64,000 nt of DNA from Hemiscyllium ocellatum (taxonomy: Eukaryota): contig NC_083433.1 of assembly GCF_020745735.1 (NCBI RefSeq), forward strand, positions 12,845,363-12,909,362. The letters are read 5' to 3'. The position numbers and the translations under genes were made by a program. The notes beneath the pieces were generated by a model, which saw only the letters and a list, made by a program, of their open reading frames with translations, was not told where the DNA came from and ran no database searches. This document shows, in pieces, positions 1-64,000 of this stretch; position 1 is the first letter of the stretch; every line of letters starts with the position of its first letter.

Positions 1-356
1 ATCTTCTAGCTGAAGGAGTTGACCCCGACTGAGTGTTGCAGACTGGCACATTCCAAGGTCCAGGACTACGTGTTGAGGGATACGCTGAAGCTTGGGGCAG
101 CTGCTGCCAAGGTGCAGTGGGTAAGAGACCCCTGTGTAACATCTGCCTGCCTAAGAAGAACAGGGGGCCCACGCCATCATTTGGGCTCTGCTGACGCCTC
201 AGCTAAATATATGGGCATATGATTTATATATAGGTCTGTACATTTATCAATGATAAATTCTGATCGATGTAAAGAAATGGAATGTTTACATATGTATGGC
301 ATGACCAACTATGTAGACCAAAATATTGTGATTAAAGTATATTTTTGAAATAAAAA
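1..356 (+). mobile_element. 3' end of Tx1/L1-clade non-LTR retrotransposon (ORF2 C-terminus and 3' UTR)
   Basis: Translates as ..TPTECCRLAHSKVQDYVLRDTLKLGAAAAKVQW.., the same family as the minus-strand fragments in every spacer. Ends in the A-rich tail TAAAGTATATTTTTGAAATAAAAA. Confidence 0.7.
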
Positions 357-361
357 CACTC

Positions 362-535
362 TAGCCTCAGCTGACTGAGTGTGGAGTTTGTATGTTCTCC
401 ATGTCTGTGGGCTTCCTCCCATAGGCCAAAGATGTGCAGAATCAGTGGATTGGCCATGGGAAATGTAGGGTTAAGGGGATTGAGTGTTCAGACTCAATGG
501 GCTGAATGGTCTTTTCTTGCCCTGTGCATCTATAA
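362..535 (+). mobile_element. Degenerate HE1/V-SINE fragment
   Basis: GTGTGGAGTTTGTATGTTCTCC..CCTCCCA..CCAAAGATGTGCAG..GGATTGGCCATG matches the body of the intact SINE at 40168-40469. Confidence 0.6.
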
Positions 536-1488
536 TTATAGGGAGGAACAGTAAAGTGAGGGAGCCATAGCAAGACTATATTGTTACTTCAGGAATGAAG
601 TCTTCCTGTGGCTAGGCTCCTTGATTAGATACCCATTCTGCTCAAAGGCCCCCATCAAGAGCTTTGTTTGAGTTGTTTATCCTCAATTTGTCTGACACTG
701 GCCAACTACTTACAGCAGTGACAAGACAAGGGGCAAAGAGCACAGGCCCCTGTGCTGGTCCAAACCAAACCAGCACTGGCTGAGGCTAGAGCCACAGGAA
801 GAAAACAGCAACATTAGAATGAATGAGTTAGTCACTTCAGAGTTCCCATTAGAGCTGTACTGGACAAGTTGAGATCATATTCTCAGGTTAGCTAGTTCCA
901 ACTGGGCAGAACTAGGGGCCTGATGGACCTCATTGAAAGGCCTGTGGGAAAGAGGTGAACACCTAGTGGTCAAATCTGGAAGTGAACATTGGACATCCCA
1001 CATATTTGATTCAGACAGTCTTTTGAAGAGCTATGGAAACTGTCACAATTTGCTACAACTGTACCCATTAAGTTCAGAAAAGTATAATTGCTGGACAAAA
1101 GAATTAAAGGTTTGATATCCCACAGACTGCAATTCCAACCCAAAGTCTAGTTTTGGGTTGGAGTGGGGGGGCAGGGTAGCTTGAATTTGTCACTATGTAG
1201 AACTCCACCTAATTATCTTTGTCCAATTGGCTGGGGATGTGGGTGAGGAAAAGAAATTAGTAAATTTTAGTCCAGTGATGTGATGAGCTGGACTGCAGAA
1301 TGATTACTAGCATCAAGCTTTGTGTGAAGTATGTTGTCTGAATGACAGATTTTATTCATTTCCATTCAGGTGGTACAGCCATTACATTCTTGCCAACATG
1401 CTCCTTCTCCCTGGGAGGGGGAAGCCAGATTGTCCAAGTGAAGTCAGTAATGCATTCAGACAAAGAGCAGACAGTCCCCCATGCCCCA

Positions 1489-4400
1489 CTAACTGCTGTC
1501 CTCCAGTGAGAGCCTGTCAAACAGGTACTCTCCCAGCCCATTCTCAGGAGCTCCCAGACGCTTCAGGTTGGTGATGTAGTCCCCATGTCGCTTGATGATC
1601 TCAACCTCCTCATCCAAATAGTGGGTCTCCAGGAAGTCTCAGATGGAACACAGGAATAGCACAGCTCATTACATTAGCACAATCCAAGACCTGTTTACAA
1701 TTCCCACTGCAAAACAGGCTGGGCCATATTGCTCCAGACAGGAAAGTCAAGCTAATGGCTGGATATTGTGCCAGGGAGGATGATAGCATTTCAGCTTCAG
1801 TTTCTTAACAGGAAACTGGTTGTATTGTGGTGTACAGTGATCATTCTACTGCAATGGTCCTGAATGGGGATTTAGTGGCCAATATCACTTCAGCATTCAC
1901 ACCAGATTACAATCCAAGTTCCTCCTTAACCTTATTGCTGAACAGTTGTAACATCAGTATGGATCTGGAGTGATCAATGTTACATCTGGTCCAAGTGTTG
2001 CATTATTGAATTTCAAACCCAAAGACCAACCAGTGAGGTGTTGCCCTGAGGATCTGGCTGTGATGAGAATGTGGTGAAGCTTACATGAGGGTCAGTCTGG
2101 GCAGTGGTGAGTTGGTGTAGATCCAGCAAACTCTGGTTCACATTCTTCTCCAGATCCAGGGCAACCTGCATTGCCTGCAGCCCATTACCCCACTCATCCC
2201 TCTCTGGCTTCTGAAACATGGAAACAAAGGACAGTTAAGGATCAGAATCAGAATCCTGACAGTGGGATGCAGTAGGACATTTAGCCCTTTTGTCCAAACC
2301 CACCCTCTGAAGAGTATCCCACTGACCCCACCCCATTCCTGTAATCTTATCTTCCCATGAAGAATGCATGTAGCTTGTGCATCCCTGGAAACTATGGGCA
2401 ACTTAGCATGACCAAACTGACCTGCACATCTTTGGACTAAGACTGAGCAGTTGCCAGAGACTGGAATTGGACCTGGGTCCCTGGCACAGTGCCATCCTCA
2501 AGTCTAGATGAAGGTTTGAGGAGAAAGGGATTGAGATGGTATTGGAGGAATTTTTGAGAGAAAAATGGTGTACCACCTGAGAATGGGGTGGCAGCTAGTC
2601 CAGTGACATTTCTGCATCTGGACAAATATTTCAAGTGACAGGGCATAGTGGCCTCAGGACAAAGTGCAGGTAGATGGGATGAGTGGAGTTTGGGGTTTGT
2701 TGGTCAGACCAAAGGGCCTGTGTTGATGCTTGACAGGGCAATGGAGGAGATCTTGGGGGGGGGGGGGGGTGGGGAAGAAGCTAATCAAAAAGCTTTTCAC
2801 TTCCCCTTCAGGATGTGCAAACCCTGTCACTGACTTGAAGCCACATCCCAACATACCCACCTTCACATCCTGGAGGAGGACTCTGCCTCCACACCGATTC
2901 TGGAATTTCAGCAGCTTCTCTGCATGTTCCTGCTTCTCCTGGGACTGAGCTTTGAAGAACTGGGAGAAATGGTGCAGGGCAACATCATCCTGGTCAAAGT
3001 ACGACATCTGAAAGAGAACCATTTCCATCCCATTAACTAGCATTGGCCTCAATTTAATTGAGAGAAGGAGCTAGTTTAGCCCTCAAAAATCAGACCAAGT
3101 ATTCAAGCAGCTGTTAAACTTGGTTCTCAACCATTTTAATATTGGGTAAAAACAATGACTGCTGCTCCTTGGATGCTGCCTGAACTGCTGTGCTCTTCAG
3201 CACCACTAATCCAGAACCATTTTAGTATTGTCCAATGAGCCAGCAGCTCCTTTAACTGGATGATCTGGAGCAACCTCAGCTTCTTCCTGGGACATGCAAA
3301 CAATGTTTTATTTTGGATTAAACATCTGCTCAGCAGGTCTGACAGATAAATGCTGAATTCATGTCTCTGCTCAGTAACCGCCATCAAAAAATTGGAAGAT
3401 ATTGAGATTGAATAGGCTTTGAGCAAGTTAAGGAAACTGAAGTGCAGGATATATTCAGGGTGGAGGAGCCCAAAACTAGAGGGCACATGATTAGATAAGG
3501 GGGAAGATGTAGCAGACCCAAGAGTCAGCTTTATGCAGAGGGTGGTGCATGTATGGAATGAGCTGCCAGAGGAAACTGGTAGAGGCTGGTGCAGTGACAG
3601 CAGTTAGTAGGCATCTGAATAGATTGGAAAGTGTTCAGAGGGGTATGGACTAAGTGGGACTACATTTAGGATATCTGGCTGACATGGCAAAGCTGATTGT
3701 AGAGTGTTTCTGGGCTGTACATTTCACCATCTGTTGAAATTTCAGTTGGTTCCACACAGAACATTTGAAGTTATAACCTTTAACAAGGTGAGGGTTCAGT
3801 TGGATGACAAGGAAAGCCACTGGAGTACTCAGTGCAGTCTACTCCATTCAACATTAACCAGAGGGTAATACCCAGTCACCAGGGCATTTTTCTGGATGGA
3901 AGTAGAGATACAAAACTATCAGAACACAGACAGTAGGCCATTCAGCCCTGAAGCCTGTTCTGCCAATGAGAAAGTAACCATGAGGCTGCTGCAAGGCACT
4001 ACATTGTTCCTTCAGGGCTAAAATGGATGTTGGACACTGCTGGCACTAAGTTAGTCAAGAGACAGTTTTCTGCAACATGTAGCTTGTTGGGATTGGATGT
4101 ACCATACACTATCTGTACAAGAGCATTCCTATCTTGAGAATGGAGGGGAAAATGAGAGAAAAGGGGCCCTGGGTGTTGGCTAAAGAAAGCCTGCCCAATG
4201 ACAGCCTTTGGATTGTTGCAGCAACAATTACTTGTGGTGCATTCAGACATCCAGAAACATGTCAGCAAGCAACTGAGTGGTTAGAAAGAGTAAAACATGA
4301 ACAAGCTCACTGCAGGAACGACCTAGTGTGACCCTAGAGACAGCCATTATCTATCACCAGATTGAAGTGTAACTGAACAGTGTTTGACTTAATCCAACAA

Positions 4401-5894
4401 GTTCAAACCATTTAAATCTACACCCATAACTGGCTCAAACATTTGAACCACCAAATTCACAAGTGAATGGTGAAACAATACTATCCTTTTGCAAGGTCAT
4501 TTTGATCTTTGTCTTTTTCAGGACAGGTTATAAAGGTGGAGGGGAGATATATCTGGATATAGCTCCTTTAAACAACAGCAGGAGAGAGTCCAGTTCAGGT
4601 TTTCATAGTATAACTTAGCCCCTTTTCACAGCAACAGTTTCTATGCTTCAACAGATATTTCTTGCCTGACTGAAATCAGTCTTCAAGAGTCAGATTTTGA
4701 ATGCATCATTGCAATGTCACAACTCTTTGCTAATGGTGTCAGTCAGGCTTTCAAATACTTAAGCTAAGTTCTGCCTTTTGTTTAAACCTACATTCTGTTT
4801 TGTAAGCAGCAGAGTGGATTGACCAGCTGCATCAGTCCCAGAATATCCACTAACCAACTGCTTTTAAAATTAGTGCATTATTGCTTATATGGGGACACAA
4901 CTCAGGTCAAAGTGGAAATGGGTGGTCTATTTTATTCTGGGATACTATCAAGTTAAACTAAACTAGCTCACCAATGAAAGTTGTACCCACTTCCAAACAG
5001 CTTTAGAGACTTCATTCTTATCACATGAGAGAGAACCTCTAAACAGAGGAGCCCAGAGTGTGATGAGTATTCTCCACATGTCTGGATGACAGCACTCAAC
5101 ATTCAGGAAGACACCATCCAGGATAAAACAGCCCACTTCATTGGTACTGCATTCTCCACTTATCAGTGAGGATTATCTAACAGGTACCCTGCAACATTTA
5201 TCAAACCCTTCCAGGAAGGGTAACACTTCAGCAGGGCAAATCACCACCTGGTGAAACAGGCCATTTTGTTTCCTATGCCTGCTTTGGGTGGATTAAGGCC
5301 TACTTGTGGATTCCAGTCACACCCTGGCCATGAATACTTCTGCTCAGCTAGAGTATCAATAAATACTACTAGAATTCCTTTCACAATGAGTTGTTATTTT
5401 TGATCAGAAAAAAGGCATAACAAAATAATGTCACATTACAGTGGTAGAATGGTGACCAGTGGACATTATTCCACTGGATGGTTGACCAAAATGGCATCTA
5501 AAAACAGCTCAATATCCCATTTTGACAACCCAACAGAAGAAATAGCAGTTACTACAAATCACAATCCTCAGTTGCAAGTTGATCCCAAGAACAATTCATC
5601 CTGCATACATCACTGAAGGCCAACTGGGGATTAGTTGTTTTACATCAGTATCATACACTGTTGTTGCTAAGAGCATTTAGCTTGAATAGATATTAAGGCA
5701 ACAGCCACAAAACAATCTACAAGAGCATCAAGTTGATTAGAAATAAGGAAGTTTACCTCATAAATGTATGTATAAATAGAGACAATACTCACCAAGGAGT
5801 GATAGAGATAGGAGGCAGTGAGCTCCAGGTTAATCTGCTTGTTGACAGCAGCTTCACAATCCTGGTGATAGTTTTGACAAACCTGGGAGGCCAT
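1489..5894 (-). pseudogene. Ferritin copy 1, probable pseudogene (exon-4 splice acceptor destroyed)
   Basis: Exons 5894-5793, 3007-2861, 2210-2085 and 1642-1489. The exon-4 acceptor TTCCAG|CTGTGTGAC has become TTCCAT-CTGAGAC (AG lost, 2 nt deleted). Also carries R->C (NRCGG) and L->H (RHGDY) changes. AATAAA at 1351-1356. Confidence 0.8.
3145..3214. mobile_element. 70-bp Penelope-like terminal remnant with 16-bp target-site duplication
   Basis: GGATGCTGCCTGAACTGCTGTGCTCTTCAGCACCAC resembles the PLE pLTR end. Flanked by AACCATTTTAATATTG (3129-3144) and AACCATTTTAGTATTG (3215-3230). Absent from the paralogous introns. Confidence 0.6.
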
Positions 5895-5984
5895 TTTGCA
5901 CTACCTTCCTCTCCAAACCAATTCACAGCCTAACAACAAACTTAATATCAGCACCAACTACACCTAAACCATCACACCCTTTGG

Positions 5985-6120
5985 ACTTTTATTTATACTC
6001 CAGCAGCAGCCCATCATTTTATTAAGCAGGAAATGACATCATCAGTGATGGCCAATCACTCTTGTTAATCAATCGATCAGCTGCCATGTCCAATCAGTGC
6101 AAATTGGGAATTGGATTCAG
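5985..6120 (-). promoter_or_regulatory. Ferritin copy 1 core promoter (TATA, ETS/CRE-AP1-like composite, CCAAT boxes)
   Basis: TATAAATAAAAG about 103 nt upstream of the ATG. On the + strand: CAGGAAATGACATCA, GGCCAATCA and TCCAATCAG. Conserved in all copies. Confidence 0.7.
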
Positions 6121-6384
6121 AAACCAACCAGAATTGACAATGAGTCGATGATGGAATTGCTCATTGACGTTTGACCTCTGCACAAGTGCAAATTCTGGAA
6201 GTGTATCTACCTGAAAATGAGAATAAAACATACTCTAAAACTTCGCTATTGCATTTGAGGTTGTGTATTAAGACATGCTCAACACAGATTTGCAGAATTC
6301 TGTTAGTTTGTACATCTGAGGGATTTCTCTTCCTACGTTTTGAATGACAGTGTTGGGGATCATAGATCTAGTCAAATTGTCCTT

Positions 6385-9300
6385 ATAGAGTCATAAAGAT
6401 GTACAGCATGGAAACAGACCCTTCGATCCAACCTGTCCATGCTGCCCAGATATCCCAACCCAATCTCGCTAGCACCCGGCCCATATCCCTCCAAACCCTT
6501 CCTATTCATATACTCATCCAAATGCCTCTTAAATGTTGCAATTGTACCAGACTCCACCAAATCCTCTGGCAGCTCATTCCATACCCGTATCACCCTCTGT
6601 GTGAAAAATTTTCCCCTTAGGTCTCTTTTATAGCTTTCCCCTCCACCCTAAACCTATGCCCTCTAGTTTTGGACTCCCCGACCCCAGGGAAAAGACTTTG
6701 CCTATTTATCCTATCCATGCCCCTCATAATTTTGTAAACCTCTATAAGGTCACCCCTCAGCCTCCAACGCTCCAGGAAAACAGCCCCAGCCTGTTCAGTC
6801 TCTCCATATAGCTCAGATCCTCCAACTCTGACAACATCCTTGTAAATCTTTTCTGAACCCTTTCAAGTTTCACAACACCTTTCCAATAGGAAGGAGACCA
6901 GAATTGCATGCAATATTCCAACAGTGGCCTAACCAATGTCCTGTACAGCCCTGTATTCAATACTCTGATCAATGAAGGAAAGCATACCAAATGCCTTCTT
7001 CACTATCCTATCTACCTGTGACTCCACTTTCAAGGAGCTATGAACCTGCACTCCAAGGTCTCTTTGTTCAGCAACACTTGCTAGGACTTTACCATTAAGT
7101 AGATAAGTCCTGCTAAGATTTGCTTTCCCAAAATGCAGCAACTCGCATTTATCTGAATTAAACTCCATCTGCCACTTGTCAGCCCATTGGCCCATCTGTT
7201 GTAATCTGAGGTAACACTCTTTGCTGTCCACTACACCTCCAATTTTGGTGTCACCTACAAACTTACTAACTGTACCTCTTATGCTCACATCCAAATCATT
7301 TATGTAAATGACAAAAAGTACAGGACCGAGCACCAATCCTTGTGGCACTCCACTGGTCACAGGCCTCCAGTCTGATAAACAACCCCCCACCACCACCCTC
7401 TGTCTTCTACCTTTGAGCCAGTTCTGTATCCAAATAGCTAGTTCTCCCTGTATTCCATGAGATCTAACCTTGCTAACCAGCCTTAATGGGGAACCTTCTT
7501 GAACGCCTTACTGAAGTCCATATAGATCACATCTACTACTCTGCCCTCATCAATCCTCCTTTTTACTTCTTCAAAAACCTCAATCAAACTTGTGAGACTT
7601 GATTTCCTACGTACAAAGCCATGTTGACGATCCATAATCAGTCCTTGCCTTTCCAAATACATGTACATCCTGTTTCTCAGGATTCTCTCCAACAACTTGT
7701 CCACCACCGATGTCAGGCTCACTGATCTATAGTTCCCTGGCTTGTCTTTACCACCCTTCTTAAACAGTGGCACCATGTTTGCCAACATCCAGTCTTCCAG
7801 CACTTCACCTGTGACTATCGATGATACAAATATCTCAGCAAGGGGTCCAGCAATCACTTCCCCAGCTTCGCACTGAGACCAAGGGTACACCTAGAGTCTT
7901 AGAGATGTACAGCATGGAAACAGACCCTTCAGTCCAACCTGTCCATGCCGACCAGATATCCCAAAACAACCTACTCCCACCTGCCAACAACTGGCCCATA
8001 TCCCTCCAAACCCTTCACCTTTACCTGTTTCAAGACATCCAGCACTTCCTCCTCTGTAATATCTTTCATATCCTTTTCCACAGTAAATACTGATGCAAAA
8101 TACTCATTTAGTATCTCCCCCATTTTCTGCGGTTCCACACAAAGGCTGCCTTGCTGATCTGTGAGGGGCCCTATTCTCTCCCCAGTGACCCTTTTGTCCT
8201 TAATGTATTTGTAAAAACCCTTTGGATTCTCCTTAATTCTATTTGCCAAACTATATCATATCCCCTTTTTGCCCTCCTGATTTTCCACTTAAGTATACTC
8301 CTACTTCCTTTATACTCTTCTAAGGATTCACTCGATCTATCCTGTCTATACCTGACATATGCTTCCTTCTTTTTCTTAACCAAACCCTCAATTTCTTTAG
8401 TCATCCAGCATTCCCTATACCTACCAGCCTTCCCTTTCACCCTGACAGGAATATACGTTTTCTGGATTCTTGTTATCTCATTTCTGAAGGCTTTCCATTT
8501 TGCAGCCATCCCTTTACCTGCAAACATCTGTCCCCAAACAGCTTTCGAACGTTCTTGCTTAATACCGTCAAAAGTGATCTTTCTCCAATTTAGAAATTCA
8601 ACTTTTAGGTCCACTCTATCCTTTTCCATCACGATTTTAAATCTAATAGATTTATGGTCACTGGTCCCAAAGTACTCCCCCACTGACACCTCAGTCACCT
8701 GCCCTGCCTTATTTTCCAAGAGTAGGTTAAGTTTTGCACCTTCTCTAGTAGGTACACCCACATACTGAATCAGAAAATTGTCTTGTACAAACTTAACAAG
8801 TTCCTCTCCATCTAAACCTTCAACACTATAGCAGTCCCTGTCTATGTTTGGAAAGTTAAAATCCCCTATCATAATTACCCTATTATTCTTACAGATAGCT
8901 GAGGTCTCCTTACAAGTTTGTTTCTCAATTTCCCTCTGACTATTGGGGGATCTATAATACAATCCCATTAAGGTAATCATCCCTTTCTTATTTCTCAGTT
9001 TCACCCAAATAACTTCCCTGGATGTATTTCTGGGAATATCCTCCCTCAGTCGAGCTGTAATGTTATCCCTTATCAAAAATGCCACTCCACCTTCTCTCTT
9101 GCCTCCCTTTCTATCCTTCCTGTAGCATTTGTATCCTGGAACATTAAGCTGCCAGTCCTGCCCATCCCTGAGCCATGTTTCTGTAATTGCTATGATATCC
9201 CAGTCCCATGTTCCTTGCATTGAAATAAATGCAGTTTAATTTATTTGTCCGACCTTGTCCCTGCCTGCTCTGACTGTTTGACTCACTTCTCTTCTCAACT

Positions 9301-9810
9301 GTACCAGCCTCAGATTGATCTCTTTCCTCACGATCTCCCTGGGTTCCCCCACCCCCCACCACCTTACTAGTTTAAATTCTCTCGAGCAGCTTTAGCAAAT
9401 CTCCCTGCCAGTATATTAGTCCCCTTCCAATTCAGGTCAATCCATCCTTCTTGTACAGGTCACTTCTACCCCAAAAGAGATTCCAATGATCCAAAAATAT
9501 GAATCCTTCTCCCATACACCAGCTCCTCAGCCATGCATTCATCTGCTCTATTCTCCTATTCCTGCCTCAGTAGCTCGTAGCACTGGGGGTAATCCAGATA
9601 CTACTACTCTTGAGGACCTCCTTTTTAAATTTCTGCCTAACTCTCTGTAATCTCCCTTCAGAATCTCAACCTTTTCCCTTCCTATATCATTGTTTCCAAA
9701 GTGGACAACGATCTCTTGCTGGCCCCTCTCCCCCGTGAGAACATTCCGCACCATCTCTGAGACATCCTTGATCCTGGCACCAGGGAAGCAACACACCATT
9801 CTACTTTTTC
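6385..9810 (-). mobile_element. CR1-clade LINE (HER1-like), 5'-truncated and decayed
   Basis: ORF1 SGNH/esterase piece (CFPGARIKDV..IVVHFGNNDIGR, 9548-9799). APE endonuclease (IAITETW, GDFNFPNID, SDHKSI, 8171-9220). RT pieces (PGNYRSVSLTS, YMDFSKAF, SGVPQGLVLGP, 6929-7890). Several frameshifts. Interrupts spacer sequence that is contiguous in other copies. Confidence 0.92.
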
Positions 9811-10929
9811 ATTACTGAGTCCATTGAAAAATGGCTGGATTTTGTTGATAATAAACATTTGCTGGACAGCAACAGAGATAAAGTGCTTTTGGGTCATCTA
9901 GAGCAGGCAACTGGTGTACTTTGTGGATCCATTCTGAATCTGATGTGATCTCCTTGACTTTAGGTCTTTGGAAGCTCAGTTTGAAAACCAAAACGCTAAA
10001 TGTGCTGAGTGCCTCAGCCATGTAGTAGGCCTCAGGCCTCCATGTCTCAGTTGCTGTTAGAAATTTATCGCATGTTTCTATCTTCATGCTCAGTTTTTAA
10101 TTGTTTCATAAAGAACCAGCTATCAACTCAAAGATGTTTCCAAAAGTGGGGAGATTCTGGATCTGTTTACATTGTATTCTGTAGAACGTACAGCTCAGAA
10201 ACTGGCCTCCCAGCTCAACATGGTCCATACCCACAAGCGATATGGACACGAGGGTGTCTCAACCTAAAGTTGATTGTGATGAACTGAGCAGCCTCCAGTG
10301 GAATGGTGGGCTGAGAGAGTTTGGGGATTGAAGGTGCCCACTCAATGTTAGGGTATGATCACAACCTTGACGGATGGATTGGTGGAAGCAAGTTACTTTG
10401 ACCCAGTATCTGATTCAAATACCAGGTTACAGTCTAGCCATTACTTGTCGGATTGAGTTACAAGTTTGAGTATTATACATGGAACCACGGTCAGAGGTCA
10501 ACCCTGATAAATATTCATGGCGATGAGAGCAAGTCAGAGGCTGGGAATTCTGTTGTGAATTCCTCAACTCCTGACTTTCCAAAGCCTCTCCACCATCTAC
10601 AAGACCAAAGTTAGGAAAAGTGGTGGAATACTTTCCAATTTTCTGTCTGACTACAGCCCCAACAACACTGACGGAGTCCCAGGGAAATCTCTCACCATCC
10701 TGAGTTGGAACAATATCACTGTTTCTGAATCCAAGTCCCGGACGCCCCCCCTCAGCAGCAGCAGCAGCAGCATCATCTGGTCTCTCCCACACCAGGTGGG
10801 CTGTAATAACCAGCTCATCACCACCTCCTGAAGGGTAACTGCAGCTGGGCACAAAACACAGCCTTCTGATTGGCACATTGAAGATTGACCAATAAAAATC
10901 ACCCTGTGACGGGGTGGGGGGGCTGCAAC

Positions 10930-11217
10930 ACTAGAGGGGATTAGGCTTAAGGTGAAAGGGGAAAGATTAAAAATAGGGACGTGAGGGGCAACATTTTCAG
11001 AGAGAGGGTGCTGTGTACATGGAATGAACTGCCAGAGGAAGTGTTGGAGGTGGGTATAATTACGCCATTTAAAAGACATTTGGACAACTATTTGAACAGG
11101 AAGGTTTTAGAGGGATATGGGGCAAAATGCAGGGAAGTAGAACTAGTTCAGTTTTGAAAACCCAGTCAGCATGGATAGATTGGGCCAAAGGGTCTACTCC
11201 TGTGATGTATGACTCTA
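10930..11217 (+). mobile_element. CR1 3' fragment
   Basis: TGGAATGAACTGCCAGAGGAAG..TTTAAAAGACATTTGGAC..GAGGGATATGGG matches the CR1 3' end near 6400-6600 in the opposite orientation. Confidence 0.65.
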
Positions 11218-11243
11218 ATAAGCATACAACAGCATGTTCCTTT

Positions 11244-11550
11244 AGGGTGGCACAGTGGTGTGCACTGCTGCCTCACAGCACCAGGGACCCGAGTTCGATT
11301 TCAGCCTCGGGTAACTGTCTGTGTTCAGTTTGCCCCATGTTTGTGTGGCTTTCCTGCGTGCTCCAGTTTCCTCCCACAGACTAAAAGGTGCAGGTTTGAT
11401 GGAGTGGCTATGCAAAATTGCTGATAGTGTCCCCGAATGTGCAGGATAGGTGGATTCGCTAATGGGAAATGTAGATTTACAACAAATCGGGGTGGATCTG
11501 AGGATTATGCTGTTCGGACTCCAATAGCCTTCTCTTACACTGTATGGAGT
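11244..11550 (+). mobile_element. Older tRNA-derived V-SINE (HE1-like)
   Basis: A box GGTGGCACAGTGG, B box GAGTTCGATT, V-domain-like TTTCCTCCCACAG. Confidence 0.7.
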
Positions 11551-13222
11551 CTGTTAGCATGACTTAAGATTGTTTACAAAAGAAGGACTTATGCGGTGGA
11601 ATAAATTTGTCAAGTGCCTTAAAGCTCTACATCCTTCCTGAAGGCTACAAAATTCACGGAAACAATCACCAGGATGTCTCTGACAGCCCCCACCCTAACG
11701 CATGATCCCTGAAAGATAAGTGAAATAGCTGTACAGGAGAGTCAGCATCTCCAGGTTTCCTTTCAGAAGGACAGCACTCCCCAACTTGGAGAGAAATCAC
11801 TGCACCAAATCAAATTGCATCAGGAGAATCCTTCAGCACAGGGGAAGCTGGGAGGAAGCTAGGATCAGCTTGGACTGCAAACTTTAGCAGCAAGAATAAA
11901 TCTGATGGAAGCATCTAACCTTGAGCATTGCTGTGTCATTCCCAGGTCACAATCATCCTGCTCATTTCAGCTGTAGGTAACAATGAGTGTGCATTATAAC
12001 CCAATACAGCTCAGGAGAATTTGAGTTAACACCCTAGAATATGACCGCACTGAGTGATTGGGGTGAATTTTCCCAGCTTTGGGCTGGCAGTTTAACTCCA
12101 TTTGCAGGAGTAGTGTTGGGAGTAGAGTCTTCAGCTAGTGATAGTAAACTGAGGACAGTGCAGTGGGACAAGTTTGTTCTTTCTGGGAATGATTCTTCCC
12201 TCTCCCTTTGAGTGGGGAACTCCTTATTGAACTCAGAACAGGTATTTAAAATCAAGGTCCCCATCAGAAACTACATGTTTGACTCAGACTATGGAGGGGG
12301 AAAGAAAAAAAAACAACACAAAACTGGTCAGTGTGCCCAACAGGTAATGGCTGTAATAAGACAGAGGATGAAGATCACAAGGCCCTGTGCTAGTCCTGCT
12401 ATGAATCCTAACTGGCTCCCTAGGTGTGTTTGGGGGTGGGGGGGAAAAAAAACCAAGAAGAAGAGAGAAAGAAGATAAAAAACCCCAGCACAATTTAGAA
12501 TATATTGCTCATGTTAGAGTTCCTTTGGGAAGCAAACCAAAAGGAAGTGGAGATCATATTCCCAGGTTAGCTGGGAACATTATCTAGACAGATACCAAAG
12601 TCTGATGGATCTTATCTGAGGCTTAAGGGAAGAGATGATCAGGTCTGGTCACCCAGATCATGTAGTTTATGACCCCAAATCATGGCGTATTGCTTAAGTG
12701 AAAAAAAAAATGTGCGAGGTGGAGGTGAACAATTTGATAGGAAATCTGGGATTGAATGTAGAATGCAAGATGCAGGAATGGGCATGTGGCCACCACTTTT
12801 TGATTAAGGCTTTGTGCAAAGTTTGTTTGGCTACAATTGTAGCCATTAAGTCCAGAAAAATATAGTTATTGGACAAAAAAGAGTTAAAGGTTGGACATCC
12901 GAGACTAATACCCAACCTTTTAGGGTGGAGGGAAGGCAGAAAGAAGGTGGGGGCGTGAGAAGATTAGGAAGGTATTTTAGTTCAATGATGGGATACATTG
13001 CAGGCAAACACTCCAGAGATAACCAAATTTGTGTGAAGTATCAGTGCTCCAAATGATGGACAATAAGCAAGATCAAATACAAGGTTTTATTCATTTCCAT
13101 TCAGGTGGTAAAGTCATTACATTCTTGCCAACATGCACCTTCTCCCTGGGTGGGGGAAGCCAGATTGTCCAAGTGAAGTCAGTAATGCATTCAGACAAAA
13201 GCAGACAGTCCCCCATGCCCCA

Positions 13223-17898
<4,676 letters not shown>

Positions 17899-17989
17899 TC
17901 TGTGATGAATACTGCTTTAACTTTCTCCCCAAATCCCAATCACAAATTGAAGATTAACACCAAATGTACCTAAACAAACACTGCCTTTG

Positions 17990-18125
17990 GACTTTTATTT
18001 ATACTTCAGGAGTTGACCCTCAGTTTATTCAGCAGGAAATGACATCATCAGTGATGGCCAATCACTCTTGTTAGTCAATCCATCAGCTGCCATGTCCAAT
18101 CAGCACAGGATGGGAATTGGATCCA
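17990..18125 (-). promoter_or_regulatory. Ferritin copy 2 core promoter
   Basis: TATAAA at 18003-17998, CAGGAAATGACATCA and two CCAAT boxes. Confidence 0.7.
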
Positions 18126-18373
18126 GAAGCCAAACAGAATTGACAACTGGTTGATGATGTCATTGCTGATTGACTTTTGACCTGCTGCATAACTGCAAAT
18201 TCTGGAAGTGCATCTACCTGAAAATGAAAATAAAACATGCTCTAAAACTTGACTATTGCATCTGAGGTAGTTTATTATAAAGTAAAAAATGAGGTCTGCA
18301 GATGCTGGAGATCACAGCTGCAAATGTGTTGCTGGTCAAAGCACAGCAGGCCAGGCAGCATCTCAGGAACAGA

Positions 18374-18412
18374 GAATTCGACGTTTCGAGCATAAGCCCT
18401 TCATCAGGAATA
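18374..18412 (-). ncRNA. Minimal type I hammerhead ribozyme in Penelope pLTR
   Basis: AUUC-CUGAUGA-A-GGGC-UUAU-GCUC-GAAA-C-GUC-GAAU: complete catalytic core, 4-bp stem II and palindromic ACGU stem III, typical of PLE hammerheads. Confidence 0.85.
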
Positions 18413-18700
18413 AGAGAGAGAGCCAAGCAGGCTAAGATAAAAGGTAGGGAGGAGGGACTGGGGGAGGGGCGATGGAGGTGGGATAGGTGGAAGGAGGTCA
18501 AGGTGAGGGTGATAGGCCGGAGTGGGGTGGGGGCGGAGAGGTCAGGAAGAGGATTGCAGGTTAGGAGGGCGGTGCTGAGTTGAGAGAACCGACTGAGACA
18601 AGGTGGGGGGAGGGGAAATGAGGAAACTGGAGAAATCTGAATTCATACCTTGTGGTTGGAGGGTTCCCAGGCGGAAGATGAGGCGCTCCTCCTCCAGCCG

Positions 18701-20749
18701 TCATGTAGTTGTGTTCTGCCGGTGGAGGAGTCCAAGGACCTGCATGTCCTCGGTGGAGTGGGAGGGGGAGTTAAAGTGTTGAGCCACGGGGTGATTGGGG
18801 TGGTTGGTTCGGGCGGCCCGGAGGTGTTCTCTGAAGCGTTCCGCAAGTAAGCGGCCTGTCTCACCAATATAGAGGAGGCCACATCGGGTGCAGCGGATGC
18901 AATAGATGATGTGTGTGGAGGTACAGGTGAACTTGTGGCGGATATGGAAGGATCCCTTGGGGCCTTGGAGGGAAGTGAGTGTGGAGATGTGGGCGCAAGT
19001 TTTACATTTCCTGCGGTTGCAGGGGAAGGTGCCGGGGGTGGAGGTTGGGTTGGTGGGGGGTGTGGATCTGACAAGGGAGTCACGAAGGGAGTGGTCCTTG
19101 CGGAACGCTGATAGGGGAGGGGAGGGAAATATATCCTTGGTGGTGGGGTCCATTTGGAGGTGGCGGAAATGACGGTGGATGATACGTTGTATGCGGAGGT
19201 TGGTGGGGTGGTAGGTGAGAACCAGTGGGGTTCTGTCTTGGTGGCGGTTGGAGGAGCGGGGCTCAAGGGCGGAGGAGCGGGAAGTGGAGGAGATGCGGTG
19301 GAGGGCATCGTCGATCACGTCTGGGGGGAATCTGCGGTCCTTGAAGAAGGAGGCCATCTGGGCTGTGCGGTGTTGGAATTGATCCTCCTGGGAGCAGATG
19401 CGGCGGAGACGAAGGAATTGGGAATATGGGATGGCGTTTTTACAGGGGGCAGGGTGGGAGGAGGTGTAGTCCAGGTAGCTGTGGGAGTCAGTCGGTTTAT
19501 AATAGATGTCTGTGTTGAGTCGGTCGCCCGAGATAGAAATGGAAAGGTCTAGGAAGGGGAGGGAGGAGTCTGAGACAGTCCAGGTGAATTTCAGGTCGGG
19601 ATGGAAGGTGTTAGTAAAGTTGAAGAACTGTTCAACCTCCTCGTGGGAGCACGAGGCAGCGCCGATACAGTCATCGATGTAGCGGAGGAAAAGGTGGGGG
19701 GTGGTGCCAGTGTAGTTGCGGAAGATGGACTGTTCCACATATCCTACGAAGGGGCAGGCATAGCTGGGGCCCATGCGGGTGCCCATGGCAACTCCTTTAG
19801 TTTGGAGGAAGTGGGAGGATTGAAAAGAGAAGTTATTCAGGGTGAGGACCAGTTCAGTCAGTCGAAGGAGGGTGTCAGTGGAAGGGTACTGGTTAGTGCG
19901 GCGGGAAAGGAAGAAGCGGAGGGCTTTGAGTCCTTCGTGATGGGGGATGGAGGTGTACAGGGACTGGATGTCCATAGTGAAAATAAGGCATTGGGGACCG
20001 GGGAAGCGAAAATCCTGGAGGAGGTGGAGGGCGTGGGTGGTGTCCCGAACGTAGGTGGGGAGTTCTTGGACTAAAGGGGACAGGACCGTGTCGAGGTATT
20101 GGGAGATGAGTTCGGTGGGGCAGGAGCAGGCTGAGACAATGGGTCGGCCGGGGCAGGCAGGTTTGTGGATTTTGGGCAGGAGGTAGAAACGGGCGGTGCG
20201 GGGTTGTGGGACTATGAGGTTGGAGGCGGTGGATGGGAGATCCCCTGAGGTGATGAGGTCCTGGATGGTCTGGGAGATGATGGTTTGGTGGTGGGAGGTG
20301 GGGTCGTGGTCAAGGGGGCGATAAGAGGAGGCGTCCGCGAGCTGGCGTTTGGCTTCAGCGGTGTACAGGTCAGTGCGCCAAACTACCACCGCGCCTCCCT
20401 TGTCTGCGGGTTTGATGGTGAGGTTGGGATTGGAGCGGAGGGAGTGGAGGGCTGCACGTTCTGAGGGTGAGAGGTTGGAGTGGGTGAGAGGGGTGGACAG
20501 GTTGAGTCGGTTGATGTCACGGCGGCAGTTGGCTATAAAGAGGTCGAGGGCGGGTAGGAGGCCTGCACGGGGTGTCCAGGTGGATGGGGTGTGTTGGAGG
20601 CGGGAGAAGGGGTCGTCAGAGGGTGGGCGGGGTACTGTACTAATGCAGAGACCAAGCCCAGGCTGGACTCTGCTCCAAGCCAAGCATAGAAATACAAGTC
20701 TTACCAGAAAGCTCAAACTGTCATTGCTTAGGCTAGTCAGTAATTCCAT
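18701..20749 (-). CDS. Penelope-like reverse transcriptase + GIY-YIG endonuclease ORF (5'-truncated, premature stop)
   Basis: IKPADKGGAVVVW, FYLLPKIHK, GRPIVS, MDIQSLYTSIP, GVAMGTRMGPSYA, RYIDD, CKTC and IIYCIRCTRCGLLYIGETGR. TGA at 18701-18703 is followed in frame by RLEEERLIFRLGTLQPQGMN. The first ~38 aa come from non-PLE DNA. Confidence 0.93.
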   Translation of the reverse strand: MELLTSLSNDSLSFLVRLVFLCLAWSRVQPGLGLCISTVPRPPSDDPFSRLQHTPSTWTPRAGLLPALDLFIANCRRDINRLNLSTPLTHSNLSPSERAALHSLRSNPNLTIKPADKGGAVVVWRTDLYTAEAKRQLADASSYRPLDHDPTSHHQTIISQTIQDLITSGDLPSTASNLIVPQPRTARFYLLPKIHKPACPGRPIVSACSCPTELISQYLDTVLSPLVQELPTYVRDTTHALHLLQDFRFPGPQCLIFTMDIQSLYTSIPHHEGLKALRFFLSRRTNQYPSTDTLLRLTELVLTLNNFSFQSSHFLQTKGVAMGTRMGPSYACPFVGYVEQSIFRNYTGTTPHLFLRYIDDCIGAASCSHEEVEQFFNFTNTFHPDLKFTWTVSDSSLPFLDLSISISGDRLNTDIYYKPTDSHSYLDYTSSHPAPCKNAIPYSQFLRLRRICSQEDQFQHRTAQMASFFKDRRFPPDVIDDALHRISSTSRSSALEPRSSNRHQDRTPLVLTYHPTNLRIQRIIHRHFRHLQMDPTTKDIFPSPPLSAFRKDHSLRDSLVRSTPPTNPTSTPGTFPCNRRKCKTCAHISTLTSLQGPKGSFHIRHKFTCTSTHIIYCIRCTRCGLLYIGETGRLLAERFREHLRAARTNHPNHPVAQHFNSPSHSTEDMQVLGLLHRQNTTT

Positions 20750-21785
20750 TCCTATAAATGGAGCTAGTTCAAACCACCCAGTCTAAGCAAATAAGCCACT
20801 CCACCAATATAGGGGCAGGGGAGGAAAGAAAGAGGGTAGTGGTGCAGTGATAGCATCAGAGTTGAGAAACCCAGGTTTATTTTCCATTTACTAGATACAG
20901 GTGAAACATCTGAACTGATCAGTTAGAAGAGAGGGAGAAACATCAGTTACACCCAGAGATTGATATTACAACCAAACTCAGGGACAGTTAGCAAGTGTAT
21001 TAAGTCCAGCTGATATTAGACCCTTTAGGACACTTGTAACACTGATACTGTCCCTGGTCTAGGGACAGAGACCCAGGTTCAAGTCCCACCTGCTCCAGAT
21101 GTGAACAAAGAACATTACTATGCAGTATAGGCCTTCAGTGTTACATCAATCTGAAGCCCATCTAGCCTACACTATTCCATTTCATTTCATGGAAATGCCT
21201 ATCCAATGACTATTTAAATGCCCTTAAAATTTGGCAAGTCAACAACTGTTGCAAGCAATACATTCTACATCCCTACTACTGAACTACTTTAGACATCTTT
21301 CCTATATCTATTACCCTCCATTTAAATTTATAGCCCTTAATACTAGCCATCACCATCCAAGGTGGAAAGGCTCTGTCCAACCTCTCTAAATCACTTTTAT
21401 ATGTCTCAATTAAGCCATCTCAACCTTCTCCAAGAAGGAGAGCTTCAAGTCCCTCAGCCATTTCAAGACCTTCTCCCATACCAGGTTCTTCTCTGAACCC
21501 TTTATAAAACTTCCACATCCTTCCTATAACAGTGACCAGAACTGTACACAATACTCCAAGTGCAGCCACACCACAGTTTTGTACAACTAAAACATGTTGT
21601 GGCAACATCTGAGGAGTGGATTAATTAAAAGAACACACCCCATATCTATCCAAGTATAAGACTGACATCAATAGTTAAGACAGCCATGAAGTCTAAACAA
21701 GAAACTATTCAGGTCAAATCAAAAACAGAAACTTTAATTTTATAAAAAGAAAGGCTTTATTTGAAAAAGCAGAGACAAAACTTAC

Positions 21786-21887
21786 CGAAGACTGATAGAG
21801 ATAGGAGGCAGTGAGCTCGAGGTTAATCTGCTTGTTGACAGCAGCTTCACAATCCTGGTGATAGTTTTGACAAACCAGTGAGGCCAT
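21786..21887 (-). other. Orphan ferritin exon 1 (34 codons, intact ATG and GTAAG donor)
   Basis: [34 protein letters not shown]|gtaag. Flanks differ strongly from copies 1-6, and it has no exons 2-4 of its own. Confidence 0.92.
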
Positions 21888-21979
21888 TTTGTCAAAAGAA
21901 GCCTTATCCTGATTCCTATTTTCTTCCCCAAAAGCCCCACACACAATGCTCAATAACAGCTACCATTACCTTTTAGTGT

Positions 21980-22102
21980 TAAATTTATACTCTAGGAACA
22001 TAATCCTCATCTTTTCAAGCAGGAAATCACATAATCAGAGGTGACCAATCGTTTTTCTCAATGAGTTGAAGAGCTGCCATTTCCAGTTGGATTCCAATCA
22101 GT
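21980..22102 (-). promoter_or_regulatory. Promoter of the orphan ferritin exon
   Basis: TATAAA at 21989-21984 (102 nt from ATG), AGCAGGAAAT, CCAAT at 22045 and 22094, and AGCTGCCAT, in the same order as in the array promoters. Confidence 0.7.
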
Positions 22103-22874
22103 GCATCTGGACCCAAAATGATAAAGGAAGGGCTCATTTGATAGGCACCTCAACCATTATGGAATCCTTGATTAATCTTTGACCTTCACAAGCTCGGTTT
22201 CACGTCTCTACTTGGAAACAAGAACAAAAATAAAGTACATTATAAATCCAATTTTTATGTTTGGGTGAAGATAATAAGATAATCCTGCTGAGGGCCTGCA
22301 GAGCTACATTGATGTGTTACTCTGAGGGATTCTCTTTCCTGTCTTATCAATGGCAGTGTTGAAAACCCATTGGAAAATAGAGGCTTTGTTCTTAGAAAAT
22401 ATTTTCCTCTTGGTATCTTCAACTTTTTGCCCAACGTCAGATTCAACCCACACTGTTGTGACCTTAACTGCATATCAGACAAGGATCCAGGTCCTGAATT
22501 CACCCTAGTCAGAATGGGGACCAAACCCTGCAGTGCTTGCATCAGGTGCTGTGGCAGGTGCTCCAACCAACTGAGCCAACTGGCCCATGAAGGATTCTGA
22601 GTTGCTATGGTAACACACCTTTTCCCACATGTTGTAGCCTGGAACTATGGACCGTGATGGTAAAGGCTCCAATTTCTTTCCATCACACCTGCCGATAAGG
22701 AATCTGTCCTGCTCCTACCACCTGCTCTTGGAATGATTTGAAAAGATTTGCAAGTTTATATTTGGATTTCAATTCAATCCAGTGGCATATGAGTGTTAGC
22801 TGACTTCTGTGATGGGATTTAGAATTTACTTAGGTCAGTCTTTCTGGAACCATGGTCTTAACTAATATGTGTCA

Positions 22875-23388
22875 AAATGTGTGGTGCTGGAAAAGCACAG
22901 CTGGTCAGGCAGTATCCAAAGAGCAGGACAGTCAACGTTTCGAGCCAGGAATGTGGGGGAGGCCCAAGGGGGTTGAGAAATAAATGGGACGGGGATGGAG
23001 CCGGGGAAAGGTAGTTGGGAATGCGATAGGTAGATGGAGGTGGGTGTGATAGTGATAGATTGGAATGGAGAGTGGAGCAGATAGGTGGGAAGGAAGATGG
23101 GTGGATAGGACAGATCAAGAGGGTGGTGCCGAGTTGGAGGATTGGATCTGGGATAAGGTGGGGGGAGGGGAGATGAAGAAACTGGTGAAATCGACATTGA
23201 TCCCATGTGGTTAGAGGGTCCCAAGGCGTTCTTCCTCCAGGCGTCAGGTGGCTAGGATTTGACGATGGAAGAGTCTCAGGACTGGCATATCCTTGGTGAC
23301 GTGGGAGAGGAAGTTGAAGTGGTCAGCCACAGGGCAGCGGGGTTGTTTAGTGCCTGTGTCCCAGCATCTGCAGTCCTTACTTTCTCCT
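22875..23388 (-). mobile_element. Older Penelope-like 3' fragment with inverted tail and 17-bp TSD
   Basis: Homologous to 18320-18800. TSD TTAACTAATATGTGTCA at 22858-22874 and 23389-23405. Inverted tail AGCATCTGCAGTCCTTACTTT. Hammerhead core partly deleted. Confidence 0.8.
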
Positions 23389-23683
23389 TTAACTAATATG
23401 TGTCAGACGACAGCAAAGCCTCCTGAAGAGTAAATGGAAGTTTGTTTATTGTGGGTAATTAGAACAGGAGAGTAAACATTAAGTCATTAGCTTTAACAGA
23501 ATATAGGATGAGTACGTTTTTGTTTAAAGTTCAAAGGTTTTTGGGTTCAGTTGAGAGGAGATGCAAACCAAATGCAAATATATTCTTTTCTAGTAAAGGG
23601 AATTATTCAGAGCAGGTAAAGGAATAAGGTACCTCAGTTAAAGACTGAAGTTTGTGAAACTTCCAGACTAGGGTAGAATTATC

Positions 23684-23733
23684 TTTTTTTTTAAATTTCA
23701 AAAATATACTTTATTCATAAGATAATTTGATGG
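23684..23733 (-). mobile_element. 50-bp poly(A)-tailed 3' tip of the Tx1-like family
   Basis: Reverse complement CCATCAAATTATCTTATGAATAAAGTATATTTTTGAAATTT(A)n matches 318-356. Confidence 0.7.
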
Positions 23734-23771
23734 ATTCCTGATGAAGGGCTTATGCTCGAAACGTCGAATTC
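23732..23771 (+). ncRNA. Minimal type I hammerhead ribozyme in the inverted pLTR
   Basis: GGAUUC-CUGAUGA-AGGGCUUAUGCUC-GAAA-C-GUC-GAAUUC. Confidence 0.85.
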
Positions 23772-24083
23772 TCTATTCCTGAGATGCTGCCTGGCCTGCT
23801 GTGCTTTGACCAGCAACACATTTGCAGCTAGTTTATTATAAAGACATGCTCAACACAGATTTGCAGAATTCTGATTGTTCATTCATCTTCGGAATTTGTC
23901 TTCCTGTCTTTTGAATGACAGTGTTGGGAGTCCATTGAAAAATGGCGAGATTTTGTTGACATTAAACATTTGCCTCTTGCTTGACAGTGACAGTAATAAT
24001 GTGCTTTTGGGTCCTAGTGCAGGCAACTTTGTGGATTCATTCTAAATCTGCTGTGACCTCTTTGACTTTGGGTCTCTGGAAGC

Positions 24084-24886
24084 CCAGTTTACAAACCAAA
24101 ATGCTAAATGTGCTGAGTGCCTCAGCCATGTAGTAGGCCTCAGGCCTCCATGTCTAAATTGCTGCTCAAAACCTATGGTACATTCGGCTTTTCTGTCTCC
24201 ATGTTCAATTTGTAATTGTTTCAAGAAGGACCAGCCCTCAACTCAAGGATGTTTCCAAGTGGGAAGATTCTGATTCTGGAAAGTCATGAGTTGAGAAATT
24301 CACAACAGAATTCCCAGCCTCTGACTTACTCTCATTGCCATGAATATTTATCAGGGTTGACCTCTGACCGTGGTTCCATGTATAATACTCAAACTCGTAC
24401 CTCAATCTGACAAGTAATGGCTAGACTGTAACCTGGTATTTGGGAAAGTTATTGGGTCAAAGTAACTTGCTTCCACCAATCCATCCGTCAAGGCTGTGAT
24501 CATACCGTAACATTGAGTGGGGACCTTCAATCCCCAAACTCTCCCAGCCCACCATTCCACTGGATGCTGCTCAGTTCAACACAATCAGCATTAGGTTGAG
24601 ACACTTTCATGTCCATATCGCTGTGGGTATGGACCACATAGAGCTCGGAGACTAGTTTCTGAGCTATATATTCTACAGAATACAATGTAAACAGAACAAT
24701 AATCCCGCTAATTGGAAACATGCTCAAGTTGAGGGCTAGTACTTCTTGAAACAAGTAAAAATTGAACATGGAGATAGAAAAGCTGAATGTGCCATATGTT
24801 TCGAGCAGCAATTTAGACATGGAGGCCTGAGGCCTACTACATGTCTGAGGCACTCAGTACATTTAGTGTTTTGGTTTGTAGACTGG
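24084..24886. repeat. Inverted repeat, ~175-bp arms with ~450-bp loop (also at 33663-34465, 43548-44350, 53643-54445, 62581-63383)
   Basis: 24084-24258 is the diverged reverse complement of 24712-24886. The same pseudo-peptide (EHGDRKAEC..FEQQFRHGGLRPTT) appears on both strands in the ORF track. Confidence 0.88.
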
Positions 24887-25079
24887 ACTACATATATATT
24901 GTCGCATATGCAGTTTGGTTCTGTACAATTGCATATCAAAGAAACAAATATTGGAGTTTGACTCTATCCAACAAATCGAAAAGTTCTCTTACTTGAACCA
25001 GATTGTATTTACATGCATTTGAGGCAGTGGAAAGATCCAATAACTGAATGGATCCTCATTAACCTTCAGCAGAAAGACT

Positions 25080-26220
25080 TCAGACAATGGTCTTTCCCCA
25101 CATGCCCCTCAGCGGCAGCTGCCCCAAGCTTCAGCGCGTCCCTCAGCACGTAGACCTGGACCTTGGAATGTGCCGGTCTGCAACACTCAGTCGGGGTCAA
25201 CTACTTGCTCTGGAAGACCAACCAAATTTTGGGTAAACCAAAGGGGGCCTTTCACTGAGTGGATGGTCCTCCAGGCGCAGTTGATGTTTGTCTTGGTGTG
25301 CGTCCTGAGGAGCAGACCATAGGGCACAGAGTCCCACGTCATGGATCTGCTCAGGACGACACTCAACACACACCACTGCATCATCCTCCAGACTTCCTTT
25401 GCAAGGGCACATTCAGGAAGGAGATATGGAACAGTCTCTATCCCTGGCAGCCGCTTCGCGGGCAGCGTTCGATGGCGCAGAGAGACTGGGCGTGCATGAG
25501 GATTTCACAGGTAATGCCCTTCTTACCACCAGCCAAGCCATGTCTTGGTGCTTGTTGGAAAGTTCTGGTGATGAGTCATTCTGCCAAAAGGCTTTAACAG
25601 ACTGCTCAGGGGACAACCCGACAGGATCCACCCTCTCCTTTTCCCGAAGGGTCTCAAGGACACTACGTGCTGACCACCTCCTGGGGGATTTGTAGTCGAA
25701 AGTGTTGTTTTTTTAGAAATTTCTCCACAAAGGACAGGTGATATGGAATGGTCAAACTACTTGGAGGGTTTCAAGGCAATGAGGCTAGGCCCATGATTCG
25801 CAACACCAGGGACAGGTGGAACCTCAGTACGTAGTGACACTTGGTGTCTGCGTGCCGGGGTCTATGCACAACTTGATGCAGCTGCACACAAAGATGGCCA
25901 TCAGAATAAGGGCAGTATATTCCTCCCTCCCTCATCCAGAGTTTTGGGCATGGTGTCCCTAAGGACATAGAAGTCTACGATGGACCAGGTAACAGCGCAG
26001 TTTCAGGGAACAGGCCAGACCTGCATCACAGACAACAACAGAGAGAGTGCCTCACACCTGATGATCAGGTTTTACCCACAATGGAGAGGGAGTGGTGCTC
26101 TCAAAGGCCCAGTTTCTGCCTCATCTTGGTGATGCACTCCTCCCAAAATTTTGCACACACCCCTCTGAATCGTACTCCCAGCACCTTCAGGTAATCTGTC
26201 CTGACCGTGAAGGGATAAAG
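25080..26220 (-). mobile_element. Tx1-like LINE ORF2 C-terminal fragment, decayed
   Basis: SSPELSNKHQDMAWLVVRRALPV and NINCAWRTIHSVK. Same family as 1-356. Confidence 0.75.
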
Positions 26221-27056
26221 GATCGGTCAGCCCAGTTGCCAGTTAACATGGTTTTGCTCTTTGTCTCAATTTACCTTGGCTCCCAGGACCAAAGATATCA
26301 GGCTGAGTGGATTGGCCATGCTAAATTGCAGATAACATCTAGGGATAGGTAGGCTAGGTGGATCAGCCTTGGGATATGGGGGAAAGCATGGGTCCGAGCA
26401 GGATGCTGTTCAGATGATTGATGCAGACTCAATGGGGTGAATGGCCTCTTTCTGGACTGTAGGGATTCTATCAGCATAACTTAATGTTTGGTTTAAAATA
26501 AAAGCATTTATGTGCTGGAATAAATATGTTCAGTGCCTTAAAGTCTCACCCTCCACCCTGAAGGTTGCAGAATGCACTAGTTAAACAAAATGCACTGAAA
26601 CAATCACCAGGATGTCTCTGACAGCCCCCTCCCTAACCCACGATCCCTGAAACCTTGAAAGATAAATGAAACAGCTGTACAGGAGAGTCAGTATCTCCAT
26701 GTTTTCTCTCCCAGTCACACCCACTCCCCAACATGGAGAGCAATCATTGCTCCTTCAACATCACTGGGTCAAATCAAACTGCATCAGGAGAATCCTTCAG
26801 CAGATGGGAAGTTAGGATCAGCTTGGGCTGCTAAAGTCAGCAGTTTGCAGTAAGAGTAAATCAGATGGAAGCATCTAACCTCAACCATTGCTGTTATTCC
26901 CAGGGCACTGTCATCCTGCCCATTTCAGCTGTAGGGGGCAATGCAGAACACACATTATAATCCATTGCAGCTCAGGAAAATTCCTTGAGCTGACCCCCTG
27001 GCCTTGGCCCCTGCTCTGGGCTACCAGGCCTGAAGTTTTTTTTTAAAAAAAAGGTT

Positions 27057-27081
27057 GGGGGGGGGGGGGGGGGGGGGGGGG
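27057..27081 (+). repeat. G25 homopolymer next to a T9A8 tract
   Basis: Seen directly. Only G4-G5 at the equivalent site in other units. Confidence 0.85.
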
Positions 27082-28135
27082 CAATGGGGAAGGCTGCCTG
27101 ATTGAGACTGAGCAGTCTGCTAGGGAAAGTAAAATGAGGGATGCACACAGGCCAACTCATTTCTGGGAAAGTTGCCCCCCCAGTGTGGATTGGCTCCTTG
27201 TTGTTCCAAGAGGGGCATTTAAAGTGCCCAGCCAGACCAGTACATTTGGAGATTAGGAGGGCATGAATGGTAGTGTGGCTAACTAATAAAACAAGGTGAA
27301 GATCACAGAGCCCAGTTCTGACCCTGGTCAGAAACCCAACTGGCCCTCTAGAACCTTAGGCTGGGCCCACTGTCCAAGGAAGCCACAACACTTGGAATAT
27401 AGTTGTTCTGGCACTCTATGGGCAGCTATGCAAGAAATGTTGGGATTGTATCATTTCCAGGTTGGCTGGTTCCACAATCTGGACAGAAACCAGAGCCTGA
27501 TGGACCTCACCTTAGTGGAGGTGAGCTGGTCATCAGTTTAGTCTCAATTGAGATTTATTGCTTAAAAGTGTAAATAAGTCATTGGAGGCTGAGGTAAGCT
27601 ATTTGAAGGATGTCTGCACTTGACTGTTTGTGAAAGGAAGTTTCTGTATCACCTCAGTTTTCCTTCACCACAAATGTAGCTATTTATTTTTCTCTACATT
27701 AATTGTAGTACAAAAGAAAGGAATGAAGACTGTCCACCCCTAGACTGTAATCTATCCTTATGTTCTACAGAGCGGGTGGTGCAGGGCTGGCTTGACCTCC
27801 TGGTTACTCCAGATCAGCACCTTCTGGAGATCCCAGTCCAGTTGGATGATGAGTGGGGTAGGGAAGAGGAAAAGAAAACCCAGTGAAAGTTTCATAACCT
27901 AGTTATTTGATCAGCCAAATTACTCATTCCAAGCTCAAGAGATCTACCAAAGTGAAGTATCAGTGGTCTGAATGACGGACAATCAGCAAGTACAAGGTTT
28001 TATTCACTTCCATTCAGGTGGTACAGCCATTACATTCTTGCCAACATGCTCCTTCTCCCTGGGAGGGGGAAGCCAGATTGTCCAAGTGAAGTCAGTAATG
28101 CATTCAGACAAAAGCAGACAGTCCCCCAGGCCCCA

Positions 28136-33038
<4,903 letters not shown>

Positions 33039-33130
33039 TCTGTGATGAATACTGTTTTAACTTTCTCCCCAAATCTCAATCACAAATTGAAGATTAACAC
33101 CAACTGTACCTAAACAAACACTGCCTTTGG

Positions 33131-33262
33131 ACTTTTATTTATACTTCAGGAGTTGACCCTCAGTTTATTCAGCAGGAAATGACATCATCAGTGATGGCCA
33201 ATCACTCTTGTTAGTCAATCCATCAGCTGCCATGTCCAATCAGCACAGGATGGGAATTGGAT
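33131..33262 (-). promoter_or_regulatory. Ferritin copy 3 core promoter
   Basis: TATAAATAAAAG, CAGGAAATGACATCA and CCAAT boxes. Confidence 0.7.
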
Positions 33263-34659
33263 CCAGAAGCCAAACAGAATTGACAACTGGTTGATGATGT
33301 CATTGCTGATTGACTTTTGACCTGCTGCATAACTGCAAATTCTGGAAGTGCATCTACCTGAAAATGAAAATAAAACATGCTCTAAAACTTGACTATTGCA
33401 TCTGAGGTTGTTTATTATAAAGACATGCTCAACACAGATTTGCAGAATTCTGTTTGTTCGTTCATCTGAGGAATTTGTCTTCCTGTCTTTTGAATGACAG
33501 TGTTGGGAGTCCATTGAAAAATGGCGAGATTATGTTGACATTAAACATTTGCCTTTTGCTTGACAGTGACAGAAATAATGTGCTTTTGGGTCCTAGTGCA
33601 GGCAACTTTGTGGATCCATTCTAAATCTGCTGTGCCCTCTTTGACCTTGGGTCTCTGGAAGCCCAGTTTACAAACCAAAATGCTAAATGTGCTGAGTGCC
33701 TCAGCCATGTAGTAGGCCTCAGGCCTCCATGTCTAAATTGCTGCTCAAAACCTATGGTACATTCAGCTTTTCTGTCTCCATGTTCAGTTTGTAATTGTTT
33801 CAAGAAGGACCAGCCCTCAACTCAAGGATGTTTCCAAGTGGGAAGATTCTGATTCTGGAAAGTCAGGAGTTGAGAAATTCACAACAGAATTCCCAGCCTC
33901 TGACTTACTCTCATTGCCATGAATATTTATCAGAGTTGACCTCTAACCGTGGTTCCATGTATAATAATCAAACTTGTAATTCAATCTGACAAGTAATGGC
34001 TAGACTGTAACCTGGTATTTGGGAAAGCTATTGGGTCAAAGTAACTTGCTTCCACCAATCCATCCGTCAAGGCTGTGATCATACCCTAACATTGAGTGGG
34101 GACCTTCAATCCCCAAACTCTCACAGCCCACCATTCCACTGGATGCTGCTCAGTTCAACACATTCAACATTAGGTTGAGACACCCTCATGTCCATATCGC
34201 TGTGGGTATGGACCACATAGAGTTCGGAGACTAGTTTCTGAGCAGTACATTCTACAGAATACAATGTAATTAGAATAATAATCCCGCTATTTGGAAACAT
34301 GCTCAAGTTGAGGGCTAGTTCTTCTTGAAACAAGTAAAAACTGAACATGGAGATAGAAAAGCTGAATGTACCATATGTTTCGAGCAGCAATTTAGACACG
34401 GAGGCCTGAGGCCTACTACATGGCTGAGGCACTCAGTACATTTAGTGTTTTGGTTTGTAAACTGGACTATGTATATATTGTCGCATATGCAGTTTGGTTC
34501 TGTACAATTGCATATCAAAGAAACAAATATTGGAGTTTGACTCTATCCAACAAACCAAAGACTTCTCTTACTTGAACCAGACTATATTTACATGCATTTG
34601 AGGCAGTGGAAAGATCCAATAACTGAATGGATCCTCATTAACCTTCAGCAGAAAGACTT

Positions 34660-35615
34660 CAGACAATGGTCTTTCCCCACATGCCCCTCAGCGGCAGCTG
34701 CCCCAAGCTTCAGCGCGTCCCTCAGCGCGTAGACCTGGACCTTGGAATGTGCCAGTCTGCAATTCTCAGTCAGGGTCAACTACTTGCTCTGGAAGACCAA
34801 CCAAATTTTGGGTAAACCAAAGGGGGCCTTTCACTGAGTGGATGGTCCTCCAGGCGCAGTTGATGTTTTTCTTGGTGTGCGTCCCGAGGAGCAGACCATA
34901 GAGCACAGAGTCCCACGTCATGGATCTGCTCAGGACGACACTCAACACACACCACTGCATCATCCTCCAGACTTCCTTTGCAAGGGCACATTCAGGAAGG
35001 AGATGTGGAACAGTCTCTATCCCTGGCAGCCGCTTCGCGGGCAGCGTTCGATGGAGCAGAGAGACCGGGCGTGCATGAGGATTTCACAGGTAATACCCTT
35101 CTTACCACCAGCCAAGCGATGTCTTGGTGCTTGTTGGAAAGTTCTGGTGATGAGTCATTCTGCCAAAAGGCTTTAACAGACTGCTCAGGGGACAACCCGA
35201 AAGGATCCACCCTCTCCTTTTCCCGAAGGGTCTCAAGGACACTATGTGCTGACCACCTCCTGGGGGACTTGTGGTCGAGAGTGTTTTTTTTTTAGAAATT
35301 TCTCCACAAAGGACAGGTGTTATGGAATGGTCAAACTACTTGGAGGGTTTCACGGCAATGAGGCCAGGCCCATGATTCCCAAAACCAGGGACAGGTGGAA
35401 CCTCAGTACATAGTGACGCTTGGTATCTGCGTACCGGGATCTATACACAACTTGATGCAGCTGCACGCAAAGATGGCCATCAGAATAAGGGCAGTATGTT
35501 CCTCCCTCCCTCATCCAGAGTTTTGGGCATGGTGTCCCTATGGACCTCCAGGTGAAGTGGAAGATGACTCAGGTAACTGCAGTTTCAGGGAACAGGTCAG
35601 ACCTGCATCACAGCC

Positions 35616-35646
<31 letters not shown>

Positions 35647-35825
35647 GAGAGATTGCCTCACACCTGATGACCAGGATTTTACTGACAATGGAGAGGGAGT
35701 GGTGCTCCTAAAGGCCCAGTTTCTGCCTCACCTTGGCGATGCGCACCACCCAAGATTTTGCACACACCCCTCTGAATCGTACTCCCAGCACCTTCAGGTA
35801 ACCTCTCCTGACGTGACGGGGTAAA
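34660..35825 (-). mobile_element. Tx1-like LINE fragment (duplicated with the unit)
   Basis: Paralog of 25080-26220. Confidence 0.75.
35615..35646 (+). repeat. (CAA)10 microsatellite
   Basis: Seen directly. Only 2-3 units at the paralogous sites. Confidence 0.9.
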
Positions 35826-37742
35826 GGATTAAGGATCAGTCAGCCCAGTTGCCAATTAACATGGTTTTGCTCTTTGTCTCAATGTACCTTGGCTCTCAGG
35901 ACAAAAGATACAAGGCTGGGTGGATTGTCCGTGCTAAATTGCTGATAGCGTCTAGGGATAGGTAGGCTTGGTGGATCAGCCTTGGGATATGGGGTATAGC
36001 ATGGGTCTGAACAAGATGCTGTTCAGATGATTGAGTCTGTATCAATGGGCTGAGTAGCCTCTTGCTGGACTGTAGGGATTCTATCAGCATGTCTTAATGT
36101 TTGGTTAAAATAAAAGGATTTATGTGCTGGAATAAATATGTTCAGTGCCTTAAAGTCTCACCCCCACCCTGAAGGTTGCAGAATGCACTAGTTAAACAAA
36201 ATGCACTGAAACAATCACCAGGCTGTTGCTGACAGCCCCCTCCCTAACCCATGATCCCTGAAAACTTAAAAGATAAGTGAAGCAGCTGTACAGGAGAGTC
36301 AGTATCTCCAGGTTTTCTCTCCCAGTCACACCCACTCCCCAACATGGAGAGCAATCATTGTTCCTTCAACATCACTGGGTCAAATCAAACTGCATCAGGA
36401 GAATCCTTCAGCACATGGGAAGCTGGGAGGAAGCTAGGATCAGCTTGGACTGCAAACTGCTGACTTTAGCAGCAAGGGTAAATCAGATGGAAGCATCTAA
36501 CCTCAAGCATTGCTGTTATTCCCAGATCACTGTCATCCTGCTCATTTCAGCTGTCGGGGGCTATGCCGAACACACATTATAATCCATTGCAGCTCAGGAA
36601 AGTTCCTTGAGCTGACTCCCTGGAATTCTCCCCTGCTCTGGGGTACCAGGCCAGATGTTTTTTTTCCAACAAAAGGTTGGGGGGCTATGGGGGAGGCTGC
36701 CTGATTGAGACTGAGCAGTCTACTAGGGAAAGTAAAAATGGGGGATTCACACAGGACAACTCATTTCTGGGAAAGTTGCCCCCCCACAGTGTGGATTGGC
36801 TCCTTGTTGGTCCAAGAGGGGCATTTAAAGTGCCCAGCCAGAGCAGTACGTGTGGAGAGTAGGAGGGCATGAATGGTCAGTGTGGCTAACTACTCAAACA
36901 AGGTGAAGATCAAAGGGCCCAGTACTGACCCTGGTCAGAAACCCAACTGGTCCTCTCGAACCTTAGGCTGGGCCCACTGTCCAAGGAAGCCACAACACTT
37001 GGAATATAGTTGTTCTGGCACTCTATGGGCAGCTATGGAAGAAATGTTGGGATTGTATCATTTCCAGGTTGGCTGGTTCCACAATCTGGACAGAAACCAG
37101 AGCCTGATGGACCTCACCTTAGTGGAGGTGAGCTGGTCATCAGTTTAGACTCAATTGAGATTTATTGCTAAAGTGAAAATAAGTCATTAGAGGCTTAGGT
37201 AAGCTATTTGAAGGATGTCTGCACTTGACTGTTTGTGAAAGGAAGTTTCTGTATCACCTCAGTTTTCCTTAACCACAAATGTAGCTATTAAGTCCAAAGA
37301 AAAATAAAGTGTTAATAGTACAAAAGAAAAGGAATGAAGACTTTCCACCCCTAGACTGTAATCCAACCTTACATTCTACAGAGGGGGTGGTGCAGGGCTG
37401 GCCTGACCTCATGGTTACTCCAGAGCAGCACCTTCTGGAGATCCCAGTCCAGTTGGATGATGAGTGGGGTAGGGAAGAGTAAAAGAAAACCCAGTGAAAG
37501 TTTCATAACCTAGTTATTTGATCAGCCAAATTACTCATTCCAAGCTCAAGAGATCTACCAAAGTAAAAGTATCAGTGGTCTGAATGATGGGCAATCAGCA
37601 AGATTTTATTCATTTCCATTTCAGGTGGTACAGCCATTACATTCTTGCCAACATGCTCCTTCTCCCTGGGTGGGGGAAGCCAGATTGTCCAAGTGAAGTC
37701 AGTAATGCATTCACACAAAAGCAGACAGTCCCCCAGGCCCCA

Positions 37743-42918
<5,176 letters not shown>

Positions 42919-43011
42919 TCTGTGAGAAATACTGCTTTTAGCTTTCACCCCAAAGCCCAATCACAAATTGAAGATTAACACCAAATGTACCTAAACAAAC
43001 AGTGCCTTTGA

Positions 43012-43142
43012 ACTTTTATTTATACTTCAGGAGTTGACCCTCAGTTTATTCAGCAGGAAATGACATCATCAGTGATGGCCAATCACTCTTGTTAGTCAAT
43101 CCATCAGCTGCCATGTCCAATCAGCACAGGATGGGAATTGGA
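43012..43142 (-). promoter_or_regulatory. Ferritin copy 4 core promoter
   Basis: TATAAATAAAAG, CAGGAAATGACATCA and CCAAT boxes. Confidence 0.7.
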
Positions 43143-44544
43143 TCCAGAAGCCAAACAGAATTGACAACTGGTTGATGATGTCATTGCTGATTGACTTTTG
43201 ACCTGCTGCATAACTGCAAATTCTGGAAGTGCATCTACATGAAAATGAAAATAAAACATACTCTAAAACTTCACTATTGCATCTGAGGTTGTTTATTATA
43301 AAGACATGCTCAACACAGATTTGCAGAATTCTGTTTGTTCGTTTGTTACTCTGAGGAATTTGTCTTCCTGTCTTTTGAATGACAGTGTTGGGAGTCCATT
43401 GAAAAATGGCTAGATTTTGTTGACATTAAACTTTTGCCTATTGCTTGACAGTGACAGAAATAATGTGCTTTTGGGTCCTAGTGCAGGCAACTTTGTGGAT
43501 CCATTCTAAATCTGCTGTGACCTCTTTGACCTTGGGTCTCTGGAAGCCCAGTTTACAAACCAAAATGCGAAATGTGCTGAGTGCCTCAGCCATGTAGTAG
43601 GCCTCAGGCCTCCATGTCTAAATTGCTGCTCAAAACCTATGGTACATTCAGCTTTTCTGTCTCCATGTTCAATTTGTAATTGTTTCAAGAAGGACCAGCC
43701 CTCAACTCAAGGATGTTTCCAAGTGGGAAGATTCTGATTCTGGAAAGTCATGAGTTGAGAAATTCACAACAGAATTCCCAGCCTCTGACTTACTCTCATC
43801 GCCGTGAATATTTATCAGAGTTGACCTCTAACCGTGGTTTCATGTGTAATATTCAAACTTGTAATTCAATCTGACAAAATAGGGCTAGACTGTAACCTGG
43901 TATTTGGGAAAGTTATTGGGTCAAAGTAACTTGCTTCCACCAATCCATCCGTCAAGGCTGTGATCATACCCTAACATTGAGTGGGGACCTTCAATCCCCA
44001 AACTCTCACAGCCCACCATTCCACTGGATGCTGGTCAGTTCAACACATTCAACTTTAGGTTGAGACAACCTCATGTCCATATCGCTGTGGGTGTGGACCA
44101 CATAGAGTTCGGAGACTAGTTTCTGAGCTATACATTCTACAGAATACAATATAATTAGAATAATAATCCCGCTATTTGGAAACATGCTCAAGTTGAGGGC
44201 TGGTTCTTCTTGAAACAAGTAAAAACTGAACATGGAGATAGAAAAGCTGAACGTGCCATATGTTTCGAGCAGCAATTTAGACATGGAGGCCTGAGGCCTA
44301 CTACATGGCTGAGGCACTCAGCACATTTAGTGTTTTGGTTTATAAACTGGACTATGTATATATTGTCGCATATGCAGTTTGGTTCTGTACAATTGCATAT
44401 CAAAGAAACAAATATTGGAGTTTGACTCTATCCAACAAACCAAAGACTTCTCTTACTTGAACCAGATTATATTTACATGCATTTCAGGCAGTGGAAAGAT
44501 CCAATAACTGAATGGATCCTCATTAACCTTCAGCAGAAAGACTT

Positions 44545-45700
44545 CAGACAATGGTCTTTCCCCACATGCCCCTCAGCGGCAGCTGCCCCAAGCTTCAGCG
44601 CGTCCCTCAGCGCGTAGACCTTGGAATGTGCCAGTCTGTTAATTCGCAGTCAGGGTCAACTACTTGCTCTGGAAGACCAACCAAATTTTGGGTAGACCAA
44701 AGGGGGCCTTTCACTGAGTGGATGGTCCTCCAGGCGCAGTTGATGTTTGTCTTGGTGTGTGTCCTGAGGAGCAGACCATAGAGCACAGAGTCCCACGTCA
44801 TGGATCTGCTCAGGATGACTCTCAACACACACCACTGCATCATCCTCCAGACTTCCTTTGCAAGGGCACATTCTAGAAGGAGATGTGGAACAGTCTCTAT
44901 CCCTGGCAGCTGCTTTGCGGGCAGAGTTCGGTGGTGAAGAGAGACCGGGCGTGCATGAGGATTTCACAGGTAATACCCTTCTTACCACCAGCCAAGTGAT
45001 GTCTTGGTGCTTGTTGGAAAATTCTGGTGATGAGTCATTCTGCCAAATGGCTCTGACAGACTGCCCAGGGGACAATCCGACAGGATCCACCCTCTCCTTT
45101 TCCCGAAGGGTCTCAAGGACACTACGTGCTGACCGCCTTCTGGTGGACTCGTGGTCGAAGGTGTTTTTTTTTAGAAATTTCTCCACAAAGGACAGGTGTT
45201 ATGAAATAGTCAAACTACTTAGAGGGTTTCACGGCCATGAGGCCAGGCCCATAATTCACAACACCAGGGTCAGGTGGAACCTCAATACCTAGTGACACTT
45301 GATGTCTGCGTACCGGGGTCGATGAACAACTTGATGCAGCTGCACACAAAGATGGCCATCAGAATAAGGGCAGTAGGTTCCTCCCTCCCTCATCCAGAGT
45401 TTTGGGCATGGTGTTCCTATGGATAAAGTCCATTCTAGACCTCCAGGTGAAGTGGAAGATGGCTCAGGTAACAGTGCAGTTTCAGGGAACAGGCCAGACC
45501 TGCATCACAGAAAACAACAGAGAGATTGCCTCACACCTGATGACCAGGATTTTACCCACAATGGAGAGGGAGTGGTGCTCCCAAAGGCCTAGTTTCTCCC
45601 TCACCTTGGCGATGCACTCCTCCCAAAATTTTGCACACACCCCACTGAATCGTACTCCCAGCACCTTCAGGTAATCTGTCCTGACGGTGAAGGGATAAAG
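44545..45700 (-). mobile_element. Tx1-like LINE fragment (duplicated with the unit)
   Basis: YLKVLGVRF..W..CIAKVREKLGLWEHHSLSIVGKILVI is typical of the post-RT region of L1/Tx1 ORF2. Confidence 0.78.
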
Positions 45701-46848
45701 GATTAAGGATTGGTCAGCCCAGTTGCCAATTAACATGGTTTTGCTCTTTGTCTCAATTTACCTCGGCTCCCAGGACCAAAGATATCAGGCTAGGTGGATT
45801 GGCCGTTCTAAATTGCTGATAGCATCTAGAGATGGGTAGGCTAAGTGGATCAGCCTTGGGATATGGGATATAGCATGGGTCTGAACAGGATGCTGTTCAG
45901 ATGATTGATGCAGACTCAATGGGCTGAATAGCCTCTTTCTGGACTGCAGGGATTCTATCAGCATATCTTAATGTTTGGTTAAAATAAAAGGATTTATGTG
46001 CTGGAATAAATGTTAAGTGCCTTAAAGTCTCACCCCCACCCTTAAGGTTGCAGTATGCACTAGCTAAACAAAATTCACTGAAACAATCACAAGAATGTCT
46101 GACAGCCCCTTCCCTAACCCATGATCCCTGAAACCTTGAAAGATAAATGAAATAGCTGTACAGGAGTGTTAGTATCTCCAGGTTTTCTCTCCCAGTCACA
46201 CCCACTCCTCAACATGGAGAGCAATCATTGTTCCTTCAACATCACTGGGTCAAATCAAACTGCATCAGGAGAATCCTTCAGCACATGGGAAGCTGGAAGG
46301 AAGCTCGGATCAGCTTGGACTGCAAACTGCTGCCTTTAGCAGCAAGAGTAAATCAGATGGAAGCATCTAACCTCAAGCATTGCTGTTATTCCCAGATCAC
46401 TGTCATCCTGCTCATTTCAGCTGTAGGGGGCAATGCAGAGCACACATTATCATCCATTGCAGCTCAGGAGAGTTCCTTGAGCTGACTCCCAGGAATGTCA
46501 GGTGATTTTCCCCTGCTCTGGGATGGCAGGCATGAAGTGTTTTTTTTTAAAAAAAAAGAAAAAGGTTGGGGGCCGTGGGGATGGTGGCCTGATTTTGTGA
46601 CTGGGCAGTCTGCTAGGGAAAGTAAAATGAGGGATGCACCTAGGACAACTCACTTCTGGAAAAGTTGCACCCCCAGTGTGGATTGGCTCCTTGTTGTTCC
46701 AATAGGGGCATTGAAAGTTCCCACCCAGAGCAGTACATTTGAGATTTGGAGAGCACGAATGGTCAGTATGGCTAACTGCTGAAACAAGTTGAAGATCAGA
46801 GGGCCCAGTCCTGACCCTGATCAGAAACCCAACTGGCCCTCTAGAACC

Positions 46849-47143
46849 TTAGATTAGATTACTTACAGTGTGGAAACAGGCCCTTCGGCCCAACAAGTCC
46901 ACACCGACCCACCGAAGCGCAACCCACCCATACCCCTACATTTACCCCTTGCCTAACACTACGGGCAATTTAGCATGGCCAATTCACCTGACCTGCACAT
47001 CTTTGGACTGTCGGAGGAAACCTGAGCACCCAGCAGAAACCCACGCAGACACGGAGAGAATGTGCAAACTCCACACACAGTCAGTTGCCTGAGTCGGGAA
47101 TTGAACCCGGGTCTCAGGTGCTGTGAGGCAGCAGTGCTAGCCA
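46849..47143 (-). mobile_element. HE1-type V-SINE, slightly 5'-truncated, unit-specific
   Basis: Same family as 40168-40469. Inserted at CTAGAACCTTAG, which is uninterrupted in other units. Confidence 0.88.
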
Positions 47144-47930
47144 CACCACCCACAAAGCTAGGCCCACTGCACAAGGAGGCCACAACATTTGGAATATAGT
47201 TGTTCTGTCACTATTGGCAGTGATGCAAGAAACATTGGGATTGTATCATTTCCAGGTTGGCTGGTTCCACAATCTGGACAGAAACCAGAGCCTGATGGAC
47301 CTCACCTTAGTGGAGGTGATCTGGTCAACAGTTTAGCAATAAATAATCAGTCGAGTCTAAAGTGAAAATAAGTCACTGGAGGTTTAGGTAAGCTATTTGA
47401 AGGATGTCTGCACTTGACTGTTTGTGAAAGGAAGTTTCTGTATCACCTCAGTTTTCCTTAACCACAAATGTAGCTATTTATTTTTCTCTGGGCTTAAGCG
47501 TTCATTGTAGTACAAAAAGAAATTGAAGACTGTCCACCCCTAGACTGTAATCCAACCTTACATTCTACAGAGGGGGTGGTGCAGGGCTGGCCTGACCTCA
47601 TGGTTACTCCAGAGCAGCACCTTCTGGAGATCCCAGTCCAGTTGGATGATGAGTGGGGTAGGGAAGAGTAAAAGAAAACCCAGTGAAAGTTTCATAACCT
47701 AGTTATTTGGTCAGCCAAATTACTCATTCCAAGCTCAAGACATCGACCAAAGTGACGTATCAGTGGTCTGAATGATGGGCAATCAGCAAGATTTTATTCG
47801 TCTCCATTTCAGGTGGTACAGCCATTACATTCTTGCCAACATGCTCCTTCTCCCTGGGTGGGGGAAGCCAGATTGTCCAAGTGAAGTCAGTAATGCATTC
47901 AGACAAAAGCAGACAGTCCCCCAGGCCCCA

Positions 47931-53012
<5,082 letters not shown>

Positions 53013-53104
53013 TATGTGATGAATACTGTTTTAACTTTCTCCCCAAATCCCAATCACAAATTGAAGATTAACACCAACTGTACCTAAACAAACACTGCCT
53101 TTGG

Positions 53105-53236
53105 ACTTTTATTTATACTTCAGGAGTTGACCCGCAGTTTATTCAGCAGGAAATGACATCATCAGTGATGGCCAATCACTCTTGTTAGTCAATCCATCAG
53201 CTGCCATGTCCAATCAGCACAGGATGGGAATTGGAT
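53105..53236 (-). promoter_or_regulatory. Ferritin copy 5 core promoter
   Basis: TATAAATAAAAG, CAGGAAATGACATCA and CCAAT boxes. Confidence 0.7.
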
Positions 53237-54639
53237 CCAGAAGCCAAACAGAATTGACAACTGGTTGATGATGTCATTGCTGATTGACTTTTGACCTGCT
53301 GCATAACTGCAAATTCTGGAAGTGCATCTACCTGAAAATGAAAATAAATATAAAACATACTCTAAAACTTGACTATTGCATCTGAGGTTGTTTATTATAA
53401 AGACATGCTCAACACAGATTTGCAGAATTCTGTTTGTTCGTTCATCTGAGGAATTTGTCTTCCTGTCTTTTGAACGGCAGTGTTGGGAGTCCATTGAAAA
53501 ATGGCGAGATTATGTTGACATTAAACATTTGCCTCTTGCTTGACAGTGACAGAAATAATGTGCTTTTGGGTCCTAGTGCAGGCAACTTTGTGGATCCATT
53601 CTAAATCTGCTGTGCCCTCTTTGACCTTGGGTCTCAGGAAGCCCAGTTTACAAACCAAAATGCGAAATGTGCTGAGTGCCTCAGCCATATAGTAGGCCTC
53701 AGGCCTCCATGTCTAAATTGCTGCTCAAAACCTATGGTACATTCAGCTTTTCTATCTCCATGTTCAATTTGTAATTGTTTCAAGAAGGACCAGCCCTCAA
53801 CTCAAGGATGTTTCCAAGTGGGAGGATTCTGATTCTGGAAAGTCAGGAGTTGAGAAATTCACAACAGAATTCCCAGCCTCTGACTATTTCTCATCGCCGT
53901 GAATATTTATCAGGGTTGACCTCTAACCGTGGTTTCATGTGTAATATTCAAACTTGTAATTCAATCCGACAAAATACGGCTAGACTGTAACCTGGTATTT
54001 GGGAAAGTTATTGGGTCAAAGTAACTTGTTTCCACCAATCCATCCGTCAAGGCTGTGATCATACCCTAACATTGAGTGGGGATCTTCAATCTCCAAACTC
54101 TCCCAGCCCACCATTCCACTGGAGGCTGCTCAGTTCAACACAATCAACATTAGGTTGAGACACTTTGATGTCCATATCGCTGTGGGTATGGACCACATAG
54201 AGCTCAGAGACTAGTTTCTGAGCAGTACATTCTGCAGAAAACAATGTAAACAGAACAATAATCCTGCTAATTGGAAACATGCTCAAGTTGAGGGCTAGTT
54301 CTTCTTGAAACAAGTAAAAACTGAACATGGAGATAGAAAAGCTGAATGTACCATATGTTTCGAGCAGCAATTTAGACATGGAGGCCTGAGGCCTACTACA
54401 TGGTTGAGGCACTCAGCACATTTACTGTTTTGGTTTGTAAACTGGACTATGTATATATTGTCGCATATGCAGTTTGGTTCTGTACAATTGCATATCAAAG
54501 AAACAAATATTGGAGTTTGACTCTATCCAACAAACCAAAGACTTCTCTTACTTTAACCAGATTATATTTACATGCATTTGAGGCAGTGGAAAGATCCAAT
54601 AATTGAATGGATCCGCATTAACCTTCAGCAGAAACACTT

Positions 54640-55785
54640 CAGACAATGGTCTTTCCCCATATGCCCCTCAGTGGCAGCTGCCCCAAGCTTCAGTGCGTCC
54701 CTCAGCACGTAGTCCTGGACCTTGGAATGTGCCAGTCTGCAACACTCAGTCGGGTCAACTACTTGCTCTGGAGAACCAACCAAATTTTGGGTAAACCAAA
54801 GGGGCCTTTCACTGAGTGGATGGTCCTCCAGGCACAGTTGATGTTTGTCTTGGTGTGCGTCCTGAGGAGCAGACCATAGAGCACAGAGTCCCACGTCATG
54901 GATCTGCTCAGGACGACTCTCAACACACACCACTGCATCATCCTCCAGACTTCCTTTGCAAGGGCACATTCAGGAAGGAGATGTGGAACAGTCTCTATCC
55001 CTGGCAGCCGCTTCGCGGGCAGCGTTCGATGGCGCAGAGAGACCGGGCGTGCATGAGGATTTCACAGGCAATACCCTTCTTACCACCAGCCAAGTGATGT
55101 CTTGGTGCTTGTTGGAAAGTTCTGGTGATGAGTCATTCTGCCAAAAGGCTTTAACAGACTGCTCAGGGGACAACCCGACAGGATCCACCCTCTCCTTTTC
55201 CCGAAGGGTCTCAAGGACACTACTTGCTGACCACCTCCTGGTGGACTCGTGGTCGAAAGTGTTTATTTTAGAAATTTCTCCACAAAGGACAGGTGATATG
55301 GAATGGTCAAACTACTTGGAGGGTTTCAAGGCAATGAGGCTAGGCACATGATTCGCAACACCAGGGTCAGGTGGAACCTCAGTACGTAGTGACACTTGGT
55401 GTCTGCGTACCGGGGTCTATGCACAACTTGATGCAGCTGCACACAAAGATGGCCATCAGAATAAGGGCAGTATGTTCCTCCCTCTCTCATCCAGAGTTTT
55501 GGGCATGGTGTCCCTAAGGACACAGAAGTCTACGATGGACCAGGTGAAGTGGAAGATGGCTCAGGTAACAGTGCAGTTTCAGGGAACAGGCCAGACGTGC
55601 ATCACAAACAACAACAGAGAGAGTGCGCCTCACACCTGATGACCAGGATTTTACCCACAATGGAGAGGGAGTGGTGCTCCCAAAGGCCCAGTTTCTGCCG
55701 CATCTTGGTGATGCGCTCCTCCCAAAATTTTGCACACACCCCTCTGAATCGTATTCCCAGCACCTTCAGTGAAGGGATAAAGGAT
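54640..55785 (-). mobile_element. Tx1-like LINE fragment (duplicated with the unit)
   Basis: PTECCRLAHSKVQDYVLRDALKLGAAA directly matches 1-120. Confidence 0.78.
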
Positions 55786-57678
55786 TGATCAGCCCAGTTA
55801 CGAATTAACATGGTTTTGCTCTTTGTCTCAATTTACCTTGGCTCTCACGACCAAAGATATCAGGCTGGGTGGATTGGCCGTGCTAAATTGCTGATAGCAT
55901 CTAGGGATAGGTAGGCTAAGTGGATCAGCCTTGGGATATGGGGGAAAGCATGGGTCTGAACAGGATGCTGTTCAGATGATTGATGCAGACTCAATGGGGT
56001 GAATAGCCTCTTTCTGGACTGTAGGGATTCTATCAGCATGACTTAATGTTTGTTTAAAATAAAAGGATTTATATGCTGGAATAAATATGTTCAGTGCCTT
56101 AAAGTCTCACCCCCACCCTGAAGGTTGCAGAATGCACTAGTTAAACAAAATTCACTGAAACAATCACCAGGATGTCTGTGACAGCCCCCTCCCTAACCCA
56201 TGATCCCTGAAACCTTGGAAGATAAATAAAACAGCTGTACAGGAGAGTCAGTATCTCCAGGTTTTCTCTCCCAGTCACACCCACTCCCCAACATGGAGAG
56301 CAATCATTGCTCCTTCAATATCACTGGGTCAAATCAAACTGCATCAGGAGAATCCTTCACCCTATGGGAAGCTGGGAGGAAGCTAGGATCAGCTTGGACT
56401 GCAAACTGCTGACTTTAGCAGCAAGAGTAAATCAGATGGAAGCATCTAACCTCAAGCATTGCTGTTATTCCCAGATCACAGTCATCCTGCTCATTTCAGC
56501 TGTAGGGGGCTATGCAGAACACACATTATTCTCCAACGCAGCTCAGGAGAGTTCCTTGAGCTGATTCCCTGGAATCGTCCCCAGCGCAGGGCTGTCGGGC
56601 CTGAAGATTTTTTTTTTTAAAAAAAAAGGAAAGGTCGGGGGCAATGGGGGAAGGCTGTGTGGTTTTGAGACTGAGCAGTCTGCTAGGCAAAGTAAAATGA
56701 GGGATGCACACAGGACAACTCATTTCTGGGAAAGTTGTGGATTGGCTCCTTGTTGTTCCAATAGGGGAATTTAAAGTTCCCAGCCTGAGTAGTATTTTTG
56801 AGAGTAGGAGGGCATGAATGGTCAGTGTGGCTAACTACTGAAACAAGGTGAAGATCAAAGGGCCCAGCACTGACCCTGGTCAGAAACCCAACTGGCCCTC
56901 TAGAACCTTAGGCTGGGCCCACTGTCCAAGGAAGCCACAACACTTGGAATATAGTTGTTCTGGCACTCTATGGGCAGCTATGGAAGAGGTGTTGGGATTG
57001 TATCATTTCCAGGTTGGCTGGTTCCACAATCTGGACAGAAACTGGAGCCTGATGGACCTCACCTTAGTGGAGGTGAGCTGGTCATCAGTTTAGACTCAAT
57101 TGATATTTATTGCTAAAGTGAAAATAAGTCATTAGAGGCTTAGGTAAGCTATTTGAAGGACGTCTGCACTTGACTGTTTGTGAAAGGAAGTTTCTCTATC
57201 ACCTCAGTTTTCCTTGACCACAAATGTAGCTATTCAGTCCAGACAAAAATAAAGTGTTAATAGTACAAAAGAAAGGAATGAAGACTGTCCACCCCTAGAC
57301 TGTAATCCAACCTTACATTCTACAGAGGGGGTGGTGGAGGGCTGGCCTGACCTCATGGTTACTCCAGAGCAGCACCTTCTGGAGATCCCAGTCCAGTTGG
57401 ATGATGAGTGGGGTAGGGAAGAGGAAAAGAAAACCCAGTGAAAGTTTCATAACCTAGTTATTTGGTCAGCCAAATTACTCATTCCAAGAGATCTACCAAA
57501 GTGAAGTATCAGCGGTCTGAATGATGGACAATCAGCAAGATTTTATTCATTTCCATTCAGGTGGTACAGCCATTACATTCTTGCCAACATGCTCCTTCTC
57601 CCTGGGTGGGGGAAGCCAGATTGTCCAAGTGAAGTCAGTAATGCATTCAGACAAAAGCAGACAGTCCCCCAGGCCCCA

Positions 57679-61956
<4,278 letters not shown>

Positions 61957-62048
61957 TCTGGGACAACTACTGCTTTAACTTTCTCCCCAAATCCCAATCA
62001 CAAATTGAAGATTAACACCAACTGTACCTAAACAAACACTGCCTTTGG

Positions 62049-62180
62049 ACTTTTATTTATACTTCAGGAGTTGACCCGCAGTTTATTCAGCAGGAAATGA
62101 CATCATCAGTGATGGCCAATCACTCTTGTTAGTCAATCCATCAGCTGCCATGTCCAATCAGCACAGGATGGGAATTGGAT
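62049..62180 (-). promoter_or_regulatory. Ferritin copy 6 core promoter
   Basis: TATAAATAAAAG, CAGGAAATGACATCA and CCAAT boxes. Confidence 0.7.
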
Positions 62181-63579
62181 CCAGAAGCCAAACAGAATTG
62201 ACAACTGGTTGATGATGTCATTGCTGATTGACTTTTGACCTGCTGCATAACTGCAAATTCTGGAAGTGCATCTACCTGAAAATGAAAATAAAACATACTC
62301 TAAAATTTCACTATTGCATCTGAGGTTGTTTATTATAAAGACATGCTCAACACAGATTTGCAGAATTCTGTTTGTTCGTTCATCTGAGGGATTTGTCTTC
62401 CTGTCTTTTGAACGGCAGTGTTGGGAGTCCATTGAAAAATGGCTAGATTTTGTTGATATTAAACTTTTGCCTATTGCTTGACAGTGACAGAAATAATGTG
62501 CTTTTGGGTCCTAGTGCAGGCAACTTTGTGGATTCATTCTAAATCTGCTGTGACCTCTTTGACCTTGGGTCTCTGGAAGCCCAGTTTACAAACCAAAATG
62601 CGAAATGTGCTGAGTGCCTCAGCCATGTAGTAGGCCTCAGGCCTCCATGTCTAAATTGCTGCTCAAAACCTATGGTACATTCAGCTTTTCTGTCTCCATG
62701 TTCAATTTGTAATTGTTTCAAGAAGGACCAGCCCTCAACTCAAGGATGTTTCCAAGTGGGAGGATTCTGATTCTGGAAAGTCAGGAGTTGAGAAATTCAC
62801 AACAGAATTCCCAGCCTCTGACTATTTCTCATCGCCGTGAATATTTATCAGGGTTGACCTCTAACCGTGGTTTCATGTGTAATATTCAAACTTGTAATTC
62901 AATCCGACAAAATACGGCTAGACTGTAACCTGGTATTTGGGAAAGTTATTGGGTCAAAGTAACTTGTTTCCACCAATCCATCCGTCAAGGCTGTGATCAT
63001 ACCCTAACATTGAGTGGGGATCTTCAATCTCCAAACTCTCCCAGCCCACCATTCCACTGGAGGCTGCTCAGTTCAACACAATCAACATTAGGTTGAGACA
63101 CTTTCATGTCCATATCGCTGTGGGTATGGACCACATAGAGCTCGGAGACTAGTTTCTGAGCAGTACATTCTGCAGAATACAATGTAAACAGAACAATAAT
63201 CCTGCTAATTGGAAACATGCTCAAGTTGAGGGCTAGTTCTTCTTGAAACAAGTAAAAACTGAACATGGAGATAGAAAAGCTGAATGTACCATATGTTTCG
63301 AGCAGCAATTTAGACATGGAGGCCTGAGGCCTACTACATGGCTGAGGCACTCAGCACATTTAGTATTTTGGTTTATAAACTGGACTATGTATATATTGTC
63401 GCATATGCAGTTTGGTTCTGTACAATTGCATATCAAAGAAACAAATATTGGAGTTTGACTCTATCCAACAAATCAAAGACTTCTCTTACTTGAACCAGAT
63501 TATATTTACATGCATTTGAGGCAGTGGAAAGATCCAATAACTGAATGGATCCTCATTAACCTTCAGCAGAAAGACTTCA

Positions 63580-64000
63580 GACAATGGTCTTTCCCCACAT
63601 GCCTCTCAGCGGCAGCTGCCCCAAGCTTCAGCGCGTCCCTCAGCACGTAGACCTGGACCTTGGAATGTGCCGGTCTGCAACACTCAGTCAGGGTCAACTA
63701 CTTGCTCTGGAAGACCAACCAAATTTTGGGTAAACCAAAGGGGGCCTTTCACTGAGTGGATAGTCCTCCAGGCGTAGTTAATGTTTGTCTTGATGTGTGA
63801 CCTGAGGAGCAGACCATAGAGCACAGAGTCCCACGTCATGGATCTGCTCAGGACGACACTCAACACACACCACTGCATCATCCTCCAGACTTCCTTTGCA
63901 AGGGCACATTCAGGAAGGAGATGTGGAACAGTCTCTATCCCCGGCAGCCGCTTCGCGGGCAGCGTTCGATGGCGCAGAGAGACCGGGCGTGCATGAGGAT
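63580..64000 (-). mobile_element. Tx1-like LINE fragment, cut by the window edge
   Basis: Paralog of 25080-25500, suggesting that a further unit follows. Confidence 0.75.

Follow-up and report, generated by a model that had tools for sequence, protein, structure and literature searches.

The ferritin array and the insertion site

The window, by which we mean the whole 64,000-nucleotide stretch of Hemiscyllium ocellatum DNA that was analysed, carries an array of ferritin genes. One array unit contains a block of 5,546 bp (18283-23828) with a perfect 15-bp target-site duplication (TSD), TAGTTTATTATAAAG, on either side, at 18268-18282 on the left and 23829-23843 on the right (neither copy assigned to a strand). 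In shuffled sequences, 0.12 matches to this duplication are expected with up to 2 mismatches allowed. The target is AT-rich, with A or T at 12 of its 15 bases.

The corresponding site, TTGTTTATTATAAAG, is present as one copy each in four other array units of the window (33408, 43289, 53388 and 62326). The flanks of these four empty sites are unbroken, such that the sequence on the left of the block continues directly into the sequence on its right. The empty sites compared are those of paralogous array units and not alleles. Both TSD copies around the block share an A at position 2 that is specific to the interrupted unit. An earlier note on this DNA had described a block within a perfect 15-bp TSD, which is borne out, and a site empty in all five other units, which holds for the four listed above and fails for the fifth. 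In this divergent unit, at about 5.9 kb, no recognisable target site was found.

The next ferritin gene has its TATA box at 18003-17997, and the block was inserted 265 bp upstream of this box, close to the distance of about 270 bp given in the earlier note. Exon 1 of this resident gene, together with the TATA box, occupies 17781-18003 on the minus strand and is therefore downstream of the insertion point in gene sense. Exon 2 (14616-14828) and exon 3 (13737-13964) of the resident gene are open.

The Penelope-like element arms

At each of its outer ends, the block has the 3' end of a Penelope-like element (PLE), facing outwards. The long left arm, on the minus strand, is composed of a 33-nt tail (18283-18315), the terminal 96 nt of the element (18316-18411) and 2.2 kb of PLE body (18412-20631). 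The tail forms the 3' end of this arm and is missing at the other end of the block, and the inverted repeat begins at 18316. The short right arm (23734-23828, plus strand) is an inverted copy of the terminal 96 nt without a tail. Its 3' end points towards the right TSD, and its final base overlaps the first T of that duplication. The two arms match at 95 of 96 positions when 18316-18411 is compared with the reverse complement of 23734-23829. The block thus has the inverted terminal repeats (pLTRs) of 96 bp and the one-sided 33-nt tail that had been claimed for it, with the tail at the left end.

The PLE body includes the 3' part of the element and a 5'-truncated ORF on the minus strand (18701-20749) that carries reverse transcriptase and GIY-YIG domains and has an in-frame stop at 18703-18701. 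Pfam models match this ORF for RVT_1 at residues 202-377 (31.4 bits against a cut-off of 29.6, 2e-7) and for GIY-YIG at residues 613-650 (23.3 bits against a cut-off of 22.6, 8e-5). The DKG motif (IKPADKGG) is readable in the translation, and the atlas neighbours of the ORF share the RVT_1/GIY-YIG architecture over about 730 aa. The element is truncated on its 5' side at 20631, and other genomic copies extend beyond this point. The observed/expected CpG ratio is 0.68 in the PLE body versus 0.16 in the host DNA that it accompanies (the passenger, described below). Among sequencing contigs, the depth of the PLE family is about 1e6 versus about 10-60 for the passenger. The element appears to be a canonical endonuclease-containing PLE that is abundant and recently active.

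By inspection, the terminal repeat contains a putative hammerhead core that fits the minimal hammerhead of PMC4209133. Its parts are CUGAUGA (23738-23744), a 4-bp helix II (GGGC/GCUC), GAAAC-GUC with a palindromic ACGU, and helix I (UUC/GAA). The Rfam hammerhead models give no match in the block or in the terminal repeat. The putative motif is of a minimal type that lacks helix III and falls outside the coverage of those models.

The inner boundary of the short arm, at 23734, is recurrent in this genome. Head-to-head joints between 18411 and 23734 occur in 14-34 contigs per run. In other PLE copies, joints fall where the ribozyme is predicted to cleave, and this points to frequent template jumps in this PLE family.

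The captured ferritin DNA

The passenger consists of 3.1 kb of CpG-poor host DNA between the PLE arms. Read in PLE sense, it begins with upstream DNA and continues with a promoter carrying TATA and CCAAT elements, an intact exon 1 with its splice donor, and a 1.15-kb piece of intron 1. The intron fragment (20632-21785, minus strand, 1,154 nt) is fused directly to the 5' side of the truncated PLE at a junction that we call J1 (20631/20632), with the minus strand carrying both the ferritin fragment and the PLE ORF. Captured exon 1 (21786-21955, minus strand) has 34 codons (coding 21887-21786), a GTAAGT donor and a 5' UTR of about 68 nt, where the exon start near 21955 is placed from the position of the TATA box. 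Promoter, exon 1 and intron are contiguous, and the passenger is unspliced.

The captured promoter (21956-22110, minus strand) includes the TATA box TATAAAT (21989-21983), two conserved ATTGG boxes (inverted CCAAT) and further blocks common to the array promoters, as identified by alignment with three of these. Upstream DNA (22111-23733, minus strand) completes the passenger. It contains a conserved block (22315-22412) that is colinear with an upstream block of the array, at 423 versus 421 bp from exon 1, and it ends at the second inner junction, J2 (23733/23734), in the 3' end of a retroposon (23684-23733), other copies of which extend beyond 23733. Nested within the upstream DNA is an older PLE stub on the minus strand (22858-23405, the stub proper at 22875-23388) with its own 17-bp TSD, TTAACTAATATGTGTCA. 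This stub is about 75-79% similar to the 3' region of the young PLE and has a similar tail at one end only, as does the young insertion.

Captured exon 1 is 90-93% identical to the six array copies of exon 1 over most of its length, with 95.9% over a shorter 97-nt match. The promoter is about 70-74% identical to the array promoters, and no similarity is detectable between the intron fragment and intron 1 of the array. The sequence comparisons show that the passenger is genomic DNA that derives from another ferritin paralog. It is colinear with the 5' regions of the array but has diverged greatly from them. Both the order of parts and the origin from another ferritin paralog agree with what the earlier note had read or deduced from the sequence (upstream DNA, TATA/CCAAT promoter, exon 1, about 1.15 kb of intron 1 and a truncated PLE ORF).

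The array unit at 5.9 kb was considered as the donor and rejected, its promoter being just 74% identical to the captured one. A search by sequence of the scan's index did not turn up a donor locus. In related species (organisms B and C), word sharing was 0.09-0.16. Two RNA runs have at most 1 of 15 sampled words in common with the captured exon region, and the chimeric ORF that spans J1 does not appear among recorded gene products.

Junctions and the mode of capture

The sequence supports a single PLE-type insertion event as the probable source of the entire block, because there is one TSD, the paralogous sites are empty, the PLE 3' ends point outwards and the tail is present at one end. Short-read contigs bear on J1 most directly. 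A contig of 493 nt (20603-21095) has 0 mismatches in two samples, X1 and X2, where it runs 31 nt into the PLE without branching and is as deep as the rest of the passenger. In a third sample, X4, a contig (20614-21095) reaches 18 nt into the PLE. The perfect and unbranched contig in X1 and X2 indicates that these samples hold no copy of this intron DNA without the PLE. Passenger contigs are about 1.5 times deeper than an incidental single-copy contig of 3,971 nt (X1 and X2, with a baseline of one or two contigs). This hints weakly at a second copy with the same J1, and duplication of a whole array unit would raise the depth as well.

Among the short-read contigs listed, none bridges J2 or either TSD junction. 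Those retrieved around J2 and the right TSD junction are only paralogous empty-site contigs and other PLE copies. Because contigs are simplified beside a repeat of 1e6 depth, the missing contigs are uninformative and are neither support for the block nor evidence of misassembly. PLE repeats are known to disturb assemblies (PMC8557442), and short-read contigs failed to recover the outer junctions, both of which would fit an assembly artefact or two independent PLE insertions flanking a native segment. However, the 15-bp TSD is perfect and includes the unit-specific base, the site is empty in four units, and J1 together with about 2.1 kb of passenger is mismatch-free in independent samples except for one 5-nt repeat-length difference at 22768. 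We consider an artefact or a pair of insertions very improbable.

We think it probable, with modest confidence, that the block arose by a single PLE retrotransposition with 5' transduction of a read-through RNA. The PLE endonuclease would have cut both strands of the AT-rich site upstream of the ferritin TATA box, with the cuts 15 bp apart and therefore yielding the 15-bp TSD. Both free DNA ends might then have primed reverse transcription on the 3' regions of PLE RNA at two alternative start sites, which would leave a tail at one end only. The right DNA end would have given rise to the standard 96-nt stub. The left end would have copied a chimeric read-through RNA, beginning with 2.35 kb of 5'-truncated PLE and continuing into the upstream part of that RNA, namely unspliced intron 1, exon 1, the promoter and 1.7 kb of upstream DNA from another ferritin paralog. 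In the donor paralog, the source PLE would have resided in intron 1 in sense orientation. The two cDNAs might finally have been joined at J2.

Such an RNA would include promoter DNA that is normally untranscribed, and this would be explained by read-through from an upstream neighbour in a tandem array of the same orientation. RNA that covers 1.7 kb upstream of the promoter needs a putative start further upstream. In addition, the 96-nt arms differ at one base, so that either two RNA molecules or a later mutation must be assumed.

The earlier note had offered 5' transduction or a template switch from a ferritin paralog. Insertion by a PLE stands, and the choice between the two can be narrowed, since the contigs from all three samples bridge the PLE/intron junction without an alternative branch. 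These contigs favour a source locus that already carried the truncated PLE. With a template switch, the reverse transcriptase would have left the PLE RNA at 20631 for a separate RNA, or for exposed DNA, of a PLE-free ferritin paralog. The outer anatomy would be identical to that expected from 5' transduction, and the joints of other copies at the predicted cleavage site suggest that jumps of this kind are frequent. However, a near-identical intact donor should branch the contig graph at J1, where the contigs in X1 and X2 are unbranched, and the passenger holds 1.7 kb of upstream DNA that is normally untranscribed. A template switch is thus unlikely in our estimation.

We find it similarly doubtful that the block formed in two steps. 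An ordinary PLE insertion, with the stub head-to-head with the truncated copy, might have been followed by a break at the palindrome centre that was repaired with 3.1 kb of ferritin-paralog DNA, by templated insertion, by gene conversion from another PLE-bearing locus or by end-joining of a DNA fragment. Palindromes are fragile, the common head-to-head joints lie at exactly 18411/23734, J2 falls on the canonical stub boundary, and target and passenger are homologous regions in the same orientation. However, this course requires an additional rare event exactly at the centre that left no scar of its own, and the unbranched J1 makes an intact donor unlikely as the template. Repair driven by homology was rejected as the origin of the passenger, as the target flanks are not contiguous with homologous passenger sequence.

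The same single event might instead have brought in the passenger on the short arm, if the source were a 96-nt stub in antisense orientation on the upstream side of a ferritin paralog. J2 would then be native and J1 would have formed at integration. This arrangement would suit the recurrence of the stub boundary at 23734 and the resemblance of J1 to a random 5' truncation, but donor intron past J1 should give a branch, and none is seen in X1 or X2. We regard it as quite improbable.

Comparison with known systems

In mammals, LINE-1 and SVA elements undergo 5' transduction when transcription initiates upstream of the element and flanking DNA is copied with the source element. The passenger and the PLE studied here are likewise contiguous and in the same orientation. 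However, the PLE represents a different class of retroelement that has a GIY-YIG endonuclease and internal initiation of reverse transcription. Its source element would be 5'-truncated, promoter and intron are kept in the passenger, and an inverted stub caps the 5' side. Another parallel is L1 twin priming, in which Ostertag and Kazazian reportedly described the inversion of a single element in 2001. In both cases, both ends of a staggered break prime cDNA and inverted arms are joined internally, whereas for the PLE this would be the regular mode, with two defined start sites.

Canonical PLE insertions often have an adjacent inverted 5'-truncated copy, and a tail of 30-40 bp is often found at one end only (Craig 2021, PMC8557442). 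Both target strands are cleaved and extended in vitro, and the tail corresponds to the stretch between two start sites of reverse transcription (Frangieh 2024, PMC11167929). The block shares with such insertions the inverted 5'-truncated copy at the 5' side, the one-end tail of this length and the AT-rich target. Canonical elements also carry a hammerhead motif in their terminal repeats, for which the core described above is a candidate. The inverted copy of a canonical insertion adjoins the main copy, whereas here 3.1 kb of host DNA intervenes.

Capture of intron-containing host DNA by a PLE is not new in kind. In Adineta vaga, host genes with introns are found between PLE pLTRs (Arkhipova, Yushenova, Rodriguez 2013, PMC3846280). 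As in that precedent, the captured host DNA is unspliced and retains an intron, it lies between PLE terminal repeats of which one is inverted, and a single TSD surrounds the whole. In both cases an empty site can be compared, and the passenger comes from a multigene family. In the rotifer case, two direct pLTRs enclose a whole NRPS gene, internal PLE sequence is absent, and the TSD is 8 bp long. In contrast, the host DNA in the block described here comprises a promoter, exon 1 and part of an intron. It is flanked by a 96-nt inverted stub on one side and a 2.35-kb 5'-truncated PLE on the other, and the TSD is 15 bp long. The host is a vertebrate, and the empty sites are paralogous rather than allelic.

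Implications for gene families

Such capture has so far been documented in rotifers, and the block is a clean case of it from a vertebrate. It would also constitute a natural record of PLE integration in a vertebrate, in which both cut ends serve as primers at two start sites, which accords with what has recently been seen in vitro for a lizard element. A PLE would accordingly be able to move unspliced host DNA several kilobases long, together with its promoter, to a new location. In this way, promoters and first exons might be relocated among the members of a gene family. Such cases would escape standard retrocopy screens, which search for the loss of introns.

More speculatively, and in our view improbably, PLE ribonucleoproteins might copy read-through RNA from the tandem array and reinsert it nearby, thereby shuffling promoters and first exons among the paralogs within one ferritin cluster. 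Local copying in cis within a gene cluster had also been conjectured in the earlier note. The captured promoter and exon 1 would in this scheme supply an alternative first exon that is spliced to resident exon 2, about 7 kb downstream. The insertion parts the resident ferritin promoter from its conserved upstream block and adds, upstream and with the same orientation, another intact promoter and exon 1, which amounts to a testable regulatory change.

A Penelope-like insertion in a ferritin array

In the window, ferritin genes that contain introns form a minus-strand tandem array, with units spaced about 9-12 kb apart. Copies of exon 1 are found in six units (5778-5898, 17781-17903, 32931-33043, 42801-42923, 52895-53017 and 61849-61960, all minus strand). 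The first unit (5778-6092) is a divergent paralog whose protein reads MASQ...YHSL. Within the array, a block of 5,546 bp (18283-23828) is flanked by two copies of the 15-mer TAGTTTATTATAAAG, which a search of the window locates exactly twice, at 18268-18282 and 23829-23843. The sequence TTGTTTATTATAAAG is present once in each of four other units (shuffles predict 0.12 matches), and in these units the equivalent of the left flank continues into that of the right flank without a break. Thus, the block is an insertion into a formerly continuous site. An earlier note had counted five empty units, but a single site copy with continuous flanks is found in four, and in the divergent unit near 5.9 kb the 15-bp target site is not recognisable. 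The two copies of the target-site duplication (TSD) that flank the block carry the same unit-specific A, indicating that the duplication was made from the unit's own sequence rather than by exchange between units.

The element and its ends

The minus strand of the block carries an ORF (18701-20749) with reverse transcriptase and GIY-YIG endonuclease domains, both over Pfam cut-offs. The DKG motif typical of Penelope-like elements (PLEs) is visible in its translation, and the proteins nearest to it in a language-model comparison are animal ones of about 730 residues with identical domain architecture. The terminal 96 nt of the element (18316-18411) reappear in inverted form at 23734-23829, differing at one base, and the left end alone carries 33 additional nt (18283-18315) before the TSD. 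Therefore, both 3' ends of the PLE point outwards, one tailed and one tailless. These ends agree with the published insertion signature of PLEs, which includes an inverted, 5'-truncated copy on the 5' side and a tail of 30-40 bp that is often present at one end only (PMC8557442). For a lizard PLE examined in vitro, both target strands are cut and extended, reverse transcription has two neighbouring internal start sites, and the tail is the stretch between them (PMC11167929).

By inspection, the terminal repeat includes a putative minimal hammerhead core (CUGAUGA, a 4-bp helix II, and GAAAC-GUC with palindromic ACGU) like that described for metazoan PLEs (PMC4209133). The canonical hammerhead models of Rfam give no match to this repeat. 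In contigs from other copies, the PLE 3' end (around 23829) plus GTG or GTGA is joined straight to 23766, the first base past the predicted cleavage site. These joints suggest that cDNA synthesis frequently stops at the 5' end of ribozyme-cut RNA and then jumps to a new template.

The PLE family is hugely abundant, with a summed contig depth of about 1e6 versus 10-60 for the host DNA carried in the block. The copy studied here is 5'-truncated at 20631, where other copies, in 11-27 contigs per run, continue with common sequence that this one lacks. It has one in-frame stop (18703-18701), a position with a different letter in most genomic copies. CpG dinucleotides are not depleted in this PLE (observed/expected 0.68), in contrast to the host DNA beside it (0.16).

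Other genomic copies show perfect head-to-head palindromic joints between 18411 and 23734, in 14-34 contigs per run. Their recurrence indicates that the 96-nt arm is a standard unit of stub insertions in this family.

The captured ferritin DNA

The passenger (20632-23733) is read on the minus strand. It begins inside a high-copy retroposon, whose 3' end (23684-23733) is truncated at the junction with the inverted stub, 23733/23734 (J2). Other retroposon copies continue past 23733, so J2 is a true breakpoint. The window has two copies of this 3' end, with AATAAA followed by an A-run, at 23684-23733 and 290-351. Next come upstream DNA that holds an older, nested stub and a segment (22315-22412) homologous to the conserved upstream block of the array, situated 423 bp from exon 1 versus 421 bp in the array. 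The captured promoter (TATAAAT at 21989-21983, with conserved ATTGG boxes) precedes an intact exon 1, which has 34 codons and a GTAAGT donor, and 1,154 nt of intron are joined straight to the truncated PLE at 20631/20632 (J1).

Compared with the array units, the passenger is 90-93% identical in the exon and about 70-74% in the promoter, and its intron shows no detectable similarity. This pattern marks the passenger as plain genomic DNA from a separate ferritin paralog that diverged long ago. None of the array units of the window is its source. The captured promoter is closer to that of the 5778-6092 unit (74% over 324 nt) than to the other promoters.

The nested PLE stub (22875-23388, or 22858-23405 with its TSDs) has its own perfect 17-bp duplication, TTAACTAATATGTGTCA. 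Its long arm lacks a tail and its short arm extends little beyond one, so that it mirrors the young element. It follows the same one-tailed rule with the tail on the opposite arm. A short PLE-related fragment at 3150-3206 is 83% identical over 60 nt to the terminal repeat of this stub.

Independent reads

Logan contigs of public runs from the same species, representing three samples from two studies, served as independent reads. Samples S1 and S2 have zero-mismatch contigs over 20603-21095, and S3 has one over 20614-21095. J1 is therefore real in all three samples. As an explanation of the block, we regard an artefact as highly improbable. Further contigs (21204-21559, 21556-21720, 21847-22897 and 23363-23711) match the window except at 22768, where the window has two TTCAA units and three samples have contigs with a single unit, through either polymorphism in repeat length or a difference in assembly. 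For J2 and the outer junctions no bridging contig is listed, only contigs of paralogous empty sites; beside a repeat of 1e6 depth, this says nothing either way.

The S1 and S2 contigs end exactly 31 nt inside the PLE, as expected for unique sequence meeting a repeat at a word size of 31. A contig would end at J1 itself if another copy of the intron continued differently, and so we infer that every copy of this intron DNA in S1 and S2 carries the PLE at J1. Passenger contigs have depths of 11.9-13.9 in run X1 (S1) and 42.9-46.4 in X2 (S2), about 1.5-fold over rough single-copy estimates of 8.6 and 29.6 taken from two incidental long contigs. With very few contigs, this is a weak hint that the passenger exists in more than one copy, and duplication of an array unit would act alike.

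A model for the capture

A single PLE integration event is the most economical reading of the block. Staggered cuts 15 bp apart in the AT-rich site would have allowed both ends to prime cDNA synthesis, each using one of the two start sites. The right arm would have halted at 23734, a boundary that recurs in many other insertions, while the left arm would have copied 2.35 kb of PLE and then 3.1 kb of ferritin-paralog sequence. We lean towards 5' transduction from a ferritin locus that already carried this truncated PLE in intron 1, in sense orientation, because J1 is unbranched. The template would have been unspliced RNA begun far upstream, for example when transcription ran on from the previous unit of a tandem array. 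A template switch to a second RNA or DNA molecule is a rather unlikely alternative to this transduction, as is later repair at the palindromic centre of an ordinary insertion, and it is very doubtful that the host DNA was carried on the short arm.

Ferritin arrays can make up only a small fraction of the genome, and a donor picked at random would seldom be the 5' region of a ferritin gene. That donor and target are both ferritin loci may thus reflect a real bias, due to spatial proximity, local reinsertion or array read-through.

PLEs are known to retain introns and to mobilise host genes containing them, and in Adineta vaga PLE terminal repeats enclose an NRPS gene and some non-coding sequences inside a single duplication, with an empty allelic site (PMC3846280). 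Capture of intron-containing host DNA by PLEs is not new in kind, and four features set the present case apart. Here, an inverted stub and a truncated element body enclose the passenger; the passenger is part of a gene (promoter, first exon and partial intron), not a complete one; the arrangement is suggestive of 5' transduction; and the host is a vertebrate. No description of 5' transduction by PLEs was found in the limited literature searched, which is not proof of novelty.

Possible consequences for the resident gene

The insertion appears to shift the conserved upstream block of the resident ferritin gene 5.56 kb from its promoter, and would put another promoter and exon 1, both intact, upstream of that gene in matching orientation. 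No AATAAA occurs on the PLE sense strand. A transcript begun at the captured promoter could have its donor at 21786 joined to the acceptor of exon 2 near 14800, and the predicted product would have three residue changes within its first 34.

The array itself may vary in copy number between individuals: a contig at 18060-18238, common to five array units of the window, has an X2/X1 depth ratio of 5.2, and that of single-copy and passenger contigs is 3.3-3.7.
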